From positions 8,507-72,506 of the forward strand of contig JBFMAL010000003.1 of the NCBI GenBank assembly GCA_040755615.1: a stretch of DNA of 64,000 bases, given 5' to 3'. Both the position numbers and the translations under genes were made by a program. Shown in pieces: positions 1 through 64,000 of this stretch (its first letter is position 1; every line of letters begins with the position of its first letter). The notes below the pieces were generated by a model. That model saw only the letters and a program-made list of their open reading frames with translations. It did no database searches and was not told the origin of the DNA. The DNA comes from Bacillota bacterium. GTDB lineage: Bacteria > Bacillota > Sulfobacillia > DUSP01 > DYEP01.

Positions 1-634
1 TTGCGATCGCATCAACAAGTTGCACGAAGGGCGGCTTACCCAGTTCCTCCAGGTTCACGATGTCGCGTACGATAATCTGTCGCACGACCTCCGCAAACAG
101 CGTGCGTACCTTGAGGAGTTCCTTCTTGACGATGAGTCCGGGAGGTCCTGTAACGTCCACCGCGACATCGAGTTCGGTTTGTTTCACTACTTTGACGAAT
201 ACCTGTACAATAACGGTGACGGAGAGCTTCTTGGCAGCCGGCTCTCCAGGCGCCCTGATCAGTTCGACGCTGACGTCCTCGACTTCAGCCCTGATGATCA
301 CCCTGGCCCCGGGTTCAATACCATCGATGACAACCGAGTCAGAGAACGGTATGATAAGGTCCACCACAAACACAGGCTGTGTAGGCACTGCAGCTTCGTA
401 CACTATCTTTACGAAGACTTCCCCGTCGAATATTACTCGGTTGCCCACGATCCTCTGTCTGGTGATCCTCACCGTGGCTATCACGTCGATGATCTGCGTA
501 ACCGGGGGTTTGCCCAGAGCGACCACATCTACGACGCCCCTCGCAATGGTCTGCTTGACAACTTCCCCCAGCACTTCCTCAAAACTCAATCTCTCCGTGC
601 GGACCACGCATAGGTTTCTTATCAGATCAGTCAC
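1..634 (-). CDS. DUF3794-domain protein, partial. The 3' end lies outside the window. Candidate GTG start at 632-634 with a GGGGGGAG ribosome-binding site.
   Basis: The reverse-strand frame is open for the whole 634 nt with protein-like composition (…GVVDVVALGKPPVTQIIDVIATVRITRQ…VVDLIIPFSDSVVIDGIEPGARVII…), typical of the repeated beta-rich DUF3794 or spore-coat-associated proteins. The ORF track does not list it because it runs off the window edge. Confidence 0.45.
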   Translation of the reverse strand, partial: MTDLIRNLCVVRTERLSFEEVLGEVVKQTIARGVVDVVALGKPPVTQIIDVIATVRITRQRIVGNRVIFDGEVFVKIVYEAAVPTQPVFVVDLIIPFSDSVVIDGIEPGARVIIRAEVEDVSVELIRAPGEPAAKKLSVTVIVQVFVKVVKQTELDVAVDVTGPPGLIVKKELLKVRTLFAEVVRQIIVRDIVNLEELGKPPFVQLVDAIA

Positions 635-1007
635 TCGTCTCCCCCCTTTCGTTCCATAGTAATATATGCCTCGGGGAGACCATCTGTCACATAACGTGCC
701 TTTGGAACAATACCACATACCCCGGATATGGCACGCTTTCCTTCAACATGTTTCCCACCCGGAAACAGCGGCAAAGTATACAGGTCTGATTGTCCGAAAG
801 CAAGCTGGGTGTGTCGACAGCAGCCTGTTTTCTGCACGGTGACTCCGACCGGGGTCATACCGCTGCTTTGGCCACTGGAGATGAGCGGTCAAGCAAATAT
901 GCACAGGCGGGAGAATGCAGACCTTCCCCGCCCTTCTGGTAACGCCGTCCCGGGGGAACGCGTGCGCGGGACAGGATGGAGTGTAGTGTGTGAGGAGCCC
1001 TGCAGAA

Positions 1008-1046
1008 AGCAAAAACCCGCCCATTTTCACACAGGCGGGCCCTCTT
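1008..1046 (-). terminator. Rho-independent terminator downstream of the nifU-like gene
   Basis: On the minus strand: GGGCCCGCC-tgtgtgaaaat-GGCGGG followed by TTTTTGCTTTCTG. Confidence 0.55.
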
Positions 1047-1056
1047 GAGAAACAAG

Positions 1057-1287
1057 TTATACCGATAGCACTTCTTTCACGCCCGGGATCTCTTGCTTCA
1101 GCAGGCGTTCGATGCCGTTCTTCAAGGTCATCGCCGACATCGGGCATCCGCCGCATGCACCCTTCAGCCGCACCTTGACCACACCGTCATCCTCAACGGA
1201 CACCAGCTCCACATCGCCACCATCCGCCTGAAGCATCGGACGGATCTTGCCCAGCGCTCTTTCCACTTGCTCTTTCAAGAAATGCAC
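1057..1287 (-). CDS. NifU-like Fe-S cluster assembly domain protein (Nfu type)
   Basis: 76 aa, …[38 protein letters not shown]…, the canonical NifU C-terminal CxxC motif. Confidence 0.8.
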
Positions 1288-1357
1288 CTCCTTCAGTCCT
1301 CTTCAGGATACTATACCCCGAGGTAGTTGTCCAGACACAGACTGCAAAACCCACATG

Positions 1358-2389
1358 TCACGTCCGCCCGGCTGAGCGCATCCGGGCGGCGGCCTCTTTG
1401 GCTTTCCAGAGCTCATCGCCCAGCGGAGGCAACAGAGGCATCTCCGTGCTACCTTCGACGACTGTTCGCCTTCCGTCGTCCGTAAAATGCCCGATAATAG
1501 CTCCCGAAATCCCCTCTTTCGCGAGTTCTGAAAGAACCTGCTCCGGGGTAGAGGTGGCGATCAACATGCTGCCACTGGATATAAGGCGCAGCGGGTCGAT
1601 GCCGAAGAAGCGGCAGATCTGCATGGTCTCATCTCTCAACGGGATCCTGTCTGCCCACACGCGTACGCCTAAGCCGGCCCCGTACGACATCTCATACACC
1701 CCGCCTAACACGCCGCCTTCGGTTACATCGTGCATGGCGCGTGCCCCACCCAGGATACCGCATGTGCCATCTTTTACCACGCTGATCTCGCGGCTGAATG
1801 CCCTGGCGCGTTCGAGCATCTCGGGGGGAAACTCCGCCGATAACAGGTCATGACAATCAACAGCGAGAATGGCGGTGCCTTCAAGTCCCGCCGCCTTGCT
1901 CAGCACGAGGCTGTCGCCCGGGCGAGCTCCCAGCGCCGTTACGTACCGGCCCTTCTTGGCTTTCCCTACCGCGGTGCAAGAAAATACCATGGATGGAAGA
2001 CCTGCCGTCACCTCAGTGTGCCCTCCGAGTATCTCAATACCCAGTTCAGATGCAGCCCGCACCGCGCTCTCCATGGCGTGCTCCAGGTCGTCGGGCCTTG
2101 AGTCAGGTGGAGCGAGGATGGTCAGCATCACTCCTACGGGCTCCGCACCTGTGGCAGCCACATCGTTACAGCTCACATGCACCGCGTACCAGCCCCCGTC
2201 GGCCTCTGCGCCCGTAATCGGGTCTGTAGACATCACGCACACCCATTCCCCAAAATCGATGATAGCACAATCTTCTCCGGGCGCCGGTCGGAGCAGCACT
2301 TCCGGTCGCCTCGGCGTCACTTTGTCAAGTACCAGCTTCTGCAAAAGTTCAAGCGGCAGTTTTCCCACGTGCACGTTTAGATCACACAC
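1358..2389 (-). CDS. AIR-synthase-related protein (PurM/HypE-like fold)
   Basis: GKLPLELLQKLV… N-terminus, DCAIIDFGE, and glycine-rich PurM-like motifs. Overlaps the downstream gene by 8 nt. Confidence 0.65.
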   Translation of the reverse strand: MCDLNVHVGKLPLELLQKLVLDKVTPRRPEVLLRPAPGEDCAIIDFGEWVCVMSTDPITGAEADGGWYAVHVSCNDVAATGAEPVGVMLTILAPPDSRPDDLEHAMESAVRAASELGIEILGGHTEVTAGLPSMVFSCTAVGKAKKGRYVTALGARPGDSLVLSKAAGLEGTAILAVDCHDLLSAEFPPEMLERARAFSREISVVKDGTCGILGGARAMHDVTEGGVLGGVYEMSYGAGLGVRVWADRIPLRDETMQICRFFGIDPLRLISSGSMLIATSTPEQVLSELAKEGISGAIIGHFTDDGRRTVVEGSTEMPLLPPLGDELWKAKEAAARMRSAGRT

Positions 2390-4586
2390 CCCTTATCCTT
2401 TGACCAACTTGATCCTTATCATACTTGCTTGCCCCTGCACTTGCCACCAGCGCCTGAGCCGTATGCTGCACCTCCAGGCGGATGCCCGCCCGCTCAAGAC
2501 CGCCCCGTATCTGAAGCAGGCATCCCGGGCAATCAACGAATACCGTCCCCGCGCCGGTTTGCTTTATGCAGTCCAGTTTCCGCCTCATTATCCGGTAGCT
2601 TATCCCGGGATGTTTCAGGAGATAAGAACCGCCAAAGCCGCAGCAGACGTCGGATTCCTTCATCTCGTGCAGCCGGTAGCCCAGCGCCCGTAAGACCTCC
2701 CTGGGCTCATCCGTTACGCCCAGGCTTCGTTTCATATGGCAGGAATCGTGGTACGTCGCGGGCGCCCCGTCCGCCACCGGTTCTAAGTCACGCCCGATCA
2801 GTCGGTGCGCCAGGCTCGCAAAGTCCCATGTCCTGGCGGATACGGTCTCCGCCATCGGAGCGAGTTCCGCGTCCAATGACAGTACCTCAGGGTACAGAGT
2901 CTTAAGCGCTACCGCGCAGGTAGGACAGGCCGTGACGATCCAATGAGGCTCCTCGGCAGCCAGTGCTCGTACGTTCTGCGCAGCCATTATGCAGAGCATC
3001 TCCCTGTCCCCAAGATAGTGCGCGGGTATACCGCAGCATGACTGTGCCTCAGGAAACGTGACGCAAAGCCCAAGACGCCTGAGCACGGATGCCATCGCCT
3101 CCCCGATCTCCGGGTAGACGAAATCCACCAGACAGCCGGCGAACACTGCGACTGTGTCGGACCCGGCCTCGCCGGGTTCAAACCGGTCGCGAAACGGCTG
3201 CCGTGCCAGAGCAGGCAGGCTCATACCTCGTGACACCTCGTCAAACACCAGGGGCAGGTGCCTGATGAACCCGCGCCGCGTGGTCACCGGAGCCTGCATG
3301 CGGGACACGACGCGTAAGAGGCCGTGCAACAGTCTTCTATCCGGAAGCACCTTGCGCAGGATGAAGTTAGTAGTCGCGGGCAACCCGCGGGCAGCCACCT
3401 GTTCTTCTCTAAGTGCAAGCACCAGCCTGGGGATGTCCACCTTCGCCGGACAATACTGGACGCATCGCCTGCAGCCCAGGCAAAACTCACCGATTCTTGC
3501 TCCGTCCTCTTTCGACTGGAAAAACGCGGTCAACACCGATCCGATACCGCCGGAGTAGACCTCGCCGTAGACTTGACCACCGATGAGGCGGTACACAGGG
3601 CACACGTTCAGGCAGGCTGAACATCTAATGCACTTCATCGCTTCCCTGAATACTGGGTGCTCTGACATCTTCAGTCTTCCGTTGTCTATGAGTACAATGT
3701 GCAGCTCCTTGGGCTTTCGCCCGTTGCACGTCTCCACTTCGGTCGGACCCGTTATAATGCTGACGTAGCTGGTGATGCGCTGGGCCGTGGCACTCCGGGG
3801 AAGTACCTGGAGCAAGGGGACGAGCTCATCAATGTCGGCAACAAGCTTTTCATATCCCACCAGCACGACGTGAACCGGTGGCAGTGTGGTGATGAGCCTG
3901 CCGTTACCCTCATTGGTGAGCAGCATTACGCTGCCTGTGCTTGCCACCGCCGCGTTCGCTCCTGATATCCCCATGTCCGCCTCAAGAAACCGGTTCCGGA
4001 GTTCCCTGCGCGCCACCGCAACGAGCTCGGAGATCTCATTCCCCACAGATGTCTTCAGGTGATCCGAAAACAGCCTCGCTACTTCCTTACGCGTCATGTG
4101 GATGGCGGGCATCACCATGTGAGAAGGCCTCTGTCCGGCGAGCTGGATGATCCATTCCCCAAGGTCAGTCTCAGTGACCTGGATACCCGCCCGGGCGAGC
4201 ACAGGGTTTAGCCCGATCTCCTCCGAGATCATCGACTTGGACTTCACCACCGTGCAAATACCTCGCTCCAGCGCAAGCTTGTGTACGTATTCCACGGCAG
4301 ATGACGCGTCGGGCGCCCGGTACACATTGGCGCCTGACGCGCGTGCCCGCTGCTCGAACATGTCGGCCAGCTGGCGTATGCGAGATATGTTGTGCTGCCT
4401 GATGGCAGAGATGCGGTCCGCGAGCGCCTCGAACGCGACCCCTGCCAGCGCCTCCTCCCGCGCGGGCAGGTACGCTTCGGAGAAGCGGTGAAGCGCGGCG
4501 GAGAGTTGCGGGTCTGCCAGCGCTCGCCTGGCTTCGGCTGCCAGATCACGGCTGCAGTCCATCGCATGCACCTCCATCACCGTCAC
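2382..4586 (-). CDS. LutB-LutA fusion protein: Fe-S lactate-utilization subunit B (LUD domain plus 2x4Fe-4S) fused to a C-terminal LutA-like CCG-domain module
   Basis: N-terminal half: HMVMPAIH…, CIRCSACLNVCP…CLGCRRCVQYCP. C-terminal approx. 270 aa: cysteine-rich CCG repeats (VTACPTC…, YHDSCH…, FVDCPGC…). Confidence 0.75.
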   Translation of the reverse strand: MTVMEVHAMDCSRDLAAEARRALADPQLSAALHRFSEAYLPAREEALAGVAFEALADRISAIRQHNISRIRQLADMFEQRARASGANVYRAPDASSAVEYVHKLALERGICTVVKSKSMISEEIGLNPVLARAGIQVTETDLGEWIIQLAGQRPSHMVMPAIHMTRKEVARLFSDHLKTSVGNEISELVAVARRELRNRFLEADMGISGANAAVASTGSVMLLTNEGNGRLITTLPPVHVVLVGYEKLVADIDELVPLLQVLPRSATAQRITSYVSIITGPTEVETCNGRKPKELHIVLIDNGRLKMSEHPVFREAMKCIRCSACLNVCPVYRLIGGQVYGEVYSGGIGSVLTAFFQSKEDGARIGEFCLGCRRCVQYCPAKVDIPRLVLALREEQVAARGLPATTNFILRKVLPDRRLLHGLLRVVSRMQAPVTTRRGFIRHLPLVFDEVSRGMSLPALARQPFRDRFEPGEAGSDTVAVFAGCLVDFVYPEIGEAMASVLRRLGLCVTFPEAQSCCGIPAHYLGDREMLCIMAAQNVRALAAEEPHWIVTACPTCAVALKTLYPEVLSLDAELAPMAETVSARTWDFASLAHRLIGRDLEPVADGAPATYHDSCHMKRSLGVTDEPREVLRALGYRLHEMKESDVCCGFGGSYLLKHPGISYRIMRRKLDCIKQTGAGTVFVDCPGCLLQIRGGLERAGIRLEVQHTAQALVASAGASKYDKDQVGQRIRGV

Positions 4587-5121
4587 GCGTTAATAATAGG
4601 AAGATCACGAGTCTGCCTGGGCCGTGCACTCCAAGGGTCAGCTCGCGTTCAATATCGGCGGTCCTGCTCGGACCGGTCACCATCGCCACGTATGCCGGAG
4701 GCCGCGGTCGCACGTACATACGGGAAAGCGCTGTGGCCATATCAGGTACGAGGTCATCCGAGTTCAGGATCGCCACGTGCACGGGCGGAAGTGATGAAAC
4801 CAGCCGGGCGTCGTACGTGCTGGCGTCAGCCACCAGGGTCCCCGTATCCGCCACGCCCATTTCATAGCAGCATATCCCGAGCGCTGCGCCCGCGGCCGAA
4901 CATTTGTCAACGGGCAAGACTTCCACTCCCGCCTCACGAAGCGCTTCCTCGACCTTGCGCTCTATCAGTCCGCCCCCGCCTACCACAGCGGAAGAAAGCC
5001 CATGATCCCGTGCCAGGCACACGATCTGTGCGCTGAGCTCACCGAGGCCCCGCGACTCTTTCACCTCTGCCGAAGCCGCCGAAGCTGATTTCTTAAAGAC
5101 CTCTACCAGATCCCCGCTCAT
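4546..5121 (-). CDS. lutC: LutC-like LUD-domain protein. Start placed at the internal ATG (MSGDLVEV…).
   Basis: LUD/DUF162 signature …GVADTGTLV…; lies in operon with lutB/lutA. The longer ORF (start 5187) overlaps the upstream gene by 95 nt. Confidence 0.6.
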   Translation of the reverse strand: MSGDLVEVFKKSASAASAEVKESRGLGELSAQIVCLARDHGLSSAVVGGGGLIERKVEEALREAGVEVLPVDKCSAAGAALGICCYEMGVADTGTLVADASTYDARLVSSLPPVHVAILNSDDLVPDMATALSRMYVRPRPPAYVAMVTGPSRTADIERELTLGVHGPGRLVIFLLLTRDGDGGACDGLQP

Positions 5122-6403
5122 AGCCCTGGTCTTCCCTACCTTCCGCCCTGTACGACATGGCGACAAGTTCCAGCGTGTGCATGACACGGGTTCCTATACC
5201 CGCCTGGTGTGATGCATCCTCGATCTGCATTCGGCACGCGCCGCACCCAGTCGCGACCGCGGCGGCTCTGGTCTCCCGTATACTCCGGAGCTTTTGCTCC
5301 GTGATGGAAAGCGATAATGCGTAATGAGACAGCGAAAACGACCCGGCTCCTCCGCAACATCTATCTGCCAACGCCATCTCGCGAAACTCCATGCCCGGGA
5401 TAGCTGCAAGCAGCCGTCGCGGCGCCTCGTACACACCCTGCCCGCGCAACAGATGACACGGGTCATGGTAGGTGACGCTCATCGAAATCCTTCCCTCTGG
5501 AGGGCGGTACCCAGCCTTCACCAGGTACTCGGAGATGTCGTACGTCCTTGCCGCCCACCGTCTCGCGGCATCCTCCATGGGCCCCCCCTCGCATAGCGCG
5601 GGGTAATGCTTCTTCAGCGCGCTGCCGCACGTAGCGCACGCCGTGACTATCGCATCAGGCCTGTACTTTTCAACAACCTGCAGGTTATATCCGGCCATTT
5701 GACGCGCTGTGATTACATCTCCGTTAGTAAACACGGGCGTGCCGCAACAATGCTGCTCCCCAGGCAGCAACACCCGGGCACCGTTTCTCTCCAACACCTC
5801 GAGCACAGCTCGCCCGACCCCGGTGTACACGTAGTTGATAAGACAACCTGTGAAGAACAGCACCCGAGCACCGCGCGCACCCCGGTCCTCATTCACGGTA
5901 GCGGATTTCAGAAAGGGGGTGGGCGCAAGCCTCGGCACGACCCGCCGCATGCTAATACCCAGCGGTAGCCTGGGCCTTCCGCCTGGCCCCGGATCCGACC
6001 GGAACAGAAGCGGCCATGTTCGCGCACCCGCATGGAGCAGGGCGCGAAACAGCGAAGGGTTATGAAGCAACCCCCGGAACACAAGCCACCGGAGCCCACC
6101 GAGGCCTCTCTGCCTCGCAGCCTGGACCCTGGCACCAAGGAAGATCTCCTCGGTCATCACTCCGGTGGGGCATCCGGCAGCGCATCCAAGACACAACGTG
6201 CATGTATAAAGCCTGTCCACCGCTGTGCGCGACCAGGCCATCTCGCCGTCCCTCACCGCCTTCACCAGCCTGATCTTGCCCCTGGCCGCTACTGACTCGG
6301 TGAACAGTCTCTTGTATATGGGGCAGTGGGCCTGGCAGAAACCGCACCTGACACACTGCTTCAGCATCCTGTCAAGCAGGGCGGGGTCATCGAAATAGCT
6401 CAT
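5093..6403 (-). CDS. GlcF-like Fe-S subunit (2x4Fe-4S plus two CCG domains) of a glycolate/D-lactate oxidase
   Basis: CVRCGFCQAHCP…CTLCLGCAAGCP, then CCG-type cysteine motifs (FFTGCL…, VTACATC…, YHDPCH…, CCGGAG). Confidence 0.75.
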   Translation of the reverse strand: MSYFDDPALLDRMLKQCVRCGFCQAHCPIYKRLFTESVAARGKIRLVKAVRDGEMAWSRTAVDRLYTCTLCLGCAAGCPTGVMTEEIFLGARVQAARQRGLGGLRWLVFRGLLHNPSLFRALLHAGARTWPLLFRSDPGPGGRPRLPLGISMRRVVPRLAPTPFLKSATVNEDRGARGARVLFFTGCLINYVYTGVGRAVLEVLERNGARVLLPGEQHCCGTPVFTNGDVITARQMAGYNLQVVEKYRPDAIVTACATCGSALKKHYPALCEGGPMEDAARRWAARTYDISEYLVKAGYRPPEGRISMSVTYHDPCHLLRGQGVYEAPRRLLAAIPGMEFREMALADRCCGGAGSFSLSHYALSLSITEQKLRSIRETRAAAVATGCGACRMQIEDASHQAGIGTRVMHTLELVAMSYRAEGREDQGYERGSGRGL

Positions 6404-6406
6404 GTG

Positions 6407-7795
6407 TCACACCTCCCCGACCAGCTTGCCGGGGTTGAAAAGGCCCTTTGGATCCAGCGCCCGCTTCACCGCCCTCATAGCCGAAAGCGCCGCCTGGGAA
6501 AACTCCATCTCCATGTACTTCTGCTTGGTACGCCCGATCCCGTGCTCGCCGGAAAGCGTACCTCCGAGCTTCAGTGCCGCTGCATAGACCTCGTCGATAG
6601 CCTGCCTTACCCGCACCATCTCCTGCTCATCGCTGATGTCCGTCAGTATCGTGGGGTGAAGGTTGCCGTCTCCCGCGTGCCCCATCGTACCTATGATGAC
6701 CCCATACTTCTCCGCTATCGTCCTGATTTCTTTTAGCATCTCGGGCACCCGGTTTCTTGGTACCGTAGCGTCCTCTACCATCATGGAGGGACGCACCCGG
6801 GACAGCGCAGGCAGCGCGGTCCGCCTCGCCGTCCAGAGCTGCTCTCTTTCCCTTTCAGTCTCCGCAAGACGCACAAAAGAGGCGCCCGAGTCAAGCAGCG
6901 CGGCCATGACTTTCGCAGCTTCTCGCTCCACTGCCTCTTTCACCCCGTCTACCTCAATGAGGAGTATTGCAGCCGCGTCCAGCGGTAGCCCGCACCTGTT
7001 ATATTCCTCAACTGCGCGTATCGTGGTGTTGTCGAGTATCTCCAGCGTCGCGGGGATCACGCGGCCCTCAATGATCCGCGCGACAGCCCTTCCCGCAGAG
7101 TCAAGGTCCAAAAAGGCTGCCATCATCGTCCGACGATACTCGGGCAAAGGCAGCAGCTTGACGGTGATTTCGGTGATGATCCCCAGCGTACCTTCGCTCC
7201 CGGTAAAGAGGTGCACCATGTCATAGCCGCTCACGTTCTTCACCGTCTTACCGCCGAACCGGGCCATTTCACCATCAGGCAGTACAACCGAGAGCCCAAG
7301 CACATAGTGCTTGGTCACCCCGTACTTCAATCCCCGCAACCCGCCGGAACACTCGGCGACGCTGCCGCCCATTGTGGCCTGGGCCACAGTCCCCGGATCC
7401 GGAGGATACATCAGGCCATACGGCGCGCACGCGTCGTTTAAGTCCTGAATGATCACGCCAGGCTCCACTGTGGCAGTGAGGTTGTCGGTGTCCACTTCGA
7501 GAATGCGGTTCATCCTGAGCAGGGAAACCACCACCCCGCCCCGCTCGGGCAGGGTGCCTCCGCTCAAGTTGGTGCCCGACCCCCTCGGGTACACAGGTAG
7601 AGAGTACCTGTCCGCTATACGTACCACGGCCTGTACCTCGCCTGCGGTCTCGGGCATCACGATCACACCCGGGACGTGCTCGTCGAGACCGCCCGCCGCG
7701 TCAAACGCGTAGCACACCAGGTCCTCGATGTCCGTCAGCACTCTGTCTCTGCCCAGCGCGTCGCGCAGTTCCCTTATCACTTCAAAGGAGAGCAT
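6407..7795 (-). CDS. glcD: FAD-linked oxidase, GlcD / D-lactate dehydrogenase family
   Basis: FAD-binding PCMH motifs (…VYPRGSGTNLSGG…), C-terminal GTLSGEHGIG. Start moved to the internal ATG at 7795, which has a GGAGGTG ribosome-binding site. Confidence 0.8.
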   Translation of the reverse strand: MLSFEVIRELRDALGRDRVLTDIEDLVCYAFDAAGGLDEHVPGVIVMPETAGEVQAVVRIADRYSLPVYPRGSGTNLSGGTLPERGGVVVSLLRMNRILEVDTDNLTATVEPGVIIQDLNDACAPYGLMYPPDPGTVAQATMGGSVAECSGGLRGLKYGVTKHYVLGLSVVLPDGEMARFGGKTVKNVSGYDMVHLFTGSEGTLGIITEITVKLLPLPEYRRTMMAAFLDLDSAGRAVARIIEGRVIPATLEILDNTTIRAVEEYNRCGLPLDAAAILLIEVDGVKEAVEREAAKVMAALLDSGASFVRLAETEREREQLWTARRTALPALSRVRPSMMVEDATVPRNRVPEMLKEIRTIAEKYGVIIGTMGHAGDGNLHPTILTDISDEQEMVRVRQAIDEVYAAALKLGGTLSGEHGIGRTKQKYMEMEFSQAALSAMRAVKRALDPKGLFNPGKLVGEV

Positions 7796-7934
7796 GAGCG
7801 ACACCTCCAGTCCGAAAGTCCCCGCTGTATGGATTCCATGCCGGATTTCCGTTTTCCTGTCCCCCCGGTCTTGAAAGGCCTGCAGGAGATCGGGGAATAC
7901 ATTAAGAAACATGAAAAGACTGGAGGTGTGGTAC

Positions 7935-8774
7935 ATGGAGCAGTTTGTGGCGAGTGCAGTTCAAATCAGCGCATCGCCCATGGCCGTTGATGATAACATG
8001 GAGAAGGTCATCTCCTGGTACAGGGAGGTCAGGTCTTCCCGCAACGCGGACTTGATTGTATTTCCCGAGACCGTCACAACCGGGTTCAACCCGGGAAACA
8101 GGGCAGGCGAGCTATGGGAACTCGTCGACACCATACCCGGCAAGCTCACCGAGCGCATCGAGAAAGAAATGAAAAGAAGCGGGGGTTACGTGGTGTTCCC
8201 CACCTACGAACGCGGATCTCTGCCGGGGGTCGTGTACAACGCGGCGGTGCTCATCGGTAGCGAGGGCATCGTCGGCGTCTACAGGAAGACCCACCCGTTC
8301 CCCGGGGAAAAATGCTGGGTCACGCCTGGACAGGAGGCGCAGGTATTTGAGACCAGCCTGGGCCGCATTGGTATGATCATCTGCTATGACGGGGACTTTC
8401 CCGAGCTCTCGCGGCTGCTTAAGCTGAAAGGCGCCGAGATCATCGTGCGCCCCTCTGCGTTCCTCAGAGACCACGGGCTGTGGTCGCTGACAAACCAGGC
8501 ACGCGCATATGACAACCAGGTGTGGGTAGTCGCCACCAACAGTATCGGCACTGACGCGGCAGGCTATCACTACTTCGGCCACAGCATGATCGTATCCCCG
8601 CACGGCCAGGTGGTGGCGTCGGCGCGCGGGGTGGAAGAGTCCGTGGAAGCGCTAATCGGTCCGGGCGTAGATCCGCGTCACGGCAAGACCATCCCACTGG
8701 TGGATCACGTGGGGGATCTGAACTCAAGGGTGCTCTCTGAGCTTGCCGGCATCTACGGGCAGATGAAGGACTAG
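7935..8774 (+). CDS. Carbon-nitrogen hydrolase family protein (nitrilase/amidase superfamily)
   Basis: …LIVFPE… (Glu), …RKTHPF… (Lys), …MIICYDGDFPE… (Cys). ATG at 7935 sits behind GGAGGTG. Confidence 0.75.
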   Translation: MEQFVASAVQISASPMAVDDNMEKVISWYREVRSSRNADLIVFPETVTTGFNPGNRAGELWELVDTIPGKLTERIEKEMKRSGGYVVFPTYERGSLPGVVYNAAVLIGSEGIVGVYRKTHPFPGEKCWVTPGQEAQVFETSLGRIGMIICYDGDFPELSRLLKLKGAEIIVRPSAFLRDHGLWSLTNQARAYDNQVWVVATNSIGTDAAGYHYFGHSMIVSPHGQVVASARGVEESVEALIGPGVDPRHGKTIPLVDHVGDLNSRVLSELAGIYGQMKD

Positions 8775-8942
8775 CCGGGCGGGAAGTCACATCTTATCTG
8801 CCTGATGATCCGCCCGCGTCACAGTTTATGTCCACTATCTGTCCTGCAGCATACCCGACAGGATCTCCCGCAGCGCTGTGGGCGTTACCTTCCTGCCTCT
8901 GCGCGCGTGACTGGGAACACTCACGTAAGAAGGAGAACTTTC

Positions 8943-9539
8943 ATGTCCAGCTTGTTCTACAGCGCAGTCGCCGGGTTATATGATACGCTGGCAGGCAGAT
9001 ACATTCAGTCAAGGCTTATCTCTGGCCTTTCTCTCCTCGGGGATATTGCCGGTCAGCGCGTGCTAGACGTAGGTACTGGCACAGGAATAGTCGCCGCATC
9101 GCTTGCCGAGTCAGGCGCCATCGTCACTGGCGTGGACCTGTCTGAACCTATGCTGCGTAGGGCCCGCAGCAAGCGCATACCTGGTGCGACGTTTCTCCGT
9201 ATGGATGCGAAGGAGCTCGCCTTCCCCGATGCTTCGTTTCACGTATCCACCATCTCCATGGTGCTTCACGAGATGTCCCCATCCGACCGCAAGAGGATTC
9301 TATCGGAGATGATCAGAGTGACGCAAAAGTCCCTGCTGGTTATCGAGTTTGCGGCAAGGCCGAGCGGCGTCATTATCCCTTTGTTTCTCTCCCTGCTTGA
9401 AATTGGTCACTCCGCATACTACCGGGATTTCATACGGCGTGGTCCCATCAGCGTCATCTCGGAAAACGGCCTCGTGATCGCCAGAACGCTACAAAGCGGT
9501 CTTCTTGGGTTTTACCTCTGCCAGCCGGAGCGCCGTTAG
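8943..9539 (+). CDS. Class I SAM-dependent methyltransferase
   Basis: VLDVGTGTGI motif (motif I), then DLSEPML; ribosome-binding site AAGGAGA before ATG 8943. Confidence 0.75.
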   Translation: MSSLFYSAVAGLYDTLAGRYIQSRLISGLSLLGDIAGQRVLDVGTGTGIVAASLAESGAIVTGVDLSEPMLRRARSKRIPGATFLRMDAKELAFPDASFHVSTISMVLHEMSPSDRKRILSEMIRVTQKSLLVIEFAARPSGVIIPLFLSLLEIGHSAYYRDFIRRGPISVISENGLVIARTLQSGLLGFYLCQPERR

Positions 9540-9589
9540 AGTACCCCAGGTCCAGATTTCACAACCCCCTTGCCACACCCGTATAACCT

Positions 9590-10255
9590 TTGTATAATGC
9601 AACTAACGGGGGTGGCGCATTGTCAAAGGAAAGTATACGCCTGAGAAACCTGCTTCTTAGGTTATCTAAAGGATACCTTTCGCTGGAAAAGGCGATGATG
9701 TCCCAATGCTGCAAGCTGAACGCATCCTCAGCATATATCCTTGAAGCGCTAGGACGGCTCGGCCCCACGACCCCCGGGGAACTGGCGGAGGAGCTGGGGC
9801 TTGCCCCTTCCACCGTGACCCGCCAGCTCGACGCAGTGGCCAGAGAAGGTCTGATCGAAAGAACATCCAGAGAGACGGACAGGCGCGTCCAGCAGCTGTC
9901 TCTTACACCCGCGGGAAGACGGATGCTGTCCACGCTGCAGACCGCAAGCCAAGAGGTCACGAAACGGCTCATCCGGAGGATACCGAACGGCGCGATGCCA
10001 TGGGTATTCGAGGCGCTCTCGCTCCTCGCCCGGGCTGTCGGGGAAGAACTAGGAACAGACTGGGAAGAATCTATCGTGGACGAAAAGGCGATTCAACACA
10101 AGGTTTCAGAAAAGTACTCGCTGCTTACTGCGTCGGTTGCAGGGTGCTGCTGCCAGCCGCATACGGGGGAATGTACTTCGAAGGCGCCTATCAGCTCCGA
10201 CCTCTACTCATCAGAAGAAGCAGCCGCGCTGCCGGCGGAGGCGCTCAGCATCTAG
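9590..10255 (+). CDS. MarR-type winged-helix regulator fused in-frame to the N-terminal As(III)-binding segment of an arsenite methyltransferase (ArsM). Truncated by a TAG at 10253.
   Basis: N-terminal MarR-like HTH (…ILEALGRLGPTTPGELAEELGLAPSTVTRQLD…). C-terminal …SEKYSLLTASVAGCCCQ…SSDLYSSEEAAALPAEALSI* matches the ArsM N-terminus (…CC…LYD…LPAEA…ASLGCGNP). Confidence 0.5.
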   Translation: MYNATNGGGALSKESIRLRNLLLRLSKGYLSLEKAMMSQCCKLNASSAYILEALGRLGPTTPGELAEELGLAPSTVTRQLDAVAREGLIERTSRETDRRVQQLSLTPAGRRMLSTLQTASQEVTKRLIRRIPNGAMPWVFEALSLLARAVGEELGTDWEESIVDEKAIQHKVSEKYSLLTASVAGCCCQPHTGECTSKAPISSDLYSSEEAAALPAEALSI

Positions 10256-10410
10256 CTGGGCTGCGGCAATCCCACAGCGCTTGCCCGCTTGAAGGAAGGA
10301 GAACACGGTGTCAACTGCCACGAGCAGCTCCCCGCGCTTTCTCCCGAGGACATAAAAGCGCTTGACGGCAAGTTCTTCGCCGCCTTCATCGAGGCGAAAA
10401 AACCGGAGTA
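10256..10410 (+). pseudogene. arsM remnant (continuation after the in-frame stop, with a large internal deletion)
   Basis: Directly after the TAG the same frame reads LGCGNPTALARLKEGE…, the conserved start of the ArsM methyltransferase domain. It then diverges and ends after 50 codons; no SAM-binding core is present. Confidence 0.45.
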
Positions 10411-10497
10411 AAAGGCGCTCCGGGGCAGCATCCCTGAGGGCCGGAGTTATCTTCCGCAAAAGCCTTTGACCTCAGCTGTCGTTGCACGTAAGAACAC

Positions 10498-10532
10498 CGC
10501 CTCTGCTGTCACGTACGTTCGGCAGAGGCGGT
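10498..10532 (-). terminator. Stem-loop (10-bp stem) downstream of livF; likely transcription terminator
   Basis: CCGCCTCTGC-N15-GCAGAGGCGG perfect inverted repeat 8 nt beyond the livF stop. Confidence 0.4.
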
Positions 10533-10539
10533 GAGACTT

Positions 10540-11268
10540 TCAGCTCCCGAGCTTCACCCGTTCAACATGAAGGTACGACTGCTGCACAATACTTGAATCG
10601 AGCAGTTCTTCAGCCGTCCCTTCCAGCACGATCTGCCCTTTTTGCATAATGTATCCGCGATCCGCCACCGACAGCGCCTTTTTGGCGTTCTGCTCGACCA
10701 GCAGGATAGTCACTTTTTTCTCGTTTTTGATGTGCGCTATGCTCTTGAACACCTCATCGACGAGCACGGGGGCGAGGCCGAGCGATGGTTCGTCCATGAG
10801 TATGAGCTCAGGCTCAGAGAGAAGGCCCCTGGCGATGGAAAGCATGGTCCTTTCCCCGCCGCTCAGCGTTCCTGCCTTCTGCGAAAGCCGCTCGCGAAGC
10901 CTTGGAAACAGGCTGAACACGCTTTCCAGCCGGGCCCTGATCTTTGAATCGTCCCTTTCGAAATAGGCGCCGAGCCGGAGGTTGCTTTCAACCGTCATCT
11001 TCGGAAACAATCCCTCGCCCTGCGGTACCATGGAGACGCCGGAGGCGACGATCCGGTGAGTGGGCATGTTATCGATGCGCTGTCCCTTGAAGTGTATGGT
11101 GCCTTCCGTGGGTCTGACCAGCCCTAGAATGGTCTTCAGCGTGGTGGTCTTCCCCGCTCCATTCGCCCCGAGGATGCACACCACCTCCCCCGGGTCCACG
11201 CGCATGCTCACGTTCCTCAGCATGGGTATTTTCCCGTAGTTCGTGGATACATTCGTCAGAGTCAACAT
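10540..11268 (-). CDS. livF: Branched-chain amino acid ABC transporter ATP-binding protein (LivF type)
   Basis: Walker A GANGAGKTT, LSGGE signature, Walker B ILMDEPS. Confidence 0.85.
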   Translation of the reverse strand: MLTLTNVSTNYGKIPMLRNVSMRVDPGEVVCILGANGAGKTTTLKTILGLVRPTEGTIHFKGQRIDNMPTHRIVASGVSMVPQGEGLFPKMTVESNLRLGAYFERDDSKIRARLESVFSLFPRLRERLSQKAGTLSGGERTMLSIARGLLSEPELILMDEPSLGLAPVLVDEVFKSIAHIKNEKKVTILLVEQNAKKALSVADRGYIMQKGQIVLEGTAEELLDSSIVQQSYLHVERVKLGS

Positions 11269-12044
11269 GCGGTCGCCTCACCTCCCAAGTAAGCCCGTAT
11301 AACCTCTTCGTTCCTCGATATCTCCGAGAAGGTGCCTTCCGCGATCTTCGTACCCGCGTTAAATACCACGACTCTCTCCGTAACCTCGGATATGACGTCC
11401 ATGTCGTGCTCGATGATGACGATGCTGATGTCTTTGTTCCTTTCCCTTATCCGCCCGATGTCGTCCATCATCTCCATGGTTTCCTGCGGGTTTAAGCCTG
11501 CCGAAGGTTCATCAAGCAGCAGGAGTTCGGGGTCTGAGACCAGCGCACGGCAGATCTCGATCCTGCGCCTGTCTATATGGGGTATGTTCCGGACTCTCTC
11601 GTATCGCCTGTCTATCAAGTCCTCGTTGAAGTAGCGCAGGAACTCGACAGAGATTTCGATACTTCTCTCTAGCTCGGCGTTGGATATCCGCGGCTTGAAA
11701 ATGGCGTCATACCAGCCGGTTCTCTGCCTGGCATAAAGGCCTATCAGAACGTTGTCGAGCACGCTCAGGTTCCAGCACAGCCGGCTCGATTGAAATGTGC
11801 GGGAAATCCCCATCCGCTTCACCTCGTATGCGGGCAGTCCCGAGATATCCCGCCCCTTGAACACGATGGATCCACGGGTGGGCTTATAGATACCGCTTAC
11901 CAGGTTGAAGAAAGTGGTCTTTCCCGAACCGTTAGGCCCGATGAGCCCAACTATCTCGCCGCGACACACAGAGAAGTCCACCCGATCCACCGCCCACAGC
12001 CCGCCGAAGTTGATGGAGACTTCGCTGGTCTTCAAAAGTTCCAT
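11262..12044 (-). CDS. livG: Branched-chain amino acid ABC transporter ATP-binding protein (LivG type)
   Basis: GPNGSGKTT, LLLDEPSAGLNPQE, characteristic LivG C-terminal extension. Confidence 0.85.
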   Translation of the reverse strand: MELLKTSEVSINFGGLWAVDRVDFSVCRGEIVGLIGPNGSGKTTFFNLVSGIYKPTRGSIVFKGRDISGLPAYEVKRMGISRTFQSSRLCWNLSVLDNVLIGLYARQRTGWYDAIFKPRISNAELERSIEISVEFLRYFNEDLIDRRYERVRNIPHIDRRRIEICRALVSDPELLLLDEPSAGLNPQETMEMMDDIGRIRERNKDISIVIIEHDMDVISEVTERVVVFNAGTKIAEGTFSEISRNEEVIRAYLGGEATAC

Positions 12045-12076
12045 GTCAATCCCCCTGAAACAGTATTTGCAGGCCT

Positions 12077-14353
12077 TTACAGATCACCCTTCATCGCGCG
12101 GAGCACTTTCTCCGGCGTGGCCGGAAGGCTTTTTATCCTAACGCCCACCGCATCGTATATGGCGTTCGTGATGGCGGGGGCGATGGAATTGCACGAAGGC
12201 TCGCCCAGCCCCTTTGCCCCGTACGGACCTAGACCGTCCCCGTACTCCAGCATGATGCACGTCACGTCCGGAGCATCGGCTGACGTCGGGATCAGATATT
12301 CAGAAAGACTGGGGGTGCGGGTGATGCCCCTGTCCATCACCACCTCTTCCATCAACGCGTAGCCCATGCAGTATATAGCGCCGCCCTCCAGCTGGCCCTC
12401 AGCGCTCAGTGGGTTGATGGCACGGCCCACATCGTAGCAGGAAACAATGCGGAGCACCCGAGTCATGCCAGTCTCGGTATCCACAGCCACCTCCACAGCG
12501 TGAGCCCCAAAGGTGAAGTCAGGGAAAATCTGTCCTTTGATGTCCGAAAGATCGGGCACTTCGCAAAACGGCGCATTGAACTGGGCTTCTGAGAACAGCT
12601 CCTGCCCTTCGTTGGCGCACGCGGCAATCACCTTGACAAGCGGCAGCCGCCTGGTCTCGCCCTCTACAATCACGCTGCCTTCCTTGAGATCCAGCCGGTC
12701 AGAACTCACTCCAAGCATCTCCGCAGCCTTGCTGAGGAGCCGTCCCCGCAGCTCTCTTGCAGCCTTCAGGGTGGCGTTTCCTGACATATACAGTTGACGC
12801 GTGGCGGTAGTCGTGCCCGCAAGCGGGGTGAGCGCCGTGTCACTTACATAAATATTCACGTTTGACATATCCACACCCAGTTCTTCGGCGACTATTTGGC
12901 AGAGCGACGAGGACTGGCCGCCGCCTATGTCCGGTACGCCGCACCTTACGGTGACGCTGCCATCCATCTCCACTCTGACGTGAGACCTCGACGTGTCGTG
13001 CAGGAACATGAGCCGACCGTAGCTCATCATGCCCACGGCCACCCCTATTCCTACCTTCCACGGGGCCGGCATTGAAGTGGGTTCACCGAGCGCTTCCCGG
13101 GCGCGTTCGGCTACTTCGGGAAGGGCCACGTAGCGATCGATCTTCCAACCAGTGGACATGGTGCTGCCCTTCTTAATGCAGTTTATCCTTCTGATCTCGA
13201 GCGGATCAATACCCAGCCTCCGGGCCAGTTCATCCATCTGGGACTCGTATGCGAAATTGGGCTGTATGGCTCCAAAGCCCCTGTTTGCGCTCGTAAACGT
13301 GTTATTGGTGAGCACTGTCATGGCAGTGATGTCCACGTTATCCACTTCGTATGGCCCTGTCGCGTTTACCGCAGAATACATCAGCACCCAGGGACTCAGG
13401 TACACGTAGGCGCCCGCGTCTGAAATCAGATCGGCCTTTAGCGCTACAATTTTCCCGTCTGCCATCGCGCCCGTGGTATACCTCATCACGTAGGGATGCC
13501 TCTTGCTGTGCGAGAGGATGGATTCCTCTCGCGTCCATGTCATCTTACAGGGCCGCCCGGTCTTTCGGACGAGGAGTGCGAGGTATGTCTCCACAGTGAT
13601 GTCTTCCTTGCCGCCGAAGCCTCCCCCAGCAAATGTGCCGATGATCCTCACCTTGTTGTGCGGTACTCCGAGAACCGCTGCTACCCCCCGGAAATGCTCG
13701 ATCACCTGAGTGGACACCCTGATGTTGATCACACCGTTTTCATCAAGCCACGCCACACCGGACTCGGGTTCAAGGTAGGCATGGTCGACAAAGGGAACGC
13801 GGTAGGTACCCTCGATCACCACGTCGGCGTGGCGCAGCGCTTCATCCGCATCGCCGCGACGGATCCGGTACCTCGCGATGACGTTGCTCTCGCTCTCCCC
13901 CACAGGATACGCGCCCGGTCTGGCCGCTTCCTCGGGGTCAAACACGCCGGGCAGCGGTTCGTAGTCCACTTCGATGAGCTCGAGCGCCTCCTGTGCGATC
14001 CGTTCGGTCTCGGCGGCCACTAGCGCGACAGCTTCCCCCATGAACCGCACCTTCTTGTCCGCCAAGACCCTGTACATTCCTTCAAAACCGCTTCCCACGT
14101 CCCGGCTCTGGCCGAATTTAGTGACAGTCTCATTGTTGGGCACGTCCTTTGCGGTCAATACGGCGTGTACCCCGGGCAGCGCTTCCGCCTTTTTCGTGTC
14201 GATCGAGAGGATACGGGCCGCAGGATACCGGCTTCTCAGTACCTTCCCGTAAAGCATGCCGGGTAAGCTGAAGTCATCGGCGTACACCACGTCTCCCCTG
14301 GCTTTCGCCCACGCGTCATGCCTCGGCATCGGTTTTCCTATTACCCCGGACAC
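12077..14353 (-). CDS. Xanthine-dehydrogenase-family molybdopterin-binding large subunit (set 1)
   Basis: …VIGKPMPRHDAWAKARG…, GGGFGGK, Mo-pterin-binding motifs. GTG start at 14353 preceded by GGGGAGGTG. Confidence 0.8.
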   Translation of the reverse strand: MSGVIGKPMPRHDAWAKARGDVVYADDFSLPGMLYGKVLRSRYPAARILSIDTKKAEALPGVHAVLTAKDVPNNETVTKFGQSRDVGSGFEGMYRVLADKKVRFMGEAVALVAAETERIAQEALELIEVDYEPLPGVFDPEEAARPGAYPVGESESNVIARYRIRRGDADEALRHADVVIEGTYRVPFVDHAYLEPESGVAWLDENGVINIRVSTQVIEHFRGVAAVLGVPHNKVRIIGTFAGGGFGGKEDITVETYLALLVRKTGRPCKMTWTREESILSHSKRHPYVMRYTTGAMADGKIVALKADLISDAGAYVYLSPWVLMYSAVNATGPYEVDNVDITAMTVLTNNTFTSANRGFGAIQPNFAYESQMDELARRLGIDPLEIRRINCIKKGSTMSTGWKIDRYVALPEVAERAREALGEPTSMPAPWKVGIGVAVGMMSYGRLMFLHDTSRSHVRVEMDGSVTVRCGVPDIGGGQSSSLCQIVAEELGVDMSNVNIYVSDTALTPLAGTTTATRQLYMSGNATLKAARELRGRLLSKAAEMLGVSSDRLDLKEGSVIVEGETRRLPLVKVIAACANEGQELFSEAQFNAPFCEVPDLSDIKGQIFPDFTFGAHAVEVAVDTETGMTRVLRIVSCYDVGRAINPLSAEGQLEGGAIYCMGYALMEEVVMDRGITRTPSLSEYLIPTSADAPDVTCIMLEYGDGLGPYGAKGLGEPSCNSIAPAITNAIYDAVGVRIKSLPATPEKVLRAMKGDL

Positions 14354-14367
14354 TGAACCCACCTCCC

Positions 14368-14841
14368 CTACTCGTTCCGTCTGGCCACCGCTTGTGTGGC
14401 GTCCACGATCTTTTTGTATCCCGTACACCTGCAAAGATTGCCTGACAGTGCCCTGCGTATGTCATCCCTCGAAGGGTTTTTGTGCTCATTTAGGTAGCTG
14501 GCTGCCGTAAGGATCATGCCCGGAGTGCAAAAGCCGCACTGCACCGCACCGTGAGTGACGAAGCTCTCCTGCAGTGCTTTAACCAGCGGTTCATTCTGCA
14601 TGCCGGACAGCGTCTTTACGTCTTTTCCGTCAGCGGAAGCAGCGAGTACGATGCATGACTTCACGGGCAGTCCGTCAAGCAACACCGTACATGTCCCGCA
14701 GTCCCCCTTGCCACAGCCTGACTTGGCGTCGATAATGCGGAGCTGCGTCCTGAGGAACTCAAGCAGCGTCTCATCAGCGCGTACCTCTGCGGAAACCTGC
14801 CTGCCATTTACCGTGAGTTCTATGGCGTAACCTTCCGTCAT
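14368..14841 (-). CDS. (2Fe-2S)-binding small subunit of molybdenum hydroxylase (set 1)
   Basis: CGKGDCGTCTV plant-type cluster plus QCGFCTPG…CRCTGY second cluster. Confidence 0.85.
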   Translation of the reverse strand: MTEGYAIELTVNGRQVSAEVRADETLLEFLRTQLRIIDAKSGCGKGDCGTCTVLLDGLPVKSCIVLAASADGKDVKTLSGMQNEPLVKALQESFVTHGAVQCGFCTPGMILTAASYLNEHKNPSRDDIRRALSGNLCRCTGYKKIVDATQAVARRNE

Positions 14842-15698
14842 GACATGCCACCCCCGAGCGCCATCTTGATTGCCCTGCCGAGCAGTACTCCGGAAATGTG
14901 TCTCCGGTAGCTTTCTGTTGCCCTCACGTCGCTGATGGGGCGTACCTCCCGTGACGCCACCTGCCGGGCCTCATCCAGCACTTCCGCCGTTAGTTTCTTC
15001 CCAACGAGGAATTCTTCAGTCCGAAAGCCCCTCATTGGGGTTGGTGCCACGGCCCCAAAAGCCACCCTCGCGTACGCCACTTCATCTTTCTGAATCCTAA
15101 GCTCCACTCCAACGCTCACCAGCGAGATGGCCATGGCCTCCCTGAGTCCGAATTTGATGAAGGCCTTCTGATTTTCACTATCCGACGGAAACCTTACCGC
15201 GCGTATCAGCTCATCCCGTTCCAGCACCGTCTTTCCCGGCCCGGTGAAGAACGATGAAAGCGGCACCTCCCGCTCTCCGCGCGCGCTGCATATATCAAGC
15301 ACCGCGTCCAGCGCGAGAAGGGGTACGGCGCTGTCCGCGGCGGGAGACGCGTTGGCGAGGTTGCCGCCGATGGTCGCCCTGTTGCGCACCAGGGGATCAG
15401 CGAATCTCTGCGCCGCCTGGTGAAGTATGCCCGCGTTAAGCTCGATGTCGCGGGAGGCCAAAAGCTCGTTGATTGTAGTTAACGCACCGACAGTCACCAC
15501 GTCGCCGTCTGCGTGTATGCCTTTCAGTTCCCCCAGCTTCTCTATGCTCAAAAGTAGCGAGGGTCTGATCTTTTTCGCCCTCAGATCAGGCAGTACGTTG
15601 GTACTTCCAGCCACAACATACACACCCTCCCTCTCCTCGCCAAGAAGGCGGAGCGCCTCAGTGAGAGTCCGAGGTGCGGCATAGCGCATCTTATACAT
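14838..15698 (-). CDS. FAD-binding medium subunit (CoxM/XdhB-like) of molybdenum hydroxylase (set 1)
   Basis: …VVAGSTNV…, …ATIGGNLANASPAADS…. Start taken at MYKMRYAAP (15698), giving a TAATG stop/start overlap with the upstream small-subunit gene. Confidence 0.8.
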   Translation of the reverse strand: MYKMRYAAPRTLTEALRLLGEEREGVYVVAGSTNVLPDLRAKKIRPSLLLSIEKLGELKGIHADGDVVTVGALTTINELLASRDIELNAGILHQAAQRFADPLVRNRATIGGNLANASPAADSAVPLLALDAVLDICSARGEREVPLSSFFTGPGKTVLERDELIRAVRFPSDSENQKAFIKFGLREAMAISLVSVGVELRIQKDEVAYARVAFGAVAPTPMRGFRTEEFLVGKKLTAEVLDEARQVASREVRPISDVRATESYRRHISGVLLGRAIKMALGGGMS

Positions 15699-16174
15699 TA
15701 CGCCCCCTCCTTTTCTTGCGCGCAGGATAAAATGGCAGAAACGATGCTGGTGTAACCGGTACACCTGCAGATGTTACCCCTGATGTATTCGCGGACCTCC
15801 TCTTCCGAGGGCGAGGGGTTTTCATCCAGCAGAGACCTGGCGGTCATGATCATCCCTGGAGTACAGAACCCGCACTGCACTGCCCCATGGTCCAAGAAAG
15901 CCTCCTGGAGTGGGTCCAGCTCATCTCCCCGGGCGAGGCCCTCTACAGTGACCACCTCTTTGCCATCTATGGCAACAGCCAGCGTCAAGCAGGCAAGCGC
16001 AGGCCTTCCGTCTATGAGCACTGTGCACGCCCCGCACTCCCCGATACCGCAGCCGTACTTGGCACCGGTCAGAAAGAGTCTATCCCTGAGTACGTTCAGC
16101 AACAGCTCATTGGGCCTTACGCGCAAAGTCTTCTTCTTCCCGTTCAGCGTCAGAGTAATGCTCGTCTCCGTCAT
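15698..16174 (-). CDS. (2Fe-2S)-binding small subunit of molybdenum hydroxylase (set 2)
   Basis: CGIGECGACTV and QCGFCTPG…CRCTGY motifs. Confidence 0.85.
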   Translation of the reverse strand: MTETSITLTLNGKKKTLRVRPNELLLNVLRDRLFLTGAKYGCGIGECGACTVLIDGRPALACLTLAVAIDGKEVVTVEGLARGDELDPLQEAFLDHGAVQCGFCTPGMIMTARSLLDENPSPSEEEVREYIRGNICRCTGYTSIVSAILSCAQEKEGA

Positions 16175-17082
16175 CTCGGCACCTCACCTCCCGACCTCAC
16201 CCAGGCCGCCTGCATGGCCTCTTCCGCAAGAATGCGGGAGATGGCCTTCCTGTACTCCGCCGTTGAGCGCGCATCCGTAATCGGCGCGATAGCATCCTCC
16301 ACCATCCGGCCAGCCTCCGACAGGACCTGTCTCGACATTGTCGACCCCTTGAGAAAGGACACAACGGAATCAAGAAGCAGCGGGGTCGGGGCTACCGAAC
16401 CCACCGCAACGCGGCAATCTGCGACCCGGTCACCGTCTCTCTCGAGGTATACAGCAATGTTGACTTTGGCGATATCCGCACTCACCCTCCCTATTTTCAA
16501 GAAACTGCTCCCGCTGTCCGGGCGCACTCCATCTACCAAGAGCTCGGTGAGCATCTCGCCTGGGAGCAGCGCAGTCCGGCCGGGCCCGAGGAAGAAGTCG
16601 CAGAGTTTCAGCCGCCTTTCGCCGGCCACCGAAGAGAGCGTGCACACCGTCCCTAGCACCATGAGCGCCGGCGCCGTATCTGCGGCGGGGGAGCCGTTGC
16701 AGAGATTGCCCCCTACTGTCGCCATGTTCCTCACCGCCGGAGCCGCCATGGACCGGAGAGCCTCGTACAGGGCTGAATAACCGGACCTTATCGCAGGAAG
16801 GCGTAGAAGTGCCGCGAGCGTGGTGACTGCTCCGATGTGAAGGGCCCCGTTAATCTGCCTGACGCCTGAGAGCTCCTTTATGTCTTTTACGTTGACCAGG
16901 TATCGGGGAGAAAGCGCCCCTGTCTTCATCTTCACGATCAGGTCCGTTCCTCCTGCCAGTATGTGCACGTTTTTGTCCCTGTGTTGGTCGAGAAAGTGGA
17001 GCGCCTCGGCTTTCGTTTCGGGTCTTAAGTATTCAAATTCGGGCAGGAGCAACCTAGTGTTCGTTTGATTCTGTGCGTTCAT
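16171..17082 (-). CDS. FAD-binding medium subunit of molybdenum hydroxylase (set 2)
   Basis: …ILAGGTDL…, …ATVGGNLCNGSPAADT…. 4-nt overlaps on both sides. Confidence 0.8.
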   Translation of the reverse strand: MNAQNQTNTRLLLPEFEYLRPETKAEALHFLDQHRDKNVHILAGGTDLIVKMKTGALSPRYLVNVKDIKELSGVRQINGALHIGAVTTLAALLRLPAIRSGYSALYEALRSMAAPAVRNMATVGGNLCNGSPAADTAPALMVLGTVCTLSSVAGERRLKLCDFFLGPGRTALLPGEMLTELLVDGVRPDSGSSFLKIGRVSADIAKVNIAVYLERDGDRVADCRVAVGSVAPTPLLLDSVVSFLKGSTMSRQVLSEAGRMVEDAIAPITDARSTAEYRKAISRILAEEAMQAAWVRSGGEVPR

Positions 17083-19430
17083 CTGGCAACACCTTCTCTC
17101 AGCGCTTCCAGCACACGTTCGGGCGTCACGGGAAGCTTCTTAAAGCGGATACCGGTCGCATTGTATATCGCGTTAACAATGGCGGAGGCCGCGGAGTTGA
17201 GCGCTGCCTCCCCGATGCCCTTTGCGCCCAGGGGCCCGGAAGGTTCATAGGTGTTGGCGAACCCCACCATGATATCGTCTATGGCAGGCATCTCGCAGGC
17301 TGTGGGCAACTTGTAGTCGGTAAGGTAGCCTCCGCATACGAGCCTCCCTGTATTACTGTCGTATGCCGTCTCCTCAAGCAGGGCAAAAGCAAGCCCGCGG
17401 CACAGTCCCCCGATCAGCTGCCCCTTCACCATGTCCGGGTTTATAGGGGTACCACAATCGCCGAGGAGCGCAGCGCGCACGATCCGCACCCTGCCCGTTC
17501 TCTTTTCGACCTCCACCTCGACGAAATGGGTGACGAAACACGGTGGGCAGTTCTTCTGCCTGTAGCTGTCCGTCGCAGCGATGGTGCCCCAGCTTTTAAT
17601 CTGCGCCGTTTTGGCCACCTCGCCCAGCGTGATGTATCTGTCAGGCAGACCTGTCGGATAGATCACCGCCTGCCCTATCTCCTCGTTTCTCGCAAGGCTT
17701 AAGTCCCTAGGGTTCTGCTCGAGTATGCGCGCGGCAAATTCGAGGATCTTTTGCCTTACCTGTTCGGCCACGTGGTGTACCGCGCCCACCCCGCAGTACA
17801 CGCCCCGGGTAGCATGTGTGCACACGTCGTAGCCCGTAGTCCTCGTGTCAGAAGGCGAGATGCCCACCATGTCAAGCGGCACCTTCAGCACCTCTGCTAC
17901 CACCTTGGCGGCGGCTTCCCACGTACCGCCCCCCTGGTCCATGACCGGCGTGATCAGGTCCACTGACCCGTCTTCGTTGACCTTTATCGTAGCGCTTGAG
18001 TAGTCGATGACCTCGCCGGGCTTGGGACCGCCCGTACCAGAGGTGTGAAACCCTCGCGCCACGCCTATCCCGCGCACCACGTCACCGCTCTTCTGCGACG
18101 GGTGAACTCTCCGATCCCAGCCGATCATGGCCGCCCCACGCGAGAGCATCTCTTCCACGCCGCAGCTTTTGATGATAGACCTGACTGTTGGACCCTGGCC
18201 CCAGAACTCGTCTCCCACGCCCACGTAGTTCATGAGCCGGAGTTGTATCGGGTCGATCCCGAGCTCCTCTGCAAGCATATCCATGAGGCTTTCCACAGCG
18301 AAGTTGGTCTGCGGGTTACCGTAGCCCTGCATGGCGCAGGCGGGTACCTTGTTGGTGTACACGGCCCTGCCCTCAAAAAGAAGGTTCTGGAATTTGTAAA
18401 GCGATGCAAACCAGCCCGCTATGCACCCGAGCAAAGGGTACGCCTGGATATTGTGAGCGCCGATGTCCACCAGCGCTTTCATGTGAGCAGCCACAAGCCG
18501 CCCGTCCTTTTTCGCCCCGAACTTCAGCCAGAACCTGACCGGGTACTTCACGTGGTCGTACATGTCCTCTTCCCTGGAAGTCACAAGCTTCACGGGCCGC
18601 TTCGCCCTGAGTGCAAGACCCACGCAGATTGGCGTTATAGAGTTCATCTGGATGCTCGAGCCGAACGCACCGCCCAAGGCGATCCGCTTCACGTTCACTT
18701 TGTGAAGCGGCAGGCTGAATATCTGGCCCAGTAGTTGCCTGACATTATGGATAGTCTGGGTCGTAGTCCAGACAGTGATGCCGCCGTCCGGTTCGGGTGC
18801 GCACACCGCCGCCTTAGTCTCCATCTGGGCGTGGTACATCCTTTGCGCCTCGAACTCGCTCTCTACCGTGATGTCCGCCTGCCGGAAGCCATCCTCCACG
18901 TCCCCCACCGCTATGCTCCTCTCACAGGCGATGTTGTTCTTCACCTGGATGCATTCGCCCCCGAGAAACACGGTATCGTAGAGCCTCGCCCCGCGGGCTT
19001 CTACCATCGCGTCCTTTACGTCGAGCGCAGAAGGCAGCTCTTTGTACTGTACCTTTACCTTGGAAAGAGCCAGCATGGCAAGCTCTTCCGTATCATGTGC
19101 CACTGCCAGCACCGCTTCTCCAACATGCCTCACCTTCTTTGGCAGCACCGTCCGATCCCTGTAAGTCTTCTCAGGGATGCTCACCGTACGTTCGTTGTAT
19201 ACTGTGTCCGGTACGTCAAACGGGGTAAGGCAGACCGCGCCCATCCGCTCTGCTTCGCTCACGTCCACGTCCACAATTTCCGCGTGTGGATGGGGGCTCC
19301 GCAACACCACAGCGTGCATCATACCCGGCAGGTACACGTCGGAAGAATATATCTCGCGACCAGTGACTTTCGCTATGCCGTCCTTTCTTCGAGCGCGCCT
19401 GCCGGCAACCTCAAATTGCCTGGTCTCCAT
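17079..19430 (-). CDS. Xanthine-dehydrogenase-family molybdopterin-binding large subunit (set 2)
   Basis: …GIAKVTGREIYSSD…, GGAFGS, …GEAALNSAASAIVNAI…. Start set at METRQFEV (19430, ribosome-binding site GGGGTGGA) rather than the 5'-extended ORF that would overlap livM. Confidence 0.8.
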   Translation of the reverse strand: METRQFEVAGRRARRKDGIAKVTGREIYSSDVYLPGMMHAVVLRSPHPHAEIVDVDVSEAERMGAVCLTPFDVPDTVYNERTVSIPEKTYRDRTVLPKKVRHVGEAVLAVAHDTEELAMLALSKVKVQYKELPSALDVKDAMVEARGARLYDTVFLGGECIQVKNNIACERSIAVGDVEDGFRQADITVESEFEAQRMYHAQMETKAAVCAPEPDGGITVWTTTQTIHNVRQLLGQIFSLPLHKVNVKRIALGGAFGSSIQMNSITPICVGLALRAKRPVKLVTSREEDMYDHVKYPVRFWLKFGAKKDGRLVAAHMKALVDIGAHNIQAYPLLGCIAGWFASLYKFQNLLFEGRAVYTNKVPACAMQGYGNPQTNFAVESLMDMLAEELGIDPIQLRLMNYVGVGDEFWGQGPTVRSIIKSCGVEEMLSRGAAMIGWDRRVHPSQKSGDVVRGIGVARGFHTSGTGGPKPGEVIDYSSATIKVNEDGSVDLITPVMDQGGGTWEAAAKVVAEVLKVPLDMVGISPSDTRTTGYDVCTHATRGVYCGVGAVHHVAEQVRQKILEFAARILEQNPRDLSLARNEEIGQAVIYPTGLPDRYITLGEVAKTAQIKSWGTIAATDSYRQKNCPPCFVTHFVEVEVEKRTGRVRIVRAALLGDCGTPINPDMVKGQLIGGLCRGLAFALLEETAYDSNTGRLVCGGYLTDYKLPTACEMPAIDDIMVGFANTYEPSGPLGAKGIGEAALNSAASAIVNAIYNATGIRFKKLPVTPERVLEALREGVAR

Positions 19431-19458
19431 TCGTGAATCCACCCCAAACGTTTTCGAT

Positions 19459-20679
19459 TTAAGCTTGATACCCTGTTTCGTGTCGTCCGGATCCGTGTGC
19501 TTTGCGCCAGGCCCTGCCAAAGACCAGCTCGTATCTTCTCACGCGTTTCGGGATGAGCCCCTCAGGCCGGAGCAGCAGCACTGTAAGCAGGATCACGCCA
19601 TACAAAAGCATCCTGTAGTCGGTGAAATCGCGGAGCTTTTCGTCGATAAGGGTGAGTAGCACTGCGCCTACTGTCACGCCGGTCACGTTGTCCATCCCTC
19701 CAAGGATAACCATACAGATTATCATAAGGGATTTTGTGAAATCAAAGTCTTCCGGACCGATGAAACTGATGTAATGAGCATAGATGGCGCCCGCTGCTCC
19801 CGCGAAGGCACCACCCGCGCAGAACGCTAAAAGCTTGGCGGAGGCCGGGTTTATCCCCTGGCAGCGCGCCGCTATCTCGTCCTCCCCAATAGTATTCCAG
19901 CAAAGCCCCAGGCGGGAGATGTGAAGTCTTGAGGCCACGTAGCCTGCACACATCAACACCAGCGCGGAGAGGTAGAAGTAGTGGGCCTGGTAGGGTAACC
20001 TGTAGCCAAACAGCCAAAGCGGCGAGCGAAAGGAATAGCTGCCGAGAGAATAGGGCGTGATCCCCGCCACCCCGTTCGGCCCGCCCACCCATTCGGTGTT
20101 GATGATGAGGAGCGTGAACACTGTCTGCATGGCGATGGTCACCAGCGACAGGTAGTACCCCCTTGTCCTCAGCGTAGGAAGGCCGATAAGGTAGGCGAGA
20201 AGCACCGTCATAACCATGGCCGCGGGGATGCCAAACCAGGGGTTAAGGCCTATCTTCATATTGAGCAATGCGGAGGTGTAAGCGCCCATGCCGAAGAACG
20301 CGCCTCCCGCGAAGTTGGTCATGTCGGTGCTTCCCATCTGGAAGTTAAGGCCCAGCGCAGTAATGGCATAAAGGCATGCCATCACTGCGATGTGCACGAG
20401 ATAGGGGCTTTTCCGTATGGTAAAGGGAAACAAAAACAGGATTATGGAAAGCGCAAGGAGCGCAGCGCGCCTGTTTTGTGAGTACAGCCGAAACAGCTCA
20501 TCGATAAGCCCCACCCGCTCAAGGCAGATAAGGCCTGTCACGATCAACGCCACGGCGCTCATGGACACGTAGAACCGGCCTGTCACCACCGCATATACGA
20601 GGGCGGCGGAGACTGCGTTGATCGCCACCACGAGCGCAGGTTCCCACTTCGGGTTCAGTCTCGCAATCAATCTTGACAT
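19459..20679 (-). CDS. livM: Branched-chain amino acid ABC transporter permease (LivM type)
   Basis: Polytopic membrane protein with a LivM-like conserved loop. Confidence 0.8.
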   Translation of the reverse strand: MSRLIARLNPKWEPALVVAINAVSAALVYAVVTGRFYVSMSAVALIVTGLICLERVGLIDELFRLYSQNRRAALLALSIILFLFPFTIRKSPYLVHIAVMACLYAITALGLNFQMGSTDMTNFAGGAFFGMGAYTSALLNMKIGLNPWFGIPAAMVMTVLLAYLIGLPTLRTRGYYLSLVTIAMQTVFTLLIINTEWVGGPNGVAGITPYSLGSYSFRSPLWLFGYRLPYQAHYFYLSALVLMCAGYVASRLHISRLGLCWNTIGEDEIAARCQGINPASAKLLAFCAGGAFAGAAGAIYAHYISFIGPEDFDFTKSLMIICMVILGGMDNVTGVTVGAVLLTLIDEKLRDFTDYRMLLYGVILLTVLLLRPEGLIPKRVRRYELVFGRAWRKAHGSGRHETGYQA

Positions 20680-20726
20680 GGTTTCACGGACCCCTTTCGT
20701 TCATGCCGGCTTGGACCACTCACGCC

Positions 20727-21647
20727 CTACACCTTCTCCACTGTCTTTTCGCCGAGGATGCCTTCCGGCTTGAATATCATGAACAGCACGACGACCATGA
20801 AGGCGAATACGCTGGCGTACGCTGTGCCCCCGTGGATGTACCCGGAGACGAACACCTCGACGAAAGCGATGAGCATGGAGCCGACGATGGCTCCGTAGGT
20901 GTTGCCGAGCCCGCCCACCACGGCTGCGGAAAACCCTTTCAGACCGTACAGCGCGCCCATGTCAAACCTGATGATGCTGTAATAGGAGCCGATCAGGAAG
21001 CCGCCGATACCAAGCAGCAATCCCCCAATAACGAAGGTCAGTGTGACGATGGCACCGGGGTTGATCCCTATCATGCACGCGGCTTCCTTGTTCTGGGATA
21101 TCGCCTGCATGGACTTGCCTGTCTTGGTGCGGTTCACAAACAGAAACAAAAGCGTCAAAAGGACCAAGGTTGTACCCAAGATGATGAGGTTTCTGTACGA
21201 GAGGATGGCCATATCAGACAGCGCTCCCCCGGGCAGGAGCCTTGGAAACACGTGCGGGTTTCTGCCCTGCGGGTAAAACAGCCCGATGAGCTCACGTATC
21301 ACCACGCCAAGAGCGATCGTGCTGAGGAGCGGCATGAGCGAGGGTCTTCCCTCAAATGGTTTCACCCCCACCCTGTGCGTCGTCACGCTGAGAAGTGCGC
21401 AAAGCATGGTCCCTCCGAGCACTACTGCGAGCGTTAACAGCCACACGGGAACACCAGCCACGAGCCCGCCCGCTACTGCCAGGGAGTAAATCGCAAGTAC
21501 GCCGAATGCTCCGAAGATAGCGATATCCCCTACACAGAAGATCACTGTATCAATGACCCCGAAAAACAGCGAATACCCTATGGCAGCCAGGGTGTAGCAG
21601 CTACCAAGTAGCAACGCGTTCATAACCTGCTCGGTGAAAACAGACAC
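20727..21647 (-). CDS. livH: Branched-chain amino acid ABC transporter permease (LivH type)
   Basis: Polytopic membrane protein; LivH-like. Confidence 0.8.
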   Translation of the reverse strand: MSVFTEQVMNALLLGSCYTLAAIGYSLFFGVIDTVIFCVGDIAIFGAFGVLAIYSLAVAGGLVAGVPVWLLTLAVVLGGTMLCALLSVTTHRVGVKPFEGRPSLMPLLSTIALGVVIRELIGLFYPQGRNPHVFPRLLPGGALSDMAILSYRNLIILGTTLVLLTLLFLFVNRTKTGKSMQAISQNKEAACMIGINPGAIVTLTFVIGGLLLGIGGFLIGSYYSIIRFDMGALYGLKGFSAAVVGGLGNTYGAIVGSMLIAFVEVFVSGYIHGGTAYASVFAFMVVVLFMIFKPEGILGEKTVEKV

Positions 21648-21729
21648 TTCGTATTATCCTCCTCCGGCGTCTTGTTTGCCAAAAACCCTATAGAAATAAA
21701 AAACGGGGAAACGGGGCCGTCCTTAAAAC

Positions 21730-22944
21730 CTATTTGGGAAGGGTCCTCTTCCCTGTGGCGTATTCAGAGTCATCCCACGGTACCCATTTACCATCCTGGA
21801 CCACCAGTATGGTAGCTATGGCGTTGGTCGTCTGGCCGACCGAGTTGAACTTGGTCGTACCCAAAAGGCCTGAATACTCTATCTTGGCTATGGCGTCGAT
21901 GAGTTTGTCCCTGTCAGGTCCGACCTGCTTCAAAGCGGCCAGTATAATGCCTGCCGCATCATAAGCGTAAGGCCCGTACACGCCGAAAGGCTCTTTAAAT
22001 CCTGCCTTCTCATATTCAGCCACGAACTGAGCCCCGCCGGGGAGCTTGTCAATGCTCTTTCCGGGCTTGCTGCTAATGGTGCCTTCAGCGTTGGCTCCTG
22101 CGACCTCGATATACTTCTCCGAGCCGATACCGGATATGGCTGCCATGGGCACCGTGATCCCGAGCTCAGCCATTTGCTGCTTGATCAGCGCGCCTTCCAT
22201 TACCACGCCGCCAAAGTACACTGCGTCGGGGTTCAAACTCTTGATCTTGGTTAGAATCGGACGGAAATCTGTCTGGCCTACCTGGATTTCGTCCACGCTC
22301 AGGATCTCCGCGCCGGCTCGTTTGCCCACTTCGTCTTTCCATGCCGCGGTGTTGTTCTTTCCATAAACGCTGGTGTCAGAAATGATAACCCACTTTTTTA
22401 GGCCCATCTGGTCAATAGCGAAGTTGGCCAGCGGGATGTTCTCCTGAACGGAGGTGGGGCACACGCGCGTGACAATGGGGTAGTTCTCCGCAGTTGTCAA
22501 AGTCGGAGAGATGGCCCCCCAGATGACAAACGGTATGCCTGCCTGTTTGAAGACGGGAATGGTCGCTTCCGCCACCGGGCTGTTCCAATGTCCGCTGGCA
22601 GCCACCACATCCGGGTCGGATGTGATTTTAAGCGCAGCTGATACGCCGGTTGCCGGCGTGGAGGCGTCATCCATCTCAATTACTTCGATCTTGAAAGGGA
22701 ATTGTCCGGATTCGTTCGCCAGCTTAATGGCAAGGTTGAATGCATTCCTCGCACCTGTCCCCTGATACGCGTTAGGCCCTGTGAGAGGTCCAATGAAGCC
22801 GATTTTGACAACCTTGGGTGTCTCGGGAGCTGTGTCTTTTGGTGCCGCTGCATCCCTGCCGCAGCCAGTCAGGCTGAAGCCAAAAAACAGGGCGACCACT
22901 ATCAACAAGCCGGTCAGTCTGACAGTCTTGCGCGAAGCAACCAT
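21730..22944 (-). CDS. Liv-type ABC transporter substrate-binding lipoprotein (periplasmic binding protein family I)
   Basis: Signal peptide with lipobox …FSLTGCG…, then …KIGFIGPLTGPNAYQG…. Start at MVASRK (22944) behind GGAGG; the longer ORF upstream is discounted. Confidence 0.75.
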   Translation of the reverse strand: MVASRKTVRLTGLLIVVALFFGFSLTGCGRDAAAPKDTAPETPKVVKIGFIGPLTGPNAYQGTGARNAFNLAIKLANESGQFPFKIEVIEMDDASTPATGVSAALKITSDPDVVAASGHWNSPVAEATIPVFKQAGIPFVIWGAISPTLTTAENYPIVTRVCPTSVQENIPLANFAIDQMGLKKWVIISDTSVYGKNNTAAWKDEVGKRAGAEILSVDEIQVGQTDFRPILTKIKSLNPDAVYFGGVVMEGALIKQQMAELGITVPMAAISGIGSEKYIEVAGANAEGTISSKPGKSIDKLPGGAQFVAEYEKAGFKEPFGVYGPYAYDAAGIILAALKQVGPDRDKLIDAIAKIEYSGLLGTTKFNSVGQTTNAIATILVVQDGKWVPWDDSEYATGKRTLPK

Positions 22945-23344
22945 CTGTTTTCCTCCCTCTTCCTCCCATAATTGTGTGATAACCCAACAAGACACCTTCA
23001 ATCTGACTTGACGCCCTCTTTGAATACCGCTGCAAGGCCAGCCCCGTTCCCCGCTTGCAAGCCTTACGGTTGCTAATCTCCGCGCCCCACCCCCTATTTG
23101 CCCAGCATATCCTGCTCTTCCTTGCGTCATTTCTTCATTGAGTCGACTTAACCTCTTTTTGACCCCGCAGCCTGGGCCCAGAAACACTTATCCATCTCGC
23201 CCTGGCTCGCCTCGCGCGCCCCGGGCTGTCGGGCACAAACTGCCCACAGAGCCTAAAGCACCATCTCGCGGGCTTTCTTATGAAGCGATGATCTCTTTGA
23301 CCACCGCGCGCAGCGAGATCGGTCTTCTCTTTATTACTACTTCA

Positions 23345-23360
23345 GCAACAACTGTGCCAC
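23345..23360 (-). promoter_or_regulatory. Sigma-54 (RpoN) -24/-12 promoter driving the livK / Mo-hydroxylase / livGF operon
   Basis: Minus strand reads G-TGGCAC-AGTTG-TTGC-T, a near-perfect match to TGGCAC-N5-TTGCW. It lies about 400 nt upstream of the livK ATG and divergent from the sigma-54 activator gene. Confidence 0.6.
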
Positions 23361-23397
23361 CGGAGGAAAACGGCCTCCGTAAGCCTAACGTGCAGGA

Positions 23398-23418
23398 ATT
23401 CTCTCGGAAAAAGAGAAT
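23398..23418. promoter_or_regulatory. Candidate enhancer (UAS) palindrome for the sigma-54 activator
   Basis: ATTCTCT-N7-AGAGAAT perfect 7-bp inverted repeat about 40 bp upstream of the -24 element. An adjacent CGGAGG-aaaacgg-CCTCCG hairpin lies at 23361-23378. Confidence 0.3.
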
Positions 23419-23587
23419 CATGAAAAAACACTAAACAACATAATCATAAGCCTTTGATTCTATTACGACTTAACCACCCGGAGCCTTGTGTCATCTCGAG
23501 CTGGTTTGATACCTGCATTCACTGGGTTTTATTGCGGACCGGCTCGTACGGCGCGTCTAATGCACAGCTGACTTATTCATTGGGGAG

Positions 23588-25327
23588 TTGTCACTGCTTA
23601 TGAAGATCCGAACTTTTATGAAGCTGGCTGACACTGCGGAAATCGGCATCCTGATACTCGGACGCGAGGGCTGCGTGTCCTGTGTCAACAACACCGCGGC
23701 TCAACTTCTGTGGCAGAAAAGTGCTCTGCCGGCTACGCAAAAGACCCTGCCTCCTGCGCTCCTCACCCTGTTTTGCCCGCCTCAGGGTAAGGGGAGAGCG
23801 ACCGTTGTCGCGCGCGGGCGGGTTGAGCTCCCGGGCGGGACGGTGTCGGCGCGGGGCGGAGTGACATTCAGCTCGGGTGTGATTCAGCACGCGTTTCTTT
23901 GCTTGGTGAGAGCTACCGATGATACAGCGAAAGATCAGATCAGCGCGCTGGAGGAACGGCTGAGTACGCTCGAGCAGATTCTCCAGGCCTCCTACGATGA
24001 AGTGTTGGCCACCGATGGCAACGGCGTTGTGTTTTTCGCGAATCACGCCTTTGAAACCCACTACGGCGTGCCCGTATCGGACGTGATCGGGCGTCACGTC
24101 AAGGACCTTGAAAAGGACGGGTTATGGGAGAATTCGGTCACTCCAATGGTGATCTCCAGCAAGCAGCGCATAACCATCCAGCAACGCACTGCGATCGGTA
24201 AGACCATGATCGTCACCGGTACGCCTGTACTTGATTCAAACGGGGAAGTGAAGATGGTGGTGTGCAACGCGCGGGACGTTACCGAGATGAACAAGCTGCA
24301 CTCCGAGCTTGAGAAAACCAAGGACCTGGTGAGGATCTACCAGAAGCAGCTGGCGCTCCAGAGCGAGGGGGAGTTCATCGTATCCCGCAGTGCAAAAATG
24401 CAAGCCGTGCTGGAAACAATGGAGAAGGTGGCCAGGACCGACGTGACCGTGCTGCTGCGCGGCGAATCAGGCGTGGGAAAAGACGTGATCGCCCGGGCAA
24501 TCCACAAAATGGGGTCAAGGCGGGACAAGCTGTTCCTGAAGGTAAGTTGCGCGTCTATCCCCGAGCACCTGATTGAGGCAGAGCTGTTCGGTTACAAGCC
24601 CGGAGCATTTACCGGCGCGCAGAAACAGGGTAAAGCAGGCCTTTTGGAGATCGCGCAAGGCGGAACCATATTCCTTGACGAGATAGGCGAACTGCCCATG
24701 GGGCTTCAGGCAAAGCTCTTGCAAGTACTTGACGAGAAGCAGTTCTTGAAGCTGGGCGATACGAAGCCGACTCGTGTCGATGTCCGGGTGATCACCGCAA
24801 CTAACAGGGATCTCGAAACCATGATTGACCAGGCACTGTTCCGCAGGGACCTCTACCACAGGCTCGGCACGGTCACCATCTTCATACCCCCTCTCAGGGA
24901 GAGACCCGAGGACGTGCTGGCGTTTCTCCATTACTACCTTGACTCCCTGAACAGGAAGTACCAGACACAAAAGCGGTTTGACCCAAAAGCCATTAACGCA
25001 CTTCTGTCTTACCGATGGCCCGGCAACGTGAGGGAGCTCGCCAACCTGCTCGAACAGCTCGTGGTCACGGTGGACGACGACGTTATTGGGCTTTGCAGCC
25101 TGCCCCCTGACATCGTGGTCCAGACCGAAAACGGTGCTTTGCCAGGCCTTCGCGGGGCAGGCTCCCTGGCGGAAGCGCTTGAGTCGGTGGAAGCTACCAT
25201 CATACGCGAGGCATACAGGCGTTACGGCAGCAGCTACCAGGTCGCGCGGGCGCTGGGCCTCAGCCAGTCGGCCGCTTATAGAAAGTACCAAAAGTACGTG
25301 GTAGGTGAAGGTACCGGCCAAAGGTAG
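23588..25327 (+). CDS. Sigma-54-dependent transcriptional activator (PAS sensor, AAA+ sigma-54 interaction domain, Fis-type HTH)
   Basis: GESGVGKDVIARAIH Walker A, GAFTGA motif (…KPGAFTGAQ…), and C-terminal HTH …YGSSYQVARALGLSQSAAYRKYQKY. Confidence 0.85.
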   Translation: MSLLMKIRTFMKLADTAEIGILILGREGCVSCVNNTAAQLLWQKSALPATQKTLPPALLTLFCPPQGKGRATVVARGRVELPGGTVSARGGVTFSSGVIQHAFLCLVRATDDTAKDQISALEERLSTLEQILQASYDEVLATDGNGVVFFANHAFETHYGVPVSDVIGRHVKDLEKDGLWENSVTPMVISSKQRITIQQRTAIGKTMIVTGTPVLDSNGEVKMVVCNARDVTEMNKLHSELEKTKDLVRIYQKQLALQSEGEFIVSRSAKMQAVLETMEKVARTDVTVLLRGESGVGKDVIARAIHKMGSRRDKLFLKVSCASIPEHLIEAELFGYKPGAFTGAQKQGKAGLLEIAQGGTIFLDEIGELPMGLQAKLLQVLDEKQFLKLGDTKPTRVDVRVITATNRDLETMIDQALFRRDLYHRLGTVTIFIPPLRERPEDVLAFLHYYLDSLNRKYQTQKRFDPKAINALLSYRWPGNVRELANLLEQLVVTVDDDVIGLCSLPPDIVVQTENGALPGLRGAGSLAEALESVEATIIREAYRRYGSSYQVARALGLSQSAAYRKYQKYVVGEGTGQR

Positions 25328-25383
25328 CCAGCACTCAGCAAATGCCTGCTGCAGCCGGAATCTGACTTAATCTCAGAAAAAGG

Positions 25384-25716
25384 GTGACCATTATGTCTGA
25401 GCGAGAGACCGTTCTGGTAACCGGGTATTCCAAGGCGCCTCAGGGCACTGTCATGCACGAGGTATATCGTTTGTGCGGCGTAGTGCTGGAGATCGATCCT
25501 GAAACCAACGTGATCGTCGATGCAGAACTGACATTCATCACTGACCTGGCGCAGCGCTTTTTCCACAAGCTGATCGTGGGTTACAACCTGTCTGACGGCA
25601 TCGACGGCCTGGTTGAAAGGATCAGAAAGCGCTATCTGGCCCCTTCGGACGAAGCGATGATAGCGGCCCTCAAGACCGCCATCCAACGCTTCATGGAAAC
25701 ATATGGCAGGAAATAA
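25384..25716 (+). CDS. Small conserved protein of unknown function (110 aa), first gene of the CoA-transferase operon
   Basis: Clean ORF with protein-like composition in the expected operon position. Possibly a DUF3870-type protein; that rests on memory only. Confidence 0.4.
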   Translation: MTIMSERETVLVTGYSKAPQGTVMHEVYRLCGVVLEIDPETNVIVDAELTFITDLAQRFFHKLIVGYNLSDGIDGLVERIRKRYLAPSDEAMIAALKTAIQRFMETYGRK

Positions 25717-25933
25717 CCGCTGCAGAATCTTGTTCAAGCAGAAGGAAAAATGGATAATTCGGAGAATATGTGTAGTTAACAAAACCCTATACAGTCCACG
25801 CAGGAGCAGTTTACCTGTCCTGGGCCGGTAACCCCGGAGCAGAAAAACAGGTGAAACCTAGCCCTCCTTCAACTCGCAAGAGTGTTGGAGCAGGTGCTAG
25901 GTTTTTGTGTTTTGATGAAGGAGGGAGCGATGT

Positions 25934-26845
25934 ATGAAGCAGGCCAAGGTTATGAACCTGGCCAGAGCAGTCAGCGAGCTGGTGCACGACGGAGACACAG
26001 TGTACCTGGCCGGGTTCACCCATCTCATTCCGTTCGCTGCAGGCCACGAAATCATCAGGCAACGAAAGCGTAACCTCACACTCTGCAGAGCCACTCCTGA
26101 CCTGATCTACGACCAGATGGTGGCAGCCGGATGCGCGAAGAAACTGGTGTTCAGTTGGGCAGGAAACCCGGGAGTGGGGCTTTTGCGCTCGATCCGCAAA
26201 GCGCTGGAACAAGGCGAGCTGGAGATCGAAGAGTACACGCATTACGGCATGACCGCACGGCTGATGGCGGGCGCCACAAACATGCCGTTTTACCCCCTCA
26301 GGTCAAATCTCGGATCAGACCTTCCCAGCGTGAATAAGGAGATAAAGTACGTGACCTGCCCCTACACCGGCAAGCGTATCAGCGTGGTACCCGCCCTGAA
26401 CCCCGACGTGTCCATCATCCACGTGCAGAGGGCGGACCGCCATGGCAACGCTCACATCTGGGGTATCGTGGGCGAACAGAAAGAGGCGGCCTTCGCGGCC
26501 TCCAGGGTGATCCTGACAGCAGAGGAGATCGTGCCGGATGAAGTCATCGCTTCCGACCCCAACCGCACGCTGATCCCCGGCATGATCGTGGACGCAGTGG
26601 TAGAAGTGCCGTGGTGCGCCCATCCTTCCTACGCCCAGGGGTATTACGACAGGGACAACCAGTTCTATATCGAGTACGAGGAGATCACCAAGGACCCCGG
26701 CGGGCTTTCAAGGTGGCTCGATACGTGGGTGTACGGTGTGGCTGACCGGCGAGAGTACATGGAGCGCCTGCCCGCAGCCCGCGTGCTCGCCCTGCAAGGC
26801 CGTAGGAGGTACAGCTATCCTGTAGACTACGGGTATTATGCGTGA
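25934..26845 (+). CDS. CoA-transferase subunit A (glutaconate / 3-oxoacid CoA-transferase family I)
   Basis: …VHDGDTVYLAGF…, …SWAGNPGVG…, family-I alpha-subunit layout. Confidence 0.75.
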   Translation: MKQAKVMNLARAVSELVHDGDTVYLAGFTHLIPFAAGHEIIRQRKRNLTLCRATPDLIYDQMVAAGCAKKLVFSWAGNPGVGLLRSIRKALEQGELEIEEYTHYGMTARLMAGATNMPFYPLRSNLGSDLPSVNKEIKYVTCPYTGKRISVVPALNPDVSIIHVQRADRHGNAHIWGIVGEQKEAAFAASRVILTAEEIVPDEVIASDPNRTLIPGMIVDAVVEVPWCAHPSYAQGYYDRDNQFYIEYEEITKDPGGLSRWLDTWVYGVADRREYMERLPAARVLALQGRRRYSYPVDYGYYA

Positions 26846-26857
26846 GGAGGAAGTACC

Positions 26858-27625
26858 GTGAAGTATACCAGTGCAGAAATGATGGTCGTGACCGCAGCGC
26901 GCATGTTGAAAAACGGTGACAGGGTGTTTGTCGGTATCGGCATGCCCAACCTCGCCGTAAACCTGGCCAGGAGGCTTCATGCGCCGGACATTCACATGAT
27001 CTTCGAAGCGGGAGTGATCGGTGCCAAGCCCTCACGGCTGCCTCTCTCCATCGGGGACCCGTGTCTTGTGACCGGTGCCGGCTCCGTATGCAGCATGTTC
27101 GACGTCTTCGCCTTTTATCTCCAGCGGGGCCTTATCGATATAGGGTTTCTTGGTGCGGCCCAGGTAGACAGATACGGAAACCTGAACAGCACGGTCATCG
27201 GGCCGTACGACCGGCCCAAGGCAAGACTTGCCGGAAGCGGCGGAGCGTGCGATATCGCGTGCCTTGCAAAGAAGGTCTTCGTGCTTATACCGCATGAGAA
27301 GCGCCGCCTGCCCGAAAAGGTGGACTTCATCACGAGCCCTGGTTTTCTCGGCGGAAGAGCAGAGCGGGAAGCGCTCGGCCTTGAAGGAGGGCCTGATACC
27401 GTCATCACCAACAAAGGGGTACTCCGGTATGACGAGACCGGAGAGATGATACTCACATCCATACATCCCGGCGTGACCGTCGGCGAGGTGCTAGCCAACA
27501 CCGGATGGGAACTGAAGGTATCCCGCACGCTTGAGATCACCCCCGACCCCAATGACGAAGAACTCAGAATCCTGAGGGAGGAGTTGGACCCAGCAGGGGT
27601 GTACCTGGGAGGCGCTATCGCATGA
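26858..27625 (+). CDS. CoA-transferase subunit B
   Basis: …VFVGIGMPN…, …LAGSGGACDIA…, conserved catalytic Glu region …FEAG…. 4-nt overlap with the next gene. Confidence 0.75.
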   Translation: MKYTSAEMMVVTAARMLKNGDRVFVGIGMPNLAVNLARRLHAPDIHMIFEAGVIGAKPSRLPLSIGDPCLVTGAGSVCSMFDVFAFYLQRGLIDIGFLGAAQVDRYGNLNSTVIGPYDRPKARLAGSGGACDIACLAKKVFVLIPHEKRRLPEKVDFITSPGFLGGRAEREALGLEGGPDTVITNKGVLRYDETGEMILTSIHPGVTVGEVLANTGWELKVSRTLEITPDPNDEELRILREELDPAGVYLGGAIA

Positions 27626-28791
27626 GGCGAGTGGCCATCGTGGGAGCAGGTCAGAGCAGGTTCGGCGATTTCCCCGGCATGAGCATTAAGGAACTGTTCG
27701 CAGAGGCATATGCCGAATGCGCCGCATCGGTGGACCGAGGCATCCCTCCTCGGGCGATAGATGCGGTATTCCTCGGTACGCTCGGCACGGGCGGATTCCA
27801 GCTCGGCCAGCCGGCCGCACTGCTGACGAGTTATGTCGGCCTTGCCGCTGTACCCTCCGTACGCATAGAGAACGCGTGCGCTTCAGGCGGGTTCGCGCTG
27901 CTGTCCGCGGTGCACGCTGTATGCGCGGGAGTCTACCGTACGGTGCTGGTGGCGGGAGTGGAGAAAATGAGAGACCTCTCGGCTGATCACGTCAGGTATT
28001 GGCTCGGAGTATCGGGTGACACAGAGTACGAGCGCCTCGCCGGACTCACGTTCGCAGGGATTTATGCCATGATGGCAAGGCACTACCTGGCCCGATACAA
28101 CGTCCCTAGAATCTACCTTTCTAAAGTGGCTGAAAAGAACCATGCGCACGGAGTGCTTAACAAGAAGGCCCACCTGAGACGTCAGATATCGTTGGAAGAA
28201 GCACAGAGCGCCCCCATGGTCGCGGACCCGCTGAACCTATTTGACTGCTCGCCTACAAGCGATGGTGCAGCGTGCGTGCTCATCACCTCGGAGGATCATG
28301 CAGACCGTTTCACTGACAGACCGGTATGGATCCTTGGCTACGGAGCCGGAGGCGACCACCTGGCACTTCACGACAGGCAGGACTGGTGCAGCCTTGCAGC
28401 CACCCGGGATGCGTCCAGGAGAGCATACGAAATGGCAGGTCTCGGGCCCTTAGACATCGACCTGGCTGAAGTGCACGACTGCTTTACCATAGCAGAGCTC
28501 CTGGCTTACGAAGACCTGGGCTTCTGCAACCGGGGTGAGGCACCTTCGCTGCTTGACAAAGGCGTTACCCGCATCGGCGGTTCGCTGCCGGTGAATCTCG
28601 GCGGCGGACTGAAGTCCAAAGGGCATCCCCTCGGGGCTACGGGTGTCGCCCAGGTCGCGGAGATGTTCTTCCAGCTCCGGGGACAGGCGGGCGAGCGCCA
28701 GGCATCTAAGCACCGCACTGGGCTCACCCACAATGTGGGCGGATCGGGCGGGACTGCGGTGGTCTTCATCCTGGGGAGGGATCTAGATTGA
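27622..28791 (+). CDS. Thiolase, SCP-x / non-specific lipid-transfer-protein type
   Basis: MRRVAIVGAGQSRFG…, active-site …ENACASGG…, …NLGGGLKSKGHPLGATG…, the typical SCP-x thiolase signature. Confidence 0.75.
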   Translation: MRRVAIVGAGQSRFGDFPGMSIKELFAEAYAECAASVDRGIPPRAIDAVFLGTLGTGGFQLGQPAALLTSYVGLAAVPSVRIENACASGGFALLSAVHAVCAGVYRTVLVAGVEKMRDLSADHVRYWLGVSGDTEYERLAGLTFAGIYAMMARHYLARYNVPRIYLSKVAEKNHAHGVLNKKAHLRRQISLEEAQSAPMVADPLNLFDCSPTSDGAACVLITSEDHADRFTDRPVWILGYGAGGDHLALHDRQDWCSLAATRDASRRAYEMAGLGPLDIDLAEVHDCFTIAELLAYEDLGFCNRGEAPSLLDKGVTRIGGSLPVNLGGGLKSKGHPLGATGVAQVAEMFFQLRGQAGERQASKHRTGLTHNVGGSGGTAVVFILGRDLD

Positions 28792-29795
28792 ATAGCGCTC
28801 ACATTACTGCTGCATGGGTATATACACCCGCGTACCGGATCCGGAAAGAGGAATACCTGAGCGCTCTCGGCGCGTTCTCCGCTCCCGGTATTACGGAGAA
28901 GTCGGTTGCGGGCCCGGACGAGGACCCGCTCACCATGGCAGTGGAGGCGGTCCGCGGTCTGCTGGAGGCATCGGGAACCGATCCATCGCGAATCCGCGCC
29001 ATGTGCCTTGCATCCACCACCTGGCCGTACCTCCACAAACACCCTGGCGGAGCGGTCGCGGAAGCGACCGGCCTTCCGAGCAATATCTTTACTACATGCC
29101 ACTTCGCCTCCGGAAGAGCGGGGACCGAGGCGCTGCTCACAGCGGTGCTGACCACACACTCGCTCGGCCCTAGCCTCGCTGTGATCTCCGATACCCCGGT
29201 CTTCTCCCCTGCCGATCCCCGCGAACACGGCCAAGGAGCGGCCGCGGTGGCCCTGCTTGTTGAACCGAGAGAGGGCGATGCCATCCTCTCTGTCAACGCC
29301 TGGGCAAGCACGACCAGAGAGAGCCTCGGTACCCTGTGCGCCGAAAGAGGCAACCCTTATCCATCAGAACAGCGCAACCAGGGGCATGCAGATCAGGAGC
29401 TCAGAGACACCATCGTCCCGTGCGTGAGGAACCTTTTTGAAAGCTCCGGCACCGACGAGAGCGCTTTTTTATCACTGTCGGTAAATGAGACGGATGCGAA
29501 AGAACCCGCCAGGTACAAAAACGCCCTGGGGTTTTCAAGTGCCAGGGCGCATACCGGCCCTGTCGTCTTCCTCGGACATACAGGCGCGTGCAGCGGACTT
29601 CTGTCGCTGCTTCACGCCGCCTCAGGTGCCGCTGCCGGCAGTCGGCTGCTGCTTGTTTCGTACGGGTACGGGGCTGCGTGTGACGCCATATCGTTCACAG
29701 TGAAAACTCCGTCTGCCGCGTGGGCCGGGCAGCTTCGCCCGTCCATCTACCTGACTTATACGGAATACCTGAGGTACCGCGGCCTCTTGCCCTAG
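28788..29795 (+). CDS. HMG-CoA-synthase-like thiolase-fold condensing-enzyme homologue
   Basis: 335 aa, initiation-condensing-enzyme fold features (…AVISDTPVFS…, …GAAAVALLV…). Sits in the thiolase / HMGCS / DUF35 gene order known from archaeal mevalonate pathways. Confidence 0.5.
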   Translation: MNSAHITAAWVYTPAYRIRKEEYLSALGAFSAPGITEKSVAGPDEDPLTMAVEAVRGLLEASGTDPSRIRAMCLASTTWPYLHKHPGGAVAEATGLPSNIFTTCHFASGRAGTEALLTAVLTTHSLGPSLAVISDTPVFSPADPREHGQGAAAVALLVEPREGDAILSVNAWASTTRESLGTLCAERGNPYPSEQRNQGHADQELRDTIVPCVRNLFESSGTDESAFLSLSVNETDAKEPARYKNALGFSSARAHTGPVVFLGHTGACSGLLSLLHAASGAAAGSRLLLVSYGYGAACDAISFTVKTPSAAWAGQLRPSIYLTYTEYLRYRGLLP

Positions 29796-29868
29796 AAAGG
29801 AGGGTATCACCCTGGGAGCCCACGTTTCCGTTCCGAATTACCAGAGAACTATCAGGCAGAGATACCGG

Positions 29869-30228
29869 ATGAAAGCATGCAGGTGCAGGGAGTGTGGCTT
29901 GGTCCTCTTCCCCCCGAAAGGCGCATGTCCCCGCTGCCAGAGTCAGGCGCTGGCCGAGTTCGCGCTATCAGGCTATGGCAAGGTCGGGACGTATACGGTA
30001 ATCGGACAGGGAGGAGCCCCGCCCGAGTTCGCGGAGCTCGCCCGCACCCTCGGCAGCTATGTAGTCGCCATCGTGAACCTGGATGAAGGGCCTTCAGTCT
30101 GCGGCCAGGTGGTCGACGTAAACCCGGGCGATGTCCGGGAAGGGATGCGGGTGCGGCAGGTATTCCGCAAGCTTTACGTACAGGAAGGCGTTACCCGGTA
30201 CGGCTATAAGTTCAGGCCCGTTGATTGA
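29869..30228 (+). CDS. DUF35 Zn-ribbon / OB-fold protein (thiolase-complex scaffold)
   Basis: CRECGLVLFPPKGACPRCQS zinc ribbon followed by an OB-fold. Confidence 0.75.
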   Translation: MKACRCRECGLVLFPPKGACPRCQSQALAEFALSGYGKVGTYTVIGQGGAPPEFAELARTLGSYVVAIVNLDEGPSVCGQVVDVNPGDVREGMRVRQVFRKLYVQEGVTRYGYKFRPVD

Positions 30229-30243
30229 CCGTAAAAAGGAGGA

Positions 30244-30639
30244 TTGTTGCCAGTGGCGCTTCAGACTGTCTCGGAAAAGTGTTCAGGGTGCAGGCTGTGC
30301 CAGCTGTTCTGTGCGTTGGTGCATTTCGGCGAGAACAACCCGGCGAAGGGCGCGCTCCGCATAACCGGCGTCTTCCCCGATCCCGGGCAGTACACGGTTA
30401 CGGTGTGCGACCAGTGCGGGCTGTGCGCTGAAGAATGCCCGGAAGAAGCCATCATCCTTAAACACAACAACTACGTAGTGCTGGAAGACAGGTGTACAAA
30501 GTGCGGCATATGCGTTGACGTATGTCCGACCCGGTCTATCTTCTTAAGAGACGATGAACCGGCGGCCATCAAGTGCGACGGCTGCCTTGAGTGTGTACCC
30601 TACTGCCCGCGCGAAGCGTTACTGCCCAAGGAGGTGTAA
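30244..30639 (+). CDS. 4Fe-4S ferredoxin (multi-cluster), TTG start
   Basis: Four CxxCxxC(x)nCP motifs (CSGCRLCQLFC, CDQCGLCAEECP, CTKCGICVDVCP, CDGCLECVPYCP). Ribosome-binding site AAAGGAGG 7 nt upstream. Confidence 0.75.
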   Translation: MLPVALQTVSEKCSGCRLCQLFCALVHFGENNPAKGALRITGVFPDPGQYTVTVCDQCGLCAEECPEEAIILKHNNYVVLEDRCTKCGICVDVCPTRSIFLRDDEPAAIKCDGCLECVPYCPREALLPKEV

Positions 30640-30642
30640 GCC

Positions 30643-32490
30643 ATGTCAGTTCTTTATGGATACGGGGGGAGCATCCTCGACATCGACCTATCGACTCAGA
30701 GAGTGTCGAAGTCCCGCCTGGAGCCTGATTTTGCCAGGAAATACATCGGAGGCCGCGGGTTCGTGGCAAGGCTGCTCTGGGACCTCATCCCGAAAGGAGC
30801 CGACCCGCTCGGGCCGGACAACGTGGCAGTGGTGGCCGCAGGTCCTCTGACCGGTGCGTTCCTGCCCTCCCCGAGCAAGGTGGAGTTCGGGGCGAAATCC
30901 CCAGCCACAGGAGGATACGGGGACAGCAACATGGGCGGCCACTTCGGGCCAGCGATGAAGCACGCGGGGTACGACGTGTTTATCATAAGGGGCGCCTCCG
31001 CCACTCCCGTTTATATCGCCATCGACGATGACACCGTGCTGATCAGGGATGCCTCCCACCTGTGGGGAAAGGGCTCGTATGCCACCGAGAAAGCGCTGAA
31101 AGAGGAACTGGGAGACGATTTCCAGATCGCGGTCATCGGGCCGGCCGGCGAAAACCTGGTAAAGATCGCCTGTATCACGCATGATTTCGGGCGCCAGGCC
31201 GGAAGGTGCGGCATCGGGGCGGTATGGGGCTCCAAGCGACTGAAGGCAGTTGCGGTGAGGGGAAGCCGGGGCTTCCCGGTGGCCGATCCGGCGGCCATGT
31301 TCAAAAAGGGCAAGGAGATGTTTGATATCATCTTCAAACTGCCCGGCTTTAAGGAGTGGACTCCGTACGGCACCGCGGAAATCACCGACTGGTGCAACGT
31401 ATCGGGGGTTTTCCCGACAAGGAACTTCTATACGGGCTATTTCCCGCACTACGAGCAGATCAACGGCAGAGCGCTCCGGCAGCCCATCGTCACGCTGGAC
31501 AAAGGTTGCTTCGGATGCCCGATTCCCTGCGGGAAGTACTCGCACGTGAACCTTCCCCAAGGCTCAGCCAGGGTAGAAGGCCCTGAATACGAGACGGTGG
31601 CGCTGTTTGGCGGAAACTGCGAGCTGTCGCGTATTGAGGAGATCGCCTACGCGAACTGGCTGTTCGACGACCTCGGCATGGATACCATCTCCGGCGGTAA
31701 CATCGTCGCCTTCGCCATCGAGTGTTTTGAGAAAGGCATCATCTCCCAGGGCGACCTGGGGGGAAGGGCGGTCAGCTTCGGGGATCTCGATTCGGTCATC
31801 CATATCGGAAAACTCATCGCAAACAGGGAACATATCGGTGATCTCCTGGCCGAAGGGGTGAAGGCCGCGAGCGCACGCCTCGGCAAGGGCTCGGAGCATT
31901 TTGCCATTCACGTGAAGGGGCTTGAGGTCAGCGGGTATGAGCCGCGGTATGCAGCCGCCATGCTCCTTGCCTACATGACCTGCGACGTCGGCGCCCACCA
32001 TAATAGAGCCTGGGCAATCACCTACGATATCTCCGTCGGGCGCGACAAGCTGGAGGGAAAGGCTGCAAAGGTAGTTGAACTTCAGCACCTCCGTCCCCTG
32101 CTCGATGCGCTGGGGATATGCCGATTCCCCTGGATCGAGGTGGGTTTTGAGCTCAGGCACTATGCGGAGATTTTCCCGATGATCACCGGAAGCAAAGAGA
32201 CCTGGGAGGAGCTGAACAGGTTGTCTGAGAGGATATGGAACCTGACACGGGCGTTCTGGGTCCGGGAGGTGCCGGGTTTTGGCCGCTCGTGGGACAGAGC
32301 TCCAGGCCGGTTTCTCACCGAGCCGGTCCCATCAGGCGCCGCTCATGGCAAGCTCCTGGGAGAGGAGATCACAGAGCGGTTGCTAGACGAGTACTACCGG
32401 CTGAGGGGCTGGGATGAGCAGGGTGTACCAAAGAGAGAGAAACTGTTGGAACTTGGCCTTTCCGACGTGGCTTCTGTACTTTACGGATGA
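30643..32490 (+). CDS. Aldehyde:ferredoxin oxidoreductase (tungsten-containing AOR family)
   Basis: N-terminal …GGRG…, AOR domain-1 features, 4Fe-4S Cys ligands (…CFGCPIPCGK…), 615 aa. Confidence 0.85.
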   Translation: MSVLYGYGGSILDIDLSTQRVSKSRLEPDFARKYIGGRGFVARLLWDLIPKGADPLGPDNVAVVAAGPLTGAFLPSPSKVEFGAKSPATGGYGDSNMGGHFGPAMKHAGYDVFIIRGASATPVYIAIDDDTVLIRDASHLWGKGSYATEKALKEELGDDFQIAVIGPAGENLVKIACITHDFGRQAGRCGIGAVWGSKRLKAVAVRGSRGFPVADPAAMFKKGKEMFDIIFKLPGFKEWTPYGTAEITDWCNVSGVFPTRNFYTGYFPHYEQINGRALRQPIVTLDKGCFGCPIPCGKYSHVNLPQGSARVEGPEYETVALFGGNCELSRIEEIAYANWLFDDLGMDTISGGNIVAFAIECFEKGIISQGDLGGRAVSFGDLDSVIHIGKLIANREHIGDLLAEGVKAASARLGKGSEHFAIHVKGLEVSGYEPRYAAAMLLAYMTCDVGAHHNRAWAITYDISVGRDKLEGKAAKVVELQHLRPLLDALGICRFPWIEVGFELRHYAEIFPMITGSKETWEELNRLSERIWNLTRAFWVREVPGFGRSWDRAPGRFLTEPVPSGAAHGKLLGEEITERLLDEYYRLRGWDEQGVPKREKLLELGLSDVASVLYG

Positions 32491-32503
32491 TGGAGGAGAT
32501 CTG

Positions 32504-33844
32504 ATGGGCCGGGACTTTGTGTTTTACAGAGATACGAAAAAGCAGATGCCGGTGATCGCCAGGGGTGAGGGCATCTACCTCTGGGACACGGAAGGTAAGA
32601 GATACATCGACGGGTGTTCAGGAGCGCTGGTGTCGTCCATCGGACACGGGCGGACCGAGATCTCTGACGCCATTCGGGAAGCGGCCAGCCAGGTGGCATT
32701 CGTCCACCTGTCGCAGTTCACCAACAAGTACTTGCAGCATCTGTCAGCCGAGATAGCGTCGATCACCCCGGGCGATCTCAACTGGTGCTACTTCGTGTCG
32801 GGCGGGTCTGAAGCGGCGGACACCGCCATTAAGATGGCGCGTCAGTATCACCTGGAGCGAGGTCAGCCCTCCCGTTACAAGGTCATCGGCAGGTGGCAGG
32901 CATTTCACGGCAATACCATAGGTGCGATGTCAGTGGGCGGGCACACCGCGCGGAGGAAGATGTACGCGCCGCTTCTCCTTGACTTCCCGCACGCCGTCCC
33001 CGGGTACTGCTACCGGTGCCCCTACGGCCGCGCCTACCCGGAATGCTCCCTGGCCTGCGCGGACGACGTGGAGCGCATCATTCTGCAGGAGGGCCCGGAA
33101 AACATCGCCGCTTTTATGTGTGAAATCGTGTCGGGAGCCTCCGCGCCGGGAGTGCATCCGCCTGCAGGCTACTACGAAAAGATACGCGAAGTGTGCGACG
33201 CCCACGGAGTGCTGTTCATCGCGGACGAGGTGATGACTGGATTCGGCCGTACGGGAGAGTACTTCGCGTGCCAGCACTATGACGCGATCCCCGATATCAT
33301 CATGTGCGCCAAGGGCATGAGCGCAGGCTATGCGCCCATAGGGGCCGTGCTCGCCTCGGAGCGGGTATACCAGGCGTTTCATCAGGGCTCGGGCAGGTTC
33401 GTTCACGGCTATACGTATGGCGGCAACCCGGTGTCGGCTGCCGCGTCGCTCCGGGTGATCACCTTCCTGAAAGAACATGGCGTCCTGGAGAACGTGAAGT
33501 CCACCGGCAGGTATCTAAAGGACCGGCTTTCCGCACTCGCCGGCGAACACCGGATCATCGGAGATGTGAGAGGTCTTGGTTTAATGCAAGGCATTGAACT
33601 GGTCGCGTGCAAGGAGACCAGGGAACCGTTTCCACAGCGACTCGAAGTCACAAACAGGCTGAAGGCAGTCGCGTTCCAGAAAGGTCTCCTCGTATACCCC
33701 GGAGCAGGCTGCGTAAACGGCCGGGATGGCGACGCGGTGTTGATCGCCCCGCCGCTTACCATCACCGTAAAGGAGGTGGATGAACTGCTTGACGTCTTTG
33801 AGGACGCGTTAAGTCTCGTTGAGTCAGAGCTTCTTAATTCCTGA
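32504..33844 (+). CDS. Class-III (omega) aminotransferase, aspartate-aminotransferase-family PLP enzyme
   Basis: …GSEAADTAIKMARQY…, …FIADEVMTGFGRTG…, PLP Lys context …AKGMSAGYAPIGA…. ATG 32504 behind GGAGG. Confidence 0.85.
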   Translation: MGRDFVFYRDTKKQMPVIARGEGIYLWDTEGKRYIDGCSGALVSSIGHGRTEISDAIREAASQVAFVHLSQFTNKYLQHLSAEIASITPGDLNWCYFVSGGSEAADTAIKMARQYHLERGQPSRYKVIGRWQAFHGNTIGAMSVGGHTARRKMYAPLLLDFPHAVPGYCYRCPYGRAYPECSLACADDVERIILQEGPENIAAFMCEIVSGASAPGVHPPAGYYEKIREVCDAHGVLFIADEVMTGFGRTGEYFACQHYDAIPDIIMCAKGMSAGYAPIGAVLASERVYQAFHQGSGRFVHGYTYGGNPVSAAASLRVITFLKEHGVLENVKSTGRYLKDRLSALAGEHRIIGDVRGLGLMQGIELVACKETREPFPQRLEVTNRLKAVAFQKGLLVYPGAGCVNGRDGDAVLIAPPLTITVKEVDELLDVFEDALSLVESELLNS

Positions 33845-33861
33845 CAGGGAGGTTAGCGAAA

Positions 33862-34071
33862 ATGACTGATCGCGGGTTCTTTCCTCTGGAGAAGAAGTAC
33901 GCTGCGGCCCTCATCACGTATATCGCTCTGGCGGTCGTATTCTTCCTTCCTTGGGCGCGCCAGCACAGCGTGTACGGCGTCTCGCTGTTCGGATGGCTCA
34001 TGGGTGCGTTTATGTTTGTAGCGCCTCTCATCAATTTGCTGCTGCTACGGTCTGATAACACGGGGAAGTAG
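33862..34071 (+). CDS. Small two-TM membrane protein, putative auxiliary subunit of the sodium:solute symporter (DUF4212-like)
   Basis: 69 aa, two hydrophobic helices, sits immediately upstream of and is co-oriented with the SSS transporter. Confidence 0.5.
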   Translation: MTDRGFFPLEKKYAAALITYIALAVVFFLPWARQHSVYGVSLFGWLMGAFMFVAPLINLLLLRSDNTGK

Positions 34072-34084
34072 GAGGTGTCTTGAA

Positions 34085-35515
34085 ATGAGAACGACCGAAC
34101 TCGCTGTGACACTCATTTATATCGTGGTGTGTATCGGTATCGGGCTGTGGGCAAGAAGCAAGGTGCGCGAGTCCAAGGACGATTACTGGGTAGCGGGCAG
34201 GAGAGTTGGCGTATTCACCAATACCTGGGCGATCATGGCTGCGCTGGCAAGCGGCGGGTCCATCCTCGGAGTAACAGGCCTCGGCTACAGGCTGGGCCTG
34301 CCTTATGTGTTCTCGATGTACGCAGGAGCGGTAGTAGGGTTCCCCATAGCAGCCATCCTGGTCGCCAAACCCCTCGTAAACTTGGGAAAATACACGATCA
34401 CTGACTTTTTGACGGAAAGATTCGATTCAAAACTCCTGAAGGTAGTCATACCGCTGATCATCCTTATCTCAATGGGCACCTACATCGTGGCCCAGATGAA
34501 AGCCGCAGGTGTGGCTGCGCAGTACCTCCTTGCCATCTCCTACAATCATGCGATCATTCTGACATCGATAGTGTTCATACTGTACGTTTCCATCGGAGGA
34601 ATGTGGGCTGTCACGGTTACCGACGTGCTGCAGGGTATCATCATGGTAGGTATGATGCTGCTGGTAGCCGTGATCTCTCTGGCACGCTTCGGCGGGCTGG
34701 GCGGCCTTCTGACGCAGGCAACCGCGGTAGCTCCGAACATCGGTCAACTGGTGAACATGCCGATGTCCTCATATGTGGGCGCCTTTGTGGTATGGGCAGC
34801 AGCGATTCCTGTCATCCCTCACATCGTGATGCGTATCTACACGTCCAAGGATGTGAAGTCGGCAAGGCTATCGCTGAATTACGCCATGCTCATCTACGCC
34901 TTCATGATATTCTTCGGGGTGGTTGGGATCTCGGCAGGAGGTCACCTCCTGGCGCCGGGACTGAAAGACGCGGACACGGTCTACCTGATCATGGTGGAGA
35001 ATTTCCTGCCGCGGGTGCTCGGCGGGCTGGCGCTGGCCGCGGTGATGGCAGCCGTGATGTCCACTACAGACGCACTGCTGCTGGCCTGTGCCAGCGCTGT
35101 TTCGCACGACCTCTATGAGCGGGTCATCAATCCCAAGGCTTCGGATAAGACCCTCGTAAACATCAGCCTTGTGACCACGTGGGTGATCGGGCTGCTTGCC
35201 ATGTTCTTCGCGTTCAACCCTCCGAAGCTTCTCACGATGCTGTACACGGCCGCTGTGGGTCTTATCGTGTCATCGCTCTTTGTACCGACTATCCTTGGCA
35301 TCTGGTGGAAAGGGACGAACACGCAGGGAGCAACTGCTGGCGTCCTGGTAGGCGCCGTATCATACCTCTGGCTGCTCTGGTTCACAAAGATGCCGGCGCT
35401 GTCCCACGTGCTTGTGTCGCTGCCCCTCTGCCTCGCTGTGACGGTCATCGTCAGCTTGCTGTCTCCGCCTCCCAGCGCGGCCACTCTTGAGAGAGTACAG
35501 CAGCTTCACAGGTAA
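34085..35515 (+). CDS. Sodium:solute symporter family (SSS) transporter
   Basis: …WVAGRRVGVFTNTWAIMAALASGGSILGVTG…, 13-TM topology typical of PutP/ActP-type SSS carriers. Confidence 0.85.
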   Translation: MRTTELAVTLIYIVVCIGIGLWARSKVRESKDDYWVAGRRVGVFTNTWAIMAALASGGSILGVTGLGYRLGLPYVFSMYAGAVVGFPIAAILVAKPLVNLGKYTITDFLTERFDSKLLKVVIPLIILISMGTYIVAQMKAAGVAAQYLLAISYNHAIILTSIVFILYVSIGGMWAVTVTDVLQGIIMVGMMLLVAVISLARFGGLGGLLTQATAVAPNIGQLVNMPMSSYVGAFVVWAAAIPVIPHIVMRIYTSKDVKSARLSLNYAMLIYAFMIFFGVVGISAGGHLLAPGLKDADTVYLIMVENFLPRVLGGLALAAVMAAVMSTTDALLLACASAVSHDLYERVINPKASDKTLVNISLVTTWVIGLLAMFFAFNPPKLLTMLYTAAVGLIVSSLFVPTILGIWWKGTNTQGATAGVLVGAVSYLWLLWFTKMPALSHVLVSLPLCLAVTVIVSLLSPPPSAATLERVQQLHR

Positions 35516-35525
35516 CCTCAGCTTT

Positions 35526-35557
35526 TTTGGGGACCCGCCTCTTCAGGGCGGGTCCTC
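35526..35557 (+). terminator. Stem-loop terminator after the symporter gene
   Basis: GGGACCCGCC-tcttcag-GGCGGGTCC followed by TCTCTCT; flanked 5' by a T6 run, so it could act bidirectionally. Confidence 0.45.
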
Positions 35558-36174
35558 TCTCTGAACAAAAGCCGGCAGCCGCTTCACACGCTCTGGTAAT
35601 ATACGCTGATAACTGAACTATTGAATGAAGGCATTAATTCGTTCAGCCAGGAAGACCCGTGAATCGAGCGAGTGTTATTGCTGAGAATTGACGTTCCGCA
35701 ATCCGTTTTTTAAGGGATTTACCCTTCTTTGTGTAACAATGAGCAGGCACTCATCCAGAATTCTGAACTCGACCCTGTCGTTTTCCTTAAGCAATGTCAT
35801 TTCAAGAATTGCTTTGGCAACCTAACAGCTTGGCTATTCCCCTGCTTTAATTGTCATATAGATACTAAAACCAAAACATACCAACCTGCTTTTCACGGCC
35901 GCTTTCCGGGTGGTCATGCTGGGGAAACAAAGCAGTTCTCTTGGGGGGCACTAGAGACAGGGCGGGGTCCGAGAGGCGATATACGTGAAGCCTGATTACC
36001 GGTCCCAACCTGGATATGCCTGCAAAGAAGCAGGTCCTATTCGCATCCGGCATGCCTGCCGGTTTCAAGTTGGAGCAAACCACCAAAGGTCTTCACAACA
36101 GACTACCGGCGGCAAACAGGTACACTCAGCAACCACGAAGGTACCGCCGGCAACCCCTTAGCCGCGGCCCAAGA

Positions 36175-36650
36175 CTTAAAACCATCGACCCAACCAGTGC
36201 CTTTCAAATGCCACCTAGGCCTAGGAGGCGGCTCTTGTCGGTTCCAGCAGAGTGAACAGCGGCGGATCCTGAAGATAGCGGATGGAGGAGTACCGGGCGT
36301 TCCCGTGGCCCGAAAACATCATCAGCGCACCCTCCCCCGTCTACGCAAAGCCCGGGCCTTTACCATGTATGTGGCGGCTGATGTTCCTCGCCACGACCTC
36401 CGCCTGGTCGTGGGCGAATATGCCGCCGTTTGCGTCCGTCCGTAAGACCCGTCGATTGTATCACCGATGGCGGTCTATGGAGCACAATGCCGACACGCAC
36501 AGAGCGAGTGGACAAGCCTTCCTGGTTTTCCTCAAACACCGTGAGGGCGCTTGGAGGTATTGTAGCTTCACCTTTAGATCCCGGCTCTGGAAACAGACCA
36601 GGATCTACTAGTTTAGAGGCAACCAAAGCTGTTACCATTCCATACCAGCT
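36175..36650 (-). pseudogene. Duplicated, degenerate 3' fragment of the SQR-like oxidoreductase gene
   Basis: About 80% nucleotide identity to 37300-37780 over roughly 300 bp, then decaying; a 14-aa tract (…PPSVIQSTGLTDGR… vs …APSVIQSTGLADAD…) is conserved. No start codon and the 5' two-thirds are missing. Confidence 0.6.
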
Positions 36651-37301
36651 ATGGTTGAAATAAGCCGATAGGTTTGTATCGGCATTTAAAGAGAAAACTC
36701 CTTTGGTAGCACCCATAAGCTTTCCTATCCTTCGTACAGCGCAACCCATGCAAAGTGCCCAAAGCCTAATCCTTCTATGGCAGCGTGGTCCTTTCCCAGT
36801 ATACCGAAGTACGTATGCTATTGGGATGCCATATGGCCCCGAGCGAAAAATCAGCTATTGTTCCGACAAGCAGACCAATCGGCTTCTCCCCATCTCTTTT
36901 TTGTCATGAAGAGGCCTGCGGCAATCTCCAAAGGGATAGTGATCTTTAAATGTCTACCTGAGATGCCCTGAAACTCCTGTAACAGACTACTCAATATTAT
37001 GTCGGCACTAGGAGTCTACTAATGGTAGAGTCCCTCTATCGTGACATCGATGTTCCCGGAGTGCTCGGTTCAGAAGGAGCTGCGAGGACCCTGAAAATGA
37101 CGTCCTGGACCCGGTGGACCACTGAAAGGTTCAGAAAAACATGGCGCTGCCAGGCTTCGTACTGGGTGCTGGCCGCCTATGGCCGTAAGCAGAGGCCTTG
37201 CGCGTGGCCCTGCTGTGTCACGCTGCCTTGTCGCGTTCGCCCAGCTGGCAGCGGAACCGCCAGAGCCGATGACTCAGGCGACAGGCAGGCGGGCCTTGCA
37301 G

Positions 37302-38447
37302 TTAAAACCATCGACTCAGCCAGTACCTCTCAAATGCCAGCTTGGCCCAGTAGGCGGCTGTTGTCGGTTCAAGCAGAGTGAACAGCGGCGGGTTCTGGAA
37401 GTAGCGGACTGAGGAGTAGCGGGCTTTCCCGGAACCCGAAAACATTATAAGCGCGCCCTTCCCCGTGTACGCAAAGCCCGGGCCCTTACCACGTATGTGG
37501 CGGGTGATGTTCCTCGCCACGACCTCCGCCTGGTAGTGAGCGAATATGCCGGCCTTTGGCGCGTATTCACCTGATGCAGGCATCCGTATCGCTGTTCCAT
37601 CCCCTATGGCATACACGCCGGGACAGCCCGTCTCCAGCGTAGAGGGATGTACTTGCGCCCACCCGTCTGCGTCCGCAAGCCCCGTCGACTGGATGACAGA
37701 TGGCGCTTTGTGAGGTGCAATGCCCAGGAACAGATCGCCTGCTATCCTGGCTCCGTCTTCCGTCACAAGCTCCCCGGGCTCTACTCTGATCACCCTAGTG
37801 CTCGTACGGATTCCGATCTCCCGTTTGTGCAGCATCCGGGTAACGCTTTCTCCCACCAGGGGGCTGGCCTGGGGGAAGGGCCTCGGGTCGAACGTGACAA
37901 GGCTTAACGAGACTCTGTCCCGGATCCCCCTTTGTCTAAAGAACTGGTCGAGCTGGAAGATGAACTCATAGGGCCCCAGCGGAAAGCGAAAACACGGGCC
38001 CGGAACAAAGAGCACAATATGCCCCTGTTTGAACAGCGCAGCCCGGGATGCGGCCCGAACCACATCCTCGAACGCGTAAACGTTAAAAGCATGCTCCGAG
38101 AAACCGGGGATTTCCTGCGGGTAGAACTCCACGCCGGGCGACATCACAAGATAGTCATATGACAGCGGCCCCTGGTTGGTGACCACGGTACGGTTTTCGG
38201 TCTCGACCTCACGGACATCCGCCCGGATAAACTCGATACCCTTCCTCGCCAGGTCACCGAGCCTTCGGGTGATCCTTCGCGGGTTTCTTTCCCCGATCAG
38301 AAGCATCGGATACATCCCTGCGAAATGGTATTCGTCATTTCTGTCTACTATCACTACACGCGCGTCCGGCCCGGCGGCGCGCTTCAGCACGTTAGCCGTA
38401 ACGACGCCTCCCATTCCACCGCCAAGTATTAGCACGGTCTTGAGCAC
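37302..38447 (-). CDS. FAD-dependent pyridine-nucleotide-disulfide oxidoreductase, sulfide:quinone oxidoreductase-like
   Basis: …VLILGGGMGGV… Rossmann motif and …VYAIGDGT… FAD motif near the C-terminus. GTG start at 38447 behind GAGGTGGA. Confidence 0.7.
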   Translation of the reverse strand: MLKTVLILGGGMGGVVTANVLKRAAGPDARVVIVDRNDEYHFAGMYPMLLIGERNPRRITRRLGDLARKGIEFIRADVREVETENRTVVTNQGPLSYDYLVMSPGVEFYPQEIPGFSEHAFNVYAFEDVVRAASRAALFKQGHIVLFVPGPCFRFPLGPYEFIFQLDQFFRQRGIRDRVSLSLVTFDPRPFPQASPLVGESVTRMLHKREIGIRTSTRVIRVEPGELVTEDGARIAGDLFLGIAPHKAPSVIQSTGLADADGWAQVHPSTLETGCPGVYAIGDGTAIRMPASGEYAPKAGIFAHYQAEVVARNITRHIRGKGPGFAYTGKGALIMFSGSGKARYSSVRYFQNPPLFTLLEPTTAAYWAKLAFERYWLSRWF

Positions 38448-38634
38448 ACTAATCCACCTCAGGTGTATTGTGTGCCAGGGAGGACCGCGCATTCAAAAAG
38501 GCGCACCTGCTAGACAGCCTGAGGCTAAAAGGGGCGGTAATCGAACACTATCTCGCCGGTACCCGGGATCTGGGTCCAAGCATCATGATCCCGGTAATTT
38601 CCCGTCGGAGCCGCCCATCGGCGTGCCGGTCTCT

Positions 38635-38881
38635 TTGAGGTATGATATATGTACCGGGGTAATCAGTGTTAACGAGACGAAAAGCCCCGTCTACATCACG
38701 CAAAACGGAGAGGTGAGAGCGGTGTTGCTGGATCCCGCATCTTTAGAGGATTTGAAAAAAGGTCCTCGGGTTGCTGAAGCTGCTAACCCGGGGAGAACGT
38801 GACATTCCTGAAGGGAAGGTCGTTCCGCAAGAGGACGTTTTCTCCAGCATGGACCGCTATTTTGACAATAGCGATGGGTGA
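38635..38881 (+). pseudogene. Phd/YefM-family antitoxin, frameshifted at an A6 run (38755-38760) and N-terminally shortened
   Basis: Frame A: …ISVNETKSPVYITQNGEVRAVLLDPASLEDLKK…. The +1 frame continues …LLKLLTRGERDIPEGKVVPQEDVFSSMDRYFDNSDG*, the canonical YefM C-terminus; removing one A restores a single ORF. Confidence 0.5.
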
Positions 38882-38890
38882 AGCCGGGTT

Positions 38891-39294
38891 ATGTGGACGC
38901 CGGACAGCTCATGGACCCGGCCCTGCCTCAGCCATCTCAGGCACTTCGGGACGGCGCAGCTCCCACCACAGCATCTCGGCACATCTGTGGGTCCTGGTCA
39001 TACCGATCTTTTGCAGGACCCGGATGGATGCGCCGTTATCCGCGCTACACTCTGCCAGCACCCTCCTTACGGTACCCCGCGAGAACTCCCACTGTAGCAG
39101 CGCGCTGCACGCTTCGGAAGCTATCCCATGTTACAGTAGGCAGGGGTGACGCCATAACCCAGGCTCACTGTAGCATGTGCATCCGGCTTTCCTTTGAAGC
39201 CCAGGTCGCCTATGATCGTATTTGTTCCCGGCAGCACCATGAGCCAGACTCCCCACCCGAGCAGCGAAGGGTCGGCCTCAAGCTGCAGGCGTAA
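38891..39294 (+). pseudogene. Possible YoeB/Txe-like toxin remnant, multiply frameshifted
   Basis: Begins VMWTPDSSW… (compare YoeB MKLIWSEESW…). A second frame carries …GPGWMRRYP… (compare …SGFWSRRI…). No single intact ORF. Confidence 0.2.
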
Positions 39295-39471
39295 AACGGC
39301 AAAACGTCCAGGAGTTCATCAGCAGGCCAGCCCTCGACAGGCTGGAAAGGTAGAATCTTCTGCAGAGCACCTTTACACGTAGCGCGCGCCAGCTAGGCCG
39401 GGCAGGGTACAAGTGTGAGTCTTGGCGTCTGCATGACCATCTACACATGCCTCGTATCGTACGTGGGCAAC

Positions 39472-40563
39472 TCAAATCATGCGTCCTCGCGCCTCGATAC
39501 GAAACACCCCTTCGATCCTGTCCTTCCGGCAGGCATACGCCTGGTCAAACAGGTTCACCACAGTGCAGGCGTGGTTTGGTATGATATCGAGCTTCTGTCC
39601 GGTGCTCACGCGTTCCTCCGGGGGGTAGCACAGCACTCCCAGTTCCTCCGACAACCGCTGGATCACTACCCCGGGCCTATTCCGTACCCGTCCAAAGCCC
39701 ACCACCGCGTCAAGCCCGTGAGCACCAGTGTCCAGGGCCAGCGCCTTGCTTCCTGCATCTATCACAGCTCTTCCGGGTTCAGGAGTGCTGATCACCGTCG
39801 CCCTTACTGTAAGGGCACACCTGTCTTCGGGCACTACCCCCAGCGCAACCTGGATCATGTCGTAAAAGACGTAGTTCCCCGGCCTGATCTCTGTGATTCC
39901 CGGGACCCGCCCGGCCACGCGCGCCGTGGGAGTTGAACCCACTGCCACGACCTCGCAGTCAAAACCCGCGTTCTGCAGGTATTCCTTTGCCCTTATCACT
40001 GCTGCCGCTTCTCCCCTGGCGATCTCATCTCTCTGCTCCCCGTGCTTCGCGGCGTACACGTGCCCCGCGTGGGTGGCGACGCCCTTCAGCCTGAGCCTGG
40101 GAAACTTCGCCACGCAGCGTGCGATCCCCGGCGCGTCTTCCGGTTTCACCCCGAGCCGGCGCAGCCCACTGTCGATAATAATGAGCACGTCCAGTTCCTC
40201 AGGTACCTCCGCCAGCTGGCATACCGCCTCTTCGCTATCAACGCTTACGGTCACACGACTCCTCCCGGCCAGGTCGAGCAGGCGTCTTACCTTCTCCTGA
40301 CCGATCACGGGGTATGCGAGGACCACGTCGTCTACCCCGGAATCCACCATAACCTCCGCCTCGCCTATCTTTGCCGCAAGTATGCCCGCAGCGCCGAATT
40401 CCAGCTGCATCCTAGTGACCTCAGGCATCTTGTGGGTCTTGATCATGGGCCGCAGGCGCACGCATGCTTCACCGGCAAAACGTGCCATCTCCCTGATGTT
40501 TCGCTCGAGCAAGTCAAGGTCTATCACCAGCGCCGGGGTATCCAAATCGTCGATGTGCTTCAT
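39472..40563 (-). CDS. Alanine-racemase-fold PLP enzyme, D-serine dehydratase-like / D-threonine aldolase (DSD1/D-TA) family
   Basis: …MIKTHKMPE… PLP-Lys motif, N-terminal TIM barrel plus a C-terminal beta-domain. Confidence 0.7.
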   Translation of the reverse strand: MKHIDDLDTPALVIDLDLLERNIREMARFAGEACVRLRPMIKTHKMPEVTRMQLEFGAAGILAAKIGEAEVMVDSGVDDVVLAYPVIGQEKVRRLLDLAGRSRVTVSVDSEEAVCQLAEVPEELDVLIIIDSGLRRLGVKPEDAPGIARCVAKFPRLRLKGVATHAGHVYAAKHGEQRDEIARGEAAAVIRAKEYLQNAGFDCEVVAVGSTPTARVAGRVPGITEIRPGNYVFYDMIQVALGVVPEDRCALTVRATVISTPEPGRAVIDAGSKALALDTGAHGLDAVVGFGRVRNRPGVVIQRLSEELGVLCYPPEERVSTGQKLDIIPNHACTVVNLFDQAYACRKDRIEGVFRIEARGRMI

Positions 40564-40603
40564 GGTACCACCTCCGATGTTGTGACGTACACTGCAGATG
40601 GAG

Positions 40604-42415
40604 TCACCTTACGACAAGCAGCGTACCCTGCATCGCGAGCACCCGGTCACCTGGTGTCGCCCGCCATGTTATCTCGCCTTTAGTGATCACGATAGGCGAT
40701 ACTGTAGGTTTTCCCGCCGCCCGGATTTTTCCAATGTCAAATTCAAGGAGCAATTGCCCGGCCTTCACGCGCTGCCCCTGGGTGACGTGGGCACAGAACC
40801 CCTCCCCCGCCATCTCGACCGTATCGATCCCTATGTGTATGAGCATCTCCCTGCCCCTTTTGTCCTTCAGCCCGAGGCCATGTCCTCCTGACACCACGGT
40901 AACCACTTCCGCGTCAAACGGTGCATACACCCTGCCTTCCTCAGGTTCGACAGCGATTCCATCACCGACCATTCGCTCTGCGAAAACTGGGTCACCCACA
41001 TCTGAAAGCCCAACAGCACGTCCGGTAATGGGTGACTTGATCAGAAGCTTACCCAGCATATCTTTAACCTCTTCCTTGATGATCTCCGCGCGGGGACCGA
41101 CGACGACCTGTACCACGCCCGGCGCAGGAAAAGTCACCCCATGTACCGCCGGAACGCGCCGGAGCTCCGATGCCTGTACTAAAGAAGGGTCTTCAACGAG
41201 GATCCTGAGCCTGGTCATGCACGCGTCGACGGATACCACGTTTGACGCTCCGCCCAGCGCGCCGACCATGCCCGGCGCCTCCTGTCCCGGATGCTCCGCC
41301 TGAGACGGCAGAGTCCGTGCGTCTTCCACACGTCCGAGCGTCGGTATATTAAATCTGCGAATGGCCCACCTGAACCCGAAGTAGTAGAGCGGGACCGTGG
41401 CGAGCCCGATGGGCACGATGAGCCAGGGGTTTTCCGCCAGCCCCAGGTTAATGAAGAACATGGGCAGCGCAAACCCGAAGTGCCTGACCCCCAGTGAGTA
41501 CGTGAGCCAGAGAGTGAGCCCGGTATAGACGGAGTGAAACAGAAACAGCGCGGGAGCGACGAACATGAATGCAAACTCCGCCGGTTCGGTGATCCCTGTG
41601 ATAGCAGAGGTCAACGCGGCGGTCACCATGATGCCCGTCACTTTCCTCCGGTTCTCGGGAGATGCCTCGTGCGCGATGGCCATGCTCAGCGCTGGTATAG
41701 CGAAAACGCACGTGACGAAGTACCCGGCGAAGAGGTAACCTGCTGCCGGGTCACCCGCATAAAACCTCGGTGCTTCGCCGAAGACTACCTGACCAGTGAC
41801 TGGGTCCGTGTACGAGCCGGCAACAAACATCACCACGTTGTTGACGATGTGGTGTAACCCTGTGGGGATCAAAAACCTGTTGGTCAGCCCGTAGACAAAG
41901 GCGCCCGGCGCCCCCGCAGTCACTATCCATCTCCCGAGCGATGCGATGGCTTCCTGGACCGGGGACCAGATAATCGCGAGCAGCTGGCCGATGATGAGCC
42001 CGGCGGCCGCCGATATAACAGGGACGAAACGTTTACCCGAGAACAATCCCAGGTATTCGGGCAAGCGCACTGTATGGTAGCGGTTATAAAGAATCACAGA
42101 CACCGCTCCGCAGAGTATCCCGCCGATCACCCCTGTATCCAAGTTTGCTCCGGACGCAGACAGAGTACTTTTCATCACCGCCCAGCAAAGACCCGCCGAC
42201 ATTGCTGCTATGCCGTCCTGCTCGCAGTAGGCAATGGCCACTCCAATAGAAAATATCAGGGGCAAATAATCGATTAGGATCGCCCTCCCCGCGGCCTCCA
42301 CCGCAGACAGACCGAGTTGGGTACCCAGCGCAAAGAATATGGCGCCAACAGGCAGGACAACTACAGGAACCATGAGGGCGGCTGGAAGTCTCTCAAGAAC
42401 TGCCCTGGTCCTCAC
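40604..42415 (-). CDS. PTS glucose/N-acetylglucosamine-family EIICBA component
   Basis: EIIC membrane domain; EIIB …NVVSVDACMTRLRILV… (Cys); EIIA …HIGIDTV… (His). Confidence 0.85.
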   Translation of the reverse strand: MRTRAVLERLPAALMVPVVVLPVGAIFFALGTQLGLSAVEAAGRAILIDYLPLIFSIGVAIAYCEQDGIAAMSAGLCWAVMKSTLSASGANLDTGVIGGILCGAVSVILYNRYHTVRLPEYLGLFSGKRFVPVISAAAGLIIGQLLAIIWSPVQEAIASLGRWIVTAGAPGAFVYGLTNRFLIPTGLHHIVNNVVMFVAGSYTDPVTGQVVFGEAPRFYAGDPAAGYLFAGYFVTCVFAIPALSMAIAHEASPENRRKVTGIMVTAALTSAITGITEPAEFAFMFVAPALFLFHSVYTGLTLWLTYSLGVRHFGFALPMFFINLGLAENPWLIVPIGLATVPLYYFGFRWAIRRFNIPTLGRVEDARTLPSQAEHPGQEAPGMVGALGGASNVVSVDACMTRLRILVEDPSLVQASELRRVPAVHGVTFPAPGVVQVVVGPRAEIIKEEVKDMLGKLLIKSPITGRAVGLSDVGDPVFAERMVGDGIAVEPEEGRVYAPFDAEVVTVVSGGHGLGLKDKRGREMLIHIGIDTVEMAGEGFCAHVTQGQRVKAGQLLLEFDIGKIRAAGKPTVSPIVITKGEITWRATPGDRVLAMQGTLLVVR

Positions 42416-42417
42416 TG

Positions 42418-43263
42418 CTACCCGTCCTTTCTGAATATGGAATAACTCAAGAGCTCAAATCCGGCATCAGCAACCATCTTTCGCACTGTGGGAGAGGTCA
42501 TGGTGGCGAGTTCCACTTCCCTGGACCCTGTGAGAGAACTGATGCTTCTCAGTTCATCATCGGCGAATCCCGGATGACAGACCATCTCGAACACCCCATC
42601 ACCCGTTACGCTTAAGGCTTTCTCCATGCGGCCGGGGTCAAGGGCCACACCGTTTGGGGTCAGGCCTATCAGACGGTGGTTGTAGCCAAGACCAGATCGC
42701 TCGACGAGACGTCTTGCCCGTGAGCAGTAGTGCGAGTACAATAAGACCAGTGTGGGCGAAAGATGTAAAACGTCGGGCCGTATATCCTGGCGAGTGCATG
42801 TCCTCATCGCAGGGATCTTGTACTCCCTGGCCAGGTCGACGGCCACCTCTGTCAATCCGGGAATAAAGTGTACATTATGGTGGCTGTCCAGATGGGTTGG
42901 GGTGATCCCAAACGACAGCGCCTGCTCGATCTGGGCCCTCCACTCATCCCTGACCTGTACCCTGTTGACAGACATCAGTCTCCACATGTTCTTCACAAAC
43001 CGCCCGTCCCTGACGAGCGATGGAACCTTCTCAGGGGGACGGACAGGTTTGCCTGCCGTAAGCACGAGGTGCACCCCGACTGACAACCCGGGGACGTCGC
43101 GGGCCATTGATGCCGCTTCACGCGCGGAGGGCATGTTCGCCATCAGGGTGGTGGATGTGACGATGCCGTTTTTATGGCAGTGTATGATGCCCCGGGATAC
43201 CCCTTCGGCCAAACCGAAGTCATCAGCATTTACTATGAGTACGCGCCGTCGGGTTACGTCCAT
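42418..43263 (-). CDS. ChbG/YdjC-family carbohydrate deacetylase
   Basis: …LIVNADDFGL…, …HLDSHHNVH… metal-binding motifs. Start taken at MDVTRRR (43263) behind AGGGGTGAAAG; the 200-codon N-terminal extension of the ORF is discounted. Confidence 0.7.
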   Translation of the reverse strand: MDVTRRRVLIVNADDFGLAEGVSRGIIHCHKNGIVTSTTLMANMPSAREAASMARDVPGLSVGVHLVLTAGKPVRPPEKVPSLVRDGRFVKNMWRLMSVNRVQVRDEWRAQIEQALSFGITPTHLDSHHNVHFIPGLTEVAVDLAREYKIPAMRTCTRQDIRPDVLHLSPTLVLLYSHYCSRARRLVERSGLGYNHRLIGLTPNGVALDPGRMEKALSVTGDGVFEMVCHPGFADDELRSISSLTGSREVELATMTSPTVRKMVADAGFELLSYSIFRKDG

Positions 43264-43822
43264 TTCTTTCACCCCTTGACAAGTATTCAACAAGAGCCCT
43301 CCCCCACCCTCCATTCCGAACCTATCGAACGGTAAGATATGAACGCCCGGCAGGGGCAGTCGCCGGAAACCTGCCAAATGACGCAAAGCAGCAGTGTTGT
43401 CTTCAGATACGTTCAGGAAGCTGGTTTGTTGACGGTATACTCCGCAGTCCAGAGCCTGATGGAGCTGCCCGGCATCGACAGTGTGCAGGTCCTGATAAGG
43501 GAAAGCGTGAAGAGGCTCCGGGGCTACCTGATCATCAGCGAACCTGTCCGGCAAAAGCCCCGCCATGGTGAAGAGTAAGCGGCGTACGTACAGCGGCGGA
43601 ACTTCCGTGATAGCGCTTTCGTCCACATATACTGTAGATTCGTACTGGAAAGCTGAGTATTGACAACACGACGGAATAGTTGCCACATAATGGTGAAACG
43701 TAAGGCAATAAGAGAAGTGTGCAGAGAATGGTCTTGGGGTCACCAGCGAGTACGGAGTCCGGCTCCACAGGAAGTAACGGATGTCAGGTATTGTGATCTT
43801 TTTTGAACCGGGAGTGATACTT

Positions 43823-45046
43823 GTGAACCGTGCAAAAGCTTTTCGTATCACAGTGACTCTGCTCACCGTAACGCTTTTAATCTCAGGTTTGTTATCAGGG
43901 TGTGGTACGGGAAACCCGCCCCGAACAGAACCCCCGTCGAAGAATGACCCGGCTTCAACCCGGCCCCGTTTTGGAGCTCAGGGGCCAAAGCTACCCTTCA
44001 GGCACGAGGATGGCAAAACCATCCTGGGCCCGTTCTCAAGTTGGGTCAGGGGAATCGACTGGTTCTGGTGCAGAGACGGCCAAACCATACTCCTGACTGT
44101 AGAAAAGGACGGTAGCCTGCAGCTCTGGTTAATCGACGCCGGTTCGGGGGATTCACTCTTGCTCCGTGAGGCCGAAGGCCTGGACGCTATGTTCCCCGTT
44201 GCCTGGTATGGTTCCGGAGCAGTTGTTACCCTGGACCTGCCCAGAGTACCCCAGCACCTGACACGCGTGACTGTCACAGACTTTTCTGGAGAGAAAGTGT
44301 TTTCCCGCACAGCGGGGGAGTATGAAGGGTGGTCTAAGTCGCACGCCGCCACAAGCGACGGCCGACTGTTGAGTGTACACCTGGATACGCCCCAGGGCGG
44401 CAAAATCTGGCAGGTTGACATCTCCGCCGGCACTTCGACAGACCTTCTGCAAGGTTTACCAAGTTGGGATGGGCTCTATCCCGTGTGGTTCTCCCCTGAT
44501 GGAAGGCACGCCGTCATGCCTGAACCGGACAGCGCGGGTCAGATGAGACTGCGCCTGTTGGACCTGGTGAATGGGGACGTAAAAGCGCTCGAACCGGTAC
44601 TCGACTCAGTGGATATTGTGAGGTGGAGCGCTTCTGGTAACGCCTTCGCGTATAAAGTTGCCGACGGTAGCCACCGGACTGACATAAACGGTGAAAGCTG
44701 GTCCATTCTGAGTCCCAGGATCCGGGTAATAAGCGCATCAGGCGAAATCGTCGAGGAACTAGTGTTACCCGACGGGCAGCTGGCCGACAACTTGGCCTGG
44801 CTCGATGAAAAGAGCCTGGTGATCAGCACAAGGACTGCAGCGGAGGAATATGGTCCGACATGGACCGTCACACTCGGGTCGGGATTTAAGAAAGCGACGC
44901 CTGAGCAATCTCGGGTTTTCGAGGAAAGGATATTCCCCTACCCCATGGACAAAGGCACAAGTTCCAGGTACAGTGTGGAGATAAGGTTCTGGCAAGACCC
45001 AGGCAAAGCCCCCACGGAAGAGCTGATTATCACGCCGTTGAAATAG
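43823..45046 (+). CDS. Lipoprotein with a WD40-like / TolB-like beta-propeller
   Basis: Signal peptide plus lipobox …LLSGCGTG…; repeated …FSPDG… / …WSASG… propeller blades. GTG 43823 behind GGGAGTGA. Confidence 0.6.
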   Translation: MNRAKAFRITVTLLTVTLLISGLLSGCGTGNPPRTEPPSKNDPASTRPRFGAQGPKLPFRHEDGKTILGPFSSWVRGIDWFWCRDGQTILLTVEKDGSLQLWLIDAGSGDSLLLREAEGLDAMFPVAWYGSGAVVTLDLPRVPQHLTRVTVTDFSGEKVFSRTAGEYEGWSKSHAATSDGRLLSVHLDTPQGGKIWQVDISAGTSTDLLQGLPSWDGLYPVWFSPDGRHAVMPEPDSAGQMRLRLLDLVNGDVKALEPVLDSVDIVRWSASGNAFAYKVADGSHRTDINGESWSILSPRIRVISASGEIVEELVLPDGQLADNLAWLDEKSLVISTRTAAEEYGPTWTVTLGSGFKKATPEQSRVFEERIFPYPMDKGTSSRYSVEIRFWQDPGKAPTEELIITPLK

Positions 45047-45089
45047 AACCTTCAGATGACCGGGGGGGGGCCGCGGGCTCCCCCTTCAC

Positions 45090-46253
45090 TCACGGAAGGT
45101 CTACCAGACGTACAGCCGGTTCTTCGCCTTTGCACCTGAGGTCGGGGTCTGGTTGGGTCATCCCGAGACCGTAGTACTCGTTCACCGCCAGGCAACCCCC
45201 TCCGCATAACCGGCTTACATCACACGCAGCGCACCTTCCCTCGAGCGAAGCCGAACGCGCGCGCAGGCTCTGCAGCAGCGGGCCGTGCCAGGCATCCGGA
45301 AACTCCGAAACATGTCCGAGGGTCAGACTGACGTGGCTGCACGGGTGGACCATCCCGTCACCATCCACCGTAAGAAGCAGGTCACCCGCGATGCAGCCTG
45401 CCGCACCGAACAAGTCCAGGAGCCTGGAGTCGACGCCAGAACAAAGGAGCAGGGGAGCAAGGGCACAATCCAGGTGAAAGGGCAAATTCCACTCACCGCT
45501 CAGGTTGACCAGCCGGGAGATCAACCCTGCCGCCTGTTCCTGTGTCAGTCTTAGCGACTCGTAGCACCGTCTTCCCCGGCCATCAGGTTTTGGGCGCAGG
45601 ATCAAAATGCTGTCGGCTCCCGCCCTCGCCGTCTCCCGGAATACCGTTTCCAGTTCACCTGTAGTCTGATTGGTAACGATGAAATTGACTCCACACGTTA
45701 CGCCCGCATCACGAAGAATAGCCACAGCGCGGCATGTCAGGAATAGGTCCGCCCTGTCGTCCCGTGGACCGCCCTTCACATCCGCACTCACGTTAACACG
45801 AGCAAACAGGGAAGCAGCTGCCCTCGCCCAGGTTGGCGTCACCAGCGTACCATTAGTTGTGGTTGCCGGAATCAGGCCAGACTCCCTGGCTGCTTCTGCT
45901 GCGCAAAGAAGTCCGGGGTACATTAGAGGCTCACCACCACTAAAAGCCACGTGGAAGATGCCCATGCGCGATGCTATCTCAAGCGTGCTCTGGATCAGGG
46001 ATGATTCAGTGTCTTGACGCCCGCCTCCTGAATCCATGTAACAGCAACTGCAGGCCAGGTCACATCGGCCGGTGACCTGGATCTCCAGTTCGACGGGAGC
46101 GCTCAGGTATCCAGGTCCAGGCTCGGACCAAACCTGACCGCCGTCGTAACCCCGCGTCTTGAGGAAATCCCTGTCCACCCAGAACAGCCCTACCGGATCC
46201 TCGGTGGAGATGATACCTCCGAAATGCTCAAACCTGACCTTCTGTAGCTTCAT
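45090..46253 (-). CDS. Radical SAM / SPASM-domain enzyme (peptide- or protein-modifying maturase type)
   Basis: MKLQKVRFEHFGGII… N-terminus, CDLACSCCY (CxxxCxxC), and a C-terminal cysteine-rich SPASM region (…CAACDVSRLCGGGC…). Confidence 0.75.
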   Translation of the reverse strand: MKLQKVRFEHFGGIISTEDPVGLFWVDRDFLKTRGYDGGQVWSEPGPGYLSAPVELEIQVTGRCDLACSCCYMDSGGGRQDTESSLIQSTLEIASRMGIFHVAFSGGEPLMYPGLLCAAEAARESGLIPATTTNGTLVTPTWARAAASLFARVNVSADVKGGPRDDRADLFLTCRAVAILRDAGVTCGVNFIVTNQTTGELETVFRETARAGADSILILRPKPDGRGRRCYESLRLTQEQAAGLISRLVNLSGEWNLPFHLDCALAPLLLCSGVDSRLLDLFGAAGCIAGDLLLTVDGDGMVHPCSHVSLTLGHVSEFPDAWHGPLLQSLRARSASLEGRCAACDVSRLCGGGCLAVNEYYGLGMTQPDPDLRCKGEEPAVRLVDLP

Positions 46254-46815
46254 CAGTGCCACCACGCTGCCGTGACATTCTCCACATTCCCCAGGCGGAG
46301 ACCAGGGTGGGTGCCCCCCAACCCCAAACAGGGAAGAACAAACCAACAGGGTTATAGGTGCCGGTGGAGATGGGTGGGATCGGGAAAAGCAGAATCATTC
46401 CCCCAATCAAGAACACCACGGCGGCCCGAAGCGCCGCGTTCGCACCTGAGCCCGGCCATCCCAGCCTCAATGCGACGCCCGACAACCCGAGGGCCAGTGG
46501 GGCGAAATAGACACCAAGCCCTGCCAGGAGAGTTTGAAAGCTCCATGCCGGTCGGAATAGCAGCGCAGCAGCAATGACCACAAATAGGGCGGCCTTTGCT
46601 CCATATGCAGTTACCTTCACCAGTGCGGAATGCTTTGAGTTCTGGTACACGAGGGGACTCAACAGCAATACGCTGACGGCGGTCATCACGATGAACAGGA
46701 CCCAGGCCTCTTTCTCGCTATTTGGTACGATCAGGCTGAGAAAGATTGCCCACGCGCCTGAGAAGCCCGCCCAGCTCAACCCCCACACAGCAGCTGTAAG
46801 CAGGCGGTTCATCGC
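46228..46815 (-). CDS. Integral membrane protein of unknown function (about 5 TM)
   Basis: Hydrophobic-helix periodicity; start at MNRLLTAAVWG. Overlaps the radical SAM gene by about 25 nt. Confidence 0.45.
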   Translation of the reverse strand, partial: AMNRLLTAAVWGLSWAGFSGAWAIFLSLIVPNSEKEAWVLFIVMTAVSVLLLSPLVYQNSKHSALVKVTAYGAKAALFVVIAAALLFRPAWSFQTLLAGLGVYFAPLALGLSGVALRLGWPGSGANAALRAAVVFLIGGMILLFPIPPISTGTYNPVGLFFPVWGWGAPTLVSAWGMWRMSRQRGGTDEATEGQV

Positions 46816-47084
46816 TTCATACCTCCCCTCTCCTCTTTCAGCGCCCGGTTGAGCCAGGTTTCGATTGCCCCGGCCAGCAACGCCCCCGCTACAGAAAGCG
46901 GAAGGAAGAACATGGCTCCCCACAGAATGCCGTGACCACTGGAATTGGGGTTTATCCCCAGACGCGCCCGCAGCACCCTGCCCCGTCCTATCGACGCGTC
47001 CTCATGTTCACCTGGTACCCCGTCAACGCAGTCTGGGCGCATTTCACCTGTGCCTCCCCCAACAAGGATCCTTCCGATAAACAT
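46809..47084 (-). CDS. Small hypothetical protein with a C-terminal TM helix (start uncertain)
   Basis: 91-codon ORF ending …MFFLPLSVAGALLAGAIETWLNRALKEERGGMKR; translationally coupled to the downstream membrane protein. Confidence 0.3.
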   Translation of the reverse strand: MFIGRILVGGGTGEMRPDCVDGVPGEHEDASIGRGRVLRARLGINPNSSGHGILWGAMFFLPLSVAGALLAGAIETWLNRALKEERGGMKR

Positions 47085-47130
47085 ATTCTCTCACCCATAC
47101 AGGATCTCCTTTGAAAGCTTAAAACCCGTC

Positions 47131-47724
47131 TCACGCCTGCGCAGCTGGCCTCGTGCATTCCTTGCCTGCAAGGGCGTCTAAAGTGGAGAGGATGCGGGGT
47201 CCTGTCTCAATCGCCCAGCCCGCCACCTTCGCGTCAACTTCAGCACCCCGGGCAGCGCGCCTGCATAGTACCAACAGCTGCTGTAGGCCTTCAGCCGCCG
47301 TATGTGACAGGACGCCGCGGTCCCTCAACCGTCGTACTGTATCAGGCAGCGGTATTCGCTCGGGAATACTGTGTTGGGTAGCGAGGGCTCTGAGCCGTTT
47401 TTCCATTTCGATCCTCAAGGCCAACAACGTCAGCGGGGGATCATCTGTAAAGATTTGCAGGTAAGACCCATCAAAGGTCCCAATGCCCTGGTCCTGCACC
47501 AGGCCGGTGACCTTCTCACCGGCGCTAGACACTTCGTGAAACTCTACCTTCCATCCGCCCGGGATCTCCACGCTCTTGATCATCGGCAACAACCAGGGCA
47601 GGGCACCGACCAGTAAGAGAGCTATCGTCACCGAGTCGATGTTCAGCTCAGGCCACGCTATCCGTATGATCGCGAGCAGTATGGCACTGGAAGACATGCA
47701 TATTCCAACGAACCGGTTTTCCAT
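47131..47724 (-). CDS. Hypothetical membrane-anchored protein
   Basis: Two N-terminal TM helices then a soluble domain; no recognisable motif. Confidence 0.4.
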   Translation of the reverse strand: MENRFVGICMSSSAILLAIIRIAWPELNIDSVTIALLLVGALPWLLPMIKSVEIPGGWKVEFHEVSSAGEKVTGLVQDQGIGTFDGSYLQIFTDDPPLTLLALRIEMEKRLRALATQHSIPERIPLPDTVRRLRDRGVLSHTAAEGLQQLLVLCRRAARGAEVDAKVAGWAIETGPRILSTLDALAGKECTRPAAQA

Positions 47725-48004
47725 GGACAGTCCCCGCCTCTCGTAGCAAGATGAAGTGGGGAAACCGCGAAGTCACAAACGAGACCTGTAAACATGGTGG
47801 GGAAGGAACGCTTAACCTCTTGTGGTGGCATGCAGGCGCCTGAAGAAGCCACCCCCTTACTAAATGTACTGCCGGGAGAACCCAAACGTGCCTATCTTGT
47901 TCACGTGTATTTCATTTCAGCGTTTGAATGGAAGTCGCTATGCGTACTCCACTCTCCAGTCTGCGCGATCCGGACGTTCCGGAGTAATAATCCAGCCGTC
48001 GCCG

Positions 48005-48700
48005 TCAGTGCACAGGATGATTATCAGTTGTCCATTCTCCCCCTAATGCCTGAGGGCTCAGTCTGGGAAGGGACAACGCCCGGAACCCTTCCGCATAGGA
48101 TATCTGAGCGGGCCGTCCTCGGAGACGTGCATAGAGCCTTACCAGCAGGTCGTAGACAAGGACTGGTGCTCTCATCCGGCTTTTGTGAGCCAGTACAGCC
48201 CGTATCTTGTCGTGAATCACGGGGGTGATGTTCACAATAACTTTCGTGTCCCGGGTTCCGTAGAAGTATACCGAGGTACCCCGGCCTACCTCGCTGCGAG
48301 CCAGGTTCAGGACGGTTCTCCCGGTAGTGAGGTGATCCGGGTGAATCAGGTAAGGTTCGGGAAAACCAGGGGAAAGGCAAACACCACCTCCGGTCTGAGA
48401 GCATCCCATATCTCTCGCAGGCGTGGTTCGATTTCTCCGATGCGTGAAAGGCTCAAATCCCGAAATCCCAGCTGGTGGACCTTATGGTACCCCAGGATGT
48501 TTGCAGCGTGGCTTTCCTCGAGTCCACGTATTTCCCCCAGATTGCTCCGCCGGGTAATCTGCTGTTGGCGCCCGTCTGACAGTACTACCACCTCGATTTC
48601 ACTGCCTGCAAGTGCCGTCAACCTGAGAGGCCCGCCCGCGACCGCTTCGAGATCATCAGGGTGCGCCGTGACCGCCAGTACCCTCTTGCTTCCCCTGGTC
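48005..48700 (-). pseudogene. PIG-L / LmbE-family N-acetylglucosaminyl deacetylase, disrupted by at least 2 frameshifts
   Basis: …RVLAVTAHPDDLE… in one frame (no start codon in that frame; an ATG lies 1 nt out of frame). The C-terminal half …PEPYLIHPDHL… is in another frame; the frames meet around 48370-48400. Confidence 0.55.
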
Positions 48701-49196
48701 AGGTTCTGGCCTTCGAGCAGTGCCAGTTCGGCATTGGCCGGCCGAAAGTATCGCGTGAGTCACGTCCATCCCAGCCAGACGACGGCTGCAGGTGCAAGAG
48801 CAAGCAGGAACTTGAACGCAGTACCTCTGCGGTTCTCCAACCCATTTCCCTCCACGTACGAGTCTTGAGGCCTCAAACGAAATGAGTAGGTAGGCTTAGG
48901 CTCCCCCTCTTCACCGGGTCATTATTTTCCTGTCCCGCGCGGTAGCCCGAAAAGAGGCATAATGACTATACGCTGGAGGATTTCGCAACCACAATGTAGA
49001 ATTTATTGAAGTAAGACTGTTCATAATATTCTTCCAATATCTCTCAGAAGGTATCAGTGTGAGGTTTCTGATCAAGTGCAACAGGTGAATCAGTCTCATA
49101 AGATAAATGAACACCTCGACGAAAACAAAAGGTGAGGAGCGGGTCAAACGCGACCCCGCCTGAAACAGCAGTGATCGAAAAGAACAAAAGGAGAAG

Positions 49197-49889
49197 ATGG
49201 AATTGGCACAAATAACGTATACAGAGGTTTTCCTCAGACTTTTCCTGGCCGGCTTACTTGGCGGGTTTATCGGTATGGAACGGGAACGCCAGAGCCATCC
49301 GGCCGGTCTCCGGACGCACATTCTCGTGTCACTGGGCTCCGCCCTGATAATGATGGTCTCGTCTTTGGCCTTGCGTACACCGGACGGTACTACCCTTGGT
49401 GACCCAGGGCGCATTGCCGCCCAGGTGGTGTCCGGTATCGGCTTTCTGGGTGCCGGCACCATCATGAGACAAGGGAATACCATCCGTGGGCTCACCACCG
49501 CGGCGAGCCTCTGGGTAGTGGCCGGGATAGGGTTGGCATCAGGTGCAGGCTTTTACTTCGGGGCGGTGGCCACAACGCTCGTAGTCTGGTTGACCCTGAG
49601 CGTTCTCATCCGCATGGAGTTTTTGCAGAACGGGTCAGCTAAGAGAAAAAAGCGCATGACCATCAGGGCAAAGGACAGGATAGGACTCATCGGGGAGATA
49701 GGTTCCATCACAGGCAGGCTGGGCGTAAACATCCAGAGGATCGAACTGAAAGAGGATACGGACGTGGACGATCCGGAAGCACATGTTATCATCAATCTGG
49801 AGCTGGGATTGCCCCAGGAAGTAAAACAGGAGGAGCTGGTGGCCCACTTCAGGCAGGTCAGCGGCGTTGTGTCCATCTCTTCTTCATAA
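49197..49889 (+). CDS. mgtC: MgtC/SapB-family membrane protein
   Basis: …FLRLFLAGLLGGFIGMERE… MgtC signature, C-terminal ACT-like soluble domain. Confidence 0.8.
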   Translation: MELAQITYTEVFLRLFLAGLLGGFIGMERERQSHPAGLRTHILVSLGSALIMMVSSLALRTPDGTTLGDPGRIAAQVVSGIGFLGAGTIMRQGNTIRGLTTAASLWVVAGIGLASGAGFYFGAVATTLVVWLTLSVLIRMEFLQNGSAKRKKRMTIRAKDRIGLIGEIGSITGRLGVNIQRIELKEDTDVDDPEAHVIINLELGLPQEVKQEELVAHFRQVSGVVSISSS

Positions 49890-49993
49890 CTTCCCGAAGG
49901 GCAGGGTCAGTACCCTGCTCTTTTTCTAGTTTATTAGCGCTCAAGGCAAGAATGAATTCTTAACCTGTGTTTTAGCGTCATGGAGGGACTTTT

Positions 49994-50637
49994 GTGATCA
50001 CCACTGTCTTGTTTGACCTCGTTGGAACTCTGCTCGATCTAGATCCGGGTTTCGTTCCAAGGTACCTGGATTCGCTGGCAACCAGGATGGAGAAGTATAT
50101 CCCGAGGTCAGTATTGCTTTACCAGCTCGGGGCTTCCACCTGATACATGCTACATTGTATTAACGGACAGACCAACTCGATTTCTTTTCACGCCTGGGTC
50201 TAGATCCCGCTCTCGAAGACGTCTTCTACGATTTCTTCCAGAACGACTACCCCGCCCTGAAGGGTAGTTCGTGTCCCACAGAAGGAGCCAGAGAGGCCTA
50301 CACGGCTGCGCTGTCACGCGGCATGGACGTTATCATTGCATCCAACCCGGTGGTTCCGCTGGTTGCCATGGAAGAACGGCTTCGTTGGGCCAAGGTGGAT
50401 GACCTGCCGCGGCTTTTTGTTACATCGCTGGAGAACATGACAGCCTGCAAACCCCACACCCAGTATTACCGGGAAATCCTCGATTGGACCGGAAAGTCCG
50501 CCGGAGAGTGCCTCATGGTAGGCAACAATGGCATAGAAGATATCGTTGCATCATCCCTGGGCATAATGACCTTTCACGCGCAACTACAAATGCCCTTAGA
50601 TCGGACAGGTACAAACCAGACGACTCAGGCACTTTAA
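49994..50637 (+). pseudogene. HAD-superfamily hydrolase, frameshifted
   Basis: VITTVLFDLVGTLLDLDP… (HAD motif I DxxGT) stops after 50 codons. The C-terminal motifs (…MVGNNGIEDI…) continue in a different frame. Confidence 0.5.
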
Positions 50638-50690
50638 AGGATCTCACGAAGTTCCTTGAAGAGCTCAAGAGTTATAAACAAAACCGAGAC

Positions 50691-51347
50691 TTACCGGAGG
50701 TCCACCTCCACGTTTAAGGTGGAGGCTATCAGCCGCACCAACGCCTGTCCCAACATACTTTTTATGGTCTTTCTGTTGGACTTGATCTTGATGGGGAACG
50801 GTATGGCATTGCGTTCCACAAAATCGCTTCTCGCCTCCTCAAAATCGGGTTCGTGAAAATCCTGTTGTTCATAAGGACCGATAGCGATATACCCGTCAGG
50901 GAACATTTCGTCATCACCCAGTTTTGAAGCGAGCAAGGCGGTGGCGGCCCCCGAAATCAGGTGGTCAAACAGGCTGAGAGGGCCTGCCAGGCGTCTGGTA
51001 TTTATCCTGCGGCGCCCGAGCCTGGTGGCAGCCCCGTAAGCCCCCAGCCAGGCGACAGCACCTACACCTGCACCTTTAAGCGCAGCGGCGTCCCTCCCTG
51101 TAGTGGTCAGTGTATAGGTTATGGCTACACCAGTCAGGCCTGTCAGCATGGTGTCTCCCAGTGTCCCCAGGGTCTTCACTTCTCTGACAATCTGGGTTTC
51201 ACCATCAGAGATGACGGCAACTCTCTGTCCGTACCTGACGTCGGTAAGTCCACAGCGATATGCCATGGCATTTAGCAACCTGCCTGGCAGCGAACCAATG
51301 ACACCCGCAGTAATTCCGAGTAGGATGGGATCCCTGATTTTCCTCAT
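50691..51347 (-). CDS. Hypothetical protein
   Basis: 218-aa ORF with coding-like composition; no motif recognised. Confidence 0.35.
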   Translation of the reverse strand: MRKIRDPILLGITAGVIGSLPGRLLNAMAYRCGLTDVRYGQRVAVISDGETQIVREVKTLGTLGDTMLTGLTGVAITYTLTTTGRDAAALKGAGVGAVAWLGAYGAATRLGRRRINTRRLAGPLSLFDHLISGAATALLASKLGDDEMFPDGYIAIGPYEQQDFHEPDFEEARSDFVERNAIPFPIKIKSNRKTIKSMLGQALVRLIASTLNVEVDLR

Positions 51348-51533
51348 AGTCAGATGCTCCTTACGCTAGTATTACTATTGTTAGATTTCCCCGGATTCAT
51401 TATGTGCAAAAAGCGGTGAATATAGCGAAGCAGCCCAAAAGGGGAGAAAGTTCTTTGTAGGAAAGGTAGACACCCCGCCCCAGGGTGGAAGTCAGGCAGG
51501 GTGTCTACCGGTTCATGATGGTGGTTTAAACTT

Positions 51534-52046
51534 CTATTCCGTGGTCGTTACAGGCCAGAGCCTTATCGGCGGCTCATATAGTGAACCCAGTGCCGCTGCC
51601 ACGCCCACTTTGGATTGCACGTCGCTTTGATCGAGCAGGTCTATGACAACCAGGTGTTGAAGTCCTTCCAGGGCGGCCAGGCGTGCTTTTGCTGAAACCA
51701 GAATGGCTTCGGCCAATGAATCCGCCAGGGACTCAAGTGCGGCTGTCTTGCGGGTGACCATGACACCGAGGTGTAACGGTGTGCCCGGAATTGCCTCACA
51801 CCGGTTCTCAAAGAACAGAAACGCCTCTTTCACTGTATCATTCAGTGCGATCAACACCTGTACGCTTTCCTTTGCCAGCGCGTACCTGAAGTACAGGTAT
51901 GCCTCTACGTTGCCGCTGTCAATCTCCGTGAAGGTCCGGTTGGGAACTCCGAGTTCCGCCTTTGTCGCCGCATACTCTGCTGCCCGGTTGACCATGGAAC
52001 TTGCGTCTATTCTCTCCAACACTCGACTCATCTCAGACATCGCCAT
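51534..52046 (-). CDS. Hypothetical protein
   Basis: 170-aa ORF immediately upstream of gdh, same strand; no motif recognised. Confidence 0.35.
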   Translation of the reverse strand: MAMSEMSRVLERIDASSMVNRAAEYAATKAELGVPNRTFTEIDSGNVEAYLYFRYALAKESVQVLIALNDTVKEAFLFFENRCEAIPGTPLHLGVMVTRKTAALESLADSLAEAILVSAKARLAALEGLQHLVVIDLLDQSDVQSKVGVAAALGSLYEPPIRLWPVTTTE

Positions 52047-52069
52047 GCTTTCTAAAACCCCCTATCGAC

Positions 52070-53362
52070 CTAAATACCGTTTCTCAGCCGGAGGACTTCC
52101 GCTACGCGACGAATCGCAACCACGTACGCGGCTTTCCGGAGGTTAGTCCCCAGTATCTTTGCCAGTCCCCACACCTCGTTCAGTGCACCCACCAGCATCT
52201 GGTCAAGCCGCTTGATAACCTCGTTAAAATCCCAGGAGTAGCCTTGCAGGTTCTGCACCCATTCGAAGTAAGATACTACCACACCGCCTGCGTTAGCCAG
52301 GATGTCGGGTATAACCACGGTACCCTTACCGGCAAGGGCTGCGTCTGCCTCAGGTACAACAGGCCCATTGGCTCCCTCAACCACGAGTCTTGCTTTCATG
52401 CCGCGCACAACTCTCTCTGTTATCTGGTTCTCCAAGGCTGCTGGAATCAAAACGTCCACATCCAGTGCGAACAGGTCTTCATTGGTAATGTCTTCAACGC
52501 CTGGGCCTGAGTAGTTCCCCAGGACGTTTTCCCGGGAGCTGTTCACGAATTCGAGGACTTCGTCGAGGTCCAGACCGTCGGCCTTGAATTTGCCTCCAGT
52601 TACGTCACAGATCCCCACTATCCGGCATCCTGCTTTTGCAAGCCTCCTGGCCGCCCAGCTTCCCACCTTACCGAATCCCTGGATCGCCACGGTAGTCTGC
52701 TTGGGGTCCTTCCCCAGAGCCTTCAGCGCTTCCAGGGTCACACATCCCACACCATAACCGGTGGATTCCCTTCTGCCGACAGAACCGCCGAGGCCCACCG
52801 GCTTACCGGTGACAATAGGGGCCATATTCTGCCTGTTCAGGATACTAGCCTCGTCCACCATCCACGCCATCATGCGCTCGTCAGTGTTAACGTCAGGTGC
52901 GGGTATATCCAGGCGAGGACCCAAGTTAGGCATGAGCATCCTGACATACCGCCTGGTCACTGCCTCCAGTTCATCAGGGGTCATAACGCCCGGGTCACAA
53001 GAGATCCCCCCCTTGGCACCTCCGTACGGTATGTTCAGGAGTGAACACTTCCATGTCATGAGCGCCGCCAGAGCGGAGACTTCTTCCAGATCCACTTCGG
53101 GGTGGTAACGTATACCTCCCTTGTATGGGCCCCTGACGCTTGAATGCTGCACGCGGTAACCTTTCAGCAGTTGGACGATTCCGTTTATCTTCGCCGGGAT
53201 GTTGACTATCAATACTCGTTCAGGGCTCATCAAAATGTGCCTGTAGCCGTTGTCGAGGTTCAGTTCTTCTGCTGCATCGTTAAAGTACATTTTTACGTTG
53301 TCCAGTAGAGTGGCAGCACACATCCCACCTGAACCCTCCTTGAGCACATCTGTCGGCTCCAT
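52070..53362 (-). CDS. gdhA: Glutamate dehydrogenase (Glu/Leu/Phe/Val dehydrogenase family)
   Basis: …GGAKGG… catalytic Lys region, …AIQGFGKVG… Rossmann motif. Confidence 0.85.
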   Translation of the reverse strand: MEPTDVLKEGSGGMCAATLLDNVKMYFNDAAEELNLDNGYRHILMSPERVLIVNIPAKINGIVQLLKGYRVQHSSVRGPYKGGIRYHPEVDLEEVSALAALMTWKCSLLNIPYGGAKGGISCDPGVMTPDELEAVTRRYVRMLMPNLGPRLDIPAPDVNTDERMMAWMVDEASILNRQNMAPIVTGKPVGLGGSVGRRESTGYGVGCVTLEALKALGKDPKQTTVAIQGFGKVGSWAARRLAKAGCRIVGICDVTGGKFKADGLDLDEVLEFVNSSRENVLGNYSGPGVEDITNEDLFALDVDVLIPAALENQITERVVRGMKARLVVEGANGPVVPEADAALAGKGTVVIPDILANAGGVVVSYFEWVQNLQGYSWDFNEVIKRLDQMLVGALNEVWGLAKILGTNLRKAAYVVAIRRVAEVLRLRNGI

Positions 53363-53614
53363 TTTAGTCGAGCGAGCATAAAGAACACATAAGAGGGTAT
53401 ATGCGAGGCATAAGAATTTCGTAATTATCAGTCACGGGATACAACTGAAGTAACTCGGGCGGGTGGTGCGCAAAAAGGCTGTTCATTGGAAGGAAAGGTC
53501 ATTGTCGGCCATAAAGAGTGCGGCAAAATGCCGTGCAGGTGACGAAGAAGAAATACATCCTGCCACCTCTTTTGGGTATTCGTTGTTCTAGTACACTGAA
53601 ATTGGAGGCTGTCT

Positions 53615-54313
53615 CTATTCGTCGCTCATGTAGTATCCTATCCCCGGTTTGGATAGGATGTACCTTGGCTTGGCGGGGTCGGGTTCCAGCTTCTTGCGAA
53701 GGTTGGAGATGTAGTTCCTCAGGTACTGGTACTCATCCCTGTACTCAATACCCCAGACCCTGGTCAGAAGTTCCTCGTGCAGTAACACCTTCCCGGCGTT
53801 CGTGGCAAGCTGTTGCAGCACATTATATTCCGTTGGGGTCAGGTGGACTTCATGGTCTGCAATGTACACGCGCCGGCGTAGGTAGTCGATCTTCAACTCA
53901 CCCACACTGAACGTCGTGGATCCTTCAGGGGATCTCGCGGCAGAGCTTCTGTTTAAGATGGCTTTCACCCGGGCGCGGAGCTCGGGATAGCTGAAAGGCT
54001 TGGTGACGTAGTCGTCCGCCCCGCACTCAAACCCTTCCAGTTTCTCCGACTCCCGGGACCGGCCCGTTAACATAATTACGGGCACACCGGAGAAGCTTCT
54101 CAGGGTCCTGCAGACCCCGTAACCGTCCAGAGAACCTGGGAGCATGATATCCAGTATGACAAGATCGGGCATCTCATCGCGTACGAGTTCAAGTGCTGAT
54201 CTTCCCTCTCCAGCCATGATAACATGATATCCATCAGCTTCAAGACTCATCTTCAAGAGCCTCATCAGTTTCGGTTCGTCTTCAACCACAAGTATTTTGG
54301 CGTTAGCTGGCAT
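53615..54313 (-). CDS. OmpR-family response regulator, KdpE-like
   Basis: …ILVVEDEPKL…, …DLVILDIMLPG…, winged-helix C-terminus. Confidence 0.8.
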   Translation of the reverse strand: MPANAKILVVEDEPKLMRLLKMSLEADGYHVIMAGEGRSALELVRDEMPDLVILDIMLPGSLDGYGVCRTLRSFSGVPVIMLTGRSRESEKLEGFECGADDYVTKPFSYPELRARVKAILNRSSAARSPEGSTTFSVGELKIDYLRRRVYIADHEVHLTPTEYNVLQQLATNAGKVLLHEELLTRVWGIEYRDEYQYLRNYISNLRKKLEPDPAKPRYILSKPGIGYYMSDE

Positions 54314-55631
54314 TGTTATCCGCCTCCGTATCAGCCAGATCACAGTCAGGGGGAGGCAGCCTGAAGTAGAACGTGGTGCCCTTCCCCACTGTGCTTTCAG
54401 CCCAGATGTTCCCCCCGTGTGCCTCTATGATCCGCCGCGCAATGGGTAGACCGAGGCCTGTACCGCTTACGTGCTTGGATTCCTCGTTTCTGATCCTGTA
54501 AAACCTGTCAAACAGGCGGTTTAGGTGTTCAGGGGCGATTCCGTATCCTTGATCTGCCACCGAGATGAGGATATCGCCTCTGGAAGGCCTTGCCCGGATA
54601 ACGACTAGGCTTCCTTCAGGCGAGTACTTGACCGCATTGTCTATCAGGTTCCTGAACACCTGTTCAAGCCTTACGGGGTCCGCCCACACCTCTCTCGCAT
54701 TAGGCGGGAAATCCAATAGGAAACGGTGTTCCCGGGCGAGGAACGACCGGTCTCGGAGAACCTTTTTCAGTAGAGCAGGTATGAGCACAGGTTCTTTGTG
54801 TACCTTAAAGGCCTCGTCTTCCGTGGTACAGTCGAGTAAGCTGGCTATCAACCTTTCTATGTGGTCACATTCTTCCAGGATGATACGGAAAAACTCCTGG
54901 CGCTGCTTTACATCCAGTTCGTGCTCCTGGCTCATAAGCAGCGTCGCATAGCCCTTGATGCACGCCAGGGGGGTCCGCAGGTCGTGGGATAAGGTACTCA
55001 GGACATCGGTCAGCACCCTCTCTTCCCTCATCTCCCTGAGGAGTTCTTGGATCTTAACGCGCCGTGAAACCAGCCGGGAGAGTTCCTTCAGAACCGACAC
55101 CATCTTCTCAGCGTCCTGGTTAGCCGAGGATGCCATCTTCACCATCAGGCGGCCAAGGTCACCTCCCAGGCAAAGAGGAATAACAACAAACGTGTCAGAA
55201 CCACTCAGTACCAGGAAGGGGCGATCACGCATTGGTTCGGGGACAATCACAGCATCCCAGTTGACGGGTGGCCCGAAGGTTGATTCAATGGAGTCATTGT
55301 TACCATTTTGTACCCTGATACTGAGCGATTCAACGTACGGATACCCGCATACCACTCTTGAGAATGAATCGAAGGCCTTCGTGATATCGGGTTCCATGAG
55401 CGCAATAGCTGCATTGAGTAACAGGTTACTGTACGTGTTATTCACTGAAGAACCCCTTTCGGTGTCGTTGCTCCTTTCACTTACCGAAACAGACGTTACT
55501 TTACACATAGACCGATCCTTTTTGCCTGTATCGTTATTAGACAAAGAGGGCCTATCGTCCTTGTGGTACTTAGTGGTGTTCGGTTCTTGCCACGACACAG
55601 TATACCATTGTTGCCCCGGAACCGGCTGCAC
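54303..55631 (-). CDS. Sensor histidine kinase resembling the KdpD C-terminal GAF-HisKA-HATPase module. Lacks the KdpD N-terminal and TM sensor region; start may be internal at about 55508.
   Basis: H-box …LSHDLRTPLACIKGYATLL…, then N, G1 and G2 boxes (…NLIDNAVKYS…, …DQGYGI…, …GTGLGL…). Confidence 0.7.
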   Translation of the reverse strand: MQPVPGQQWYTVSWQEPNTTKYHKDDRPSLSNNDTGKKDRSMCKVTSVSVSERSNDTERGSSVNNTYSNLLLNAAIALMEPDITKAFDSFSRVVCGYPYVESLSIRVQNGNNDSIESTFGPPVNWDAVIVPEPMRDRPFLVLSGSDTFVVIPLCLGGDLGRLMVKMASSANQDAEKMVSVLKELSRLVSRRVKIQELLREMREERVLTDVLSTLSHDLRTPLACIKGYATLLMSQEHELDVKQRQEFFRIILEECDHIERLIASLLDCTTEDEAFKVHKEPVLIPALLKKVLRDRSFLAREHRFLLDFPPNAREVWADPVRLEQVFRNLIDNAVKYSPEGSLVVIRARPSRGDILISVADQGYGIAPEHLNRLFDRFYRIRNEESKHVSGTGLGLPIARRIIEAHGGNIWAESTVGKGTTFYFRLPPPDCDLADTEADNNAS

Positions 55632-56223
55632 GTGGTTTCAAGTGCATCACATCCACTTTGAGCACCTACCGTCACTGTTACCCGTGTATGGTAACAGTGA
55701 TAACGGGCAAAAGATTGTTGAAAGAAGGCCGGGCAGTGTGGGTAAACAAGTCGAAAGACATGTAATGGTTTTAAATAAAGTGTCCCGTATGTAGGGATAC
55801 ACGTTGGTGGACAGCGTGGCTGCGTGACGTGGTTCATGCGTCCTCAAGCATAATGCATGACTTTGCATCTCATAGTTCACTGCAAGCCATTTCTTGGCAA
55901 TAGATTCCTTGGATCAAAAAGGAAACCCGCTGGACGGCTCTAAATAATCCAAGGAATAAGTGAGGTCCCGGCGCCCACACCTGACCAGGACGTAAGTGGT
56001 GACATTAGTGGGAAAGCCCCGGAGCCACAAAGCCGGGACGATGGCCCCCACCACGGTAAAGGCTTCACCGTGAAACCGCGATCCGATAAATGCGGAAAAG
56101 TCGCATCGGTATCCCAGTGAAGGAGCAGATATCCGGCCAGCTTTTACCTGAAATAGTCCAAAGGATAGGCGCAAGGCTTGTCCGGAATCATCTCAGGATC
56201 CCTGCCGGTGCCCGCACTAAGGT

Positions 56224-56541
56224 TCAGCCCACATCAAACTCCGCGCCGTCCGCAGCTACCGGAAACTCGACCTCTTCCAGCCGCGCGAGAGTCTCCGGGC
56301 CCAGGTGAGTGAGGACTATCTTTGAGGCTCCGAGGCGCTCCTTTCTGGCCGTCAGGACGGCATGGCTGAGGTGGTTTTTCAGTTCCCGATCAATAGTATA
56401 CGCGTCGGCGATCAGGAGATCCGCCCTCCAGGAAGCCTCGATCAAGGTGTCGGTCCAGGCGGTATCGCCCGTATAAGCGATTACCTTGCCCTCCACCGTC
56501 ACCCGCAGGGCGAGTGCGGGAGCGCAGCCGGGATGGTGCAC
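56224..56541 (-). pseudogene. MBL-fold metallo-hydrolase, C-terminal fragment only
   Basis: …GKVIAYTGDTAWTD… and …VLTHLGPE…. The N-terminal half is replaced by the IS66 fragment. Confidence 0.45.
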
Positions 56542-56559
56542 CTCGAAGGGGGTGACGGT

Positions 56560-56863
56560 CAGGGTTGTCCACCATTTTCAGCGTGTGGCCGGGATGCCCT
56601 TTTTGCCCGCCGCTTTTCTTGCCGCTCTTTTCCCTGAGGCTCTTGGTTTTCCTCTTGAAGCCGTCGCTGGAAGGGGGCTTGCTGCTGTTCCTGCTGTTCT
56701 GGTTTAGCTGATTTTCTAGTTGCTTGACCCTTGCCTCAAGGATGGTAATCTGCAGGGCCTGCTGCTGGTAAATGCGCTCAAAGTTTGCGATCAGGCCCTT
56801 CACCAGGGCGACTACTGCCTCGGGTCCCTCATTGTAAACGGCCAGGATTTCCTCCCGTGTCAC
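56560..56863 (-). mobile_element. IS66-family transposase, N-terminal fragment
   Basis: MTREEILAVYNEGPEAVVALVKGL…ILEARVKQLENQL…SSKPPSSDGFKRKTKSL…KSGGQKGHPGHTLKMVDNPD, the hallmark IS66 TnpC N-terminus. It then loses similarity; no DDE domain. Confidence 0.65.
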
Positions 56864-56879
56864 CAGAGATCACCCCCAG

Positions 56880-57655
56880 GCAGGCGTTTTGCCAGAGGAA
56901 GCAGGTACACGGCCTTGACAGGAACCTCAAGATTGTGACAGCGGTCGTTGCGGCTGCGGCCCTTGGTCAGGCCGATGTAGCAGTGCCATGAGCCTCCGGC
57001 GTGCGCCTGGGCTCAAGCGGTACGAAACGGCCTGGACATGGCTTCATAAGCTGCGCCGAGCCATGGTCAAGCCGGGCAGGGATCGTTTGAGCGGCATAAT
57101 CGAGGTGGACGAAACATTCATTGGGGGAGAAGAACCGGGCGTTCGTGGGCGCCAAACGGAGACCAAGGCACTGGTCGTGGTCCCAGGCGAAGTTGATGGC
57201 CGCGGCATAGGTCGAATTCGGATGCAACGCGTTCCAGATGCATCAGCAACAAGTCTTTTGGCTTTCGTAGAGGACGTAGTTGAACGGGGTAGCACTGTCG
57301 TCACAGACGGGTGGGGCGGCTACGCTGAACTCTCCAACCTCGGCTACACCCATGAAGCTAAAGTGCTCCGGGGAAGGGGAAATCGGCTGCGGCCGAACTG
57401 CTGCCACGAGTCCACCGGGCTGTTTCTAATCTCCAGCGGTGGCTATTGGGAACTCACCAGGCAGCTGTTGCACCAAGGCACTTGGATTTCTATCTTGATG
57501 AATTCAACTTTCACTTCAATCGAAGGAAGTCCAGGAGCCGTGGAAAGCTGTTCTACCGCTTACTCCAACAAGCCGTTCAGGTGGATCCGACACCATACCG
57601 GAAACTCATATGGGGTGCCGATGCCGAACCCAAAATTCCCAGTCGTTACCCCTAG
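56880..57655 (+). mobile_element. IS1595-family transposase pseudogene (N-terminal Zn-ribbon lost, frameshift near 57420)
   Basis: …YETAWTWLHKLRRAM…IIEVDETFIGG…VVTDGWGGY… (DDE region). The C-terminal …HLDFYLDEFNFHFNRRKSRSRGKLFYRLL… is in another frame. Confidence 0.6.
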
Positions 57656-57762
57656 ATAGATTCTTCTGAAGAAAGCAGTTTGCCGACTACTCCTCGGCAA
57701 TTGACCCTTGACAATTTGATCATGGTTTGACGTTGCTACCTGGCTTTAGATCAATTTGGCCA

Positions 57763-57864
57763 ATGGCCCCGCCTATCCAACAACGACAACCGGCCAGTCC
57801 CCGGTACAGCGTCCGGTTGAGTCCATATCTCCTTTTCAACGCCCTGAACGAATTAGCGAAGTAG
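57763..57864 (+). pseudogene. Possible truncated RHH-type antitoxin stub upstream of doc
   Basis: MAPPIQQRQPASPRYSVRLSPYLLFNALNELAK* resembles the beta-strand/helix-1 start of CopG/RHH antitoxins (…SVRLxxELYxxLxxLAK…) but stops after 33 aa, 6 nt before the doc ATG. Confidence 0.25.
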
Positions 57865-57870
57865 GGATTT

Positions 57871-58260
57871 ATGAAAGAACCAATCTGGCTGACACGTGAC
57901 ATCATTGAAACAATCCATCTCGACCTGATTAGGGTGCATGGGGGGCATCTTGGTTATCGCGATGAAAACCTGGTTGAAGCCGCGCTTGCCGGACCGCTTC
58001 ACCGGTGGGACTACGATCCTGACTCAGATCTGCCTACGTTAGCTGCCGCCTATGGCTTTGCTTTTGCCAAAAACCACGGGTTCACAGATGGCAATAAGAG
58101 GGTAGCCTTTATGGCCATGTATGTTTTTCTGGGTTTGAACGGTTATGAGATTACGGCCCCGGAACCGGAAGTAGTTAATATCATTCAGCAGCTGAGCAGC
58201 GGTCATTTAACGGAAAGAGACCTGGCTGATTGGTTGCGCACTTCGATCATCGCGTTGTGA
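57871..58260 (+). CDS. doc: Doc (death-on-curing) Fic-family toxin
   Basis: Fic motif HGFTDGNKR (HxFx[D/N]GNKR); 129 aa. Confidence 0.85.
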   Translation: MKEPIWLTRDIIETIHLDLIRVHGGHLGYRDENLVEAALAGPLHRWDYDPDSDLPTLAAAYGFAFAKNHGFTDGNKRVAFMAMYVFLGLNGYEITAPEPEVVNIIQQLSSGHLTERDLADWLRTSIIAL

Positions 58261-58368
58261 GTTTCATCTTCCTTAAGAGATATCTTCTTCGCGTATATCA
58301 ATTTTGGACGAACCAAATCACCCGTTTCTAAAATCTACTTTATGTTTTTTGTCGAAGAGCGTAGCTTC

Positions 58369-59145
58369 TTAGGATGATGACAAACCTGCATAGCGGTAGA
58401 AGGCGTCCACGACCTCCAGTAAATCAGGGGTTAAGATCCGGCGCACTCTTCCCACGATAAAGGGAGGTACCCCTCCGTAAAACGCTTCAGCGATGCCGCC
58501 GGTGATGCACGCGATGGTGTCGCTGTCCCCGCCGATAGAGACGGCTTTGCGGATAGCATCCTCATAGTCCGAGGATTCCAGGAAGGCGATCACGGCCTCG
58601 GGGACCGAGCCCTGGCACGTTCCGTCAAAGCTGTAGCGAGGGCGGATCCGGGCCAGGGTCTGTTCCAGGTTGTAGCCGAATTGAGCGGCCAGGTACTCCC
58701 TTATTTCCTCCTTGCTCTTACCCCGGCGTGCCAGGAATACCGCCGCAGCCACGGCCTGGGCCCCCTTGATCCCTTCAGGGTGGTTATGGGTGACCGCCGC
58801 GCTGCGCCTGGCCTCTCTTAGAACATCTTCCAGGGTGTTAAAGTAAAACCCCACCGGGCTGACCCGCATGGCCGAACCGTTTCCGAAACTGTTATAGGGC
58901 TGCAGGCTGTCGGAGAGCAGCCACCTCAGGAATCTACCCCCGTAGCCCCTGTTCGGGTACCGCCGGCCGTACTCCTTCAGGGTCAGGGCGTAATCCTTCC
59001 CATGGAGGACGCAGTCGGCCACCGCCACCGTCAGCACGGTGTCGTCGGTAAAAGTGGAGCCCGGGTTGAAAAGGGCAAAATCAGTTTTCACATTGTTGGA
59101 CTCAAAAACCGACCCAATGATGTCTCCGGCGATAGCCCCGATCAT
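58369..59145 (-). CDS. ADP-ribosylglycohydrolase family protein (DraG-like)
   Basis: …GAIAGDIIGS…, …FTDDT… and …GGDSDT… metal-binding motifs. ATG 59145 behind AAGGAGGGGAG. Confidence 0.75.
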   Translation of the reverse strand: MIGAIAGDIIGSVFESNNVKTDFALFNPGSTFTDDTVLTVAVADCVLHGKDYALTLKEYGRRYPNRGYGGRFLRWLLSDSLQPYNSFGNGSAMRVSPVGFYFNTLEDVLREARRSAAVTHNHPEGIKGAQAVAAAVFLARRGKSKEEIREYLAAQFGYNLEQTLARIRPRYSFDGTCQGSVPEAVIAFLESSDYEDAIRKAVSIGGDSDTIACITGGIAEAFYGGVPPFIVGRVRRILTPDLLEVVDAFYRYAGLSSS

Positions 59146-59594
59146 AAGACTCCCCTCCTTGGGTATCGTTCTATTAACCGGGTCCAAGCAGCATTGCTCT
59201 TTTTTCCTCCGAGCCGTTTACCGGTCAGTTCTTGGATACTATCGCAGAACCTGCCAAGTTTTCGGGTAGGCATTAAAGCCCAAAAAGCAAGAGGAGTATC
59301 ATTTGTAACAATCTCACCGCGAGGGGACGCACCCTCATTCCACGCAGGTCAGGGCCGCACTGAATTCAAAGCATATTTATCTCCTATAAGAAGAAAAACA
59401 GCACTCTTTCTTCAAGATTACCGTTCCTCTGGGCATGGGGCAAACTTGTTCCCCCCTGCCGAGACTCTTCGGCACCCGTGTATCTGAAAGGTAAGAACCT
59501 TCCGGAAATGGCCATATGGAGGAATTCAGGTTCATCTTGGTGAATGAGTGTTTAACCTTAAAAAGCATACCGCAAAGGAGATAACCCGCCACCG

Positions 59595-60200
59595 ATGATT
59601 GATTTCCGCCAAGAGCTGGCCAAATTCAATTTTGCATCCGTTGATGCCGAGTTTGCCCAGTATCATAATGAGGCAGCACCGCTCATCGAGGCGCTGACCG
59701 CTGTGCTGAAGCGTGTAGGCCGGGAGCTGAACCAGGCCAACCTGCAAATCGAGGAAGCTCTGTCGCTGTTTGCGGAGGAAAAGGAGGCGGAGAGGCGCCT
59801 GGCAGAGCAGAGAAAAATGACCGCCGTTCAGGAAGAAGAGAAACTCTCGCTAATCGAGGCTCTACTGGCTGCCCTGGACCGTCTCGAAGACATCTACCGC
59901 TGTGCCGTGCAAAACGAGTGTGGCAGTTGGTCCGAGCAGATAAAGCTGCTCTGGGACAATACTGCAACAGACCTGCTGGCGCGGGGCATTTTCCGTATCG
60001 AGAGCGAAGGCTCCTTTTTTGACGCGCGAATCCACGCCGCGGTGCAGACTGTGGAGGAGCGCGCCAAGCCGAACGGGACGATCCTCGAGGTGTTACGGTG
60101 CGGGTATATGTACCAGTCGCGCCTACTTCGCAAAGCCCAGGTTGTAGTCAATAAAGTAGATGGAGGTTCTACCAGTAATGAGCAGCATCGTGGGGATTGA
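59595..60200 (+). CDS. grpE: GrpE-like nucleotide-exchange factor (divergent)
   Basis: Long coiled-coil N-terminus and C-terminal beta-domain …GTILEVLRCGYMYQSRLLRKAQVVVNK (compare GrpE …VVEVLQKGY.L.GRVLRPAMVKVAK). Confidence 0.6.
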   Translation: MIDFRQELAKFNFASVDAEFAQYHNEAAPLIEALTAVLKRVGRELNQANLQIEEALSLFAEEKEAERRLAEQRKMTAVQEEEKLSLIEALLAALDRLEDIYRCAVQNECGSWSEQIKLLWDNTATDLLARGIFRIESEGSFFDARIHAAVQTVEERAKPNGTILEVLRCGYMYQSRLLRKAQVVVNKVDGGSTSNEQHRGD

Positions 60201-61893
60201 TCTTGGCACATCCACCTCAGAAATTGCCGTTTTGCGGGACGGAAAGCCGCTGGTCATCCCCAACCACCTGGGGGAATTCGTCACCCCCTCGGTGGTCGGC
60301 CTTTCCGATAACGGGGCCATTGTCGTCGGGAAAGAGGCCCGGGACCAGTTTCTTCTAAAACCCCACCATACGGTCATGGAAGTGAAAAGGCTGATGGGTA
60401 GCGGCGCCACAGTAACCATGGGCGGCAAAGAGTACACTCCGCAGCAGATATCGTCGTTCATTTTGGCCTATCTCATGGACTGCGCCCGCAAGTATCTGGG
60501 TGAAGATATTACCAGGGCGGTGATCACGGTACCCGCCTATTTCTCCGATACCCAGAGACGGGCCACCGTGGAAGCGGGCAAACTCGCCGGGATCACGGTG
60601 GAGCGCATCATCAACGAGCCCACCGCCGCCGCCTTAGATTACGGGATCGAACATATGCGGGAATGCCAGAACATCCTGGTCTATGACCTCGGCGGTGGCA
60701 CCCTCGATGTAACCGTCTTGGAAATGTTCGAAGGCGTTCTCGACGTCAAAGCAAGCAGCGGCAACAACCAACTTGGCGGAAAAGACTTCGACCAGCGGCT
60801 CATGGATTACCTGATGCGCCGCTTTGCCGAGCGGTACACCGCCGATCTTTCACGTGACCCGCGGGCATTGCTGCGCCTGAAAGAAGCAGCGGAGAAATGC
60901 AAGATGGCCTTGAGCGAGCAGGAGGAGTACCACCTGGTGATACCGCTGTTGACTAGCGTAGCGGGCAATCCGGTTTCTCTGGAGGAAACGGTGACCAGGG
61001 AGACTCTGGAAAGCCTGATCAAAGACCTAATCGACTCCACCGCCAAACAGATCCACACGGCGCTGCAAGACTCGCGCCTCAGCGCCGCGGATATCGACCT
61101 GGTCCTCCTGGTGGGCGGCTCCACCCGTATTCCCTATGTACGTCGCTTTATCGAAGAGACGCTGGGGCAGACCCCGCGCTGTCTGGTCGACCCCGACTTG
61201 GCAGTGGTCAGGGGCGCGGCGGTGCAAGGGGGCATTCTCGACGGCCGGCTGTCCGACCGTGGCATTGTGATCACCGATGTGTGCCCGTACACTCTCGGCA
61301 TCTCCGTGCTGGACTACGTCGGCGGTTTCCCCGTTGCCGACGCCTTTGACGTGATTATCCCGCGAAACGTGACCATCCCGGTGATCAAGGAAAAAACCTA
61401 CGGGACGGTGGTCGACAACCAAACCCAGGTGGAGATTAACGTCTACCAGGGCGAATACAGGAAGGCTTCCCTCAATAATTTTCTCGGTAAATTCATGTTG
61501 AAAGGGATCCCGCCGGCTCCAGCTTTTCAGGAGAAAATCGCCGTCTCTTTCGCCTATGACGTAAACGGCATCTTGCAGGTGGAAGGGAAGATAGTCAGCA
61601 CGGGCAAAAAGGCCAACCTGGTCATCGAGACAACAGGCGTGGATATGGTTAACGAGGTCGACCTGGAAGGATGGGAAAAGGCGCCTCACGCCCGGAAATA
61701 CAAGGCCATCATCAAGAGAGCCGAGCGGATGGTGAAAAACGACGAGGCACTGTTTTATGCGCTGGAGATGGAAAGCCTGGTTCGCAAAATCAAGGAAGGA
61801 TTGGTGCGGGGCGACACACCGGAAACCCTCGACCAGTACAAGGAAGAGCTTCACGAGATTATCTATACCCTGACGGAGACACAGGATGATTGA
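60178..61893 (+). CDS. Hsp70-family ATPase, short atypical (HscC-like) form
   Basis: IVGIDLGTSTS, DLGGGTLD, …IDLVLLVGGSTRIP…. Only 571 aa, with a truncated lid/C-terminus. Confidence 0.8.
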   Translation: MSSIVGIDLGTSTSEIAVLRDGKPLVIPNHLGEFVTPSVVGLSDNGAIVVGKEARDQFLLKPHHTVMEVKRLMGSGATVTMGGKEYTPQQISSFILAYLMDCARKYLGEDITRAVITVPAYFSDTQRRATVEAGKLAGITVERIINEPTAAALDYGIEHMRECQNILVYDLGGGTLDVTVLEMFEGVLDVKASSGNNQLGGKDFDQRLMDYLMRRFAERYTADLSRDPRALLRLKEAAEKCKMALSEQEEYHLVIPLLTSVAGNPVSLEETVTRETLESLIKDLIDSTAKQIHTALQDSRLSAADIDLVLLVGGSTRIPYVRRFIEETLGQTPRCLVDPDLAVVRGAAVQGGILDGRLSDRGIVITDVCPYTLGISVLDYVGGFPVADAFDVIIPRNVTIPVIKEKTYGTVVDNQTQVEINVYQGEYRKASLNNFLGKFMLKGIPPAPAFQEKIAVSFAYDVNGILQVEGKIVSTGKKANLVIETTGVDMVNEVDLEGWEKAPHARKYKAIIKRAERMVKNDEALFYALEMESLVRKIKEGLVRGDTPETLDQYKEELHEIIYTLTETQDD

Positions 61894-62464
61894 AAACCTG
61901 TCCCGATGGTATTACAACCAGGGACTGCTCCGGGCCCGATCAGACGAGATCAGCGTGGCGGTGCGCTACCTGGCCAAAGCGGTAAGTTATGACAGCACCA
62001 ACCTGGAGGCCTGGAACCTGGCCGGCCTGTGCTACTACCGGCTGGGCAGCTTTAAGACGGCCGAATTCTGCTGGGCCCGCAGCGTTTCCCTTTGCGGCGA
62101 GGGAAACCCGGCCACAGGCTACTTAAGCGACTTACGGAACGCCCTGGCGGAAAGCGCTCCCCATTTCTCCGCAGTGACCGTACTGTGCGAGCGCGGAGAG
62201 TACGCCCGTGCCGCCGCTGTTGTCGAAGCAGAGCTCTGCACCCGTCTTGGCGAATCGGCAGCCCTGCTCAATTATCTAGGGATCCTGTATGCCCTTGGCC
62301 GTAAGACAAGCGCCGCCCTCCGCTGTTGGACAAACGCCCTGTCCGTCGACAAAGACAATCCCGACACCGCACGCTACCTGGCCGCCATGCAGCGCCGCCT
62401 GAGCTACAAGCTGCTTAAACTGAAGGATAGACTACTGAACAGGAAAGTGGTAACCGACAAATGA
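61886..62464 (+). CDS. TPR-repeat protein
   Basis: Several 34-aa repeats with the W-LG-Y / A-F-A pattern (…[27 protein letters not shown]…). 8-nt overlap upstream and 4-nt overlap downstream. Confidence 0.6.
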
Positions 62465-63810
62465 AGGACTACTACGGCACGCTGAATATCCCCAAAAGCG
62501 CCACGGTTACGGATATCAAAAAGGCCTATTTCGGCCTTGTCCGGAAATACCCACCCGACCGGTACCCCGAGGCCTTTATGAGAATACGGGAGGCCTACGA
62601 GGTCCTGGTGGATGAAAACACCCGCAGGCAGTATGACGAGGTCGACTCCATGCCCGCCGACGTCAAACTTTACTTTGACGCGGGGCGCCAGGCCCTGGAC
62701 CGGGGAGACGCTGCGGAAGCGATCCGGCTTTTGGAATGGGTAGTCAAATCCCACCCGCACTTTTCGGTTGTCAACAGCCTGCTCGGTGAGGCTTATTTGA
62801 AAAACGAAAACAGTGGTAAAGCGATCCGCATCTTTGAGGAGCTGGTGGCACAACAGCCCAACCACGCCGGTTTCGCCCGGCAGCTTGCCCAGGCTTACGC
62901 CATGCGCGGCTGGCATAAGAAAGGCATTGAACAGTACCGCCGGGCGCTGTCCCTCGACGAAGACAACCTTTCCCTCTGGCTGGGGCTGATCGACTGTCAC
63001 CTCGCGGTGAAGGACTTTGCCCAGGCCGTTGAGACAGTCATGGAAGGGCTGGAGGTCAGCAACAGAAAAGGCTGGGACAATCTCGAGCTGTATTACCACA
63101 TGATTCAAATCGACATTTACTCCCAAGATCACTTGAACATGCGCAAGCATCTTGAAGAGATGAAGAACAGGGCCATGCAAAGTGATGTCGATCGAGGCAA
63201 TGTGGCCTGGTTTTTAGCATATCTCTCTCAAAGAATCCATAGCCTCGGCCTGTTCGAAGAGTCGGCGGCGACCATTGACGCCGCCTCGGCTCTGCTTCCT
63301 GATGATGAAGAAATCGCCGAGATCAAGAAGGAGATAGACGTCAAGACCGTAATCCTGGGAGAACTGAAAAAACTTGAAGCGGACCACTCCATCAACAGCC
63401 TTTTGGCGGAAATGCTCGACTTTGAGCTACACATGTGTGGAAACAAATTCTGCCTTGAGTGTCCCATCACGCAGTTTTTCTTCGAGGCGGAGATTGTTGC
63501 GGAGCTTGCGACTTTCCGCCGAGATATCGCGCGCCTGAAATCAGCATATCCCCAGCTCTATAACCTCAAGAAAGAGTTTTTTGATCTTGCTTTAAACCCC
63601 AAAAAAGAAGATTACTTATTTGAAACATGCTACAAGAAATACAAACGCTATAAGAAGCTGGCCCCCAAGATGTTTGAATCTGAGGACGACGAAGAGGAGG
63701 ACGAATTCTTCCCTCAACCGTACACCCGGCCCGGGCCGAAGGTGGGGCGCAACGACCCGTGCCCCTGCGGAAGCGGGAAGAAATACAAGAAGTGTTGCGG
63801 CAGGTCTTGA
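62461..63810 (+). CDS. J-domain protein with TPR repeats and a C-terminal SEC-C metal-binding motif
   Basis: J domain [35 protein letters not shown] (HPD replaced by PPD); central TPRs; C-terminal …[18 protein letters not shown]. Confidence 0.75.
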
Positions 63811-64000
63811 AGTATATCCGCCACGATATCTGCTGTGGATTAGTAGTTTAGCTTTCCCGCCGGGAAGTCCCCGTCCTGAATGCAGTGAAGGGCGGGGATG
63901 ATAGGCAGTTATTGTGCAAACATCTTTTGTGGTATAACATAGTAAAGCGTCTACCTGCAGGCAAGGGGTCGGAATACGAACAGCGTCTTGCAACCCCGTA

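Follow-up and report, generated by a model that had tools for sequence, protein, structure and literature searches.

Related chaperone systems

The Hsp70 HscC of Escherichia coli and its partners DjlB and DjlC were described by Kluck et al. (2002) and are reviewed in PMC8215388. DjlC, which is tail-anchored in the membrane, stimulates HscC whereas DnaJ does not (PMC8215388). HscC has no GrpE signature and is not considered to use GrpE. In the Bacillota, the housekeeping hrcA-grpE-dnaK-dnaJ set encodes an Hsp70, a GrpE-type factor and a J protein together. In Myxococcus xanthus, a second Hsp70 paralogue, MxDnaK2, shares a transcript with its dedicated GrpE paralogue (MXAN_6671/6672; PMC11019930). 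Eukaryotic DNAJC7/TPR2 and DNAJC3/P58IPK carry a J domain and a TPR array in one co-chaperone, and the J-domain action of DNAJC7 requires a TPR-EEVD contact (PMC13254874). Pam16, DNAJB13 and the Plasmodium type IV J proteins, also eukaryotic, keep the J fold and have lost the HPD signature; their relationship to Hsp70 is unclear or inhibitory. A large J-protein survey discarded sequences without HPD ahead of its analysis.

A four-gene cassette conserved across Bacillota

We analysed a 64-kb window (the whole stretch of DNA under study) for which a sequence-only reading had proposed four tightly overlapping genes, encoding GrpE-like, Hsp70, TPR and J-domain/TPR/SEC-C proteins. The open reading frame coordinates bear out this layout, with successive overlaps of 23, 8 and 4 nt in an operon on the plus strand, and Pfam searches of all four proteins matched the proposed identities. 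The features are as follows.

59595..60200, + strand: GrpE-like nucleotide exchange factor, 201 aa, operon gene 1
60178..61893, + strand: HscC-type Hsp70, 571 aa, with complete ATPase domain, TDVCPY linker, substrate-binding domain, three-helix lid and acidic C-terminus
61843..61890, + strand: Hsp70 C-terminal motif, hydrophobic-hydrophobic-Tyr/Phe followed by an acidic end
61886..62464, + strand: small TPR protein, 192 aa
62461..63810, + strand: J-like/TPR/SEC-C co-chaperone, 449 aa
62467..62637, + strand: J domain, aa 3-59 (Pfam PF00226, 57 bits, cut-off 27.8)
62551..62559, + strand: PPD tripeptide at the HPD site (codons CCA CCC GAC; CCACCCGAC, PPD)
62656..63300, + strand: TPR solenoid, aa 66-280 (Pfam TPR families; helix pairs in the model)
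63307..63675, + strand: helical C-terminal domain, aa 283-405 (confident model helices; no Pfam family)
63676..63732, + strand: acidic disordered linker, aa 406-424 (pLDDT <50 at residues 409-420)
63748..63804, + strand: SEC-C/SecA-like metal-binding motif, aa 430-448 (Pfam PF02810, 40.1 bits, cut-off 20.4)

An in-frame ATG also lies upstream of the Hsp70 start, at 60160; orthologues and the GenBank record use 60178. Identical protein sequences are deposited in GenBank from a Bacillota MAG (MEW6242959-62), where NCBI names the Hsp70 "Hsp70 family protein" and the small TPR protein "hypothetical protein".

The four-gene order is repeated in ~35 other, independent Bacillota loci. These include Alkaliphilus metalliredigens QYMF (complete genome, CP000724.1), Fusibacter sp. 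3D3, Caldicoprobacter guelmensis, ~30 metagenome loci and the loci L139-L141. Gene junctions are overlapping or almost abutting, with few exceptions. The arrangement is far beyond chance, and the cassette is distributed across Clostridia-class Bacillota. The GrpE-like gene leads the cassette in all loci with sufficient upstream DNA. A gene of ~180-200 aa (26-58% identity) separates the Hsp70 and J genes in every four-gene locus, and is missing from a three-gene variant in Oscillospiraceae. Flanks are unrelated, and no recurrent flanking family was found across the examined loci.

The Hsp70 and its GrpE-like partner

The Hsp70 scores 528 bits against Pfam HSP70, and 553.7 bits against the NCBI DnaK equivalog model, below its cut-off of 648. 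The sequence-only reading, which took it to be about 60 aa shorter than DnaK and to lack the C-terminal lid tail, was accurate on both points. The protein falls 67 aa short of the 638 aa of E. coli DnaK, and its AlphaFold model (pLDDT 83) has a lid of three helices (residues 505-566) without a long disordered tail.

Using the HscC-defining features given in PMC8215388, we found that the cassette Hsp70 has the HscC-type loop L1,2 insertion in the substrate-binding domain, deletion of the D208-D211 loop, deletion in helix B and a shortened lid. Both proteins are 550-580 aa long, end in an acidic/aliphatic C-terminus and share a TD(V/I)CPY linker; the linker is I-x-I-T-D-V-C-P-Y in the cassette Hsp70 and VILTDICPY in HscC, compared with VLLLDVTPL in DnaK. 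A neighbour-joining tree of 117 Hsp70s places the cassette clade inside the HscC-containing branch, apart from DnaK and HscA. In this simple tree it forms a separate subclade, from another phylum than E. coli HscC and not its sister. Residues of the ATPase site and J-protein contacts (D8, K70, E171, D194, T199, D201, R167, Q378, P419) are invariant in cassette Hsp70s, and the ATPase site and allosteric residues are intact.

The cassette Hsp70 is not purely HscC-like, as it departs from HscC in the GrpE signature. In contrast to E. coli HscC, it still has the DnaK-like subdomain IIB loop that contacts GrpE, a loop shared with housekeeping DnaK, and one salt bridge is kept (E267 in 33/34 and K/R55 in 31/33 cassette Hsp70s). 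The retained loop and the E267-K55 cleft salt bridge fit a private GrpE. The GrpE-like protein matches Pfam GrpE over profile positions 7-165 of 165 (85.1 bits) and aligns over its full length with Geobacillus GrpE 4ANI (E=2e-10); this GrpE and Geobacillus DnaK (2V7Y) are the nearest relatives of known structure. It scores far under every NCBIfam GrpE equivalog threshold (56.7 versus a cut-off of 176). It is predicted to be a divergent exchange factor, private to the cassette Hsp70. Its gene is part of the operon, unlike in the E. coli HscC system; gene clustering itself is common to both. MxDnaK2 also has its own GrpE, but it is a DnaK-type paralogue whose operon contains neither a J-like/TPR/SEC-C gene nor a small TPR gene.

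A J-like protein without the HPD histidine

The J-like protein combines Pfam DnaJ, TPR and SEC-C matches, and its AlphaFold model has a pLDDT of 89. It has hundreds of full-length relatives, and all of the sources with a name are Bacillota. The J domain helices span residues 4-7, 16-29, 36-50 and 52-62 in the model. The loop from the tripeptide to helix III is six residues shorter than that of DnaJ and equal in length to that of E. coli DjlC. As suggested from the sequence, the codons at the HPD site encode PPD, and this is a family-wide feature. Among 114 family members, the tripeptide is PPD in 82, PPE in 17, SPE in 5, HPD in 3, PSD in 3, DPE in 2, HPE in 1 and PAD in 1. The histidine is replaced by proline in ~90% of members and is missing in ~96%. 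HPD and PPD are exchanged between cassettes with 96% identical Hsp70s, which also speaks for selection and against decay of the J domain.

The four cysteines of the SEC-C motif, also foreseen at the C-terminus, are invariant in 114/114 members. Mean column identity is 0.94 for this motif and 0.78 for helix II-loop-helix III of the J domain, second only to SEC-C, compared with 0.44 in the acidic linker, the lowest of all regions. PP[DE] is the tripeptide in 99/114 members, and conservation is highest in the J domain and SEC-C; the substitution has therefore been selected and is not decay. The strong conservation argues that the J domain is likely functional. In the helical C-terminal domain, a Cys triad (C326/C331/C334) is present in 73-75/114 members.

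Like the E. coli DjlC-type partner, the J-like protein is a dedicated class-C protein with a short post-tripeptide loop, a non-canonical tripeptide, an acidic linker and a localisation element at the C-terminus. The tripeptide is HPE in the E. coli partner and PP[DE] here, and the localisation element is a transmembrane tail anchor there and a SEC-C metal-binding motif here. The long TPR solenoid and the extra small TPR protein (matching Pfam TPR_2, TPR_1 and TPR_16) occur only in the cassette. Solenoid loops carry the invariant motifs NxNSGKA, RGWHKKA and LDEDNxSLW, and matches to PDB structures are limited to generic TPR superhelices, P58IPK among them. DNAJC7 and P58IPK have no detectable specific homology past generic TPR, and their J domain is C-terminal with HPD whereas that of the cassette protein is N-terminal with PPD; the cassette Hsp70 tail is not EEVD. 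Compared with Pam16, DNAJB13 and type IV proteins, the cassette gene is bacterial and, in hundreds of genomes, translationally coupled to the Hsp70 and GrpE genes of its own operon, and only the histidine is replaced. The SEC-C motif is almost identical to those of AscA/YecA, a chaperone with the motif, and the SecA C-terminal metal-binding domain, including the conserved Ser. The N-terminal domains of AscA and SecA are unrelated to the J-like protein, and neither has a known Hsp70 link.

Proposed mechanism and alternatives

The evidence supports the proposal that the four-gene set is a specialised HscC/DjlC-like Hsp70 system, as judged from the Hsp70 indels, linker and tree and the DjlC-like J loop length. 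Our preferred explanation, to which we give a probability of roughly 60%, is that the translationally coupled genes form a self-contained operon encoding an additional, specialised Hsp70 machine, probably tethered by SEC-C to the ribosome, Sec or the membrane. The J-like/TPR protein would use helices II and III, together with the Pro-Asp/Glu that it has kept, to dock on the ATP-bound Hsp70. These residues would contact the equivalents of R167, Q378 and P419, and the protein would trigger ATP hydrolysis without the histidine. The TPR modules may engage clients or the acidic C-terminus of the Hsp70, which the private GrpE would reset. Of 117 orthologue tails, 82 show the hydrophobic-hydrophobic-[YF]-x-hydrophobic pattern, and the final 8 residues include a mean of 4.4 acidic ones; in the AlphaFold model, the aliphatic part lies within the last helix and disorder is limited to ~5 residues. 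Such tails are widespread among atypical Hsp70 representatives for which we know of no TPR partner, which weakens the idea that TPR proteins read the tail. The SEC-C motif may position the machine at ribosomes, Sec components or the membrane, in a role equivalent to that of the DjlC tail anchor. Most Bacillota are not known to encode SecB, which counts against this model. In E. coli, SecA-like metal-binding domains associate with ribosomes, SecB and membranes, and the metal that they coordinate is Zn or Fe (bioRxiv 10.1101/613315, 10.1101/2020.07.21.215244).

That the cassette is simply the organism's own diverged DnaK-DnaJ-GrpE seems, on indirect evidence, very improbable. All three protein classes are indeed in one operon, and no other dnaK was seen in the window or fetched flanks. 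However, the scores stay under the equivalog cut-offs for DnaK and GrpE, the NCBI name is "Hsp70 family protein", and the linker, substrate-binding domain, lid and indels are of HscC type. No hrcA, CIRCE element or class-A DnaJ was found with the cassette, and the J-like protein lacks the G/F region, zinc-finger domain, C-terminal client-binding domains and HPD of housekeeping DnaJ. The context is variable and frequently mobile-element-rich. Among genomes listed with two DnaK-type genes are those of related lineages (Dethiobacter alkaliphilus, Pelotomaculum, Desulfotomaculum copahuensis), and 98.9% of bacterial genomes carry dnaK (PMC11019930). A more serious competitor, though still unlikely, is a non-stimulating J-like domain that regulates or anchors, as Pam16 does towards Pam18, holding or positioning an Hsp70 for which substrate alone or housekeeping DnaJ would drive hydrolysis. 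The loss of the histidine in ~96% of members favours this, since H-to-Q and similar changes abolish stimulation wherever tested, HPE being the only known exception. Several residues (P, S, D, Q, T, H) occur at the first tripeptide position, which would suit a site that is not critical for catalysis. Yet the cassette has no second J protein, helix II-loop-helix III ranks among the best-conserved parts, and the tripeptide Pro and Asp/Glu are, like the Hsp70 contacts, (nearly) invariant. Help from housekeeping DnaJ would be unexpected because DnaJ, CbpA and HscB fail to stimulate E. coli HscC (PMC8215388).

It is also doubtful, more so than the non-stimulating domain, that the cassette is variable or defence-island cargo related to stress or conflict, serving in phage defence or sensing metal/redox stress via the Cys-rich SEC-C and the Cys triad, and not a constitutive tethered chaperone. 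Several loci are flanked by defence, toxin-antitoxin or mobile genes (Wadjet JetA/B in L003, JetD in L004 and L115, DruA and SIR2 in L139, HicAB in L141, RRXRR-HNH in L140, and doc with IS fragments in the window), and the SEC-C tail weakly matches PADLOC models PDC-S12 and E2. [quoted passage not shown] PADLOC gave no match for the GrpE, Hsp70 or small TPR proteins, no defence family recurs beside the cassette (maximum 4/144 flanking proteins), many loci have ordinary metabolic neighbours, and the cassette is absent from the viral contigs searched.

Our searches of the literature found no description of this cassette, in agreement with the initial view that the system is undescribed. Since nearly every member has a J domain without the histidine that is supposed to be essential, the family is a natural test of how such domains work.

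The four-gene cassette and its distribution

The cassette occupies window positions 59595-63810 on the forward strand. Recomputing the open reading frame (ORF) coordinates reproduced the successive overlaps of 23, 8 and 4 nt noted in the sequence-only reading. The predicted proteins are identical in sequence to MEW6242959-62 from a Bacillota metagenome-assembled genome (MAG), with agreeing starts. Pfam matches bear out the order proposed earlier: a dedicated GrpE-like factor upstream, an Hsp70, a separate TPR protein, and a J protein with central TPRs and a C-terminal SEC-C motif. All the facts that the sequence-only reading gave were confirmed.

Features of the cassette (window coordinates or J-protein residues, strand, description)
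59595-60200, +, GrpE-like exchange factor, 201 aa; ORF deposited as "nucleotide exchange factor GrpE"; Pfam GrpE, 85 bits
60178-61893, +, Hsp70, 571 aa; ORF deposited as "Hsp70 family protein"; Pfam HSP70, 528 bits
61886-62464, +, small TPR protein, 192 aa; ORF deposited as "hypothetical protein"; Pfam TPR repeats
62461-63810, +, J/TPR/SEC-C protein, 449 aa; ORF deposited as "tetratricopeptide repeat protein"; Pfam DnaJ, TPR and SEC-C
J-protein residues 3-59, +, DnaJ domain; PF00226, 57 bits (cut-off 27.8), profile positions 1-63
J protein, +, PPD tripeptide; codons CCA-CCC-GAC
J-protein residues 430-448, +, SEC-C; PF02810, 40.1 bits (cut-off 20.4)

A scan for an operon promoter and terminator gave no signal exceeding chance, and the CIRCE operator had 0 matches across the window when up to 3 mismatches were allowed.

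Recurrence of the cassette in other genomes had been suggested as a check, and the four-gene order was found widely, between unrelated neighbors. Full-length relatives of the J/TPR/SEC-C protein number in the hundreds, and all named sources are Bacillota (Peptococcaceae, Dethiobacter, Clostridiales, Fusibacter, Alkaliphilus, Caldicoprobacter and Clostridium); the Hsp70 search added Herbinix and Clostridiaceae to these taxa. The order GrpE-like, Hsp70, ~190-aa TPR and J/TPR/SEC-C is present in Alkaliphilus metalliredigens QYMF, Fusibacter sp. 3D3 and Caldicoprobacter guelmensis, and in about 30 metagenome loci, that is, in every one extending far enough upstream. At almost every locus the genes overlap or are separated by a few bases, an arrangement that indicates translational coupling. 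The flanks are unrelated except among close relatives. Neither an all-against-all BLAST of the flanking ORFs nor Pfam and PADLOC annotation of 144 flanking proteins revealed a recurrent partner or candidate client gene.

In Oscillospiraceae the cassette takes a three-gene form, with no small TPR gene. In two such MAG loci (L005, 4630-8383, and L006) the genes encode a GrpE-like protein, an Hsp70 without the hydrophobic-Tyr-acidic C-terminal motif, and a J/TPR/SEC-C protein with PPE; the L005 variant lies directly downstream of rpoC. These loci, together with L008, a locus with a J-less relative, were the useful yield of a SEC-C motif scan of genome contigs, which otherwise retrieved mostly SecA-like tails from all phyla. 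The cassette was absent from the viral contigs searched, and a phage-borne origin was rejected because these gave nothing but unrelated J-domain matches.

The Hsp70 has an HscC-type architecture

We compared the Hsp70 with a published checklist of HscC hallmarks (Mayer, PMC8215388). Its length of 571 aa (563-578 aa in orthologues) falls within the 550-580 aa of HscC. Loop L1,2 of the beta substrate-binding domain has about 8 residues more than in DnaK at the HscC insertion site in all cassette Hsp70s, where HscC-type proteins have 4-8 (PMC8215388). The D211 loop is lost, with alignment gaps at DnaK positions 208-211 in 34 of 34 cassette Hsp70s. The alignment also shows a gap of 24 residues that begins and ends as the HscC deletion of DnaK residues 76-101 does, a feature that does not discriminate because many non-proteobacterial DnaKs share it (PMC8215388). 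Gaps in the helix-B region match the shortened lid of HscC. As the sequence-only reading had supposed for a short Hsp70 lacking the lid tail, the AlphaFold model (pLDDT 83) has a lid of three helices (residues 505-566) and no long tail, in contrast to the five-helix lid and disordered tail of DnaK. The interdomain linker is IVITDVCPYTLG, versus VLLLDVTPLSLG in DnaK; over a longer span, the cassette has I-V-I-T-D-V-C-P-Y, HscC has VILTDICPY and DnaK has VLLLDVTPL.

The catalytic and allosteric residues D8, K70, E171, D194, T199, D201, R167, Q378, D393 and P419 are invariant across the 34 cassette Hsp70s. The protein falls short of the NCBIfam DnaK equivalog cut-offs (553.7 versus 648 bits for NF001413; 549.8 versus 822.55 for TIGR02350). 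Overall identities to DnaK (40%), HscC (39%) and HscA (36%) are similar. We built a neighbor-joining tree, without bootstrap or maximum-likelihood support, of 117 Hsp70s comprising cassette members, representatives from a library of 1.84 billion proteins, and E. coli DnaK, HscA and HscC. In this tree the cassette clade lies inside a large HscC-containing branch, apart from the DnaK/HscA branch. The branch also holds other ~570-aa Hsp70s with TD(V/I)CP(Y/F) linkers. Within it the cassette proteins form a subclade distinct from that of E. coli HscC, with the Oscillospiraceae variant as its sister. The earlier HscC-like reading thus stands for length, linker, L1,2 insertion, D211 loop, lid and tail, and, tentatively, for placement in the wider branch; it does not extend to the subclade of E. 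coli HscC itself or to the loop that contacts GrpE, which is kept.

The C-terminal tail is acidic and aliphatic, as in HscC, and its motif occurs in 82 of 117 orthologues. The aliphatic portion sits in the last lid helix of the AlphaFold model, and the C-terminus is acidic yet not EEVD. Among the library representatives P0123-P0261, many atypical Hsp70s of ~560-600 aa end in ...ELTD(L/I)L(F/Y)(E/D)L(E/D), a tail that seems to characterize a very large group of Hsp70s outside DnaK. We know of no TPR partner for the Hsp70s that share it. That the small TPR protein reads an EEVD-like tail is an attractive idea because the three-gene variants lack both the tail motif and the small TPR gene. It is weakened by the prevalence of the motif in atypical Hsp70s and its position mostly within the last lid helix, and no carboxylate-clamp residues were identified in the TPRs.

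The GrpE-contact loop is retained

The GrpE-like protein scores 85.1 bits against a Pfam gathering cut-off of 25.8, and its residues 19-186 align with the solved Geobacillus GrpE (4ANI), a similarity over the full length. It stays well under the NCBIfam GrpE equivalog cut-offs and we therefore regard it as a divergent GrpE subfamily. HscC is characterized by the absence of the GrpE signature, of the cleft salt bridges and of a GrpE partner, and here the cassette Hsp70s depart from it. Subdomain IIB still has its loop (the "GrpE signature"), which is DnaK-like in length and sequence, and the E267-K55 salt bridge is kept (E267 in 33/34, K/R55 in 31/33); the losses are confined to the lower salt bridge and the hydrophobic patch. 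The GrpE-like gene overlaps the Hsp70 gene, and the retained loop and bridge fit a dedicated GrpE.

A J protein with proline in place of histidine

A profile search, proposed as a check on the last product, identified its J domain by PF00226. The AlphaFold model (pLDDT 89) shows a four-helix J domain at residues 1-62 (helices at pLDDT 85-91), a TPR solenoid from 66 to ~280, a helical domain at 283-405, a disordered acidic linker at 409-420 and a C-terminal SEC-C knuckle. Between helices II and III, where HPD is expected, the protein has PPD; the codons left no room for the misreading against which this claim had been hedged. Across 114 aligned family members the tripeptide is PPD in 82, PPE in 17, SPE in 5, HPD and PSD in 3 each, DPE in 2, and HPE and PAD in 1 each, so that His is found in merely 3.5% (4/114). 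Conservation in the J protein peaks at the SEC-C motif (mean column identity 0.94) and at helix II-loop-helix III (0.78). Judged from this alignment, decay of the J domain is ruled out, and there is clear purifying selection on Pro in place of His.

Between the tripeptide and helix III, DnaJ has six more loop residues than the cassette protein, whose loop is exactly as long as that of E. coli DjlC (HPE-TDPQG-F in DjlC, PPD-RYPEA-F in the cassette). The position of DnaJ K26 is hydrophobic in both. The three HPD-bearing relatives with retrieved loci (L139-L141) lie within ordinary cassettes of the identical four-gene order, and the Hsp70 of one of them is 96% identical to the partner of a PPD cassette. 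Searching for co-variation of HPD or PPD with Hsp70 residues gave no distinguishing Hsp70 column; DnaK positions 207 and 420 differ in one matched HPD/PPD pair, a difference that is uninterpretable.

The SEC-C motif CxCxSG(x8)CC/H stands at the extreme C-terminus, and its Cys are invariant in 114/114 sequences. The helical domain carries a further Cys triad, CxxxxCxxC (C326, C331, C334; aa 326-334, window 63436-63462), in a loop. About 65% of the family has it, and the distant third has lost it as a whole; in the window protein a His precedes the triad, which may form an additional metal or redox site. A Foldseek comparison of the J-protein model with PDB structures returned generic TPR superhelices, including the co-chaperone P58IPK, and no specific fold for the helical domain.

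Solitary relatives were also observed. At L142 (5001-6359) an orphan J/TPR/SEC-C gene with HPE, with no GrpE, Hsp70 or TPR gene beside it, immediately follows an RRXRR/HNH endonuclease gene, and a gene of this kind also lies downstream of the HPD cassette at L140 (5334-6389). At L008 (6899-7996) a J-less relative of 365 aa (TPR, helical domain, SEC-C) has no nearby Hsp70 gene. Because this relative stands alone, the TPR/SEC-C module also exists independently of the J domain.

Genomic neighborhood

Just upstream of the chaperone operon, a Fic/Doc-family toxin gene (57871-58260, +) without a recognizable phd antitoxin ORF upstream directly follows a frameshifted IS1595-type transposase (56988-57659, +) and an IS66-like DUF6444 fragment (56390-56863, -). 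It looks like an orphaned toxin amid decaying insertion sequences. An ADP-ribosylglycohydrolase gene (58369-59187, -; Pfam E=1.6e-39) lies divergently, 407 nt upstream of the GrpE-like gene, and is not conserved beside the cassette at other loci.

At several other loci, defense or toxin-antitoxin genes were seen within a few kb of the cassette: Wadjet JetA/B/C-like genes and a Y1 transposase (L003, 1-3852), JetD (L004, 17033-17389; L115, 15406-16656), SIR2 and DruA (L139, 476-2045) and HicAB (L141, 5732-6418). No single defense or toxin-antitoxin system recurs.

In E. coli K-12 (L086, 677415-683393) the hscC neighborhood comprises djlB, ybeT, ybeU, djlC and hscC. YbeT, a 184-aa Sel1 repeat protein (a TPR-like class), was rejected as a counterpart of the small TPR protein, as it shows no sequence similarity and starts with a signal-peptide-like segment.

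Function and alternative explanations

That the cassette is the housekeeping DnaK set, the outcome that would have undone the earlier reading, is very unlikely. The DnaK equivalog cut-offs are missed, the architecture is HscC-type, and the hallmarks of the Bacillota dnaK operon are missing: hrcA and a class-A dnaJ do not adjoin the cassette, and CIRCE is absent from the window. The genomic context is variable and often rich in mobile elements. The J-protein matches include one Dethiobacter MAG and Peptococcaceae MAGs, to which we take Pelotomaculum and Desulfotomaculum to be related. Genomes of Dethiobacter alkaliphilus, Pelotomaculum spp. and Desulfotomaculum copahuensis have two DnaK-type genes, and dnaK is present in 98.9% of bacterial genomes (PMC11019930, including supplementary tables); both points argue, indirectly, in the same direction.

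The His of HPD is regarded as indispensable, and the main rival to an active co-chaperone is a J-like domain that does not stimulate the Hsp70 and is merely its anchor or regulator. In the DnaK-DnaJ complex, H33 contacts the backbone of linker L391, P34 packs on P419, and D35 binds R167 and Q378. The cassette keeps the Pro and the Asp/Glu of the tripeptide and all three Hsp70 contacts, and its linker is changed to the HscC-like I-x-I-T. Because of this retention we favor a J domain that would function without His and be adapted to its own Hsp70. The defense genes adjoining some loci hint faintly at a stress or defense role; PADLOC on the four proteins gave weak matches to the SEC-C tail only, and a defense system is not supported.

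The likely and most economical mechanism would be an Hsp70 machine that is tethered and self-sufficient. Its J protein would localize the Hsp70 and trigger hydrolysis, the TPR modules would bind clients or the Hsp70 tail and may contribute avidity, and the private GrpE would recycle the Hsp70. In DNAJC7, J-domain action requires a TPR-tail contact (PMC13254874). In sequence the SEC-C motif differs very little from the SecA/YecA metal-binding domain, whose binding of ribosomes, SecB and membranes and coordination of Zn or Fe are established for the E. coli proteins SecA and YecA alone (bioRxiv 10.1101/613315, 10.1101/2020.07.21.215244). DjlC has its membrane anchor, a transmembrane tail, where the cassette protein has SEC-C, after an acidic linker; the DjlB/DjlC type combines HPE with a tail anchor, whereas the cassette combines PP[DE] with SEC-C. 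By functional analogy with the eukaryotic ribosome-associated complex or with membrane-bound DjlC-HscC, the cassette might be a site-tethered Hsp70 triad of Clostridia, with His-independent activation, SEC-C docking to ribosomes or the Sec pathway, and a private GrpE that frees the cycle from the housekeeping network. In this full form we give the proposal perhaps one chance in five.

Significance

Neither HscC-type Hsp70s nor HPD-less J domains are new in themselves. The cassette brings together an HscC-type Hsp70, its own GrpE, a J domain with PP[DE], TPR modules, a SecA-like tail and an additional TPR protein. The earlier view that this is not a described system agrees with the searchable literature, where we found no description of the cassette; the bacterial survey closest to the topic, Barriot et al. 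2020 (J Mol Biol), lies outside that scope. The J-like family was overlooked because large J-protein surveys discarded non-HPD sequences; one large survey removed them before analysis. A 2026 review names HPE as the only tolerated deviation known and calls other HPD-less J proteins "enigmatic".

The operon is compact, conserved and amenable to expression in the laboratory, and it challenges three textbook expectations. The supposedly indispensable His is here a Pro under purifying selection beside a cognate Hsp70, and rare natural HPD revertants provide built-in controls. HscC-type Hsp70s are thought to be independent of GrpE, and here a branch of them has the GrpE-contact loop and a dedicated GrpE. 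With its SecA-type tail, the J protein suggests that an Hsp70 is connected with the ribosome or the Sec pathway, in bacteria of a kind that generally lack SecB. A Gram-positive HscC relative with explicit adaptor domains could help to identify the clients of HscC.
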